DNA of 64,000 nucleotides from Carcharhinus longimanus (lineage: Eukaryota): NCBI GenBank assembly GCA_030264375.1, contig JASCQW010000061.1, forward strand, positions 116,209,457-116,273,456, in the 5' to 3' direction. A program made the position numbers and the translations under genes. Below, piece after piece: positions 1 to 64,000 of this stretch. Every line of letters begins with the position of its first letter. The first letter of the stretch is position 1. The notes under the pieces were generated by a model. The model was not told the DNA's origin. It searched no databases and saw nothing but the letters and a program-made list of their open reading frames with translations.

Positions 1-165
1 CTCTGGTTTCCTCCCACAGTCCAAAAGACATGCTGGTTAGGTGCATTGGCCATGCTAAATTCTCCCTTAGTGTACCCAAACAGGCACTGGAGTGTGGCGA
101 CGAGGGGATTTTCACCCGCTTCATTGCAGTGTTAATATAAGCCTACTTTGTGACACTAATAAATA
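1..165 (+). mobile_element. 3' part of a V-SINE/HE1-type tRNA-derived SINE (cattgcagtgttaat...aataaa tail variant)
   Basis: V-domain text ggtttcctcccacagtccaaaagacatgctggttagg...gccatgctaaatt, shared with many other copies in the window. Confidence 0.8.
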
Positions 166-184
166 AATATTTATGACCTCTACA

Positions 185-1150
185 GAGCACTGTTTCAAAA
201 TTTGCGGATGACACAAAATTTGGAAGCATAGTGAGTGGTGGGAAGATAGTGTAAAACTTGCAAGGGACGCGGACAAGTTGATGGAATGGATGGTCAAGTG
301 GCAGATGAAGTTCAATAGGGAGAAATGCGAAATGATTCATTTTAGTAGGAAGAACATAAAGAAACAATATTAAATGAAGCGTATATAAAGGGGGTGCAGG
401 AGCAGAGGGACTTGAGCATATATGTACCTATGTCATTAAAGTTGGCAGGATAAGTTAAGAAAGCTGTTCATAAAACGTATAATATTCTAGGCTTTATTAA
501 TACAGGCGTTGAACACAAGAGCAAGGAAATTATGTTGAACTTGTTTAAGACGCAATTTTATGCTCATCTGCGCCAAGTTTCTCCCAAGGAAGTTCTAAGT
601 GCAGAATTTGCGTAAAAACTGAAGCAGCACAGCGGGCTGGGAGAATCGCGCCCCTGCATTGTGGAATCCCATTCTCGGCACCACACATTAGGAAAATTGT
701 GAAAGCATTGGAGAGAGTGCAGAAAAGATTCATGAGAACGCTTCAAGGATGGAGAAACTCAATTATGAAGATAGCTTGGAAAAATTGGGATTGTTTTTCT
801 TGGAGAAGAGAAGGGTGAGAGGAAATTGGATAGAAATATTCAAAGTCATGCGGTGTCTGGAGTGGATAGGAGGAAACTGTTCCCACTCACTCAAAAGATC
901 GAGAATGAGAGGGCACAGATTTAAGGTAACTTGCAAAAGAAGCAGTGGTGACATGAGGAAAACCTTCTTCAGACACCGAGTGACTGTGATTTGGAGTGTG
1001 GTGGAATCATGTTCAATCGAGACATTAAAAAGGGAATTGGACTGTTATCTGAAAAGGAAAAATGGGCAGGGGGAATGGCACCAAGTAGCACATATACAAA
1101 AACCAAATAGCTTCCTTCTGCATTGTGACGATTATGTAATTCTATCCTTC
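185..1150 (+). mobile_element. Decayed CR1 LINE, 3' RT region and tail
   Basis: KFADDTKFG remnant at ~198; ORF 749..1201 LEKLGLFFLEKRRVRG...RMRGHRFK is a typical CR1 C-terminus. Confidence 0.88.
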
Positions 1151-1659
1151 TGCGAGATGAGGTTTGCCTTTCATCAAAATGGTGACATAGCAGAAAATTA
1201 AACTTTTGCTGTGCTATCCCTACAGTTCTTTAAACCACTGAAGTCGGCTGTTTGCATATTAACTCTCTGACCCATATGTCGCGTTACACTTGCATCTGAC
1301 TTGTACGGATACGTATTCATACCCCATTTCAGGATTTTAGTAAATAATATTTCAGTGCGGTACCACAGTACAGAATGATGCTGATCTTTAAATGTTGTCA
1401 CCTTTTGGAAATTGATCTGGATCTCTTCGTGAATGGGAATGGTTTAGATCTGTTTAGAATGATGTAAAGGATCTCATCCAGTAGTTCTCCAGGATAATGG
1501 TTACTGGTCGCCTTCTTAAATCACTACCCTGAAAAATAAAGTGACTAATCATCTCAATAGCTGTTTTAGTGGCTGTGTTTGCCTACGTATGGATATACTT
1601 CAAAAGTAATTCCCTGGCCATGATATACTTCCACTTTTGGTCCTAGCTTCACCGTTCTT

Positions 1660-1820
1660 GGTGAACTGCAGCTTGCTGTTTGTGGAACTTTGCTGTGTAC
1701 GACATTGGCAACTGTATCACCTACACCGTGATCACACATCAGTGTTTCAGTGGCTGAAAAGCATTCTGGAACATTCTGAACTCCTGAGAGGTGATACATA
1801 AATGCAAGCCTTTCTCTCCC
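1660..1820 (+). mobile_element. Deu/SacSINE-like SINE or L2 3' tail fragment
   Basis: gctgtttgtggaactttgctgtg...cctgagaggtgatacataaatgcaagcctttc; reverse-orientation relatives at ~23565-23870, 31600-31760 + 32460-32680 and 52060-52370. Confidence 0.6.
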
Positions 1821-2088
1821 ACAGTGAGCTGTCAACAGTCAAAACTTTCCTTTTTAGATGAAAAAAAGCCTTCTATTCCAAATCGTGCACGAAAAGAGAA
1901 AACTCATCCCGTGCTCACGCTTTTATAGGTTTTCCTTTTCCAACCGTGATGGCTTTCGGTTATAAGTGGGATTGTGTTTTCAGTGACAGATGTGGAGGGA
2001 GAAACGTTCGCTGCAGTGGTATTGGAGCTGTTGTTAAAATAGGACAAAGATGATCATTCTTTTCCATGTCTTTTTGCATCTCAAACAG

Positions 2089-2196
2089 ACTCGAATTGCA
2101 AAACGCAGCAGAAAGTTGGTCGATTATGACTGTGCGCGACATCATTTAGAATCTTTGCAGCATTCAAAGAGAAGGGACGATAGCAAGCTCACCAAG
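2089..2196 (+). CDS. AMPH: Amphiphysin exon (BAR domain; equivalent to human exon ~6): [36 protein letters not shown]
   Basis: Polypyrimidine tract + CAG at 2086-2088, GTATGG donor at 2197; 108 nt, phase 0-0; matches recalled amphiphysin segment [26 protein letters not shown]. Confidence 0.96.
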
Positions 2197-2354
2197 GTAT
2201 GGCATTAGAAAACGTTTAAGCTTATGATCTGAAATCATTCCTCTTGACAAAGTGAAATCAAGTACATTCTACACATTCACCATAAAACAAGTGAAAAATT
2301 TGAAGGTTGGATCATTTGTTGCACCAGAGTTTATGCATAAACAGCAACAAATGT

Positions 2355-3005
2355 TAGAACATAGAAAAATTACAGCACAAACAGGCCCTTTGGCCCACAA
2401 GTTGCGCCGACCATATCTCTACCTACTAGGTTTACCTATAACCCTCAATCCTATTAAGTCCCACGTACTCATCCAGAAGTCTCTTAAAAGACCCTATCGA
2501 ATTTGTCTCCACCACCACCGATGGCAGCCGATTCCACTCACCCACCACCCTCTGAGCGAAAAACTTACACCTGATATCTCCTCTGTACCTGCTCCCCATC
2601 ACCTTAAACCTGTGTCCTCTCGTAGCAACCATTTCAGCCCTGGGAAAGGGATTGTGACCTCTCCGGTTCTGGATTCCCCTGCCATTGGGAACATCCTTCC
2701 TGCACCTACTCTGTCTAGTCCTGTTAGATTTTTTTAGATTTACGAGATTGCTCCCTCATTCTTCTAAATTCAGCAAACATAATCCTAACTGACTCAATCT
2801 CTTTTCATACATGAGTATCACTATCCTGGGAATCAGNNNNNNNNNNNNNNNNNNNNNNNNNNNNNNNNNNNNNNNNNNNNNNNNNNNNNNNNNNNNNNNN
2901 NNNNNNNNNNNNNNNNNNNNNNNNNNNNNNNNNNNNACCTATCCTCATAAGGCATGCCACCCAATCTAGGCAACATCCTTGTAAATCTCCTCTGCACCCT
3001 TTCAA
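2355..3005 (-). mobile_element. CR1 LINE 3' fragments (with assembly gap)
   Basis: ORF 2432..2632 ATRGHRFKV...KFFAQRVVGEWNRLP; agaacatagaa is the reverse complement of the CR1 ttctatgttct tail. Confidence 0.88.
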
Positions 3006-3463
3006 TGAGGGTTAACGTTTGTTAAAATAAGATGGATTTCAATATAGCCATATGAGTGGTAATCCACTTTGGACTAATAAAGCATCGATCAAATCATGAG
3101 TTTCAGATTTGATTAAAGTACTACAGAAAAGCCTGAAGCCTAGCATTATTTGCATTGATGTTCAATCTTCTGATATAAACTTCACTGTCATCAGCAGCCA
3201 GCTTCAATTGTATAAGGGATAGTATTGTATGAGCATTGAATGGGGGTTAAATTGAAGAATAATAATCCCACAGCCAGCTTAACCATTGGAAATATAGGCC
3301 TGGAGAAACTAACAATTGCCCTGATTTCACCTACAGGTTGATGGAGAGACATCTTCCGATTGGCTATGTATCATCTGCTCAGCATTAAACAAAGATTGTG
3401 AGGCCTTTGTATTCACTGTTCCAACTGTCAAAAATAAAACACCAAATTCTTGTTATCTCTTAG

Positions 3464-3549
3464 GCAGAAGAGGAGTTTCAAAAGGCTCAGAAAGTGTTTG
3501 AGGAACTTAATACTGACCTACAGGATGAGTTGCCATCATTGTGGTCAAG
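3464..3549 (+). CDS. AMPH: Amphiphysin exon (BAR domain): [28 protein letters not shown]
   Basis: TAG acceptor 3461-3463, GTATTA donor 3550; 86 nt, phase 0-2; near-identical to recalled [31 protein letters not shown]. Confidence 0.97.
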
Positions 3550-3825
3550 GTATTAAACGCCGTTCTTTCTTATGTTAACTCTTGTTATATAAAAACATTT
3601 TATTTCTCTCGTTTTTTATATTTTTAATGAGAAATTCAAAGGCTTTAATCCAACCAAGATAGTTTTTCAGTCACTGCTTCAAGTAGTTTAGCATCTACAT
3701 CACATAGCTCTGTCCCCGTCAGTAATCAACATTATAGACCTGATTTTACCTGTGAGGGGCGGAGGGGAATAATTGATGTTAGAAAGACCTGGGATAATTT
3801 AACACGTGAGCCTCAGTTAGATTTT

Positions 3826-4100
3826 GGGGTGGCACAGTGCTTGCGGAGGCAGTGCAGCCTCACAGGGACCAGGGACCCGGGTTCGATTCCCGATTTGGGT
3901 CACTGCCTGGAGTCTGCATGTTCTCCCCATATCTGCATGGGTTTCCTCTGGGTGCTCCGCTTTCGTCCCACATTCTGAAAGATGTGCTGGTTGGGGTACA
4001 TTGACCTGAACAGGCGCCAGGGTGTGGTGACTAGGGAAATTTCACAGTAACTTCATTGCAGTGTTAATCTAAGTCTTACTTGTGACAATAATAAATAAAC
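3826..4100 (+). mobile_element. V-SINE/HE1-type SINE
   Basis: A-box-like tggcacagtg, B-box ggttcgattcc, V domain, aataaataaa tail. Confidence 0.85.
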
Positions 4101-4960
4101 TTTAAAAAACTTTAGATGCTGTCAGCTGAATTTACACTCGCTCCAAATGGAAAGTCAGTGGGAAGTGGCAAACATTTCTGTGGCTCAGAGGCTGACCACC
4201 AAGCAAGCAAATAGTTGAGATCAGCAGCCGAACTATCTTGTGGAGGCCCCGTGAAGAACAAAGATTCCCTTATGGAGGCTAGAGGAGTACTGCTGATTTC
4301 CAGCTCCAACATAGAAAGTAAATTTTAAAAAGTTAAAGCCACCCTTGGAAGCCTCGTCTGAAGCTGATCCACTTGATGCTGACACAGAGCCCACTGTCGC
4401 TTCCTGTGCTTGCCTCTGAATAACACTTGCAATCTGGTCCTGTGATGGATCAGCCTTGACAGACATATGTCAAAAAGGGTGTCCTTGCCATATATTCAGT
4501 GGAGTGTTTTCAAAAAGCGCAGGTCAGCTTCTGATGGCACCGTAGTGGGTAAGTGACCTGGGATATTTCAATTGCCGTTAGATCCAGCTTCCCTTGGACT
4601 GACACTGTTAATGTTTCCCCTTTGATGAACACACAGTGACACAACATATTGGGGCAAAAATATGTGTGGTGTAAAATTGGGAAGAAATATATTTCTTATG
4701 CATGCTTTCCCACAGTGTTACAGGTCTCAGCTGAACCATTTTGCAGAGATGCCAATTTCATGCTTGCCAATGTTAGACAAGAGGAATAGAGAAGGAGGTG
4801 GCACTCTCACTCTTGGCCATCTCCAAGTGGATGAACAGAACTAGTGAAATGGATAGATAGGTGGCAGATGTGTATGCAGAACTATGAGATCAATCATCCT
4901 GGGATGAAAATAAGATGGATAAAGCCACAAAAGACACGTTTTGAACTCTATACGTGGTAT

Positions 4961-7900
4961 TGTTTAGAGCTCAAAGACAGCAGTGCATCTGAGTGTTTTT
5001 CTCTTTATTGAACTGATGTAAAATGGCAGCATCCAAAGAGACTCCCTCATGGCTAGATAGCTACAGCAAACCAGATTGGACATGTTGTACTGTTGCATTT
5101 CAAAACCCAAATATCCCTCTTTTCATAACAAAGAAAGATGCAAATATCCCTCTTTTCTTAAGAGACAGAATACAAATTTGCTTGCACATTCATGAATATC
5201 TAAGCTGCCCAAGTTACCCACTATGCACACTGTTCTCATGCATTCACAGCCATTTGTTCTACCCCTGCATTGCATATGATCTTTACACTGCACAAGTCTC
5301 CTAATGGCATTATATGTGTTGTCATTGGTTGATTGTCTGGGTGATGTTCCTTGACTGGAGAATGCTGTTCCTGTGGCGCTTGTTGCCGTGGTAACTGTTG
5401 TTCCAATGCATTTGTTGGGGACATGTAGACCTTTGGGATTGATGGTAGTTCAGTATTCAGTACAGCAGATGAGATCCTTTGTGCCTGACCAGACAACTGT
5501 GGTGAAGAAACAGCTTCACTCATTGTGCATATATGCCTGTGGTTGTGCTGGTATGTTTGATTGTTCACTTCCACCATGTACAATTGAGGTGACAACATCT
5601 GTACACATGTCCCAATTTACCATGTGTGCAGATAATACAGTGACAGTGTTCTGTAAAACAGCTTGTAATCAAAGTGTCTTGATTTTTCATTGTCTATCAC
5701 CTCTAGGTGCTGCTCTGACATCTGCAGCAGGTGGAGCTTTTTGCCCTCTTACCGAGGCCTGGAAACCGCCAGTTTAATTTGACTATCCCCCCCGCCACTG
5801 TATTGATTGAGAATGAGGTTGAAGGGGTCACAGGTTGAGGGGATTNNNNNNNNNNNNNNNNNNNNNNNNNNNNNNNNNNNNNNNNNNNNNNNNNNNNNNN
5901 NNNNNNNNNNNNNNNNNNNNNNNNNNNNNNNNNNNNNNNNNNNNNNNNNNNNNNNNNNNNNNNNNNNNNNNNNNNNGGTGCCTTGTTCCTCTCTTGCATT
6001 TCCACGATATGAATTCACCCATGACAATGGCGTGCAGGTTGGCCTGCTTCTCTGGCATAAACTGGGCATTCTGCTGGACCTGAGTCTCCGTGGCATCTTC
6101 ACCTCCATGTGTTCAGTAGAGAACAGGCGGATTGACTCCCATGAATCGTATGCCACTTTGTTGAGAGCTTCCACCAGCTCTGCCTAATGTTGCCTTGCCT
6201 CCTGCTCACTCTCCAGCAAGGAAGGCCAATTCCAGAGGCTCATTATCTGTTTTGGACCTCACTGGTGCCTCCTTCTCAGCAGTCCTCCAAGAGCCAAGGC
6301 GCTTGGCTGAACCTGCCTCCACCAGCCGTGGACACAAATCCGTGCGGTAATCATCAGACTGTCAGACACTTCCTGAACAACCACTAATGCCTACTGAGGT
6401 GTGCACTTCTGAGCTGGTGGTAGGTACAAGTGACTGCTGTCATACCTGTACAGGTATGGAACTCTCCTCTTCTTAGAACATCTTTGGGCTGGGGCTGAGG
6501 CTTGACAGGGAGTCTTCCTTTCCTGCTTCTCCTCAGATCTTGGTCTCTGTTGATAAGAGGAGAGAGTGCAAATAACAGCATCAGCTGCCTCCAATATGGG
6601 GGCTCATTCAACCCTCATTTGCATTGAATGGATGAATCCTTACTAGGTGGATGGCCAAGGCCATCTTCCTGTGATCTCAGATGTCCTCTACGCTAATTCC
6701 ATCAGAGGTTTGAAAAATGGCTACCCCTCTACCCTAGCCCCCAGCTGCACCTTCAGACATTAACTGCTATTGTGGCAGAACTTCCACTCAAAGAAGAGAA
6801 CATATTTGAGTGGAGTTCAACATTGCATGGATTGGAGCATTGGAACTTGGTTCAATGATCATTTCTCCCCTTATACTCTAGTCCAGTTCTGTGAGGCAGA
6901 TCACCACTAGTGCGAGTTGGGCAGAAGGGTTGTGGACCATCTCCCTCCAGAGCACTGGGCACATTCCATTATGCAAGGAAAAGCCTCAGAGGTGATTTGC
7001 AGAGGTTGCAGGTCCCATCTGTGCCTACTCCGGTTTTCCTCCCCCTTTCTTTAATCCTCCCCCCAACCTTCTATACAGTGTTCCATGTCTCCTGAAGAGT
7101 GAAGGAGGCACAGTGGTCAATTCACTGGGTATACTTGAAACACTGAAGTGGGGCTATAAGGCAGCTCATGCCATTGCCACTTGGCCTTGGACCCTGACAT
7201 GTCAGAATCTTTGTGGTTTATGCATCCATCTGATGGGACTTACTCTGGCAGAGCGACTAATGTCATTCATCTTTCTCTGACACTAAATGGCCAATCTCTT
7301 GTACACCCCTGGGCACTGATGGCATCGGCCATATGCACCCAAGTAATGTTGGTTGCCCTCTTGACCTCCTACTTTCATCAAATGGGTAGAGCACATTCCT
7401 GCTCACCTACACATGTGCAGGGAAGTGTCACTCAATTTCTGAGCTGTGTTGGCAGGTAACCTTGCAGACGTCTATCTGTGGTCTGACATTGTGGATGTCC
7501 AGCGTCTTTTAAATATGGTGCCCTAGTACGATGACAGGACATGTACCATCAAGACCACGGGCGATGGCACCAAACTTCTGGACGCATGATATGTCAGGGC
7601 CAGAACATATGGTATGATTTCCCATCAGCCTTCACATCCCCACGCCGGGCATGGGGCTTGGTCCTGGATGGGAGAATGCCGCCCATTATTCCTGCTGGAT
7701 TGATGTTTTCCAGACCGTGTTGAACTGCTGCGTGCTTGTATGTCACGTCCAGACGGTATCTCCATAAATGTAGTAACATTTTTTTGCAGATGCTTTGGAG
7801 CAGATAGTGAAGTTTGCGAAAAATGCTTTGAAGTGTCTTGTGGTCGGACTCCACTGTTACTTTGCCTTTCCCTAGCAAGTATTGATGAAAATGCTCTCAA

Positions 7901-10507
7901 GCAGAAACAATAGCAAGGCGCTCTTTCACAATCTGAGCATAGCGTCATTCCATTTGCATTATTGCCCTGGATGAAAATGCGATTTGTTGTCCTTGCTGCA
8001 TTAAGGCTGTTCCCAGGCCTGTCTCATTGGCATCACACTGCAAGGTAATTTCATCATTGATATCACTGGCATCATTGACACTAGTTGTTTGATTTTAGTG
8101 AATGCGGCTTCTCCTGTTCCCAATACCACTGCACCTCTTTGGCAGTGAGCTTGCATAATGGTTTACACTCCACTGATAATTCAGGCAGAAACTTTGCGAA
8201 ATAGTTCACAAATCCAACAAATCGTTGCGCTGCTTTCACATCTGTTTGATTGCTCCTTCACTGCTACGGCTCTCAACTTGTCGGAATGCAGGTGAAGATA
8301 TTTTGCTGTCAGTACGTGACCTATGTTCTCAACTTTAGGCATCTTCAATTGCAAGTTTTTCTTGTTCAGCTTCTGATTCATCTGGTGATCTCCCTCTAGT
8401 TGTAATAAATTCTCACTGTGGCTTCTTCCATTGTCTCTCCACATCCATTGACTGGTAGATCATCCATTATGGCTTCCACTCAGGGGAGCTAACTGAATTT
8501 CTTATACTGTCTGCATTGATACTCTTCTAGAGTCATGGATTTGGCAAACAGCATGTGCAGCTATTTGTATCACCCAAACAGCATCCAGAATGTAGTTGCA
8601 AACCTGCTGCTTTCATCCAGCTTCACTTGCCAGTAACCAGCCTTTGCATCTTAGGGTGGTAAAGATTTTTGCTTTAGCATGTTGTGGCAAAATTCCTTTG
8701 ACTATTGGCATGTGATAGTGGGATCTTTTGCGTGCTTTATTTAGATCTTTTGGGTCTTAGCATCCTCACAGCTTTCCAGGTTGTTTCACTGCCACCATGC
8801 TGCTAATCCAGTCAGCAGGAATTGCCACTTTCTTGATTTCTCCCTTTTCTTTTCCAGCTCTTTGACCTTGTCTTCTAGGCTTGACTTGAGGGCAGCTGGA
8901 ACTCTTCCTAGCAGATGCTGAATTGGTCTTACACTCTCACCTACTTCTAGATTCTCCTGGTAGACAGCCCAACACTGTAAGCACATCTTTGTACTCCTCG
9001 AGGATCTGTTCAGCAGTCAATGATTTTGTTTGCTGCAACACATTGTATAAATTCAGGATAACTGGTCCAAGCTTTAAGCTTGCTCAAGCTGGGATGAGTG
9101 GCTGTTGCATTCCATCTAGAGTTCCATCTGGAACTCTCGATCTTCATTCTTGCCATTGCCCTCAGTCTAATTTATCCTCTCGGTAAAAGTATTGTGCCAG
9201 CATAAAGTCACAACACTACTTTCGAGGACTTCATCTTTGGATCACGATGTTGAGCCACTTTGCACAAGCCTATAAAGGTCATGATGTTGCATTACACACC
9301 AGTGTCTATCTGGCACTACCTATTCACATGATATTCTACTTCTGCGACCAGCATTGTAACAATCACAAACCATTTATCACCTATTGACTTGATGGAAGCA
9401 ACATGTTGTTTGGTGTGTAGGCTTCATCAGACTCTTCTGCTCATATCTCCAGTGGCCATCTGTTTAGATTTGATTTACTTACTTGTGGCCAAGCAATTGA
9501 GTGTGAAATTATTCACCTTCTTGCACTGCTTTCCCCAACTGGACAATCCTTCTTGTCCTTTGCACAATGTTTTCTGCAGTGTTTGTATTCCGCCCTTTAT
9601 CTACAATTGTTCTGTACTTCCGGCCTGGAATATTTCTTGGCATAATGTATCTCCTAATTTGTTCTGCCATGCATGTGCTCCAGATGATGTTTTACAACTT
9701 TTACATTTCTACACATATCTATCACTTTGAGTGTACATTTCTCCCCTTTCAGTAGACTTACACTCACTGAGGGCTTTTGTATGCCTAAGGCAATTTGATC
9801 TTTTAGTTGTCCCAGTTCACATGATTCTACAAGCTGTGTTACTGCAGTCACATACTGATGTCTGGGTTTTCTCCCCTTGACCGCTACAAAGCTTTCATAA
9901 CTTACATTCACTTGGAGTTTGAAATGTACATTCAAAGCTTTCAAATCTCTGCTGTCAATTGTTTTTCTATCGGTTAGATTTAGGATTTGTAGCAGTCCCT
10001 CCCTAGCAGTGTTAGAAAAATGGCTACTCATATCAGCTCAGGCTTGTTGCAAACATGTAGTCTTGCCATTGCAAGTGGAGAAGTGTTGCCTCTTATTTCT
10101 ACTGGAGCAGGGATGGGAGAGTATGCAGTCATGTTAACTCACCCGGGATTTTATTGCAACCTTCAGTATTTGCATGTTTTTTTATTGTCCTTTTTCGGCA
10201 GCTTTTAGCAGATTCCTGTTTGCCTATTTGAGCTGTGGCCTCTCTATCGCATTTCTCGGTTTTTGAAACTCTGTTTTATCTCCATTTCTGACACCATGTT
10301 CCGAGTTCAGACAATCGTGCTTCTTCATGTCTTTCTCAGTGTGAGGGCTGAACTGATCTAAAATGGCAGCTTCCAGAAAGCTTCCCACAGGCAGAGGTCA
10401 CATGACAACAGCAAACCAGATAGGATATGGAGTACCGTTGCATTTTAAAATCCAAACAAAGACTAATGGAACTATGTGCTACGTAATGGTTAGACCCAGT
10501 TAGAACA
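4961..10507 (-). mobile_element. Decayed Gypsy/Ty3 LTR retrotransposon with both LTRs and a nested insertion
   Basis: 5' LTR 10297-10507 (tgttc...gaaca termini); PBS TGGTGTCAGAA at 10286-10296 on the minus strand; gag-like ORF 9654..10031; RT/RNaseH remnants (GKVTVESDHKTL) at 7594-8444; 3' region NNQTYQHNHRH; PPT ~5147-5159; related LTR 4961-~5146. Confidence 0.85.
5730..7684. mobile_element. Nested non-Gypsy insert, probably a decayed DNA transposon (PIF/Harbinger-like?)
   Basis: Interrupts the Gypsy pol between RNaseH and the 3' integrase region; right end gggagaatgccgccc resembles the termini of other TIR elements in the window; no clear transposase motif. Confidence 0.35.
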
Positions 10508-11028
10508 TGATCCAAGACTTTCCCATCAGTGGGAATGAATGCCATGTGCATTGATGCTGACCATGAACATTTTTGCGACCTGACCCTTTTTGCGCTTCAG
10601 CAGCCAAAACCGCTGATCCTGGTTGTGGGGCCTCCAATACTGACTGCCTGGGTCCTATGGAGCTTCCTTCAACATCTCCTCCTCCATCTTGCCCCACCAC
10701 GCAGTCACGTCAGTGGTCACTGGACCTGACGGTACTGCTGGGACTATTTGATGAGGCAGGACTTGTCCTCAGAAGTATTGCTCTCAACCAACAGCCCTGA
10801 AGCTGTAAATGGCTCAGGACGAGCCTGCCAAATGGACATGGACTCACCCCTGACTTTTCTGCTGGGGTTAAATCCAGTCCTCAGTACACCTGTAAAGGCC
10901 TGTGTATGCATGCTAAAGACAATAGTTTGCCCCATATTAATAATCACATGAAATAGTGTTGTGTTTTTTAATGTGTTTTTGAAATAGGAGGATGAGCTTT
11001 GCTGATCATTTGTTTTCTTCCTTCGCAG

Positions 11029-11104
11029 CCGAGTTGGTTTCTATGTCAACACCTTCAGAAACATTACATGTATAGAGTCAAAATTTCACAAGGAGATTGC
11101 AGTG
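11029..11104 (+). CDS. AMPH: Amphiphysin exon (BAR domain): (S)RVGFYVNTFRNITCIESKFHKEIAV
   Basis: ttttcttccttcgCAG acceptor, GTGAGT donor 11105; 76 nt, phase 2-0, continues the frame of the previous exon. Confidence 0.97.
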
Positions 11105-13615
11105 GTGAGTGGACTTCGAGACACTGGGGATGGTACGGGCATTCAAAGAGCTTCTCAGATTGGCTTTTGTTAGTGTAACAGATTATTATTAGTTTGTTTA
11201 TTCAGCCTCCTCCACTCATACTGGATCCATTGGTGTCAATACAATTTTCCCATTATATGTAGAGGCTGGTGTGTCCAAGAAATGTTTTGAAATGTGAAAA
11301 GAATTTCCATTGTCTCTGTCTCCATTTTCTGCTCTATGTAAATGGCCCAGTGCCATTCTTCACACTGCAGGAATGGTTCAAAATGAGAGAGAGACACACA
11401 CACACAGCACAGTCTGACCAGTTTCACCTTCATGCTGTTAGCTGAATGGAGCTGAAGTTAGCAGCAGTTATAATCCCTTTTGTCTCAGCTTTCATTTGTC
11501 TCGTATGTTGATATCTGATTCCTGGCTTTTATTCCAATTCAGTCCCCCACACTCCATGGTCTACAGCTTAGATTTCAGCAGACTGTGTGAGAGAATGTGT
11601 CTGCCCATTGTTTGTAAGCAGCAATCGCAGCACTTCTGGAAGTTGCAGTATGGGGTGTACAGGGAGGAGATGATGAAAGGTTTGCAGTATTGTAAACTGA
11701 AGTCTGCCTGCAATGATCTAATGACACGTTTGTTAATGACACCTTGAAATGAGTGAGCAGTTGTTTGAACAATGTAAAATTGCTAGTGCATCTAATATAC
11801 CATACCGTGCCTTTTCATAATGAACAGTGGTTAGCACCATTTCCCCAGTATAGTTGGAGGTCCAGCATAAGCACTAATGATGTGAAATGCATAGAAGTTT
11901 GATTCATTAATCTCAAATTGTGTTCAACTGAAGGATGTTATTCAGTTGTATGGTACAGTGGCAACTTGCAGGATAAGTAAATCGTGTCTTAGTGATTTAA
12001 AGCCCTAACCAGTTGATTATAAACCTATAATGCAACTAAATAATTTATTGGGCGCAGATGTTACCAATCTGACTCATTCAACCTTAACCTACCCCAAGTA
12101 GTGTCACGGTAATTTTAGAAATGATTAAATTGTACCACAATTCACTGTCACTAGAGGGGGCTAGGGATAGCTTCTCCTTGGGTAAATTCTGCAATGGAAG
12201 TGTCAGTTGCAACTGGGGACATGCACAATGTCTTCAGGTAAGAAAAGAAACCACTTGTGGAGCATTCAGTGGTGGGCGAAGCAGAAACCGGATTGATAAA
12301 CCCAAGGTCATCCAAGGAAATAGTACTTGGCACACAGTTACTGCTGGGCTGGGACTTTGGAAGTGAATCTGACTAAGAATGAGACAAAGTTGAGGCTGGG
12401 AGGCTAATTGACTCCAATCGAGACCCCTGTTCCTCCTGACCTTGAAGGATGAGATGGATATTTTCCATCTACTTGCATATTTGTTGGCACATGCATCACA
12501 TACATCCACCTCTCTAAGCTAGTGGCCACATTGGATTGAATCTTCATCTGAATCCTTGACTAACTTCCAACAACTTGGACATCTGTAGGATGATGTAAAC
12601 TAAATTCTGGTGCATTTCTTTCCAGCTTGAATGGCTTGATTTGTCTGAATGTTATCAATATATTGCAAATTTAACTTCCCAAATGTTAAATTGCTTTTCT
12701 TTTATACCTTTATTTATTTTGTTAGTGTGCTCATTCCTTTTCTGCTGTTTTTGTACATGACATTTTACACAAAACCTTTGTTGTTGAGCTGTGGAACTTA
12801 GAACAATCTTTATTCCAAGAATAGCGGTCTTCACTAAAAACAATCTGCATTTGCTTTGTCGAGTTTTTTTTTAATTATATAAATTTCCAAATGAGGTGCT
12901 GAGCCAGTGTGGCCAGTAATGAGAACAGCTCAGGGATATTCCTTGATGAGCTTTCCACCTTTGCGTCCCAGTCAAAGATAGTGGGTGGGATCCCAATGGT
13001 ACTGGCACAATCAAAGGGCCAGCAGTTATAGGGCTGCCCCAACAAGAGAGGGAGGCTGGGTTTCAATATTGAGGGAAGTGCCCCTGTTTGGACTTGGAAC
13101 TGCCTGCAGCCTGTTCTTTGGGAGGTGAAGCCTCTGGCTGGGATGGCACCCTGGGCTGCTACAGGGAGGCTCCACCCGTTTAGCTCTACGTGGCAGGTTC
13201 TGTTCCACCCCTGGCAAAATGCCAGCAAGCATGAACAATAACCCCTAATAGGCAGCTTAAGTACTTCACCTGAGTACCCATTGCTCAGCAGCAGGCAGCT
13301 GAACCACATTCTTACACAGCCTGGAGAAACATATCTGGTGGCAGGGGAACAACTCCTCACTATATTCCCAGCTCCCCAACCTCCAAACTCATCATCTGGA
13401 CATCGAAAATTTAGCTCATTCAATCCTGTCATCACAGATCCATTATCATTGGACATCCTTCTTTTCAGCTTCTGCATTTGTCTTTTTTTTTGTACTTGTC
13501 TTTCACATCCTTTTTATAAGGCGGGCACTTGACTATCCTTAATTGTCTTGATCAACGCTACCGCAATACATGCCAAGTCAAAGATTAATTTATTAGCCTG
13601 GTAGAGAGAAACAAT

Positions 13616-13905
13616 GGTGTGGTGGTGGTATCATTGGCTTAATAATCCAGAGGCCCAAGCTAATGCTGTGGTGTCATAGGTTTCAGTAGCAGCTGGTGTC
13701 ATTTACATTCAATGAATAAATCGGAAGTTGAAAGCTTTATAATGACCATTAAACCTCAAACGCATCAGGTTGATTAATGTGCTTTAGGGAAGGGACTCTG
13801 CTGTTTTAAACCTGGTCTGGCCTATATGTAACTTCAGACCCGCAGCAATGTGGTTAACCCTTAACTGCCCGAGCAATTAGCGATGGAGAACAATTTGCTA
13901 GCATA
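13616..13905 (+). mobile_element. SINE sharing its head and tail with the LINE at 60066-62460
   Basis: aatccagaggcccaagctaatgct...ctttagggaagg...ggtctggcctatatgtaacttcagaccc matches 60100-60340; tail gcaattagcgatgg matches the LINE 3' end. Confidence 0.7.
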
Positions 13906-13914
13906 TCTATTCTA

Positions 13915-14156
13915 TCATAGAATCCCTACAGTGCAGAAGGAGGCCATTCAGTCCATCAAGTCTACACTGACAACAATCCCACCCAGACCCTATCCCCATT
14001 AACCCATGTATTTACCCTGCTAATCCCCCGAACCTAAAAGACAATTTAGCGTGGCCAATCCACCTAACCTGCACATCTTTGGACTGTGGGAGGAAACTGG
14101 TGCACCCAGAGAAAACCCACGTAGACACAGGGAGAATGTGCAAACTCCACACAGAC
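13915..14156 (-). mobile_element. V-SINE/HE1-type SINE (5'-truncated)
   Basis: Reverse complement of the CR1-like tail (tcatagaatccctacagtgcagaaggaggcc) followed by the V domain. Confidence 0.85.
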
Positions 14157-15009
14157 TGATATCAGCTCAAAGTATCTGCCCGTTTAGTACTCAATCAGGA
14201 ACTACTTTTAGTTCTTAATCTGGATAATGGATGAAGAGCTGGTGAGAAAATACAGTCTGAAATGGTAAATAAAAAACTTCAGCCAAAATTTTATACACCT
14301 GTCATAATGAGGGTGGGTCTGGAAAAAGCAGTGGGCTATTCAAAAGTCCATTAACCTTGGCAATAGCAGAAAATCCTGCCAGTAGGAAGAGTTCTATAAT
14401 TCAATCCTTTAAATGCTTTATACCACTGATCTTCCAAAGTTTAATCTCTATATGAGTGAGATTAGGATGGCCACGTTTGAAGCCTTGTCCTATAAATGTC
14501 CCACGATGGTGAGAAGTGTGGATTTCCAGGCCACACACTCCATGGTGAAGGTGGAATGCCAATATATTTCCTAAGTCAAGATGGTCTGTGACTTGGAGGG
14601 GATCTTGAAAATAGTCCTTTAATATTCCTGTTCTTCATCTTCTCAGAGTCCTGGAGATCAAAGGACAGGGTGGTGCTGGTGAAATCTATAGATGCTGGAG
14701 ATCCCGGCTTGTGGAGTGGGAGAAAATACATTGGAAATCATTGAGAAAATAGAGACTTGTAATAAGCTTAAAACATTCAAGCAGTTGAGATTCATAAAAC
14801 AACAGGATTGGATGGAAAAAAATACAATATATTAGAAAATACCAAAGGATCTGACGCTAGATGCAGAAGCTCAAGTACTTTATAAAATAGCTTTATTAAA
14901 CACAGATGTCTAACCTAAAGATTAAAAAAGAGTTACCGCTACAATTTTGAAAGAGAAACAGGGTACTGGGAATTAGCAGCCTGCCTGATTAGCATTCCAT
15001 TCTCAAATT

Positions 15010-15377
15010 TAAACATTCACTCCCTCCACCACTGATGTAGCAGTGTATACCATCTAAAAGATACACTGCCTGAGCTCATCAAGGCTCTTTCAATAGCACC
15101 TTCAAAAACTCTACTGTCTAGAAGGACAAAGGCAACAGATGCATGGGAATACAACCACCTGAAAATTCCTCTCCAAGTCACCATCCTGACTTGGAACTTT
15201 ATCACTTCTCCTTCACTGTCGCTGGGTCAAAGTCCTGGAACTTCCTCCTTAACAGTACTGTGGGTACAGTGGTTCAAGAAGGTTGTTCACCACTTCCTTC
15301 TCAAGGGTAATCGGGATTGGGTGATAAATGATGGCCTAGCCAGCAATGCCCACTTTCTGTGAACAAATTTTTAAAAA
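15010..15377 (+). mobile_element. 3' end of a second LINE family (CR1/L2 superclade)
   Basis: accatcctgacttggaa...cactgtcgctgggtcaaa...ctagccagcaatgccc, the same text as 27230-27570 and 62250-62455. Confidence 0.75.
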
Positions 15378-15645
15378 TGCCACTTATCTTTTATAGTAAG
15401 AAAAACCTTGGTGATTCCTATTATAAAGAAGGAAATTCAAGAGCATTCAACGAGACTGAACTTGATAGTACTTGGGCAACAAGTGATTAGAAAGGTAGAT
15501 TGTGCCAAAGAAAATATAAAAGCATGTGGGGAAGGAGCAGTTCCTGCTTTCTATCTCTCCATCTCCCCTGAAAATGTTATAACTGGGAGTCTGAAGTTTC
15601 CAGCCTTATCCTGACAAGCTCCAATTATAGTTAAAAGACCACCAT

Positions 15646-15978
15646 TGTAATGACTTCAATAGGCCATTGAGGTTGGCCAACTGGGGTATGAACTCCCTGA
15701 TTAAGCATCCAACTGATGGACCAATCAGGGAGTCTTTGCCTTGTGCTTAACCGGGCTTGTCTGTTGCNNNNNNNNNNNNNNNNNNNNNNNNNNNNNNNNN
15801 NNNNNNNNNNNNNNNNNNNNNNNNNNNNNNNNNNNNNNNNNNNNNNNNNNNNNNNNNNNNNNNNNNNCTCTCTCTCTCCCCCCCCGCGATAGACTGCTAG
15901 CAGTCTGTGTACTGGTGTTAGTGGTTGTAAATAAAGGGATTTTGGTGAAGGGACTTCTGCCTCTGAAGACTCATTACA
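15646..15978 (+). mobile_element. Solo LTR
   Basis: TGTAATGA...TCATTACA inverted termini, internal AATAAA, near-TSD accat/atcat; contains a 100-N gap. Confidence 0.75.
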
Positions 15979-17066
15979 ATCATCCTCTAAATTAATTAAT
16001 TCTTCTAAAACTCTACTTCTGTTTCAGTGCTTTTGCATTCAAGTACCAGACCATCAACCCTGACTTCAAAAGTAGAGAAAATGCTTTTTCATCGTTCTTA
16101 TATTTAACCTTCTTTGCTCAATTCTACAACACTGCAAAATTGCTTTTACCTCCAAATATTTAAATATACATTTCCCTTTGCTTTTATCCTCTGCTAATAG
16201 TTTGTAATTATTTAATATTCATCTTTACTGCCTATCTCCAACTTTAAGTTAGCCTGTATGAATGGGTGTATTCAAGCAGAAGCATTGGGGCTGCTTCTTT
16301 CCAAAAATATACATCATGCATAACATCTATAAAAATAAATTATATAAACATTCAAAGTTACCGTTACATAGGGTGCAAACGAAATTAGTTTCTTCCATCG
16401 CTGCATGTTACTCACAACATTTATAATTACAGTTAATAATTACAAGATTTATTACATGTCAAGCACAAAACCTAAGGGCTTTGACACAGTTCTAGTGCCT
16501 TGTTATACTACGGCTGAAAGGTCTTGAGATGGGTGTTGATATTTTATGACAAAGTATTATTATTAAATGAGCAGTTGGCATTGAACTAATTGAAGCACTT
16601 TCTGCTACAGTAAACCACTTCATTGAGCTTGTGTTGAGGAGCGAGGGTGGTGTTGTGCATGTTAATATCAAGTGGTAACTACCATAGGGTTTAGTGTTCA
16701 ACCTAGCACACAGTAAACAATGGGTGACAAAATCCATACCTATCCAGTTTGTAAATTCCTCAATCCATTTTAAAACTCCTGGTCCCTGGCACTGCACATC
16801 ATTCTCAGATGACCCATACTGAACCCTTTGTATTTGAGGCGCCCAGTGAAGCTGCCACTGACTCCCCTCTGCTCTCTGAGTTCCCCCGGGGTACCGGTTG
16901 CACAAATTCTGGCAGGAAACCCAAAGTAGGGCTCTTGAACATGTGTCTCATAGCCTCGAGTATTAATCAACTTCTCACTCCAATATCCTCATTCTCCCAG
17001 CTATTTATCTGTCCACTGTCTGTCTGACAATTTTTTCTGATCATACATGGCCTTGAGTAAAGAGGT

Positions 17067-17410
17067 TAGAATCATAGAAACCCTGTGGTGCAGAGGAAGG
17101 CCATTTGGCCTATCGAGTCTGCACCAACAACAATCCCACCTAAGTCCTATCTCCGAAACCTCATATATTTACTCTGCTAACACCTCTGATCTACGCATCC
17201 AGGGGCACTAAGAGGCAATTGAGCATGGCCAATCCACCTAACCTGCACATCTTTGGAGTGTGGTAGGAAACTAGAGCACTGGAAGTAACCCACGTAGACA
17301 CAGGGAGAATGTGCAAACTCCACACAAACAGTGACCCAAGCTGGGAATCGAACCCAGGCTCCTGGAGCTGTAAGGCAGCAGTGCCAACCACAGTGCCACC
17401 GTGCCACCCT
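17067..17410 (-). mobile_element. V-SINE/HE1-type SINE, full length
   Basis: Reverse complement of gggtggcacggtggcactgtggttggcactgctgcc head, B box, V domain and CR1-like tail. Confidence 0.9.
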
Positions 17411-18149
17411 TTGTAATACTGTTTAAAATGCACTTTTCCACTCCCTTATTTACTCCAGTTCTATGTCCTTCACTTACTACCAAGTAGTATTCGGGGTTTA
17501 TCATTTAATCCTTCGCGAGGCTTGTGTCCTGTAAAGGTTTTCTATCCTGATCTCTCTAATATTTCTTCATATCCCATCTCTTTTATACTTGGTATTATTC
17601 TTGAACATATCAAATAGATCATTACCCATGAATTTGCCAATACTAGTCCAAGTAAATTTGTTTTTATTTCTCACAGTTTGTATAGTGTGCAGTTTAGACA
17701 GCAATATAATTTCTTTGACATTTTAAACAAACCTATTCATTGAAAGTATTACAAAGGGAAAGGATTGAAAACATTGAGATAAATTGGACGATCTGGGACT
17801 GCTAATATAAAATTTTCCAAAACCGGAGGCTGTGTTCGGAATTTGGCTTGTGAGTTTCATGGACCCTCTGATATCTTGCCTGAATATAGTCTCCTGTTGC
17901 TTAATGCACTGAGTCTTGTAGTTTACACTTACAATTTTTGTTGGTGTGGCTTAAAGAGGAATCATTCATAACATGCATGTTATATCAGTATCTCACAAAA
18001 GATGGGAGTAATTAGACTTCAGTTTTAGCTTGTTACTTCTTGATGGAATATTTTGAGGTTCTGGAAGTGAGAGTGCCTCATTATTATGATGCCATTATGA
18101 ATGTTAATTTGGAGATACCGTTTCATCCTTGTTCCTTTTTGTTTTCTAG

Positions 18150-18232
18150 CTTTGTCACAAACTGTATGAAATAATGAGCAAGCTCGGAGAGCAACATGCT
18201 GACAAAGCATTTAGCATCCAAGGTGCACCCAG
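18150..18232 (+). CDS. AMPH: Amphiphysin exon (end of BAR domain): LCHKLYEIMSKLGEQHADKAFSIQGAP
   Basis: Strong pyrimidine tract + TAG at 18147-18149, GTATTG donor 18233; 83 nt, phase 0-2; matches recalled AMPH LCHKLYEVMTKLGDQHADKAFTIQGAP. Confidence 0.97.
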
Positions 18233-18367
18233 GTATTGTACCTCATGAAAACTTAAATCATTGTCGCTTTAGTTTAAGATAAATTTGCACAACTTTCTCG
18301 ACAAACTTAAGAAACAATTTTACAAGTTAGAGTTTCTTCATTGAAGTGGGTTTTTATAGAATCATAG

Positions 18368-18490
18368 GACAGGATTTTATGGCTTCACTCGTCCTGAAAC
18401 TGTAAAATCCCACCTGAGGTCAATGGACCTTCCTATGCTCCACCCCTCACATGCTCCGATTCCCATGGCAGGTGGGCTGGTAAAAGTCCT
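18368..18490. mobile_element. Short (~130 bp) MITE-like element
   Basis: Inverted ends ggattttat...gtaaaagtcc; related copies at ~14272-14405, 19855-19960, 23880-24005 and 48292-48420. Confidence 0.55.
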
Positions 18491-19025
18491 ACAGTGTGAG
18501 AAGAGGCCTTTCAGCCCATTGAGTCTGTACCAACTCTCTGACAGAATATCTGATCCTGGCCCTAGTCATAGAATCCCTACCGTACAGAAGGAGGCCCTTC
18601 AGCCCATCGAGTCTGTACTGACCACAATCTCACCCAAGCCCTATTTCCATAATCTCACGCATTTACCCTGCCTATCCCCCTGACACTGAGGGGCAATTTA
18701 GCATGGCCAATCAACCTAACCTGCACCCAGAGGAAATCCACACAGACACGGGAAGAATGTGCAAACTGCACAGTCACCCAAGACAGGAATTGAACCCGGG
18801 GCCCTGGCGCTGTGAGGCAGCGGTGCTAACCACTGTGACACCATGCCAACCCAAAGTCACATGTAAGGCTCATATTAATACTGCAATGAAGTTATTGTGA
18901 AAATCCCTGTCCTATCCCTGTAACTCCACACTTTTACCATGGCAATCCATCTAACCTACACATCTTGGGACACTCAAAGGGCAATTTAGCATAGCCAGTC
19001 CACTTAACTGGTACATCTTTGGACT
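18490..19025 (-). mobile_element. Nested cluster of V-SINE/HE1-type SINEs
   Basis: A full SINE (~18565-18850) and a tail fragment sit inside an older SINE copy. Confidence 0.8.
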
Positions 19026-20214
19026 TTTGGATTTTGTAGATATGGAGGGAGTAGTTGTAATGCAGCCCATGGATCAACTGATGGGATCAGGCCAACCGGC
19101 TCACTTTGTACCTGCTCAATTTTACTTTCCATTTATACTTGTCCCTTGCTCATGCTGCCCCTGCTGTCCGTCCTGGTGGGAATCGTTTACCTCCTTCACT
19201 TACCACTGTGGGGGGATCCTTTTTGGAAAACTTCATTTTTATTGGTACTATTTAGCAATCAGATCTGTCATCATCCGATTGAAAGCTGTGACAAGCTTGA
19301 GAAACTGCATGGCTAACTTTTGTCCTATTGTTCATATAATTGATTGAGTGTTCAAACCTTCCAGTAAAATTAGAATCAGTATTGACCCCCTAATATCAGC
19401 ACCTAAACGAAAGGCTGCAGGGAGATCTCAATTTTCACTATGCCTGAAGCTAAAGAGTTCTGAATCCAGTGTATGAAAATACACTAAGCATAAAGGTTAA
19501 TACAGAACATATTGCCGTGAATGGGCAGATGTCATTATCCAAAACTGATTCAGAAACATCCAGAGTGAAGGTCCTAAATCACCCCTTTGCAGGTCTTATT
19601 CTTTTTAGAGTTTCTTTCATATTAAAGCATGTTTCCCACTAATGTTAATACTGATGCATTCTCATTGTCTAGTAGATAGGACTGTGGATAGTTAGGCTCC
19701 TAAAGGGGGAGACTATGCACTCTATATCAAACCAATCTGTGTCTATATGTTTGAACATGTGTGCATGCATGTAAGTGTGCACAAGCAGTGTATCATACAC
19801 CTGATTGCCCAAAAGAATCCTGTTTGCACATTTTCATGATTTGATGACACAGTGGCTGGGAATTTGCGATGGGAATCATTGCGGGGTGGGATGGCAAAGT
19901 TGACAGATCAACAAAAGGTCCATTCGCTTTGGTCAGTGGGACTGGAAAGTCCTGTTGTGTTTTTCCATATAGTCTGTTCCCTCCCCCTGCCTGTTTACAA
20001 AGCTGTTGACTCAGTACAGTACACTCGAAATACAGTGACTAAGATAAGGATGCCTGGATTAGTTGGGATGTTGGCATGCTAGGTTTTATCACTGGTACTT
20101 GCCTGTCTTCTAGTGGGCTTTGCATCGAGGAATTGGAATCCAGCACAAGGTGAGGTGTTGAGTTCTGGGCCTGACTGTAGGCCACAGGATCTCCAAGTTG
20201 CTGCTGGAAAAGAA

Positions 20215-20450
20215 TACCCAGTAAGGATCCATGACAGGGTACAATATGGGCTGCAAAAGGAAATTAAATGGGTGGGGTAGAGTCAACAAAAGAATTTAGA
20301 GTATAACAGGCTATGGGAATTAGTTTAAAGGGTCGGGGTAGAGTCCACAATAGAATAGAACATACATGGTCCGTGGAAGAAGATCAGATGGGTGGGCAGA
20401 GTCCATGACAGAGTTGGGGGTACATGCTGGAAAGAGATTAAATAGATTAG
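20215..20450. repeat. Degenerate ~60-bp tandem repeat (about 4 copies)
   Basis: gggtggggtagagtc(a/c)a(c/t) recurs at ~20270, ~20330 and ~20390. Confidence 0.55.
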
Positions 20451-21604
20451 TGATGACAATGATACGGTAGCGTCCATGGGATGTCAAAAGACTTAAAGAG
20501 CTGAAAGGCCCATTCTTATTTCTGGCTTCTTTGTGTTCTTAAATTGTTTCTGAAAATCTAATTTGATTACTATTAGGTTCTTACCACGGAAGTACTGTAG
20601 GTCTTTCTGACATCAAAGTCAAGAGTGTTTCATGTTTTAACCGATTAGTAGTTGGATATGATCAAATGTTTGATGTTATTTCACACTGTTTTTTGCTACT
20701 GTTACAAAGGACATGGAGGTAGGTTTGGAGTGTGTGTGATGTAGACACAGTTGGTAGTAGCAGTGATTAGTTTTTGATTGTGACTAGGAATACCAAATCA
20801 TGTGAGCCTTAGTCCTGCTAGGAGGCTTAGCTCTTGGCCTTCTGNNNNNNNNNNNNNNNNNNNNNNNNNNNNNNNNNNNNNNNNNNNNNNNNNNNNNNNN
20901 NNNNNNNNNNNNNNNNNNNNNNNNNNNNNNNNNNNNNNNNNNNNNNNNNNNNNNNNNNNNNNNNNNNNNNNNNNNNNNNNNNNNNNNNNNNNNNNNNNNN
21001 NNNNNNNNNNNNNNNNNNNNNNNNNNNNNNNNNNNNNNNNNNNNNNNNNNNNNNNNNNNNNNNNNNNNNNNNNNNNNNNNNNNNNNNNNNNNNNNNNNNN
21101 NNNNNNNNNNNNNNNNNNNNNNNNNNNNNNNNNNNNNNNNNNNNNNNNNNNNNNNNNNNNNNNNNNNNNNNNNNNNNNNNNNNNNNNNNNNNNNNNNNNN
21201 NNNNNNNNNNNNNNNNNNNNNNNNNNNNNNNNNNNNNNNNNNNNNNNNNAGCCATGATCTTATTGAATGGCGGGGCAGGCTCGAAGGGCTAGATGGCCTA
21301 CTCCTGCTCCTATTTCTTATGTCATGCCAGGGTAAATGGCTGTATTGTGGCTGTGTTCACAAGGGGAAGATGTTTGCGGTGTGTGTGATGGAACAGTGAA
21401 GTGATAGTTGAAGCTTTAACCTGAATAGTACTTAACAGAGCAACGGCACCGGTCCCGGAAGCTTGTGTGAAAGGTGTTTTGGTAGAAGATTGGAGAAGGG
21501 TGACACAATTTTAGATCCAGATTTTTGGTCAAAACCAATGTCACTGACAGGTATACAGAACAATTTTACATTATTCACTAGCTAATTTTTGGTTTGCTGT
21601 TCAG

Positions 21605-21755
21605 TGACTCGGGACCATTGAGAATTTCCAAGACCCCGACACCACCTGAAGAACCGTCTCCACCCACTAGCCCAGTGACCAGTCCTAATCATACTTTGGC
21701 ACCTTTGGCAGCATCACCAGCTCATACTCCGACTCGCCCCAAGTCACCCTCTCAG
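21605..21755 (+). CDS. AMPH: Amphiphysin exon (proline-rich, SP/TP-rich region): (S)DSGPLRISKTPTPPEEPSPPTSPVTSPNHTLAPLAASPAHTPTRPKSPSQ
   Basis: CAG acceptor 21602-21604, GTAAAG donor 21756; 151 nt, phase 2-0; contained in ORF 21594..21839; many SP/TP proline-directed kinase sites. Confidence 0.96.
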
Positions 21756-23199
21756 GTAAAGTTTGAGAACAAAGGCAAAATGTTGTGGATGCAGGAGTCA
21801 GGTAGTATTGTGTTGTACTTAACAGCACAGACAAAATGAACATTTTCTCCTTTGCACATATTGTGTCCCACCTGCTGCACAGACAGTCAGGTTTGAACCA
21901 TTGGCATTGTGGCTGCAAATGTGGAAAATTCTGCAAAATGCACAACATTTCATTCAGCAGCTGCGAGGCAGATGTTTTGGATGTAAAGCTCTTGATAAAT
22001 GTTAACACTTCATCTATAAATCACAAATGCCTGTTGCCACTTTTCCATATCCTCAGGCCTTGGGCACGCTGATTCTCAACTAGTTGTGACCAGGTCCCTG
22101 ATGACCTGGTTCCTGTTCTGATTTACAGAGACTGGGCTATTTAAGTAGCTGGCACAGAAATGAAAGCCCGCATGAATTTAATGAAGTGCCCAGAATTGGC
22201 TCATGCTAGGAAATGAGAACAATGCCATGCTGTTCTGACTGGAAGGATGGAAATTACCAGGGAAATGTAAGGTTTAGTTGGAAGATAATCTATCCTGTAT
22301 TGGGATCAATTACTAATACCCAGGAACCTTATGAGGCCTTTCTTGGGCTCAGTAGCGAATATGTATCAACTCTCAAGAGGGCATGGGTTTGAGGTTTAGT
22401 TTGGGGGAGACGTGTGGGGAAAGTCTTTTACATAGAGGGCGGTGGGTGCACTGCCAGTGGAGGCGGTGGAAGCAGGCACATTAGCAACATTCAAGGTGTA
22501 TCTTGATAGATACGTGAGCAGGAGGCGAACACAGCCTTAGAAATCCTATGTTGGCACAGGCTTGGTGGGCCAAGTGGCCTGTTCCTCGCTGTATTGTACT
22601 TTGTCCTCAGTGGTATGACTTCCACTGGGCCTCCAGATAGTCTGGAGTCCCTGAGCAGTTGAAGAACTTCCCCATAAATAGTTTGACGTGCGGAGAGGTA
22701 TAAGCTGGTCGAATATCCATTAGTTTTGCCACCTGGCAAGAGTGGAATTCCACCAGACCCGAGTTCCATCCAAAAATAAACTATACATCCTTTCACCACA
22801 TCAAAATTCCAGAGCCCCTGAGGGTGATTTCCTGCTGGAGGAAATCAGAGTACCTGGAGGAAACCCACGGAAACACTGGGAGAAGGTACACATTCCACCC
22901 AAGGCTGAAATCGAACCTGGGTTCCAAGAGCTGTGCCAATCATTGTGCTACTGTGCCATTATACAGCTCGATTGCATTTAAGTGCGGTGTTTTCAGCTAA
23001 ACGATGTTAGTATTGTGATCCAGTTTATGTGCCAACCTGAAGATAAACACAGCCCACTGGCTTACATAGACTTCAGTCTATGATTCCTCACAATAAGATT
23101 TCCAGGGCGTGCAAGATTACGGAATCTGTCCTCTTAGGCTGTTGTTTCTGTGACAAACTTGTTCTCATTCCTCTCCCTTCTCCTTCCTGATGTGTCCAG

Positions 23200-23328
23200 C
23201 TAAGAAAAGGACCTCCGGTCCCACCACCTCCAAAACTCACCCCAACAAAGGAGCTGCACCAGGAAAACATTATCAACTTCTTTGAGGACAACTTTGTTCC
23301 CAAGATCAATGTCACCAGTCCATCTCAG
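23200..23328 (+). CDS. AMPH: Amphiphysin exon (PxxP segment + AP2-binding FxDxF): [43 protein letters not shown]
   Basis: CAG acceptor 23197-23199, GTGAGC donor 23329; 129 nt, phase 0-0; FEDNF AP2 alpha-appendage motif and a PxIxIT-like PKINVT. Confidence 0.97.
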
Positions 23329-24254
23329 GTGAGCTGACTTTGCAACTGTACTGCTTAGCCAGGCCTACCTAAGTTTATTTCATATCACAGAAGGTGTGTA
23401 GGATGCGTGTGGGCCGAATGTGCGTGAGCAATATTCCCTGACGCCTTTCCAGTTAGTGACAAAAATTACATTGGTGGATAAAACTTGTCACTTTTCAGTC
23501 ATGTTCAGGAAATGTCATCACTATTTGCTTTTGGTAATTGCTTGCTATCCACAGAGCTAATGATATGAAAGAAAAACCTTGCATTTGTTTAATGCCTTTC
23601 ATAATCTCTGGACATCTCAAAGTGCTTACAGCTAATTAAATATTCTTTAATTATAGTCCTTATTATAATGAAGGAAGCGGTCGCATCATAAGCCAAATCA
23701 GACAGCAAAAATGAAATAAAAGGCCAGGTACCTGTTTTGTGAGATGGCGATTGAAGGATAAGTGTTGGTCGGGGCATCTTGCTCAACTTCAAAAAGTGGT
23801 TGTGTCCACTTGAAAAAGCAGAAAGGGCATCAGTTCAATGTCTCATCAATAAAGCAGTGTTTCCTTAGTGCTGAGTGTTAGGGAGGAGTTTTCTGATCTT
23901 GCCCACCCCGGAATTTCCATCAGAGATCAATGGATCTTTGGCTTGTCTGTCATATTTATAGTCCCACCTGTGACGATTCCCACGGCAGACGAAACTGGAA
24001 GATTTAGGCACGAGTTTGGACTCTATACTCAAAATCNNNNNNNNNNNNNNNNNNNNNNNNNNNNNNNNNNNNNNNNNNNNNNNNNNNNNNNNNNNNNNNN
24101 NNNNNNNNNNNNNNNNNNNNNNNNNNNNNNNNNNNNAGGCACGAGTTTGGACTCTATACTCAAAATCTTGGGATTACAAGGTCAGAAAACTCGGCAGTGC
24201 ATCTGGAGAGAAACACACCGGTTTTCAGTCAGAGCCTGACACTCTGATGAATAG

Positions 24255-24552
24255 GGGTGGCACAGTAGCACCGTGGTTAGCGCCAGGGACCCGGGTTCTA
24301 TTCCTGGCTCGGGTCACTGTCTGTGTGGAGTTTGCACATTCTCCCACATCTGTGTGAGTTTCCTCCGGGTGCTCCTGTTTCCTCCCACAGTCCAAAGATG
24401 TGTGGGCTAGGTGAATTGGCCATGTGAAATTGCCCCTTAGTCTCAGGGGGATGAGCTAGGGTAAATGCATGGGGTTATGGGGTTAGGGCCTGGGTGGAAT
24501 TGTGGTTGGTGCAGATGGGCCTCCTTCTGCATGGTGGGGATTCTATGATCTA
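24255..24552 (+). mobile_element. V-SINE/HE1-type SINE
   Basis: ggtggcacagtagcaccgtggttagcgccagggacccgggttc head, V domain, gattctatgat tail. Confidence 0.88.
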
Positions 24553-25029
24553 TAACTCTTTTGCCAAATGAACTGTAGTGATTTAAGAAGAAGGCTCACC
24601 ATCACTACCTATGGGGCAGGTTTATAGCCTAGTTAGCAACAACTATATCCTGCAATTTTTTTGTTGCATCACTGGAACAGGGCATGAACCCACAACCTTC
24701 TAACTTAGCAGCAAGATCAGTACAACTGAGCCAAGGTTCTACCCATATATGTGCTAGAAGTAAGTGATGTATGATCTATGTACTATCAGTGTGTGTTTTT
24801 TTACATTGTGCTATGATATCTTCTTCCTGGATTGTGTACTTTTAACTAAAGTTACAGCATATTGTGAAGTATTTGCAGATGGCTTATACTGCCCTGTAAA
24901 TTCTGCATTTGATTTTCATTGTTAGTGGCTGAGTACAGTGACTTTTTATGCCAGGAATACCCGTGGGTTTGTGCTGCTAGTAACCTTTGATTCATTGGGA
25001 ATGGGAATGGGAAACGCAGGGAAGGTGGC

Positions 25030-27570
25030 ATCATTACAGAGCAAGCTGACCGAGCTCTACAGGGCATAGCGTCGAGACTGGGTCTGCTGCAGATAGTGGG
25101 GGAACCAATAAGAGGGAAAAACAAACTTAACCGCATCCTCACCAACCTGCTTTCTGCAGATGCTGCTGTCCATAACAGTACTGGTAGGAATGACTACTGC
25201 TTGGTGCTTGTGGATGCGTGATGGCACAGTGGTTAGCACTGCTGCCTCCCAGCACCAGGGACCCAGGTTCAATTCCAGCCTTGGGCAACTGTCTGTGTGG
25301 AGTTTGCAGGTTTACCTATTCTCCTTGTGTCTGTGTGGGTTTCCTCCAGGTGCTCTGGTTTTTCCCACAGTTCAAAAATGTGAGGATTAGGATCATTGGC
25401 CAAGCTAAATTGCCTCTTAGTGTCTCAACATGTGTAGGTGAGGGAGATTTGCAGGGTAAACACGTGGAGTTTCCAGGATAGGTCTGGTTAAGATTCTCTG
25501 GTCAGTTGGTGCAGACTTGATTGGCCGAATAGCCTGCATCTTCACTGTAGGGATTCGATGATTCATATTGAGGATCCCTCCATTTTGTTGTGTGGCACGA
25601 TAACCACCATGCTAAATGGGATAGATGTCAAACAGATCTAGCAATTCAAGATTGGGAGCTTTGAGACACTGTGGGCCATCAGCAGCAGCAGAATCATACT
25701 CAGCCAAAACCTGTAAACACATGGCCTGGCATATCCCCATACCCATTACCAGGGGATCAACCCTGGTTCAATAAAAAGTGCAGGAGGGCAAGCCAGGAGC
25801 AGCACCAGGCGCATCTGAAAACAACCTGGTGGAGCAACAACACAGGACTGTTTGTGTGCCAGACACCATAAGCAATTCCACAACCAACGGATCAGATCTA
25901 AGCTCTGCAGTCCTGCCACACCTACCTGTGAATGTTGGAGGACAATTAAACTCACTGGANNNNNNNNNNNNNNNNNNNNNNNNNNNNNNNNNNNNNNNNN
26001 NNNNNNNNNNNNNNNNNNNNNNNNNNNNNNNNNNNNNNNNNNNNNNNNNNNNNNNNNNNNNNNNNNNNNNNNNNNNNNNNNNNNNNNNNNNNNNNNNNNN
26101 NNNNNNNNNNNNNNNNNNNNNNNNNNNNNNNNNNNNNNNNNNNNNNNNNNNNNNNNNNNNNNNNNNNNNNNNNNNNNNNNNNNNNNNNNNNNNNNNNNNN
26201 NNNNNNNNNNNNNNNNNNNNNNNNNNNNNNNNNNNNNNNNNNNNNNNNNNNNNNNNNNNNNNNNNNNNNNNNNNNNNNNNNNNNNNNNNNNNNNNNNNNN
26301 NNNNNNNNNNNNNNNNNNNNNNNNNNNNNNNNNNNNNNNNNNNNNNNNNNNNNNNNNNNNNNNNNNNNNNNNNNNNNNNNNNNNNNNNNNNNNNNNNNNN
26401 NNNNNNNNNNNNNNNNNNNNNNNNNNNNNNNNNNNNNNNNNNNNNNNNNNNNNNNNNNNNNNNNNNNNNNNNNNNNNNNNNNNNNNNNNNNNNNNNNNNN
26501 NNNNNNNNNNNNNNNNNNNNNNNNNNNNNNNNNNNNNNNNNNNNNNNNNNNNNNNNNNNNNNNNNNNTGATTGGAGCCATGCCTAGCACAAAGGAAGGTG
26601 ATTGTGGTTGTTTGAAGTCAATCATCTTAGTTCCAAGACATCACTGCAGGAGTTCATCAGAGTAGTGTCAACAACTTTCAACTGCTTCATCAATGACCTC
26701 CTTTCTATCATAAGCTCAGGATTGGGAATGTTTGCTGATAATTGTACAAAGTTCATTTGTGACTCCTCAGTCCATGTCCAAATGCAGCAAGACCTGGACA
26801 ATATCTAGGCTTGGGCTGACAAGTGACAAGTTATATTCATGCCACACAAATACCGAGCAATGACTATTCTCCAATAGGAGAGAAATTAACTATCTCCCAT
26901 TAATGTTCAGTGGCATTCACCATCACTAAAACCCCCACTGTCAACATCCTGGGAGTTACCATTGACCAGAGACTGAACTGGACTATATAAATACTGTGGC
27001 TACCAGAGCAGGTCAGAGGATAGGAATACTATGGCAAGTCATTTATTTTGTGACTCCACTAAGTCTATCTGCCATCTTCAAAGACAAAGGTCAGGAGCGT
27101 GATGGAATACTGTCCACTTGCCTGGATGGGTGCAGCTCCAGCAACACTCAAGAAGCTTGACACCATCCATGATGAAGCAGCCCACTTGATTGGAGCCCCT
27201 TCCACAAATGTTCATTCCATCCACCACTGACATACGGTAGCAGCAGTATGTACTATCTGCAAGATGCACTTCAAAGCTACCAAAGCTCCTTAGACAGCAC
27301 TACCTTCTAGAACGACAAGGGCAGCACCACGTAAGAACACAACCACCTGGAGGTTCCCCTCTAAGCCACTCACCATCCTAACTTGAAAACAGGTTGGTGT
27401 TCCTTCATCGTCGCTGGGTCTCAACCCTGGAACTGTGGGTGTACCTACACCACGTGGACAGCAGAGGTTCAAAAAGGCAGCTCACCAACACCTTCTCAAG
27501 CCTATTCGAGGTGGGCAACAAATGCTCGCCTCGCCAGTGACGCCCACATCCCATAAATGAATTTTATAAA
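25030..27570 (+). mobile_element. Second-family LINE (endonuclease/RT remnant), interrupted by a SINE at 25218-25565 and a large gap
   Basis: PWFNKKCRRA and FNCFINDL...MFADNC RT motifs; 3' end identical in kind to 15010-15377. Confidence 0.82.
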
Positions 27571-29556
27571 AGGGTCAGTGTGGCATCTGTCTGGCCACAG
27601 CTCACCTCAGAAATGAGGTCCAACCTAGGGCAAGAAGAAGTGTAGGAAACTTTGGCTAATAGATTCAGCTGAAGAGCTGACATTGACAGAAGAGTGATGA
27701 AAATAATGACCTCCTTCTCTGTTGTAAATATTAGAAAGTTGTACATTTAATGAAAGCTCCTGTTAAACTTTATTGTTTCAAACATCTTTTATGCCCCTGC
27801 AACCTCTGGCAAGATACGCTAGGCAGATGGTATAATGCCTGTCCCATCTTCATCATAACAGCTGGAGATGCCGAGAACCCAAAATATAACAAGGGCATTA
27901 AATGGATGCCAACAGCCCTGCCACTACATCTCAAAACTACTCTGTAAAATTTCCTGATCCTATTTATTAATTTTGCATATTAGAAATGGTTCAGACTGTG
28001 GCTTGACTGGGGGACTGGACCTTCTCGGTGTTTAAAGATTAAAATGTAGACAGACAATTTATCTGTTCTGAAGGTGGCAGCTGTGGGGTTGAGTTCTTTT
28101 AAAAATTTCTGTCTGCAGCCACATGGATAGTCAAAAAAAAAGACAGGGTTCAAAACTTGCAAATTATATAGAGAGACAGTGATCTTGCTTCTTAGGGTCT
28201 CATTTGCTCGTGCTGGTCTGCAGAAAAAAAACAGTTTAAGCAAACAAACATGTGTCACATAATTCTCTCTCCCCACCTACCCCTCAAATGGTTGTGGTGT
28301 AGTGGATTCCAGGTGCAGGGCTTATAGGATTAGATCATTTCTAGACAAATTCCTATCACAGCCAGAGTCCCATTGTCCAACTGATTACGTCTAATGGTTT
28401 GCCTTCGCACAGTTGAGCTTTATTAATATGTAGGCAATGGCCCCATTCATACTCCTTGAAGACAATTGTTCCTGGTGAGAATTTGCAAAAAGATTGGGCT
28501 GGGCACTTGCAAATTTGGGAGGCTATGCAAGTCTTTAAAAATGAGGTATGCCATGACCTTCCATATATGGGCCAATGCCTTGCGACTCTGATCTGCAGTT
28601 TGTATGGATGTGATTTAAATCAGTGAATCCCACTGTGCCCATACAGGCTCTTTGGTAAAGCTATCCAATTACTCCCACTTCCCTGATTTTTCCATATAGC
28701 CTTATCAATTTTCCTGATTCAAGTATCTTCCCAATTCCAAAGTTATTAATGAATCTGCTTCCACTACCTTTTCAAGCAGAGCATTTCAGATCAGAACAAC
28801 TCACTGCGTATCCACATCTCATCTCTTGACTCTTTTGTCAGAGTGACCTTAAATCTGTGACAAATCACAGTCAAATGTTGCAGCGCTTTTAACAGAGGAT
28901 TTGTACAGATGGAAGACAGATGTCTCGTGGAACAGTAGTAAAGCAAGTTGTCACTAGTCAGCCACAATCACTGGGTCATGCTGTGAGCTGAGAAGTTTCA
29001 GCAGAAATACAGACATGAATTTCAGGCATTGAGGCATCAGCCATTATGAGTATTGACCAGTCCAGTGAATCAAGTGATCTAAATCCAGGTTGATATACAA
29101 AACGCTCAATTCCATTGGGTTGCTAGTCTTGAAAACACCATTAGTTCAGACCTTCTGCATCTTGGTAATAAGTGAAAAGATTTGGCTACTTGACAAATCA
29201 GACGGTGGTTTGTATTTAAAAGTCAACATTGAGCTGGAACAGCTGAACACAAAGAGTAGTTGAGGTGAATAACATGATGCGTTTAAGAGAAAGTTAGATG
29301 AGTGTATGCGGAAGAAAGGAATAGCAACTTATGTGGATTGGGTGAGAAGAAGAAAGGTGTGAAGAGGCTCAAGTGGAACATTAATGCCACCAGAGAACAG
29401 TTGGGCCAAGTGGCCTATCTGCTGCTATACATTCTATGTCATTCTATTTATCTATTAAAGGATGTTACTATTTTTGAGATGTGACAGTTTTGTTTTGGCA
29501 GAGGCAATTACTCTTATTGATTAGACTAAGTAGATTATCTACCCCTTTTTCCTTAG

Positions 29557-29607
29557 GCCCTGACATGCTGTGGATCCTTCTTTGCTGTACCAGAATTATC
29601 TCAACAG
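29557..29607 (+). CDS. AMPH: Candidate alternative cassette exon of AMPH: ALTCCGSFFAVPELSQQ
   Basis: cccctttttccTTAG acceptor, CAG|GTAAAT donor, 51 nt, phase 0-0, no stop; dense YCAY cluster downstream; no counterpart in the canonical human protein as recalled. Confidence 0.4.
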
Positions 29608-29874
29608 GTAAATAGCAGTGATCTGCCATCACCTGTTTCTGTTTCATCAAATGCTCAAAATTAATTTTCCATCATTTCTAAATTGGTTACTTTTTTTAAA
29701 ATTCACTACTCCCCACCCCATCAATCTCTGTGACAATCAATCATGGATAATCATTCACATATCTGACCCCTCCATGGTCTGAGAGCAAGCCTGAATGCAC
29801 ACCTTCCCATTCTTGAATGGCTAGAATATCAGTGTTTGCACTTGGATTGGAATGAAGTGAAATTTCTCCATGGA

Positions 29875-30182
29875 ATAGAATCATAGAATCTGTACAGTGC
29901 AGAAGGAGGCCATTTAGCCCATTGAGTCTGCACCGACCATAATCCCACCCAGGCCCTATCCCCATAACCCCATGCATTTACCCTAGCTAGTCCCCCTGAT
30001 ACTAAGAGGCAATTTTGCATGGCCAATCCACCTAACCCCCACAACTTTGGACTGTGGGAGGAAACCGGAGCACCCAGAGGAAACTCACTCAGACATGGGG
30101 CGAATGTGCAAACCCCCCATAGACAGTGACCCAAGCCGGGAATCGAACCTGGATCCCTGGTGCCGTGAGGCAGCAGTGCTAC
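29875..30182 (-). mobile_element. V-SINE/HE1-type SINE
   Basis: Reverse-complement tail, V domain and B box. Confidence 0.88.
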
Positions 30183-30900
30183 TTACATGCTGATCGCTGA
30201 TTGTGCAAAGGAGACAAACAAAGCCTGGTGTTCCATACTGCTTCCTAGGGACAACAGCTACAGAATCCATGCACTGTTAATTCTCTCTCTCTCATAATTG
30301 ATCCTGTTTGATTTCCTGCAAGTTATCAGCTCAGCTCAATTGGACTCCCATCTATGAATTAGAGGGGCAAGTCTACTTTCAGATTAGACTATTTCAATGC
30401 TCTCCTGGCTGACTGCTGATCTTCCACCTGACCAAAAACAGTTGATTCAAAACACCTCGATTTAACTTCTTCATTCTTGTGTTTAAATTATTCTGTGGCT
30501 TGCCCCTCCCTATCTCTGTCATCTCCTCCATTCCTACAGCCATCTGAGAGAGAATCCAATCCTGGCCTTCTGCTATTTCCTTCACCCCACCATTGGCTGG
30601 TTGGGACATTGAGTGCATAATCAGCACTAGGACACAGATTTAAGATAATTGGCAAAAGAAGCAGAGGGGAGATGAGATTTTTCTTTTCTGCAGCAAGTTG
30701 TTATAATCACGCCTGAAAGGGTACTGGAAGCAGTTACTTTCAAAGGGGGAATTGAATACATTCTTAAATGGAAAAAAATGTACAGCCATGTGGAGGGAGC
30801 AGGGAGTCAAACTGATAGAATTATCTATTTGAAAGAGCTAATAAAGGCAAAATGGACCAAATGCTCTACGCCGTGCTTTCTGATTCTCTGCTCCCCACAG

Positions 30901-31074
30901 ATCAACCGGAGCTCAAAGAGTAATGGTTACCATGGAAACAGTTACATGGTTACCAAAGATCAACATAACTCATCCACATCTGGCATGCCTTTATTGCCAT
31001 TGCCCCAGAGCTTTCTGAATCAAACACAAAATAACCTGGCTGCAGGATTAGCTGCAATTGGAACTGTCACATGA
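30901..31074 (+). CDS. AMPH: Candidate alternative terminal exon of AMPH: INRSSKSNGYHG...LAAIGTVT*
   Basis: tttctgattctctgctccccaCAG acceptor at 30900; open phase-0 frame of 57 codons to TGA 31072-31074; AATAAA at 31086 and 31136. Confidence 0.25.
   Translation: MNRSSKSNGYHGNSYMVTKDQHNSSTSGMPLLPLPQSFLNQTQNNLAAGLAAIGTVT
30926..30939. promoter_or_regulatory. RFX X-box-like palindrome GTTACCATGGAAAC
   Basis: Matches the consensus GTTNCCATGGNAAC; a second half-matching site GTTACATGGTTAC follows immediately. Confidence 0.4.
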
Positions 31075-31759
31075 TCGATACCGGCAATAAAAATTCTGCA
31101 ATGGAAAATGCATCTTTCTTTTAATAACACGACAAAATAAATCTGTTTAAGATTTCCTCTTTCTTATGCACCATTGAACACTTGCCAAGAGAGTGCCATC
31201 ACTATTTGAGGTATTATCTTGCAAGCACAGATTCAAGAATGAAATACGTTAGCTGCACCCACCGTATGTCGAATCGCCTCACTCCTCATTTGTTCTCGTT
31301 GTGAGGATGACGATTTACCCTTTTCTTATAGAAGACAAATCAGACAGTCAGATCTCTTAAATGGATTTGCTTTTGATGCCACATGACCCTGGCTGTTATT
31401 CTCCCACTTCTGTCAGCTCCTGCAGGTTCCTCTGCATTTTTATTCTTTCATTTGGGTCACTCCATTTACAGCCTCACCATCTTAGCTCTATCCTTCCAAC
31501 TGATCTTGTCTGAGCTGGAGCCCTTTCCCAAACTGTCATACTTGGTGTATTAGTATTCTAATATACCTATGCTCTGCCTGCAGCAATCCTCTTTTTAAAA
31601 AATTGAGAACTTACATTTGTACATGATCTTAAGTGCCCCAAAGTGCTTTGTAGCTAATTTTAGCCACATAGGAAATGCTAACACTGAATTGAACATAGGC
31701 AGGTCTCACAATTAATACAGAGTTAATGAGATCATCTATTTTCCTGATGTTGCTTGAGA

Positions 31760-32450
31760 ATTGAGGCGCAGAAGGATCTAGGAGTGCAAGTACATAGTTT
31801 GTTGAAAGCGGCGTCACAGATAGACAGAGTGGAGAAGACACATTGATCTTCATCGATCAGGGCATTATATATAGGAACTGGGGCATTATGATATAGTTGT
31901 ATAAGTCATTGGTGAGGCTGCACTCGGAGTGTTGTGTACAATTTTAATCACCCTGTTATAGGAAAGATATTGATAAATTGGAAAGAGTGTAAAGAAGATT
32001 TACGAGGATGTTGCCAGGACTGGTGGGTCTGAGCTTTTTAGGGAGAGGTTGGCCAGGCTAAGACTTTATTTCTTGGAACATAGGAGAATCAGGGGTGACC
32101 TTATTGAGGTGCATAAAATCATGAAAGTCATAGATAGGATGAACACTCAGTCTTTTTCCCAGGGTAGGGGAATTGAAAGCTAGAAGGCATAGGTTTAAAG
32201 TGAGAGGGGAAAGATTTAAAAGGTATCTGAGGGGCAACTTCTTCACGCAGAGGGTAGTGCATAGATGGAATGAGCTGCCAGAGAAGATGGTTAAAGGCAG
32301 GCTCGATACCAACATTTAAAAAGCATTTAGATAAGTACATGGAGGGGAAAGGATTAGAGAGCCAAAAGTGGGCAATTGGGACCAGCTGGGAGGGCACCAT
32401 GGTCAGCATGGACCGGCTGGCCTGAAGGGCCTGTTTCTCTGCTGAATTGC
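31760..32450 (+). mobile_element. CR1 LINE 3' fragment
   Basis: LYKSLVRLHSECCVQF...ARRHRFKVRGERF remnants and a CR1 tail. Confidence 0.85.
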
Positions 32451-32821
32451 TTGAAAACTCTAATTGCGCATTGGTCAGGACATCAGTGAGAATTTCCCTG
32501 CTTGTGTTGAAATAGTGCAATGGAATTTTTTATATCCATCTGAGACTTCATTTAATTGTTCATCCAAAAGACAGCAGCCTTGACAGTGCAGCACTCCCTC
32601 CATACCAGACTCCAGAGTGGGACTTAAACTCACAAGCTGCTGACTCAGAGTCAATGATTTTGCTGCTGAGCCAAAGGATGACATCTTACAATGGGATACC
32701 ATGTCTCTGCATTTCTACCAGTAGTTCACTATTGCTTACAGTGAAAATGCACAGCCACAGGTTTTTATTTCTCATGCCCAGTACACTTCAATTATCTGCC
32801 TCAGTGTAAGGATGTAGTCTG

Positions 32822-33420
32822 TGTGTGGTAGGGTGGCCTCTTTAAGGAGCAGTTGTTTGTGGATCACATGACTCACCTGGGGCCTATCAGAAAGAAGCAT
32901 GCAACCCTTCACTTATTGGGTGTTAGGCCCAGGTCCTGGTAGGAGGGAACCTTCAGTATGAGCTCAGCAGTCATTGGGACTAAACCTGTACTTACGCTGA
33001 GCTGGTTTGTTTATAGTTTAACTATCCTTCAGTAGATCACCATTGTGGTTCAAAGCTTCCTCATTGTGAAAGCTCATATTGGTGATGAGAATAAACTGGC
33101 CTACAGTTATTAAGATGTCAACATCTGGAGGGGAAGAGTGGAATCCCTGTAAAATCTGCAAGGAAGGTAAAATGTTGTGCCAGGAAAATAGATCTGTTTG
33201 ATCCGGAGGTTGAAAGTTGGTGCCAGTACATCAAAAAATATCAGTACTTTTTTGCAGCCAAACAACTGCTAAAGAAAAAGGGAAAATTATGTTACTCGTG
33301 CTTTGTGGTCCTCATAAATATAACCTCGTAAGATGACATATATCTCCGGAGACACCAGATACAAAATCCTACAACCAGCTAATTGCACTAGTAAGTGACA
33401 AGGTCTCACATTGCATCTGC
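32822..33420 (+). mobile_element. Gypsy 5' fragment (LTR, PBS, gag start)
   Basis: LTR resembles 53013-53270 and 55173-55337; TGGTGATGAG PBS-like at ~33079; gag remnants KIDLFDPEVESWCQYI and SPETPDTKSYNQLIALV. Confidence 0.7.
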
Positions 33421-34890
33421 TATGTAAAGTTAAAGTGATTGCAGGTAATGTTTTGAGATGGATAAAACCTGGTTTGCAGACAGGAAGCAAAGAGTTGGCA
33501 TAAATGGGTCTTCTTTTGCTGATTGGCAGTCAGTAACTGGTAGGGTACTGCAGGATTCTGTGCTAGGACCCCAACTATTCACATTATATATTAATGACAT
33601 AGACAAGGGAATTAAATGTATTATCTCCAAATTTGCAGATGATACAAAGTTGGGTGAGCTGTGAGAAGGATGCAGAAATGCTTCAGTGTGATTTGGACAT
33701 GTTGAGTGAGTGGGCAGATGCAGTATAATATGGATAAATGTGAGGTTATCCACTTCAGTAGCAAAAATAGAAAGGCAGATTATTTATATGGGTATAAATC
33801 TAGAGAAGTGGACACCCAGCGAGACCTTTGTATCTTCGTGCATCAGTTGCTGAAAGTAAGAAGGTACAGTAGGTAATAAAGAAGGCAAATGGTAGGTTGG
33901 CTTTCACAGCGAGAGGATTTGAGTATAGAAATAGGGATGTTTTACTGCAATTGTATAGAGCATTGGTGAGTTTTGTGTTCAGTTTTGGTGTCCTTATCTG
34001 AGGAGGGATGTTCTTGCTATAGAGAGAGTGCAGCAAAGATTCCCCAGGCTGATTCCTGGGATGACAGGAGAGACTAAGTCAGTTAGGATTATATTCACAG
34101 GAGTTTAGAAGAGTGAAAGAGAATCTCAAAGAAACTTTGAAAATTCTAACAGGATTACACAGGGCAAATTCAGAAAGAATGTTCCCAGTAGTGGGGAAGT
34201 CCAGATCCAGGGGTCATAGTTTGAGGGTAACCTTTTCGGACTGATGTGAGGAAAAATCTCTTCACACAGAGAGTGTTAAATCTATGGAATTCACTGCCAG
34301 AGAAAGTAGTTGATGACAAAAAAATGTGTAATTTCTAGAAGGAATTAGATATAGCTCTTGGAGCTAAAAAGATGAAGGGATACGGGGGGAAAGTGGGATC
34401 AGGGTATTGAATTTGATGGTCAGCTATGATCAGAATGAATGATGGAGCAGGCTCAAAGGGCCAGATGGCCAAATGATAGGTTGAGGGAGCTAGGCCTCTT
34501 CTCCCTGGAGAGACGAAGGTTGAGAGGCGACCTGATAGAGGTTTATAAAATGTTGAGAGGAATAGATAGGGTGGATTCTTGGAGGCTATTTCCCAGGGCT
34601 GAAATGGTCGCTGCGAGAGGACACAGGTTTAAGGTGCTGGGAAGCAAGTACTGAAGAGATGTTAAGGGTGAGTTTTTCACTCAGAGGGTGGTGAGTGAGT
34701 GGAATCAGCTGCCGTCAGTGGTGGTAGAGGCAAACTCACTGGGGGCTTTTAAAAGACTTCTGGATGAGTATATCGGAATTAATGGGATTGGGAGTTACAG
34801 ATAGTTCTATGGCCTGGTAGGTATGGATGTGATCGACGCAACTTGTGGGCCAAAGGGCCTGTTTGTGCTGTAGTGTTCTATGTTCTATGT
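33420..34890 (+). mobile_element. Two tandem CR1 LINE 3' fragments
   Basis: ORF 33458 QRVGING...VLGPQLFTLYINDID...KFADDTKLG; ORF 34439 [23 protein letters not shown]; ttctatgttctatg tail at ~34880. Confidence 0.92.
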
Positions 34891-36563
34891 AACATGGCCA
34901 GGCAGCAACCTGGCAATTTCCCTTGGCACTGTGTCCAGCAGAGGTTGGCAGTAACAGGTTGGCAGTGCCAACCTGTGCTGGGGGCAATGCTGGGGTGAAC
35001 CCAATGGGAGCCTCATGGGGGCAGGGGGGGCCAGGGAGGAAGGGAATTATTTATTTTTGGTGGTGGGGAGAGTGGACATGGGAGCTGGGGGTGACAGAAA
35101 TGTGGGTGGGTTGGGGGAAAGAGGTCTGACGTTCGGGGAAAGTGGGGGCCAGCAATGGCTGTTTGGGTGGGTGTTGGGGGGCAAGGGTCAGATATTCTGG
35201 GGTAATTGAGAGAGTGCCGGCATTGACTATTTGGGTGGGTGGGGTCCCTCATTACTGTTTTCAGAGAGCAGAGACGCCAGCTCTGATGGTGAGAGGAAGG
35301 GACAGATGCTGGTTCTGATCGCCAGGCTAAATGCTAGCTCTGATCATTGGGGTAGGAGGGTGTGGGGTGCCCCTGAGGTTTCTGTCATGGGGTAAGCGTT
35401 GTTATTTTTTGGTCTGATTGGGGCACCCATTAAACATGGTGTCCCTATCTCAGTGCAGTTGGCCTATGCTGGCATGTTTAGGCCCTGCCCTGCTATAGGA
35501 TGGCGTGAAACACACCCAGCTATTTATTTTTGACAGAATGTTATGAAAAAAGGATAGTAACATGTTGTTTTGCTTACCAGAACCAATACTCAGCCATTGT
35601 TTGAAAAGATTTCACCCCCAGAGCTACATAATACTTCAGCTTCCTCGGATTTTGCGAACCATCCCTGTAAAGTAATCAAACTCCCCAGGTCATAACTGCA
35701 ATCTGCTTCTTGTGTTTATGTGAAAAGGAAGTTCAAAATATGGGGTGTTAATTCACTGTGAAGTGTGCCGGTCTTTGTTATTACATTGCAAAGTCAGATT
35801 GAATAGCGCAATAATCAGACCCAGTGTTAATGGCCATGCACTGAATCCCAACACATTGAACAAGAAGCCCATTGCCTTACATAACACTTCACATTTTCCT
35901 CATGTTACCACAGTTACTTGTCTTTTCTCCAAGAAAACAATACTTTGGGTAATTACACAAGAAAATATGAATCACATGATAATTAGATTCAAACTAGTAT
36001 TTAGATCTCACTGTAAATCCCATCATTTTTATTGCTTGCTACTCAGACTGCACAAGCTTTAACCTTACAGATGTTGAACTTTGCATTTGCGGTCATTGTC
36101 TCCCAGTATCAGATTCAAAGATTTTGCAAATTTGCACAGTTGGGTTGGAACATATGTTGCAACTCAATCACTGCATTTAAATAATAAACTATGAAAAGAC
36201 AACTCAAGCACGCTGTGAAAAATCACCTGGCTCCTCCAATTTGTCACAACATGACCTGACCCAGTTCTATGTTGAAAAAATCCAGTCGTGCAGTCTTTCT
36301 CTGTCAAGCCTACAGCTACGGTGGAGTTTGACATTGTTTGCGAATGTCGCAGTCTTTTGTCACAACTGCTGTTACTCTCTGTCATAAGGTCAAATGGCAT
36401 TGAAAGTAACATGACATGGAATCAACAACTAAGGTAACAGTTCTCAGGTATATTGCATTTTGAAAGGATGTTGTGATACACAGCTATTATGTATCAAACA
36501 TGTCATTTGCTTTTTCAATGAGATACGCTGTGTCACAAATAATTCTTTTAAGAGCTGAGTAGT

Positions 36564-36968
36564 GACACGGTGGCACAGTGGTTAGCACTGCTGCCTCACA
36601 GTGCTAGGGACCCAGGTTCAATTCCTGGCCTGGGTCACTGTCTGTGCAGAGTTTGCATGTTTTCCCCATGTCTGTGTGGGTTTCCTCCCACAGTCTAAAA
36701 GATGNNNNNNNNNNNNNNNNNNNNNNNNNNNNNNNNNNNNNNNNNNNNNNNNNNNNNNNNNNNNNNNNNNNNNNNNNNNNNNNNNNNNNNNNNNNNNNNN
36801 NNNNGGCCAGGCTAAGAAATTGCCCTTTAGTGTCCAGGGATGAGTAAGTTAGAGGGATTAGTGGGTAAAATATGTAAGGATATGGGGGTAGCGCCTGGGT
36901 GGGATTGTGTTCGGTGCAGACTCGATGGGCCGAAGGGCTTCTTTCTGCACTGTAATGTTCTATGATTC
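36564..36968 (+). mobile_element. V-SINE/HE1-type SINE (contains a gap)
   Basis: gtggcacagtggttagcactgctgcctcacag head, ggttcaattcc B box, CR1-like tail. Confidence 0.88.
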
Positions 36969-36974
36969 TCTGTG

Positions 36975-37530
36975 AAGTCCTCACAACACCTCATCTGGAG
37001 CACTATCTGCAGTTCTGACATTGTATCCCAGAGATGATTTATTAGTTTTAAAAAGAGTTGCAGCACAGATTCACTAGAATATTATCAGGGCTCCAAGAGT
37101 TAAATAATGAAGAGAGATTACATAAACAAGGCTTTGTATTTTCTGGAATCTGAAAGGTTGATTGATGCTCTAAGGATGTTGAAAGGAACTGGCAGAGTGA
37201 ATAGAAAGAATCTTTTCCTGCAAGTAAGAGGCTCTAGGACAAAGGAACCTAATCTTGAAATCAGAACCCAGATAATTCAGGAGATTGTAAAAAGTACTTC
37301 TTCATGCAAAGGCTGATCAAAGTATGGTGCACATTCTCCTGCATAACAGCAAATGATCGTCCAATTATAAATTTTAAACCTGAGGTTGATAAATTATTGC
37401 TCGTCAAGGATATGTAAGGGTACGGAGCCAAGGCAGGTAAGTTGAGTTAAGATATGTATCAGCCATGATTTTGTTGAATAGTGAACAGGCTTGAGGAGCT
37501 GTGATGGCTTATTCCTGTTCCAGTGTTTTC
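36975..37530 (+). mobile_element. Old CR1 3' fragment
   Basis: Degenerate RT C-terminus (ORF 37107..37316) and tail atcagccatgattttgttgaat...ttcctgttcc. Confidence 0.7.
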
Positions 37531-38809
37531 TAACTCAGCCACCTCCTCCAGCTCTGCAGCCCGCTGAGAACTCTGCACTTCTTCATTCTTTGCATCTCAT
37601 GTAATTTCCTCCAGTTCTGGAATTCTCTCCCTAACCCTCTCTGCCTCTCTATTTGCTGTAAGACCTCCTTCTTTGACCAAAGTTTTTGTCACCTGTTCTC
37701 ATGTGGCTCAGGGGAATTTTGTTTTCCGATAATATTCCTGTGAAGCACCCCGGGATGTTTTACTGCACTAAAGCTGCTACCTGAATGCACATTGTTGACT
37801 CCTCTCACAAGAAGCCTTTCATAGATTGGGACTTTTATTGGATTGTTTTGCTCTCCATTTGAACACATTCCATCATTATTATTCTGTAACGTTATCATGC
37901 CCCAGTTTCCTTTTTATTGCCGCATAATTTATTGAACATTTTTCCCATATTTTCTGACAAGTCATAATTACTGTTTTCATTTGGTTCTGATAATGAAAGA
38001 TAACAAAATATTCCTTGGTTCCACTTAATTGACTTTGCTAATCTAAAACAATATCACAAACCATTATGGAGAGTTATTGCCTCTGCAGTGTCTCAGTCAA
38101 GTGCTGATCTGAGCTTTTCATAAATGTAAGATTTATTGCTCTCATTAATACTCCATTTTGTTGCTTTTATTATATTTTTGCCTCGCACTCTAGATACCCT
38201 AATTAACACCTAATGAAGATCTTTACATCTCAATTTACAGTTATCAAAACAAGGGATTTCTGGACTGTAATCCATCATTGAAAGTAATGTCCATGTGAAC
38301 CTAGGGAAAGGCCGAGTGCACATTGAACTAGTAGGAGTGCAGCAAACATTCACTGCTTTACAAACAAGCAGAGGCCTTTCGTCCATCACATCAGCTGCAA
38401 AATCATTGAGCTATTGATACCACTGTACAAATTTTTGAATGGAATGTAATGACTTACAATAAGCACATGAAAACTGCTACAGAATCATTCTTTCATTTCC
38501 ACCATTACATGATTGATAATGAACTAATTTTATGCAAACACATTATGACAGAATAAAACTGATTTAATAATATTAATGCCTAAAGTAGTTCGTAACGCTC
38601 AATAACCATTTCAAGATAATTGATGAATGTGAGCACAATTCTGTCCAAGATTGAGATATCTCTTGTCTCAGGGTAAAATAAATGTCAGCAGCAGTCATCT
38701 TCAGTTGCAATACAACCAGGGGTGGTAATGAGCAGATCCATCAACCTGTGGTGTCATAGTGAGCTTGGCTTCCAAGAACCCTGACACTCAATCTGCCTTG
38801 TTTAAAGCC

Positions 38810-38945
38810 ATGATGTGGGTATGCCGGCGTTGGACTGGCGTAAACACAGTAAAAAGTCTGACAACACCAGGTTTTAGTCCAACCTATTTATTTGATAATA
38901 TTATCAAATAAATAGGTTGGACTAAAACCTGGTGTTGTCAGACTT
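38810..38945. mobile_element. Short Penelope-like insertion containing a 92-bp perfect palindrome, flanked by a 13-bp direct repeat
   Basis: 38854-38945 is its own reverse complement; cttgtttaaagcc occurs at 38797-38809 and 38943-38955; the family assignment is from recall. Confidence 0.65.
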
Positions 38946-39526
38946 GTTTAAAGCCCTCAGACGTAGAAGTGTGCTGCTCCACAAACCTTTAAATATTTCT
39001 TGTCAATATAACTTGATGTGAAACCATCCTTCTGGGGGAGGAAAAGAAACAATTGTATTAGACAGGGTAGAGTGTGTCTTACATCACCTTAGCTTGTTTG
39101 ACACACCAGAGTAGTGATTCTTCCCTTAATCTGTATATCTGCCAGGATTATATAATGAAGCAGGCAGAAATTTTACTGGAGACCCAGGAACTCAGTATTT
39201 TTATCTTCTGTTCCATTTAGTCACTATTTTTCATGTGTTGAATTTGTTGATGAAAGGTAGCCTACAAACCTTAAGTTACTGATTATTTGATGGAGATTAG
39301 CCACAGTTTGGTCTATTAAGGTGCTGCTATGTGGAATAGGAGCATTCTCTATTTCGTTTGCTAACAATTCTCAATATTCTCTTCAACCTCTCTGCTGCCC
39401 CATTACTGACAGGCTATTGGTCTGACACTCATTCCTCAATATGCCATAACTTCCTCCAGCTAAACAGTGGGCTAGACACTTTGGTTCCACTGCAACCTCC
39501 CTCTCCAGCAATCAAATTCATTTTTT

Positions 39527-40010
39527 CGATTTATTATTGTCACACGGATTGGTATACATTGGTATACATTGCTTCTTGCATGCTATACATACAAAGTGTA
39601 TCGTTCATAGAGAAGGAAATGACAGGGTGCAGAATGTAGTGTTACAGTCATAGCTAGGTTGTAGAGAAAGATCAAGTTAATGCGAGGTAGGTCCATTCAA
39701 TAGTCTGATGGCAGCAGGGAAGAAGCTGTTCTTGAGTCGGTTGGTAAGTGACCTCAGACTTCTTTATCTTTTTCCTGCAGAAGAAGGTGGAAGGGAGTAT
39801 GTCCAAGGTGTGTGAAGTCCTTAATTATGCTGGATGCTCTTCCAAGGCAATGGGAAGTGTAGACAGAGAGTGGGTGGGAGGCTGGTTTGCATGATGGATT
39901 GGGCTACATTCACGACTTTTTGTAGTTCCTTGCAGTCTTGGACAGAGCAGGAGCCATATAAAGCTGTGACACAATCAGAAAGAATGCTTTCTATGGTGCA
40001 TCTGTAAAAT
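39527..40010 (-). mobile_element. Rex1/Babar-like LINE 3' end
   Basis: gtctgatggcagcagggaagaagctgttcttgagtcgg and the tttattattgtcac terminus are typical of reverse-oriented Rex/Babar 3' ends (recalled). Confidence 0.65.
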
Positions 40011-40454
40011 GCCCCTTCGGTGGCTGTAGGCTAAGCCCTCTACATTTTGGAAGGCCCAAAGAGGCTTACAGGGAAGGTCAGGAATTAGTCATGCTATGAC
40101 CTGGCTTAATTTGCAGCCATTTCGCAACCAGATGGGTCATGATTTCTGACCCCAAAGTATTCTTGGACACTATTTTTAAAAATGGTCATGACTGTCCTGA
40201 AAAACATACAAAAAGTATTTCCCTAATTCTCAGAGAGGATGAATTCTCTCAGATTGCACTGCTGACTGCAGTTGGCTGAATTATCTTAAAGAATCATTGC
40301 GCAGTATTGAAAGATGGCGTTATGGCTTCTTGCACTCCAGATTTAGATGTTCTGGAAGTTGAGTGTGTTCTGAGAGGAAAAGGACAGAGACTTTTGTGCA
40401 GGAACACCTAAATTTAACTCATTCATTGGATAGTGTGAAAGGAATGATAATATT

Positions 40455-40680
40455 GCCCCTGTGCAGGGAGCATCACTGCTGGGGCCATCAGTTCTGCAAC
40501 CTTTGGTGCAGGGAACATCAATGCAAGGATCAGTGGTAGTGGAACCACCAGTGCGAAGACCAGTGGTGTGGGGAGCACCAGTATGGGAATACCAGTGCAG
40601 AGACAAGTGGTGAGGGAACCACCTTTGTGGGAATCATTGGCACAAAGACCAGTGGTGCCAGGACATTAGCAGTGGAACCA
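40455..40680. repeat. Degenerate minisatellite of (a)ccagtggtgc(a/g)gggac-like units
   Basis: Repeated accagtggtg / catcagtg units immediately upstream of the clathrin-box exon. Confidence 0.55.
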
Positions 40681-40817
40681 TGTTTTAACAAAATACTGCC
40701 ATTCTGGAACTTTCTTATCATTATTTTGAGTAGACATGCATGAGCAAAATGACGGCAGATGCTGAGGAGCCAAACGTAAAATGTGCTTTGACAATTTATC
40801 TTTTATCCATTTTACAG

Positions 40818-40928
40818 CCAGAACAACCTGGTGCTCAACCAGTGGAGTCACTACTTGACCTGGACTTTGATCCCTTCAAACCAGACCAGTCAACTCCAAT
40901 AACACAAAGTCAATCACCACATGCCCAG
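40818..40928 (+). CDS. AMPH: Amphiphysin CLAP exon (clathrin box + DPF): PEQPGAQPVESLLDLDFDPFKPDQSTPITQSQSPHAQ
   Basis: ttttatccattttaCAG acceptor, GT donor at 40929; 111 nt, phase 0-0; LLDLD clathrin box and DPF motif diagnostic of amphiphysins. Confidence 0.96.
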
Positions 40929-42489
40929 GTCTGTACCACAGAGTTTTCTGCTTATCTTATTAGATAAGTTCATCTTATTGGAGAGTTCATGAAGAACTAC
41001 CAATATTGCATTGAATGGGTTTTGAAGTGGGTGGGGGTGATAAGAGTTTTGGTCAGGAAGCCAAGAAGTCCACTTGATGCCTGGCTCCCAAAAGGGCAGT
41101 AAGTATTCTGGAGCTGGCCATGGGAGGGAGACTGCGGCTGTTTGTGGCAATGTGGTGAGGGAGTTAATGAAAAAAAATCCCAACATCCTTTGCATGTGTA
41201 AAATAGAGCCCTGTCCCCTTCTTCCAAGTGTCCTGCTCATGCTCAAAAGTGCAAGTTAAATGTGGAGCATGATGGGTAGGTAGCCAGATTTGAAGGCATT
41301 GCTGGCCTCCTCCAAACCCCTTCCTTGCACCCACCACCCCTCCCCACCATCACCACCACTAAATGTAGTTTCCTTCTCTGAAAGGTGACTTTGGAAAGGA
41401 AATGATACATGTACTTGGAAAGGAAAAACATAACGAGAGGGGTTATAGGGAAAAGGTGGTAGGGATAGGAACAACTGGATGGCTCCTTCTGTTCTATAAA
41501 GGATTTACCAGTGACATCCCAGGATAGCAAGTTTAGTTGGCAGCTATATCTATGTGGGTGGCTGGGTCTTTTTGCCAATTTTAGTCTATCTGTTTGACAG
41601 ACAGCTCTGTAGCCAGAGGTTTCTAAGCTTTTTTGTAAGAAGAATGGGCTCAGCTTCAAATTTGGTCCGAAGCCACGAGAGAGACTAAAATCGATCATTT
41701 CCTGTGCCTTGTGCAAAACACCTTAAAGTGACAGAATGCTGCTACCCATCAAAGGCGCATTGGAAAGATTTACATGTTGATAATCAACCTGTTGGTCATA
41801 TTATGAGCGCACTTCCTTTGACCATCAAATAGTAGACTCAAACCCTTGAGAATCTGGCTCAGAGATAGAAATGCTATCTCAACACCTCCATCAGAGACTA
41901 GATTATATAGCGTGGTGGTAATGCTTCACTATCACGTTAAAGTGAGTAATTCAAAAATTAATTTTACATTAAATCACAATGCAGGTGAAGCATTTGCTCA
42001 CTTGCCACTTTGAGGAGTACAGTCTAAACTATAATGACAGTTCTCTAAATAAACTCTGTATTGAGCAATGTACATTGACATATTTAATGTTCAATATATT
42101 TATTTGGCAACCTCTGCTTCTGTCTGATAAAATGGCTATTTACAATCTCATAGACACTGGAAGTTACGTGGCAGTGTGTGAATATTCCATACATGCAGTG
42201 GCAAAGATTCTCCATTCGATCTTTAGGACCTGATTTAATAATGGGCAGACAAAGTAATTAGGCTATTAATAGGGAATAAAAGGCCCACATGGGATTGATT
42301 TTTCATCTTAAACCAAGTAGTAGACTAGATTGGTCGACAGAACAGTAATTCATCAGTTGCTTCCTACTGACGAAGTTTCGAAATCATAGGCAAAATTTTA
42401 TTAATCAGACAATGGCCTGAAATCACCCAATAAAGCAAGTCACCAGCAGCAATTCCCCTTCAATTTTACAGGCCACACAACAGACTTGT

Positions 42490-43095
42490 GTGCAAAATTT
42501 TAGCTCATGGACTTAAGAAGGAAGGTGAGCACTGGATAAAAAACTGGTTGAATGACAGGAAACAAAGTAGTGATAAATAGTGACTTTTCAGATTGAAGCA
42601 ATGTTTGTAATACAGTTCCTCAGGAATCATTCACAAGAATGATTCCAGGGATAAAAAAAATTGTGGCTATGATTGGAGAGCCTGGGACTGTTTTATTTAG
42701 AGAAAAGAAGATTGAGAGGAGACTTTATTGAGGTAGTCAAGATGCTGAAGGGTATGGACAGAGCAGACAGTGAGAATTTATTCCTTCTCAGGAGTACATC
42801 AAGAACTGGAGGGCAAATATTCAAATTAATAGGCAAAAGGAGTAGAAATGATATGAGAAAAATTGTTTCCAGAGGGAGGTTAGAGTCTAGAACAAGCTAC
42901 CTGAGAGCATAGTTGTGGCAGGTTTGATGAAAGTATTCAAAATGGAATTGGATCACTATCGGAAAAGAAATAATGTGCAAATTTACAGGGATAAGATAGG
43001 GGAGTGGGATTAGGTAGAATTGTCTTTCAGTGAGCTAGTGCAGATTCGATAGGCCAAATGGTCTCCTGCAATGTAATGATTCTGTGATTCTATCA
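42490..43095 (+). mobile_element. CR1 LINE fragment
   Basis: ORF 42673..42912 LGLFYLEKRRLRGDFIEV; gattctgtgattct tail. Confidence 0.85.
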
Positions 43096-43739
43096 TTGGG
43101 TCAAAATCCTCCAGCTCCCTTCCGAACAGCATTGTGGGGGTTGGGCAATAACTGCTGGCCTGACCAGTGACGTCCACATCCCATGGAAGAAATTTTAAAA
43201 TGCCTGTCTAATAAGGCTCCTGGCTATTTCACTGACCCACATTAGCAGTAAATCCACCAACACCTTACCCTAAACCCTTAATAGCCTTGCCCTGTCCTAT
43301 CTCCGTAACTGCTTCTTAACCTGTAGTCTTCCTGACTCTGTGAGCTCTCCATCCCCTTGACATCTTTCTCAATCCATCTCCCTTCATCCCACTGTTGGTG
43401 GCCATGCCTTTTACCATTAAGTCTTAAGCTGTGGAATTTGCTCCCTAAATACCTCCACCTCTCTGTTCATCTTTAAGACCCTTCTGAAAAACCAGCTCTT
43501 TGATGAAGATTTTGGTTACCCTTCCTCTTGAGATCAGCTTTGATTACTTCTTCGCAAACCCATCTTGGGGCATTATTCATCAGTAGAGTGTGATACAAGT
43601 GAAGTTGTTATTGTATTCTAGAGGGACATTGATTTCACGCCAAAAATGGCAAATAACAATGCATTTGTCTGATAGCTGGAAAAACAGTCCTATTGATTTA
43701 ATGTAACAATGCTTCTATCCTTTTTTAATCCACATTCAG

Positions 43740-43763
43740 ACTCTGCCTTGGGATCTGTGGGAG
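43740..43763 (+). CDS. AMPH: Amphiphysin 24-nt microexon (clathrin W-box): TLPWDLWE
   Basis: CAG acceptor 43737-43739, GTAGGT donor 43764; PWDLW W-box. Confidence 0.95.
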
Positions 43764-44269
43764 GTAGGTATGCCTTACTTTCCATTTGAAATTGGCCTCG
43801 TTTTCAGAATTTCACACGGTCTTACTTGTTAGCTGTCTTTTAAAGACTCAACTGGTTATTCATTGCAAGACTGGACAGCAAGCATCATTTTACTCTTTGC
43901 GTTTAGCTAGATGCAAACGGTTGTCAGGTTGAGAAATGTAACAGTTCAGCGTAGCCAGTGAGCAAAAATGTGGAATTCCGTGGAACCTCTGATAACCAGG
44001 ACAGGCATTTAACACAGAGGATCAGTCAGCACATTCTATTTGGCTGCTGGAAGGCTGTAAACTAATGGGTTAATTCAAGAGGCTGCAATGACGTTGATAT
44101 ATTTTAAAAGTTGTTGTGGTTTAATATCTGTTCAACATGCCCTCAACTACGGCTTATCCTTTGATATAAGTCGGAAAATACACAACCAAAAACCACTCGG
44201 AAATAAACTGAGTTCCATTTTGAAAAGTAACAGTAGAAAAGCACGGCGTATTCAGGGGGTGGAGGGGGT

Positions 44270-45260
44270 CAGGGCAATTCTACCAACGAAATTCTAAGCG
44301 TTGAATTAAAAACTGGAGTAAATCACGCTGGTTTTTTTCCGGCGGGAGTTTCAAAAAGAGCCTCCCACACTCTGCACTGCAAAGTGCACTTGGGTAAATC
44401 ACTTCAGAAAGCAGTGGATGGGACCTGTTCCCACCGCAGAGGCCGGCATCATAACGCTCAGCGGGTCACTGCGCATGTGCCAATCTGTCAGTGCCAATAT
44501 TGGTGCATGTGCATTGGCCCATGTCTGCCGGTCTCCTAATTGCTGGCCAGCCTGAACATTGGCCAGCCCCACATCAGCGAACCTGTGACCACCCCTCCAC
44601 CCCCCCACCCCCCCAAACAGCCCGATTGCTGGCCCTCTGAATATCCCTTGACACCGCTGTCCCCAGCTCCCACAGCTCCGATCTCTGGATCACTGCCTCC
44701 CTCACTCTGTCACTCAATCCGAAGTGACAGCGGAACCACTCAACCTCACAGACTGGCCCTGCCCCAGTCACGCTGCCCTTTGGTACAGCCCCTTGCCTGA
44801 TGGGCAGTGGCAGTTTGCCTCTTGGGCAGTGCCAGGGGACCAGGCTGGCACTGCCAAGGTGGCAAAGCCTATCGCCTGGGAGGCCTAGATTGCCCCCCCC
44901 ACCCCCCCACCACTTCACTCCAGCATGGTTGGGCCCCAGCTACCTGCAAATGGAGAGGTATAGTAAATCTTGCTGGAGTGAAATACTCCTGGTGGGGGGT
45001 GGGAGAGAGGCTAGCAGGCCTGGAGACTTCAGTCCCGGGCATGCTAATGATATTTAAATCACATTTAAATTAGGGTCTGCATATATTATGCAGCTCCACA
45101 CCAATTTCCTGTGTGGAGCTGATGGCACCAGAAATCCAGTGTTGGGCAATGCATAGAGGCCATGGCAGCCAGTGGGGAACCCGCGAAATGGCCTCCTATT
45201 AGAGTCTCCCTGCCCCACTGCACTACAAAAGCAGCGCAGCGGGCTGTCAGAATATCCCCC
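44270..45260. mobile_element. Non-autonomous DNA element (MITE-like, possibly Harbinger-derived)
   Basis: Left arm aattctaagcgttgaattaaaaactggagtaaatc is shared with 55340-56105 and 570-654; possible CAG target duplication. Confidence 0.6.
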
Positions 45261-45445
45261 AGACTTTAGGAACCTGTCAAATTGCATTGCAATTGAATAA
45301 TTCTGCATTGCATTTAATATTGAAAATAGCTTGAACTGTGAGATATGACCACAGGGTGAGATAACTGTGAAAGAGCACAGTATATGGTAAGCTGCAGAAT
45401 AGACACTCGGTGCTTTTTTAATCACTCATTTTTGTTTATTTCAAG

Positions 45446-45469
45446 GCAAGCGCAGAACTGGTTCAGCCT
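45446..45469 (+). CDS. AMPH: Amphiphysin 24-nt microexon: ASAELVQP
   Basis: tttgtttatttcAAG acceptor, GTGAGT donor 45470; resembles recalled human TSTDLVQP. Confidence 0.9.
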
Positions 45470-45996
45470 GTGAGTAGTTCGCCTCATTTTCTCATCATGT
45501 AAAGTGTCCTAAAGATAAATTCTCTCTAATCTCTAAGCGCACTTTTTATAGGTTTCTCTCTTAAGGTGCAACTATTTTACACCAATTCAATTTTATGTTT
45601 TCATCTTTGCTGAGATTTACTTAGCTTTTGTTAAGGTAAATTTGTGTCTATTTACTGCATATGTTTTGTTTAATTTATTTCCAATTATGGGGAGAAGGGA
45701 GAATCTGCCATTAGGCGTCCCAGGATTGAAATGGGACTTAAGTGGGGCATTGACTGGGAAACTGTGAACCCATAGCATCTGCTTTTGTAACCTAAACTCC
45801 ATATAAACATTTGACCCCAGAATCCTGTGAGATATATTTGCCAGTATATAATTCTAGGATGTCTATCATATGTTTTTATATCATTTACATTAACTTATTT
45901 TATTGTGTGGAGAAATCTGTTTTTTCTTTGCTCTTTTATCTTCATCTCTGCTTCTATTATCTTTTATATCTGTCTTCACTCATTTTCTGTCTAAAG

Positions 45997-47652
45997 CCCG
46001 ACTCTTCACAAAGTCTCTTCTCTCTCTATAACCCGGCCTTGGAGGAGGAGAGCACAGATGCTGATGCACCAAGTGATGTTACTACAGCAACATCTGAAAT
46101 GGCGGCCAGCCTGAACTGTATGCAGCAGTGGGGATTAACCGATATTGGCCCGCTCACTAGCAGTACGGAAGAAGCTCTAGATGGTTCTCACGACGAAGCC
46201 CAGCCATGTGCTCAGGAACAAGAGACTGCAGAGAGCTGTACTGCCCGATCAGCTGATAGCATTGCGAACCCTGTGTATCAGGCTGAGGAAGAGGAACAGG
46301 GTTCAGACAATGCAATGAATTGGCAGGAGTATCCATTAGACGAACAGGTAGACACTGAAGCCATGGAGAGCAGGAGTTGGCAGTTAAATATGTGTGTGGA
46401 ACAAGAGCGTGACTCCGAATTTTGTATAGATCAGAAGGCATCCTTGGCTCCTAGTGTATCCCAGGACGGAGGCATAGAAATGAGTGAAGAGGAAAGTCTG
46501 AGCAAATTAGGACAGATAAGTAATGAAGATAATTTTGAACATTGTGATTCAGAATCACATCTGAAACAAGAGGTAGTAGAGAATGCAGGTAAGATTAATG
46601 AGACTGAAAGCCACACAGTTGAGGACCCTGGTGCTAGTGATGCAGAAATGGAAGAATTGAACTTGCAACAGCCCAGTGACATTCCCGGAAGCTATCAAAA
46701 TGATAACACAGCTGATCACTGTATAATAGATAGAATTCCACTTAACCACAAAAGTGATGACATTCCAGATAGCCAGGAGAATGAGGACTTTCCTATTATT
46801 TGTGACAATGAGGATACTTTGAGTAACCAGGAGATAGAGGGAGTTGTTTGCAGGTATGAAGAGGATCAAATCGCGGTCCTTCAGGATGACACAGTTGGTG
46901 TTAGCTGTTCCAGTACAGACAGAACTGGCCAGTGTCAGGGTGTAGAGAACCAGTTTGAACCAATTGACACAAAGAACAATGAAACAGATAACACACCAAA
47001 CACAGAAAAGGAAATTAGTCCAGCAGATGGAGCCTATACTGATATCCCAATTGTGAATCAAGCAGATATATTCCACAGAGATGTTGGTGATGACAATAGA
47101 TTTGATCCTGAAAGTCTGGAGTCGGATCCCTGGAACAGAGAAAAGCATGAGATATGGCCAGAAAACTGGGAACCAACTGTTAGCGGCAATAAGTGGGGTT
47201 TCTCTAGCCTGCCAGAAGGCCTGATTAATGGATTTGACCCTTGGCCACCATTTCAGGAAGATCAAGGGGAGTTTGGTTTCCCAAATGGAGATGGAAAAGC
47301 ATATTTTTGGGAAGGGTTTAATGAGAACAATACCGTTTGTCCTATACCAGATTCTGATGAATTTGGTGCCACGTGGGCTGGGAACATGATGAGTGGTTCT
47401 GGTCAGAATGAGGAAACACAATTACAACAGGACTCACTTGGGGACAATGAAATCACTAGTGAGGGAGGCCAAGCTAAAGAGATACATAGCTCCCAAATGC
47501 CCTATCCAATCGAGAACTTAAGCAACGCTAGCAACGAGAGTTCATCCAGCCCTAAAGATAATGAAACAAACTTCTCGGACCTTTCGGAGGATGAGATTGC
47601 TAATCGGAGATACGGACTGTTATACCAGGAGCTAGATGCTGAAAGAGAAGAG
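45997..47652 (+). CDS. AMPH: Amphiphysin giant acidic alternative exon (552 aa): PDSSQSLFSLYNPALEEE...YGLLYQELDAEREE
   Basis: Lies within the 642-aa ORF 45811..47739; long pyrimidine tract + AAG at 45994-45996, GAG|GTACCT donor at 47653; 1,656 nt, phase 0-0, in frame with both neighbouring exons; E/D/S-rich. Confidence 0.85.
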
Positions 47653-47910
47653 GTACCTTGTCAAGTGTTTAGTGTAGAAAAAAAGTTACTAGGTATGACT
47701 AAATACCATTGTAAAATATCAGCCTTAGCTTCATTATGATCCTTGATTCATTCCTTTCCTTCAATCGTCTGTTGTTCTATGTTATTCCTCCCGAAGGACA
47801 TGTCATAATAAATAGCCAAAGTAATACCTGTTGTGTGTGTTATGGTGGTTGGAGTGAAAAAAGTATGTGGTTTTAACCCAATATTTCACTTCTTTCTCCA
47901 TTGTTTCCAG

Positions 47911-47943
47911 ATGCCCAGTGCTGCTTTTAATGGATTCACACAG
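47911..47943 (+). CDS. AMPH: Amphiphysin 33-nt exon: MPSAAFNGFTQ
   Basis: ttgtttcCAG acceptor, CAG|GTAAGA donor; matches recalled human ASGGSFNGFTQ. Confidence 0.92.
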
Positions 47944-48719
47944 GTAAGACAATGCACCCCAGTCCCCTTTAGAAGATGGTTTCATGCGCAGTCAGCTCAG
48001 CTCTGCTGGTAGATGTTAATAAATAAAGTTTCCAAAGTGCAGCTTTGCCTGACTGAGCACCTGGACAGACAGCAGGCACAGGAAAAGTCTGCAGATTAGT
48101 AATACTCAGTGGGGAAAAGGGAGGACTCCAAACGGGGCTGGGCTGGCCCAATCTCGTCTAACATTCCCACTCGGAATGCAGGAGCCCTGAATTTGCCCTA
48201 AGATGTTGGGCACTTAACAACCTTTTCTTTAAAGTTTCTCCAGTCCCAGAAGAGAAAATTGGCAGCACTCTGTATATATGTTGGATTATATAGGCTGGAA
48301 TTTTACTGCCCTGCCCACCACGGGATTCGAAGTGGGCCAAGAGCAGACAATGGAGAAGTCCGTTGACCTAAGGTGGGATTTTATGGTTTCGGGACTAGCT
48401 AGGCCATAAAATCCCATCCATTCAGTCGCGTTTCCCAAACCTTTCCAGCCACGGAATCCTTTTGACCTCCCAAGAGTACTGTCAGAACTCCTAAGAAACN
48501 NNNNNNNNNACAAGAGGTAAACCATACAAAATCAAATTTATAAAATTATCTTCTACTTATATGTATAGATTTATTATAATTAAATAGTTCTCTTCAACAA
48601 ATACTTAAGTCTTAACTTTTTGTCATTTTTAACGGGAGGCATGCTGTTGATGTTTTGCTCAGATGTTGCTGAACAGTCTCAACAGACACACAGACTCACT
48701 CGCAAAAGAAGCAGCAAAA

Positions 48720-48892
48720 TGCACACACATGCTCTCACACACACTCTCACACACATACAAACCCTCTCTCACAGACATATACAAACACACATGATTACAT
48801 ATCTCTCTTTATTTCATACACAGACAAATACACACACTCCTACATACCTCCCCCTCTCTCTCACACACACACAGCTCTTTCTCTCTCACACA
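48720..48892. repeat. Compound (CA)n/(CT)n microsatellite
   Basis: Interrupted cacacaca/ctctctc runs. Confidence 0.85.
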
Positions 48893-49013
48893 ATGTGGGG
48901 GGGAGGTTTGAAGNNNNNNNNNNNNNNNNNNNNNNNNNNNNNNNNNNNNNNNNNNNNNNNNNNNNNNNNNNNNNNNNNNNNNNNNNNNNNNNNNNNNNNN
49001 NNNNNNNNNNNNN

Positions 49014-49540
49014 CATGCCAGGCAACATCCTGGTAAATGTTTTCTGTACCCTCTCCAAAGCCTCCATGTCCTTTTGGTAATGTAGTGACCAGAATTGAAT
49101 ACTATATTCCAAGTGCGGCCTAAATAAAGATCTATAAAGCTGCAACATGACTTGCCAATTTTTAAGCTCAATCCCCAACCGATGAAGGTAAGTATGCCGT
49201 ATGCCTTCTTGACTACCTTCTCCACCTGCATTGCCACTTTCAGTGACCTATGTAGCTGTACATCCAGATCCTTCAGATTATCAATACTCTTAAGGGCTTT
49301 GTCATTTACNNNNNNNNNNCCTGTAATAGACCTTCCAAAATGCATTACCTCACATTTGTCCGGATAAACTCTGTCTGCAATCTCTCCGCCCAAGTCTCCA
49401 ACCAATCTATGTCCTGCTGTATCCTCTGATGATCTTCATCATGATCTGCAAATCCACCAACCTTTGTGTTGTCTGCAAACTTACTAATCAAACCAGTTAC
49501 ATTTTCCTCCAAATCATTTACATATATTACAAACAAAATT
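49014..49540 (-). mobile_element. CR1 LINE RT fragment
   Basis: ORFs 49345..49536 FVIYVNDL...SKFADNTK and 48861..49178 LYRSLFRPHLEYSIQFW. Confidence 0.92.
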
Positions 49541-49609
49541 TGTCCTGTACATTGGGTATTTTGAACTGTGACTACTGCATTGATGCAATGCCTTAGCTAG
49601 GAAAAATAC

Positions 49610-49935
49610 TTGAGGCATAGATAAGTTGAACAGTTGGAAGCTTTTTCCCAGAGAAGAAATGATAATCACAACAGGATACAAGTTCAAGGTAAAGGGGGGA
49701 AGGTTCAGTGGAGATGTGTGGGGGAGTTTTTTTACACGGAGGGTGGTGGGGGCCTGGAATGCACTGTCAAGTGAGGTGGTTGATGCAGATATGTTAGCGA
49801 CATTTAAGATTTATCTGGATAGTCACATGACCAGGTGGGTTATAAAGGGATACAGGCAGTTGGTCTAGGTAGGACAATGCAATCGGCATAGCCTTGGTGG
49901 GTGAAAAGCCTGTTCCTGTGCTGTACTTTGTTCAT
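49610..49935 (+). mobile_element. CR1 LINE 3' fragment
   Basis: ORF 49626..49868 FFTRRVVGAWNAL. Confidence 0.85.
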
Positions 49936-50744
49936 TGTTAGCATGAAAATTTAGTGCTGCCTGCTTACTTCAATAATGTGCAGCCTATTTAAGAAAGAAT
50001 AACATACAGCCTAGTGCTAAACATACTGCTCTGTGGCTGCATGTCTCCGTGAAAAAAATTCTAATTGCTTTCAAATGAACCTCTACGGGAAAGTCTCTGG
50101 GGGAAAAACTGGATAAGGCCCAAAAACAAACCATTGGCCCATTAGCCATGCACACTCGTTGTAATGCAGACAGCAGTAGGAAGGTACCGACACTCACAGT
50201 TCATTACACATACTGCTATCTACAGACGTGTCTTTCAGAATGGGTTCCCTGCAAGCCCTTGAACCAGCACCCTTCACTACTTCTGTGCCTGTCCCAGCCA
50301 GTGAGCACATAAGGCTATCTCTCAGTGATGTAGGCACCCACTCGATTTATTTTAAAAAGGCAATTATCCCCCCTGATTTTGCCAACTTTGGTTCAGGCTT
50401 GGAGGGCTGAAGGACCTGTTCCTATGCTCTAATTTTCTTTGTTCTTTGTTCTAAATCCTGACTGCACTTGTTAAAGGGGAGATTCATTCTACTTGTAGCG
50501 GATACTGGAAGTGGCTGGGGAAGAAAGTCTGTGCAGGAGGTAGAGGGCAAATGGTGCACTTGAGGGTTCTTTGGTGCAACACTGGTGCCAGCTTTGGTAA
50601 GGTCAGCGCTGCAAATCACCAGCAGGCACATACTGACGTTTATACTGTGATCAAAGTTTCAGGGCCATATTTCTGATAATACTTCGGAAGATAGTCAGAG
50701 GCCACGTTTGGACAAGCTAACATAACTTAAACATCACTCGGCGT

Positions 50745-51250
50745 GGCATTGAGTTTAAAAATTGACAAGTCGTGTTGCAGCTTTATAGAATCTTTGTGAG
50801 GCCACACATGGAATATAGTGTTCAATTCTGGTCGCCACTCGACCAGAAGGATGTGGAGGTTTTGGAAAGGGTATGGAAAAGATTTTCCAGGATGTTGCTT
50901 GAATGGACGGCATTGCTATGAGAAGAGGTTGAAGAAACTTGGTTTGTTCTCACTGGAATGACGCAGGTTGAAGGGCATTCTAAATGAAGTCTACATGATT
51001 ATGAGGGGCATGGACAGAGTGGCTAGCCAGAAGCTTTTTCCTAGGTGGAAGATTCAATTACTAGGCTGCATAGGTTTAAGGTGCAAGGCGAAAGGATTAA
51101 AGGAGATGTATGAGGCAGGATAGTGGGTGTCTGGAACTCGCTGCCAGGGGAGGTAGTGGAAGCAGATATGATAGTGACTTTTAAGGGTCGTCTGGACAAA
51201 TACATGAATAGGATGGGAATAGAGGGATATGGTCCCTGGAAAAGTAGGGG
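50745..51250 (+). mobile_element. CR1 LINE fragment
   Basis: LYRIFVRPHMEYSVQFW remnant continuing to the 3' region. Confidence 0.85.
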
Positions 51251-51256
51251 ATTTTA

Positions 51257-51680
51257 GAACATAGAACACTACAGCACAAACTGGCCCTTTGGCCCACAAG
51301 TTGCACCGATCATATCCCTACCTACCAGGCCTATCTATGACCCTCAATCTCATTAAATCCCATGTACTCATCCAGAAGTCTCTTAAAAGACCCCAACGAG
51401 TTCACCTCCACCACCACCGACGGCAGCTGATTCCACTCACTCACCACCCTCTGAGTGAAAAACTTACCCCTGATATCTCCTCTGTACTTAATCCCCAGCA
51501 CCTTAAACCTGTGTCCTCTCGTAGCGACCATTTCAGCCTTGGGAAAAAGCCTCTGAGAATCCACCCGATCTATACCTCTCAACATTCTTATACACCTCTA
51601 TCAGGTCACCTCTCAGCCTTCGTCTCTCTAAGGAGAAAAGACCGAGCTCCCTCAACCTGTCCTCACAAGGCATGCCACCC
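51257..51680 (-). mobile_element. Young CR1 LINE 3' fragment
   Basis: ORF 51331..51585 is nearly the same as the copies at 2432 (-) and 34470 (+). Confidence 0.9.
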
Positions 51681-52677
51681 ATGGCTCTTGCCAGCCCTCT
51701 CCTGAGCCCTCACTGCCTCTTTCCCCAGCCCTTGGCACACACTCCCCAGCTTTCACTGCCCCCTGTCCCCTGCCTCTCTCCCAGCTGTCACTATAGGAAC
51801 GCCACCACCAACAAGTTCCCCTCATTGCCACTTACCATCCTGACTTGGAAAACTGTATCATTGTTGCTTCACTGTCACTGAGCCAAAATCCTGGAACTTC
51901 TAATGGGTGTACCTAATACAAGTGTGCCTTTCATAACCTATGTATTTATACCAGATGAACTGCCGGGGTTCCTGGAGGCAACTCACTACCACTTTCTCTG
52001 GGGCAGTTAGCAATGAGTTGGCACTGCCAGTCTTGCTCACATCTCATGAAAGATTAAAAAACAGTGCAGCCAACTTGCAGATGGTAAGATTCCACAAACA
52101 GCTCCAAGGATGTCTGACCAGTTGGCCTGATTTGATATTTAGATGTGAGAACTTTGGAATTAACTCCCTACTTCTCTCTGAGTAATGCTGCAAAATCTTT
52201 TACAATAACTTGAGCAGACAGTTGGGAGGGGTTTTGGACCAGCATCTCATCCATTAAACTGCAACAATGAAGCCCTCCCTCAGTATTATGTTAAAGAATT
52301 GATCTATATTTAAACCATGAGGTTTGGCTTGAAGCTAAAGTTTGTGACTCGGATGCTATCTATTCCGACACTTCATAGTATTTCATCTTTCTTTGGAGGC
52401 CTGTTATCCCTGAATAAAGATTCGTGAGGATAGCGCAGTGCTGGAGCTTGTGCAGATAAATATTGATGGGGCTTCTGACAGATGAAAGTGTCGACCAGCT
52501 GTGCTTCTTACCCTGTTTTGCACAATCTGGTTAATCCTCGAGAGCTATTGCCTAGATTCACCTGACAGAATCACAGCCGTCATAGCTGAAATTTGGTGAG
52601 AAATGTAATCCCTCCCCCTGTATTCCTTTCCACTCCTGGTTCTCAGTTTTCCTTTTGATATCTCTGTTTTATTAAAG

Positions 52678-52740
52678 CTGGATGCTGGTATCACTGAGGG
52701 AGTGGTGGAGCTGTCAAACCCAAGCGTGTTTGATACTGTG
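52678..52740 (+). CDS. AMPH: Amphiphysin linker exon: LDAGITEGVVELSNPSVFDTV
   Basis: Long pyrimidine tract + AAG, GTGAGT donor 52741; 63 nt, phase 0-0, no stop. Confidence 0.7.
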
Positions 52741-53012
52741 GTGAGTCACATCTCCTCCGGAGTTTTCTAATTCCATAATCTGACTTCTGGCAGCCTTGTC
52801 TTCAGACCTTATGTTCTGCTGGATGGATGCACAATGTGCCTGAAAGAACTGAATTGCAGTAATGCCTGAAACATTAGATTGTATGGTAAAGTTGATTTGG
52901 ATGTAGTGATTATGCTACCAGACTAGTAATTTAAACTTCAGGCTTGAACTGGAGTTAATATCCAGTTTGAGAATTTGAATTCAATTATTCTTTTAAAATA
53001 TGGAAAGGACGA

Positions 53013-55337
53013 TGCAGTAACACGGCCCCTCTGTTAGCTGGTCATGTGCCCTGCCTGGGACCTATCAGAATGAAGTAGGTGAAGCTCGGCCTATGGGAAG
53101 GTAGGGGTGCGGGTCTGGGGAGGAATAAAACCCTCGGTGTGAGCCCTGGAGTCAGAGAGTAAAAACCTATTGTTAGTGTTGAGCTTGTACATTGTTTTGC
53201 TGCTGTTACTGTTGAATAAATCACCATTGTGATTTAAAGCTTCCTGGTCGTGTTATCTTGCGTTACTACATTGGCAATGAGAGTAGATCGGACCATAGTC
53301 GCGCTTACAACAATTTGGAGGAGGGTGAGAAGGGTGAGCTCTTGAAAGCCTGTGAGGAAGAAAGATAAAAAGTCATCCTTAGCAACCATAGTCAAATAGC
53401 CATACCATTATTTGGGAAAATTGATCCCTTTGATCCATAAGACCATAAGAAATAGGAACAGCAGTAGGCCATTTGGCCCCTCAAGCCTGCTGCACCATTC
53501 AATAGGATCATGGCTGATCCAATGTTTCTCACGTCCACTTTCCCATATCCCTTGATTCCTTTACTGATCAAAAAGCTACCTCAGCTTTAAATATACACAG
53601 GATTCTGTCACTGACCTCTTCCTTACACCCAATGTCAAAAAGTTAAGGTTGAATTAAAATGCTTGGAAGAGCTAGGGATAATTAAACTAGAGGTACATCA
53701 AAAGGTTTATTTTGCAAAGATAACTTCATAAGAAAAAGGAAAAGCTAGTTTACTCACAGTTTGCAACCCACAAATGTATAACTTCGTATGAAACCCTGAA
53801 ATTTCCTGAGGGTCTGGATACCAAATCCCTTGATCAACCAATAGCACTGGGAAACACCACCCCAGTCCCTGAACCTTCATGAGTATGCAATTGTAAAAGT
53901 TCCATTCAGCCATTAGAATAATTGAGAATTATCGGAATCGGAATAATTGAGACCCTAATTGTTGCAAAGGGATGAAATTAGCTGTGAAGGCAGGGTCTTC
54001 AGATGGGGGTCCCAAATGATAGTACCAGCCTTGGACAGCAGGCACTTCTACAGGAGCTGCACAGAACCCATCCTGGGCAGACCAAGATGAAGATCATAGA
54101 ATCCCTACAGTACAGAAGGAGGCCATTTGGCCCATCAAGTCTGTGCTGACTACAATCCCACTCAGATACTATTCCAGTAACCCCACACTAGGTTCAATTT
54201 AGCGTGGCCAGTCAACCGAACCACACATCTTTGGAATGTGAGAGGAAACTGGAGCGTGCAAACGAAACCCATGCAGACACAGGGAAAAAGTGTAAACTCC
54301 ACATAGATGGTGACTGAAGCCGGAATTGAACCTGTGTCCCTGGTACTGTGAGGCAGCAGTGCTAAACACTGTGCCACCATGCCATCCTTCCAGATGTTGA
54401 TCAGGAGCTACAGTTGGTGGCCTGAATTTAGCAAAGAAATAGAGAATGTGGTCCAAGTCATGCATTTGATGACTTTTTGTCAGCTACTGTCGATAAGCTG
54501 GGACAAATCTTCACAATACTTGGTATCCCTGAAATGATAGTTTCTCACAACAGCACCGCTTTCACAGCCAAAGAATTTCAACTTACAGAAAGCCCCTTAT
54601 CACTCTGCTTCCAATGGGTTGGCAGAAAAAGCAGTACAAACTTTTAACCCTCAACGTGAAAGCAGTACAACAGACCACTGCCACTCAGGTTAGCCAATTT
54701 TCTTCTCTCATACAACACAACCCATGGCATCCTTACAGTGTAGAAGGAGGCCTTTGGCCCATCAAATCTGCACCACCTTTCTGAGAGAGTATCTTACCCA
54801 GGAAGAGCACATAGACCAGATAATAAGGCAGGTAGCTGCAAATCCCCACTGGATGTGTGGACACAGTGGTAGTTTCAAGTGTGCCAACAATCAAGTTGGC
54901 GATAGCTGAACCAAGTATTTCACAAGGGGAATCTCAGGTGTCAGCAGAAGGAGCGGAAGAGGCATTTTTGGAACCTATGAATCTGCCTACCACTGTTTAT
55001 AGACACTGCTACCTCAACCCAGGAGTTGTAGAGTTGCAGTGCTCTGCAAAAGTCCAAAAGTCTGCAGATTGACTGACTCCCTTTTTCTGGAAATTCTGCT
55101 CTGTTGTAAATAATTGTATATCAAAGTCTTTTTGTGTGTATATCTAGGGGCATTCGGGGGAGGGAAGTAGAATGTGGTAGCGCACCCCCTTTATGGGCTC
55201 AGCATTCGTGGGTCACATGATCTGTACAGGGCCTGTCAGAATGGAGCACATGAACCTTGGCCAATGGGAAGGTAGAGCATGGGTCCGAGGAGGAAGGAAA
55301 CTCTGTGTGAGCCCTGGAGTTGGAGATTAAAAACCTG
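53013..55337 (+). mobile_element. Internally deleted Gypsy LTR retrotransposon with nested CR1 and SINE insertions
   Basis: 5' LTR 53013-53270 (tgcagtaac...gttactaca); PBS-like TGGCAATGAG; gag start PLFGKIDPFD ~53404; integrase GIPEMIVSHNSTAFT...PYHSASNGLAEKAVQTF ~54520-54645; PPT ~55156-55167; 3' LTR from 55173. Confidence 0.82.
54095..54385 (-). mobile_element. V-SINE/HE1-type SINE inside the Gypsy element
   Basis: Reverse-complement head, V domain and tail. Confidence 0.88.
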
Positions 55338-56110
55338 GGCCAGAATATTCCCAAGAAAATTCTAAGTGTCGAATTCATGTGAAAACTGGAGTAATTCAAT
55401 GAGAGTTCAGAGAAGAATCTCCCACATTCTGCGCTGCAGAGATCCCCAGCGTGAATATCATTAAAGGCTATGGGGCGGGCCCTATCCCAGCTGGAAAGGC
55501 TTAATTCTCATGCGCCCGATTTGTCAGTGTCGAGATTGGCATATGTGCCTTAGTCCTGCACTGCCGACCTTGCAATCACTGGCCAGCTTAATCGCTGACC
55601 AGCACTGCATTGCTGGTCCTCCACCATCCCACGATATGATCGCTGCCCCCAACCTCCCCACGACCATTCCTGGCCCCAATCCCCAGCCCACCCCCTCCCA
55701 GTCCGGGAGGGGGATCAGTGAGGGGATGCTGGATATGGGGGCAGGAAGAGGGTTGGGACTCGGTTGGGGTGGGGGGGGGCAGCAGTTGAGCCATGGGGGG
55801 CATTGCAGGGGTCACGGGGCTGGCCTGCGAGCTGGCCAGCAATCATGAGACTGTTAGGACGGCGCTACTATCGCATGCGCCAATCTCCGCACTGATAGAT
55901 CGGCGCATGTGCAGTAGCCCCACTCAGTGCGCTGATTTTAACCCTTCCTGCAGGGATAAGTCCCACCCCCTGGTTTTTAATGATATTCATGCTGGTTGCC
56001 TCTGCAGTGCAGAGAGTGGGAGGTTCTTCTCTGAACTCCTACTGAGAAAACCAGCATGATTTACTCCAGTTTTCATGTAAATTCGACACTTTGAATATTT
56101 TGGCACAATT
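55338..56110. mobile_element. Foldback/MITE-like element with long imperfect terminal inverted repeats
   Basis: Left arm aattctaagtgtcgaattcatgtgaaaactggagtaattca pairs with right arm tgatttactccagttttcatgtaaattcgacactttgaat; arms ~200-250 bp; C-rich/G-rich centre. Confidence 0.78.
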
Positions 56111-56592
56111 CCAATGCCAGGTTTCAGTTTGCTGGATCATTGGACGTAACGCTAGGTAGCAATGAGATGTACCGATGAATGTGCTGCAGCTAAGGAGAGC
56201 TGGGATCAGCATCCTCCTGGGTAAGTAGATTGGGAACTTTGGGATGGGTTTGAATTTATATAGTGAGGAAAGGGAAAGCAGAAGATTTGGAATAGTTTGG
56301 AAAGGTAAGTAAGCTCCAGGTATATAAAAAACAAAGAGGTCAGAAAGTTCAAAGAGGTTTATGTTGACTGAAGAGTTCACAGTCTATGTTCATTGTATGG
56401 GATTTTAGAATTTGTAAGCATTGAATCTGCATAAAAGCAATAAATCAGTGACCCTTGCTGTTAAGTTGCAGCAAAATTTGTCAAATTAGTTCATTAGATC
56501 AGACTTTTGTTTCCATCTCATACAGCGTTGAGTTTTTAATTGTCTTGTGTGCTTGAAGCTCTAACACAGCTCCCTTACTCTGCTCTCCAAAG

Positions 56593-56703
56593 ATCAACAC
56601 AGAATCCACTCTTGCTGAGGAGCCCAAGGCTCCAGAAGCAGGTATTGAGCCCCCCCAGGATGTTGTCCCTGCTGTGCCAAGTGAAGCTGCAGAGGAGGTT
56701 GTG
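56593..56703 (+). CDS. AMPH: Amphiphysin linker exon: INTESTLAEEPKAPEAGIEPPQDVVPAVPSEAAEEVV
   Basis: ctaac branch-like site, pyrimidine tract + AAG, GTGAGT donor 56704; 111 nt; resembles the recalled human EPKAEEPLAAV...EEAV region. Confidence 0.82.
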
Positions 56704-57388
56704 GTGAGTCCCACTGACTGACTGTGGACTGATTTAATTCACAGCAAGTGCTTCATTCATCCCATCCCTCCTCCTTTGTTATAGCTCAAACAGCAGAAAT
56801 GTTTTTTCTGTTCAATTTTGCATGTGTACACATATGTCCTCCATGCAGCCCTCACACCCATGCCCCTTCCATGTCTCTCCATATCTCCCGTGCCCTCTCA
56901 TACCCTTATATTCAACCCCTCCCCCCCCCCCCACCGCCCCTTCCATTCCCCCTGTGCATTCTCTATATCCATTCTCCTAGTATCCACTATGTACGGAACC
57001 AATAAGCCATTGGACAGCCTGACATATATTTGAAATAAGTTTGAAACAGGCAGAATAAGTAGATATTCAATTTCCAACCTCTTCAATGCTTAGTGAGCCA
57101 CAGACATTCATAGTATCCAATTCAGACCTCTTAATCTTGTGTAAATAAACACANNNNNNNNNNNNNNNNNNNNNNNNNNNNNNNNNNNNNNNNNNNNNNN
57201 NNNNNNNNNNNNNNNNNNNNNNNNNNNNNNNNNNNNNNNNNNNNNNNNNNNNNTAGTATCCAATTCAGACCTCTTAATCTTGTGTAAATAAACACACCTG
57301 CAGTGAACAAAACTCTTCAAAGTAACAACAGATTTTTACACAATAATAAAGTTGTCAATCAAGCAAAGTTTTCACTCTCTTCTGCAGT

Positions 57389-57722
57389 TAGAATCACAGA
57401 ATCCGACAGTGCAGAAAGAGGCCATTCACACCATTGAGCCTCCGCTGACAACAATCCCTCTGAGTCCCTATCCCCATAACCCCACGTATTTACCTTGCTA
57501 ATCCGCTGAACCCAAACATCTTAGGACACTAAGGGGCAATTTATCATGGTCAATCAACCTAACCTGCACATCTTTGGACTGTAGGAGGGAACTCGAGTAC
57601 CCAGAGGAAACCCAGCAGACGCTGGGAGAACATGCAAACTCCACACAGGCAGTGACCCAAAACTGTAATTGAACCCGGGTCCCTGGTACTGTGAGGCAGC
57701 AGTGCTAACCACTGTGCCACCC
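57389..57722 (-). mobile_element. V-SINE/HE1-type SINE
   Basis: Reverse-complement head ggggtggcacagtggttagcactgctgcctcacag, V domain and tail. Confidence 0.9.
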
Positions 57723-58606
57723 CATTGTATAAACATTGTTAAGATCTAAGTGCATTAGTCATTCTTGGCACTGAGCCAGGAATTCATAATGAGGCCATCT
57801 GGTAACCATGTCAACAAAAACAGGCTAAACAGATGGCATCATGAATGCTAATGAATAAAAAAATCCTTCTAACATTGATAATATGAATGGCTGTGATTAA
57901 TTGGCAACTTTATGATAAGGTAAGAAGGCCAATGGGAATGTAGAATGGCTGTTTTTGTTTTTGGTTGATGATTTCAGTTCTCCCTTGTTTCATGATTCCT
58001 CTGAGAGATGTCAAATCACATCAACTAAGAAAGAACTTGGCTCCCCCAAAATTGCAGAGGAATTTGAACTGTCCACCTCCACGATGGAGCCAGCAAGGAC
58101 AAGAGTGCTATGTGTAGGTTGGCTACCCAAACTCTTATCCTACACCAGTGTAAATGGCCAGAAATGGGAATGAGAGTGGAAACACACCATTTTAAAGGAC
58201 TCCCAAGTCAGCCCAATTTGACAATAATCCAGGCCATTAACTCTGTTTCACACCCCACATATGCTGCCTGATTTACAGGGTATTTTCTGTTTTACAGTTA
58301 TCACAGTGATTTTGCCCTGATACAAAAAAGCTTGGGCTGAATGTTCACAGTTTCAAAAGATACATTTGCTACCACTGCTGTTTTTAGCATTTTAGGGAGT
58401 CCATCTCAGTATTGAAATGTTTCTCATCCTTAAGTATGTTTTTAAGGAATACCCATTGCTCGAATCCCATCAGAGAAACCATTCTTCTTTGAGTTATCCC
58501 TTTGATCATTTCAAGTCACATTATGTTCTTATGTTTTACACAATTAGATTGATGCTGGAGGTATATTCAAGCTGAAATAATTCCCATTTTTTTTCCTCCC
58601 ATCAAG

Positions 58607-58666
58607 GAGAGTAAGGAGCCTGAGGTACAGGAACCAGCTGTAAGTGCTGAGACTGGCAGCTCTGAG
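58607..58666 (+). CDS. AMPH: Amphiphysin 60-nt repeat exon, copy 1: ESKEPEVQEPAVSAETGSSE
   Basis: ttttttttcctcccatcAAG acceptor, GAG|GTATGT donor; phase 0-0; paralogous to 63702..63761. Confidence 0.8.
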
Positions 58667-60065
58667 GTATGTCAATGGGGTCTTAATGACTGCGTAAAAA
58701 AAAGTAGATCATCTCTTCACTATGGTTAAATATCTATCATCAAAATCTCATCCCTACAATTAGTTCTCCACAAATGGAACTGTTTCAAGTGCGTCAGAGA
58801 CGCTTGTGCACATTATGAAAGAAGACTGTGATATTCCTGCTATGCAAATAATTGGGTGCATTTGACAGCAACCCTTTGCTGATCGAGCACTGGTGGCACA
58901 TTCAGCCCTTGAGAAATAACGCAGTTAATGAGTACATTTAACCCATTCTGAAGGCGGTTGGCATAAAGGACTGAATAAAGTCAAACTCTGCCTTCATTAC
59001 ATGTTGTGATTTTTTTTTTAACTGAGTGTTTTGCAGCTTGAATACTTCTATCAGATTTCCTCTGTTAAAAAAAAAACTAACTGGGCATATACAAGGAGTT
59101 ACTTTGTGTAACTTAGGGTTATGGGGTTAAAGGGTGTAAAAGACATTGAAGTGTCTGATCAGCCATGATCATATTGAATGGTGGGGCAGGCTTGATGGGT
59201 TGAATGGCCTACTCATGTTCTTATTCCTATTAATACTTTCCCTTGCACTACCAACCTGTGCTTATGCCTACTGGTTCAAGAGCCAATGATGACAACCTTT
59301 GATAGCAGGATAGTTTGCATTTAGAAAACATTTTACAAAGTTGTTTGCGCAGTTATGATGGGCTGAATAATCTTCTGTCTGCAAGATTCTATGGAGGAAT
59401 TTTAACCTTCCCAAAAACAGGCAGGTTGAGTGTGAAGTCACAGTTTTAGAAATCTGATTCCAGCGCCCAAGATGTCAATTTCTTGATAGTAGCAGGATGG
59501 GGAGGTGGGCAGCTAACCCACTCCAGAAGAGGCAGATTGACATTTTAAACACCCCAAGGAGGCTGCATGCTTCATTATTATTCACTGTTTGATTTCATGA
59601 GCCTCGGGGAAAACTCCAAAGCTTAAGCCAGGAGGAATCTGATGGATCCAGCAGGTAAGTACCTTTCTTGGGATGGTCTGAATCTGTGTGCCTGCAAGTG
59701 CTCCAGCCTCCACCCAACCTTCTTAAAGACTCTGACCTACCCCACAGGTCTCCACTCAGATCTCTAATCCACCTTCTATTTTCCATGAGGCATCTGAATC
59801 CCATGGCCGCTCTTAGCCTAGGCCTCCAATAGCACCCTTCAAGGAGTTTGATCCTCCGCTTGCCCTATCAAAGTTTCTGACCTCCCTTCAAAGTCTCTGA
59901 TCTCCCCCCCCACCCCCCTCAAAATAATTCTTGAATACAGAAGCCTACCCCGCACCACTGACACCTATTCACATCCCCTGTCTGGTTCAGCTCACGATTC
60001 AATGTGAAGTAATATTTTGAGTTAAGTTTTTTGTTTCCAGACTAATGTTGCATTCCTTTTATTGT

Positions 60066-62460
60066 GGGAGGTGATAGCACAGTGGTGATGCCCCTGGATT
60101 AGTAATTCAGAGGCACAGGTTAATGCTTTGGGAACAGAGGTTCAAATCTCACCATGGCAGCTGATGGAATTTAAATTCAATTAATAAATCTGTAATTAAA
60201 AGCTAGTCTCAGTAATAGTGATCATGAAACCATTGTTGTAAAAACCCATTTGATTCACTAATGTCCTTTAAGGAAGGAAAGCTGTCATCCTTACAGGGTC
60301 TGATCTTGCCTATTTGTGAATCCAGACCTCTACACGTGTGTTGACTTTTGAATGTGCTCTGAAATAGCCAAGCAAGTTTTATCAAACTGCTTCGGAGAAG
60401 TCAATAAAGGAAGGAATCCAGGCATCAACCTAGGCACCAGAAATGACAACAGCACAACAAGCCCTGGCAACCTCACAAAGTGCTTCTTATGAACATCTAC
60501 GGCTTGTACCAAAATTGGGAGAACAGTCCCACAGAATGGTTTAGCAACAGCCTGCCATTATCACTATCGTAGAATCATACCTTATAGATAACGTCCCAGA
60601 CACCACAATCATCATCACTGGCTATGTCCTGTCCCACCGGCACAACAGACCCAGCAGAGAAAACACAATGGTATACCATCATAGGAAATAGGAGCAGGAG
60701 TAGGCCATCTAGCCCTTCGAGCCTGCCCCGCCATTCAATAAGATCATGGCTGATCTNNNNNNNNNNNNNNNNNNNNNNNNNNNNNNNNNNNNNNNNNNNN
60801 NNNNNNNNNNNNNNNNNNNNNNNNNNNNNNNNNNNNNNNNNNNNNNNNNNNNNNNNTCCATTTGCCAGTTCCTGGCCCATTCGCCCAGCCTATCTAGATC
60901 CTTCTGCAGACTCTCCACACCCTCCGCGCAATCAGAAGGTAGATGCTCTGGGAATCCATTGCCTCTGGATCCCATGAGGTCTCATGGTATCAGATAAAAT
61001 GTGGACAAGGAAAGCTTCCATTGATTACCACCTACCACCCCGTGCTCAGTTGATGAATCTGTACTCCACCATGTTCAACACCACTTGGAGGAAGCATTGA
61101 GGGTGGCAAGGGTGCAGAATGTATTTTGGGTGAGGATCTCAATGTCCATCATCATAAGCGGCTTGATAGCACCACTATTGACCAAGCAGGCCAAGTCCTA
61201 AAGAACATAGCTGCTAAACTCCTGATAAGCAAGGGGGTGATAGGTTATAAGAGGTATGCGGTTTGAGGTTTTGCGGTTGCTATCAGATCATCTATGATCT
61301 TATGGTATTATGGCAGGCTTGAGGTATTCAATGGCCTATCCTGCTTCCTGTTTGTATGTTTGTAGACTGGGTCTGCAGCAGGTGGTGAGGGGGGCAACAA
61401 GAGGGAAAAAAACATACATTACATCATCCTCACCAATCTGCCTGTCATAGATGACAATATCAGGAGTGATCACTGTACAGTCCAAGTACCATCTTCACAT
61501 TGAGGATACCCTACATCCTGTCATGTGGCACTACCATGTTAAGTAGGATAGATTTTGAATAGACCTAGCAACTTAAAACTGAGTGGCCATGAGGTACTGA
61601 GGACCATCAGCAGCAGAATTGTATACAACCACAATTTGTCATATAACTTTTGTGTCAAACAATGATCATCTTTAATGAGTGCATGGGATTTAATGGGATT
61701 GAGGGTTATAGATAGGCCCAGTAGGTACGGATATGATCAGTGCAACTTGTGGGCCAAAGGACCTGTTTGTGCTGTCGTTTTCTATGTTCTATGTTTAACA
61801 ATAGAGAATCTAATCATCTCCCCTTGATGGCATTACCATCACTGAATCTCTGTCTATCATCATCCTGGGAGGGGTTACCATTGACCAGAAACTGAACTGG
61901 ACTAGCCATATAAATCCAATGACTACAAGAGCAGGTCAGAGGTTAGGAATCCTGCAGCAAGTAACTCACCTCCTAACCCGTCTGAGCCTGTCTGCCATCT
62001 AGAAGGTACNNNNNNNNNNNNNNNNNNNNNNNNNNNNNNNNNNNNNNNNNNNNNNNNNNNNNNNNNNNNNNNNNNNNNNNNNNNNNNNNNNNNNNNNNNN
62101 NNNNNNNNNAATACTCTTCATCTGCCTAGATAGGCAACCAACAATACTCAAGAAGCTCAACGTTATCCACAATAAATCAGCCCACTTGATTGGCATCTCA
62201 TCCACCATCTTCGACATTCACAACCTCCACCACCAATGCAGTGACAGCAGCCCGTGCCACCTACAAGATGCATTGCAACAACTTGCCAAAGCTCTTTTGA
62301 AAGCACCTTCCAAATCCATTAACTCTACCACCAAGAAGGACAAGCGCAGCAGTTACATGGGAACGCCATCACCTGAAAGTTCCCATCCAAGTCACACATC
62401 ATCCTGCCTTGGAACTATAGCACAGTTCTTTCACTGTCGCAGGGTCAAAATCTTGTTGCA
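60066..62460 (+). mobile_element. Second-family LINE with a tRNA-like 5' head, APE endonuclease and RT remnants, interrupted by CR1 fragments
   Basis: A box 60075-60085, B box 60139-60149; NIYGLVPKLGE...IVESYL...GYVLSHR endonuclease remnant ~60490-60660; ILGG.TIDQKLNWTSHI RT C-terminus ~61860-61910. Confidence 0.75.
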
Positions 62461-63701
62461 GTATTCAGGATGTGATCTAATCATGCTCTGTATAGTTTGA
62501 TTATCACATTATCTATTTTCTACTATATTGACTATTTAAATGGCGATTTTAAAATCCCAAATCTCATTCTGAGATTAAAAGTCCAGAGTGATGCAAGGAC
62601 AAACAATATGAAATATGTTTCTCCCCATTTTGACTGGAGAACTTTTCATATCGATCTTCAAGGTATGGATGTTCAGGCTTTTAGCTTGATGATCAAAGAA
62701 TAGCAATATATATCTACTCTAAGGTGATGTGTGCCTTGAAGGAGAATTCAGAGATGGTGGTGTTCCTATACACCTGCTATCTTTCTCCTTCTAGGTAGTG
62801 GAGATGCAGGTTTGGGAGGTGCAATTGAAGAATCCTTGACAAATTGCTACAGTCCATCCTATGGATAAGATTCATTGTATGGCAGTACATCAGTGGTGGA
62901 GGGAGTGGATGTTCAAACTATACATAAAGCAGGAAGAGACATAGTTATTCTATTGGGGAACAGGTGAGAGGTGGATTTGAGACCAGGGAAAGATCAGCCA
63001 TGATCTGACTGAGTGGCGGAGCAGGCTCGAAGGGCTGAATTTACCTACTTCTGCTCCTAATTTCAATGTTCCTATGGATGATTATTGTGCATTTGGTATA
63101 GATTACACTCAGTGCTAAAGTTTTAGAACTTTGCTGAAGACATTTATAAGCAATGGCTCACGTTATTGAAAAGGACAGGCTGTTCATCCTTTAATCATCC
63201 TGTTTTTAAATAATCTTTGTGATCAATTCAAATTGCACAATTTATTATTTTACACTGCAATAGTTTGCAAAAGCAAAATAGCTGTGTAAATTAATCAATG
63301 GTGTCACTTGTGTAATGTAAGTAATGTAACTTGCAAAAGCAATCTGTTTTGGAGGGCCATGATCAAACGAATAGTTGATCATTTTGAAGAGAGAGTGCAG
63401 ATTTATGATAATCACAAAATAAATTATTAGGGAGATTAGTAAAAATTATTTTACAGAAAAGGTGGTTCATGGTCAATCCTCTGCCACATACTATTGCTGA
63501 AACAAAGCTCGCAAATTGCTTTTAAACAGGAAAATCAAATAGACATGTGAAAACAGAAATAATATGGTGAGCAGAAGGGTGGAATTAGATTGGTCGAGAA
63601 AACCACCAGACTTGATGAGCTGAATAGAGTGTTTCTGTTCTGCAGCATTCCACCATTCTCTGTTCAATTTAAATAAATATCGTGCTTTATTCCCCTTCAA
63701 G

Positions 63702-63761
63702 GAAACTAAGGAGCCTGAAGTGCAGGAGCCAGCAGTCAGCGCTGAGACTGAGAGCACTGAG
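63702..63761 (+). CDS. AMPH: Amphiphysin 60-nt repeat exon, copy 2: ETKEPEVQEPAVSAETESTE
   Basis: ttattccccttcAAG acceptor, GAG|GTAAGT donor; phase 0-0; 17/20 aa identical to copy 1. Confidence 0.82.
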
Positions 63762-64000
63762 GTAAGTCAGTCTTGCTTGATGGCTGGGTTAAATTTAAAT
63801 TGTATCATCTATAAGTGTAAATTGTTCATTGCAATTAATTATTTGCCATCAGCTCTTGCTCCTATACATCCTGATGTCATCTCTACTCTTACTAATCTGT
63901 TTCTCTATGTATACCTATAGAAGCTTTTACAATCTATTATTTTTCGTCACTTACTAGTTTATTCTCTTTTTTTTCTCTTTTATCAATTTTCTAATCATCC

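Follow-up and report, generated by a model that had tools for sequence, protein, structure and literature searches.

The retinal amphiphysin variant amphiphysin Ir and its insert are reportedly the subject of work by Terada (2002) and Hosoya (2004). From matches in size and position, we take the insert of Terada 2002 to be, very likely, the giant alternative exon of the amphiphysin gene (AMPH). In mouse, this exon (chr13:19118424-19118912|19119875) measures 489 or 1452 nt (ASCOT, PMC6952364) and lies between flanking exons of 24 and 33 nt (table in PMC9509328). Its PSI reaches 92.8 in rods, against 0.55 in brain and 8-12 in SST, PV and olfactory neurons; Atoh1+ cochlear hair cells have a value of 0 (PMC6952364). 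A 9-nt Amph exon, described as a retina microexon in human and mouse (PMC9303857), shows PSI values of 96.1 in rods, 0.13 in brain and 0.1 in cochlear hair cells (PMC6952364). Upon knockout of Msi1/Msi2 in mouse, the 489-nt form falls from 0.43-0.51 to 0.06-0.17, and a parallel fall, from 0.25-0.31 to 0-0.004, affects the microexon (PMC9509328). The signature of Musashi-regulated exons is UAG behind the donor (PMC6952364, PMC9509328). In human retina, AMPH transcripts that are 406 and 415 aa longer have been reported, together with five peptides from an AMPH 'exon elongation' in which the authors found no domain (PMC11450717). A review names bipolar cells as users of a retina-specific amphiphysin 1 variant (PMC11536687); its role there is unsettled, since dominant-negative amphiphysin is reported to have had no effect in bipolar cells (PMC6031744).

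The giant exon is thus already known in mammals, and it is modelled by RefSeq in sharks. A study of microexon conservation compared human, mouse, chicken and zebrafish, with sharks absent from its main text (PMC9303857), and passages from PMC10987577 and PMC3046965 add nothing on the giant exon. Searches of the open literature and its accessible supplements yielded no description of this exon in sharks, nor any treatment of its motifs or of when it arose.

The window considered here is a 64,000-nucleotide stretch of the Carcharhinus longimanus genome (contig JASCQW010000061.1). It contains 17 exons totalling 945 codons, a sum that counts one exon end at donor 40928. The original prediction had put the total at 925 aa, which omits the 9-nt (20710) and 51-nt (29557) exons, while its figure of 552 from the giant exon stands. 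The host gene is amphiphysin 1, as catshark and bamboo-shark AMPH map onto the window exons at 70-100%. It spans G000:C61:116080493 to the SH3 exons at 116284422, 11 kb beyond the window end, and combines an N-BAR domain, a clathrin box, PWDLW and a C-terminal SH3 domain in one gene; Pfam matches BAR and SH3 in the AMPH orthologue. The exons at the center of this analysis are the following:

45446..45469, forward strand: upstream exon of 24 nt encoding ASAELVQP, bounded by contig junctions; the mouse counterpart is also 24 nt.
45997..47652, forward strand: giant alternative AMPH exon of 1656 nt (552 codons), acidic and predicted to be disordered.
45997..46347, forward strand: short in-frame form of the giant exon (117 codons), ending at the internal donor CAG|GTAGAC, with junction 46347>47911 in run X2.
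47911..47943, forward strand: downstream exon of 33 nt encoding MPSAAFNGFTQ, bounded by contig junctions; the mouse counterpart is also 33 nt.

The giant exon is preceded by a polypyrimidine tract and AG, ends at the donor GTACCT, contains no stop in 552 codons and is in phase 0 at both ends. Only one copy was found in the shark genome. Its product contains 127 E+D (23%) and 24 K+R (4%), with E/D/S/N making up 41%, and its balance of charge and hydropathy places it with disordered chains. AlphaFold2, run with 36 sequences, assigns the insert a mean pLDDT of 45, with 466 of 552 residues below 50 and a sole helix at residues 531-544. The acidic composition proposed at the outset is borne out, and disorder is predicted as well. 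No Pfam family matches the exon, the PDB offers no sequence match for the terminal 48 residues of the insert, and the ESM Atlas provides no usable match.

Splicing was assessed in RNA-like contigs of cartilaginous fishes, from runs without a tissue label, aligned to 43600-48450; junctions were counted out of four runs (X1, X2, X3 and X10, the last of which yielded no contig here), and contig depth is not equivalent to PSI. Junction 45469>45997 is present in three of the four (X1, X2 and X3) and 47652>47911 in one (X1), so that the predicted boundaries between the ASAELVQP and FNGFTQ exons, along with the two junctions named for checking, have been recovered. X1 holds the whole exon as a single 1656-nt contig with 7 differences, shows no skip junction among those listed, and also has contigs that span both flanking introns (depth 19 and 16). 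The skip junction 45469>47911 occurs in one run (X3), where it is the main path (contig depth 272 vs 10, depth again not being PSI), and junction 46347>47911 from the internal donor likewise occurs in one (X2), as the main path there. Full, short and skipped forms accordingly come from three runs of three studies, and splicing of the giant exon in cartilaginous fishes is three-way and regulated. Internal alternative acceptors, another point raised by the original prediction, amount to two in-frame AG candidates with 14/20 pyrimidines (46465 and 47257), neither of which is used in the contigs. Inside the exon a single in-frame donor fits the consensus, the one at 46347 used in X2. The 117-codon form that it produces lacks the Trp-rich island, the terminal motif and any AP-2-type motif.

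The possibility that the open frame is a chance or decayed one within an intron is untenable. The weak donor and the lack of a Pfam or PDB match would fit such a frame, but it is refuted by shuffling (open in 0 of 2000 shuffled exons; longest run 63 codons on average and 183 at most), by spliced contigs at both ends, by a frame that is open in 7/7 cartilaginous fishes compared, and by the human peptides. The segment 45997-47652 is confirmed as a true alternatively spliced AMPH exon.

Position and sequence make this exon almost certainly orthologous to the giant AMPH exon that is enriched in mammalian retina, as had been proposed. Sequence searches detect it in five other shark genera, skate, bichir, sturgeon, gar, bowfin and teleosts; in axolotl, frogs, lizards, snakes, gharial, birds and platypus; and, among placentals, in rodents, horse, cat, monkeys, apes and human. 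Insert length ranges from 460 to 612 residues across 23 compared, of which 22 follow xxLVQP/xxSQP or PWDLW-T or are single-exon models, and the spliced forms run into xxFNGF or a later exon. The flanking peptides are the same in human, rat, bird and frog, and shark and mouse agree in exon sizes (83 and 9 nt; 24 nt, giant and 33 nt). Among named sequences, that of Scyliorhinus is closest (75% over the exon and 82% over the last 200 residues). The rat insert matches the shark insert with an E of 2e-12 over the last 120 residues and is not alignable in the middle. In a tree of the last 200 residues from 26 sequences, cartilaginous fishes (100/100), ray-finned fishes (99/96) and placentals (100/100) are grouped and tetrapods are separated from fishes (98/95), as expected. 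Positional homologues with a frame intact in related sharks, which the original prediction had asked for, are therefore at hand.

The original prediction described the insert as absent from the canonical human protein; it is present in human RefSeq isoform X1 (XP_016867484.1), with 580 aa or 1740 nt, and measures 484 aa or 1452 nt in rat. The human size agrees with the figure of about 1.7 kb given for the retinal insert, although the retinal variation comprises two linked events, including the 9-nt microexon, rather than a single insert. RefSeq amphiphysin isoforms of Scyliorhinus canicula, S. torazame, Chiloscyllium, Stegostoma, Heterodontus and Heptranchias, all automatic models, have the same exon and boundaries at 64-75% full-length identity. 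Since models exist in these five other shark genera, the exon was already annotated, and the present finding is mainly a comparative lead. The shark and mouse/human exons share their 24- and 33-nt neighbors, phase 0 at both ends, acidic disordered composition, the sequence of the first 12 and of the last 27 residues, a shorter in-frame form produced by an internal donor, a putative partner microexon of 9 nt and a read-through tail. They differ in the middle, which is 11% identical, and in the Trp-rich island with DPW and WxxFxE in shark, motifs found in 0/11 mammals. Retinal use is known for the mammalian exon, whereas the shark exon is known from DNA and tissue-unlabelled contigs.

The internal donor lies after codon 117 in shark, 163 in mouse and, as calculated from 580 - 406, probably 174 in human. 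These donors may be homologous, with observations on both sides: shark 117 and the calculated human 174 share a W-x8-V[DE]T pattern, but the alignment columns differ, and the mouse 489-nt site misses the pattern when placed on the rat sequence.

Because cartilaginous fishes, ray-finned fishes and tetrapods have the giant exon in common, parsimony dates it at least to the jawed-vertebrate ancestor, in agreement with the ancestry originally claimed for it. No jawless-fish homologue of the insert is present among 29, 43 and 9 matches, some of which were placed by sequence likeness. In the BIN1-like paralogue on G000:C32, the stretch from the PWDLW exon to the SH3 exons, of which about 8 of 30 kb is N, showed neither a giant-exon match nor a long acidic frame.

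The second retinal event of mammals has a candidate counterpart in the DNA of the same window:

20710..20718, forward strand: 9-nt microexon that adds R-T-W after the BAR domain, with AG/GT flanks and an open frame; orthologue of the mouse/human rod-specific Amph microexon.
20719..20830, forward strand: UAG cluster behind the microexon, predicted Musashi sites (9 BTAG in 125 nt).

The exon upstream of the microexon is 83 nt long in both shark and mouse, and a three-residue insert is found at this site in 20 of 83 proteins that cover it (catshark, cyprinid, snake, bird, rat, cat and primate models). The surrounding intron contains high-copy repeat fragments (18370-19030 and 21250-21325) with very many transcribed look-alikes in runs. 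The 9 BTAG behind the microexon rank in the top <0.1% of window background stretches (a share that rounds to 0.0000), and the 4 BTAG per 125 nt behind the giant exon in the top 1.5% when overlapping background stretches are ranked. Behind the internal donor at 46347 there are 2, which is no enrichment. Both the microexon and the giant exon therefore carry the UAG cluster in the proximal downstream intron that marks Musashi exons. By analogy with mouse, Musashi proteins would act on these shark clusters as well. Against this step counts the observation that the human microexon is not switched on in HEK293 cells overexpressing MSI1 or SRRM3/4, with dPSI 0-1.8 (PMC9303857).

From the same analogy, the giant exon is probably enriched in shark photoreceptors. 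An alternative is that it represents a broadly neuronal isoform in sharks and that photoreceptor restriction was sharpened later, in tetrapods or mammals. X1 speaks for this: the giant exon is part of its main form, and the rod-type microexon is skipped in its main contig, a combination that also counts against the photoreceptor reading given that mouse rods include both exons at >90%. As contigs drop rare forms, the X1 pattern counts only partly against a retinal source; the microexon is also skipped in the main contig of X3, X2 has no coverage there, and X11 yielded no contig. The short form as the main path in X2, the 8-12% inclusion in mouse SST, PV and olfactory neurons, which likewise weighs against photoreceptor restriction, and the presence of the exon in every listed catshark RefSeq isoform of a cluster selected for the exon all point in the same direction. 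Predominant skipping in X3, within the limits of contig depth, and the UAG clusters behind both exons argue the other way, and a broadly neuronal isoform appears unlikely on balance.

Conservation of the insert is concentrated in three islands, namely the first 12 residues, a Trp-rich stretch at 376-443 and the last 27 residues:

45997..46032, forward strand: first 12 codons, PDSSxSLxxxN, with 8/12 residues identical to human and 9/12 to birds and bichir.
47122..47325, forward strand: Trp-rich island, residues 376-443, with 2 DPW and 2 WxxFxE (predicted AP-2 alpha-ear motifs) and WPxNW[ED]PT.
47509..47652, forward strand: terminal island with the core SDLSEDExANxRYGxLY, near-invariant, with a predicted helix at residues 531-544.

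The PDSS start is kept in bichir and absent from the ray-finned models P0066, P0068, P0075, P0076, P0087 and P0118 (gar, bowfin and teleosts), in which it is unaligned (start further in or partial). The middle of the insert (13-375) retains 11% identity to human (41/363). Over residues 376-420 of the Trp-rich island (45 residues), 26-27 are identical in bichir, sturgeon, gar and bowfin, 18-22 in birds and gharial, and 6-14 in mammals. Within this island, NG[FL]xxW (47230-47244; NGFAQW in teleosts) resembles FNGF[TA]Q of the next constitutive exon (47926-47943), and the two are possibly a shared short motif.

Definitions of the AP-2 alpha-ear motifs (DPF/DPW and WXX[FW]X[DE]) follow PMC5694535. 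Relative to shuffles, the shark insert contains 2 WxxFxE (0.10 expected, p 0.003) and 2 DPW (0.14 expected, p 0.007), and three teleosts contain 7-11 DPF/W (0.2-0.35 expected), figures that concern motifs picked after inspecting the sequence, related rows and teleost regions that include some flanking sequence. These motifs lie in the disordered acidic context typical of AP-2 alpha-ear ligands (pLDDT <50 in the Trp region), and the island may well bind AP-2. One or more AP-2-type motifs are present in 18 of 25 non-mammals but in none of the 11 mammals. Both motif types are lacking in the remaining seven non-mammals (skate, sturgeon, two frogs, a snake and two birds) as well as in the mammals, so a role common to all inserts cannot lie in AP-2 binding. 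Clathrin-box and PWxxW motifs are absent from 23 inserts. The closest analogues are the AP-2-binding arms of endocytic accessory proteins, in which short DPW/DPF and WXX[FW]X[DE] motifs are likewise set in a long acidic disordered chain; these include epsin (DPW), Eps15 (DPF) and NECAP, stonin and synaptojanin (WxxF-acidic). Unlike in those arms, the motifs of the insert are confined to one switchable exon and vary between lineages, with 2+2 in sharks, 7-11 DPF/W in teleosts and none in mammals. Sequence searches revealed no homology of the insert to epsin/Eps15/NECAP-type proteins.

A general ribbon-synapse isoform, shared by shark hair cells, electroreceptors and retina, would be in keeping with the greater number of AP-2-type motifs in fish than in mammalian inserts. 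Amph is also enriched 4-fold in paddlefish lateral-line tissue, at the level of the gene rather than the isoform (PMC13069148). However, in mouse Atoh1+ cochlear hair cells the giant exon has a PSI of 0 and the microexon one of 0.1, while non-ribbon neurons reach 8-12 for the giant exon, and the strongly electroreceptive skate holds the most eroded shark-side copy, with neither motif. The exon is moreover retained in birds and placentals, which are not known to have ampullary organs. Such an isoform is quite unlikely, and the use in hair cells or electroreceptors suggested by the original prediction is not supported.

The terminal island is the most strongly conserved part of the insert. All 11 invariant columns among 36 sequences fall within 529-552, on the sole predicted helix, and pLDDT rises to ~80 here and nowhere else in the insert. 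Of the last 27 residues, 20 are identical to human, and 19-27 are identical in all 35 other sequences. The four human retina peptides that were compared map to insert positions 184, 403, 549 and 560, the terminal motif included. PxDLS is the CtBP/RIBEYE-binding motif; the terminal SDLS lacks the proline that such a reading would need. A complex prediction for the terminal 48 residues and the shark BAR dimer, run without alignments, scored 0.00 and speaks neither for nor against an interaction.

Immediately behind the terminal island lies the following segment:

47653..47739, forward strand: weak donor GTACCT, a UAG cluster (tandem TAGTGTAG at 47670-47677) and a 28-codon read-through frame to a stop.

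Retention of the intron behind the giant exon would produce an SH3-less form, and an X1 contig crosses 47623-47938 at depth 16, with AATAAA at 47807 in the same intron. It could be argued that the main product of the exon is a brake, its weak donor often remaining unused, so that an amphiphysin without SH3 curves membrane and attaches to coats while being unable to recruit dynamin. Besides the retained X1 contig and the AATAAA, models from sharks, crocodilian, platypus, rat, horse and monkey include read-through forms that stop 9-28 residues beyond the exon, and the 9-aa difference between the two human retina transcripts (+406 and +415 aa) may correspond to a tail length. Read-through tails match [CFY]-S-[VIL]-[VDE] in 15 of 23 evaluable cases (13/17 tetrapod, 2/2 cartilaginous and 0/4 ray-finned), after 10 of 33 rows had been left out as next-exon or cut-off. 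Against the brake, this conservation can be explained at the DNA level, since the pattern consists of the residues that a tandem TAG allows, and the spliced junction in X1 is ~6x deeper than the retained form (102 vs 16). A brake as the main product is therefore very unlikely. The tandem TAG was viewed as DNA for the window only and would, to judge from the tail peptides, also lie behind the exon in other species. A reading of the tail as a CaaX or PDZ signal was dropped, as its last residue alternates between V and D/E.

Taken together, we favor, with a probability of roughly 0.55, a Musashi-switched photoreceptor exon that would insert a predicted disordered docking arm between the clathrin/AP-2-binding region and the SH3 domain of amphiphysin. 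Under this model, Musashi would bind the UAG clusters behind the giant exon and the microexon and switch on both in shark photoreceptors. The acidic chain of ~550 residues would let the dynamin-binding SH3 domain reach farther from the BAR dimer on the membrane. Its DPW and WxxFxE motifs would supply AP-2 alpha-ear sites in addition to the constitutive ones, and coats would be bound with higher avidity while vesicle recycling is sustained. The helix at the end of the insert may fold on a partner, the one function that mammals, which are without AP-2-type motifs, would retain. A more tentative extension, which leans slightly toward the doubtful, holds that the two-exon Musashi photoreceptor switch predates the shark/bony-fish split, that a multivalent AP-2 arm came first and was followed by teleost expansion and mammalian motif loss, and that the 27-residue helix, without change in >400 million years, may bind a partner at the photoreceptor synapse.

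The giant amphiphysin of the retina became known some two decades ago, but a human-retina study of 2024 recognized no domain in its insert (PMC11450717). Comparison across jawed vertebrates narrows the 550 residues of the insert to three short islands and dates the pair of giant exon and microexon to the jawed-vertebrate ancestor. The islands indicate exact residues for mutation, above all in the terminal helix, which has been detected as a peptide in human retina. The comparison does not define a new system but makes the function of the retinal insert testable.

Several further features were observed in and around the window. A 51-nt alternative exon at 29557-29607 (ALTCCGSFFAVPELSQQ), located between the FEDNF and clathrin-box exons, encodes a Cys pair; it is present in 18 stored proteins, from sharks only, and is skipped in other isoforms of the same species. 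Two 60-nt exons at 58607-58666 and 63702-63761 encode near-identical KEPEVQEPAVSAET peptides, indicative of exon duplication, and catshark AMPH contains ~5 copies of a 63-nt exon that is single in the window (52678-52740). At 23290-23328, the window encodes FVPKINVT, where other sharks and mammals have PEISVT or PEINVT; this E-to-K change affects what we take to be the calcineurin docking site. Exons of paralogous BAR genes are located at G000:C32:84289000-84346300 (BIN1-like, with PWDLW and SH3 exons), C184:10275596-10279502 and C99:54283615-54283752.
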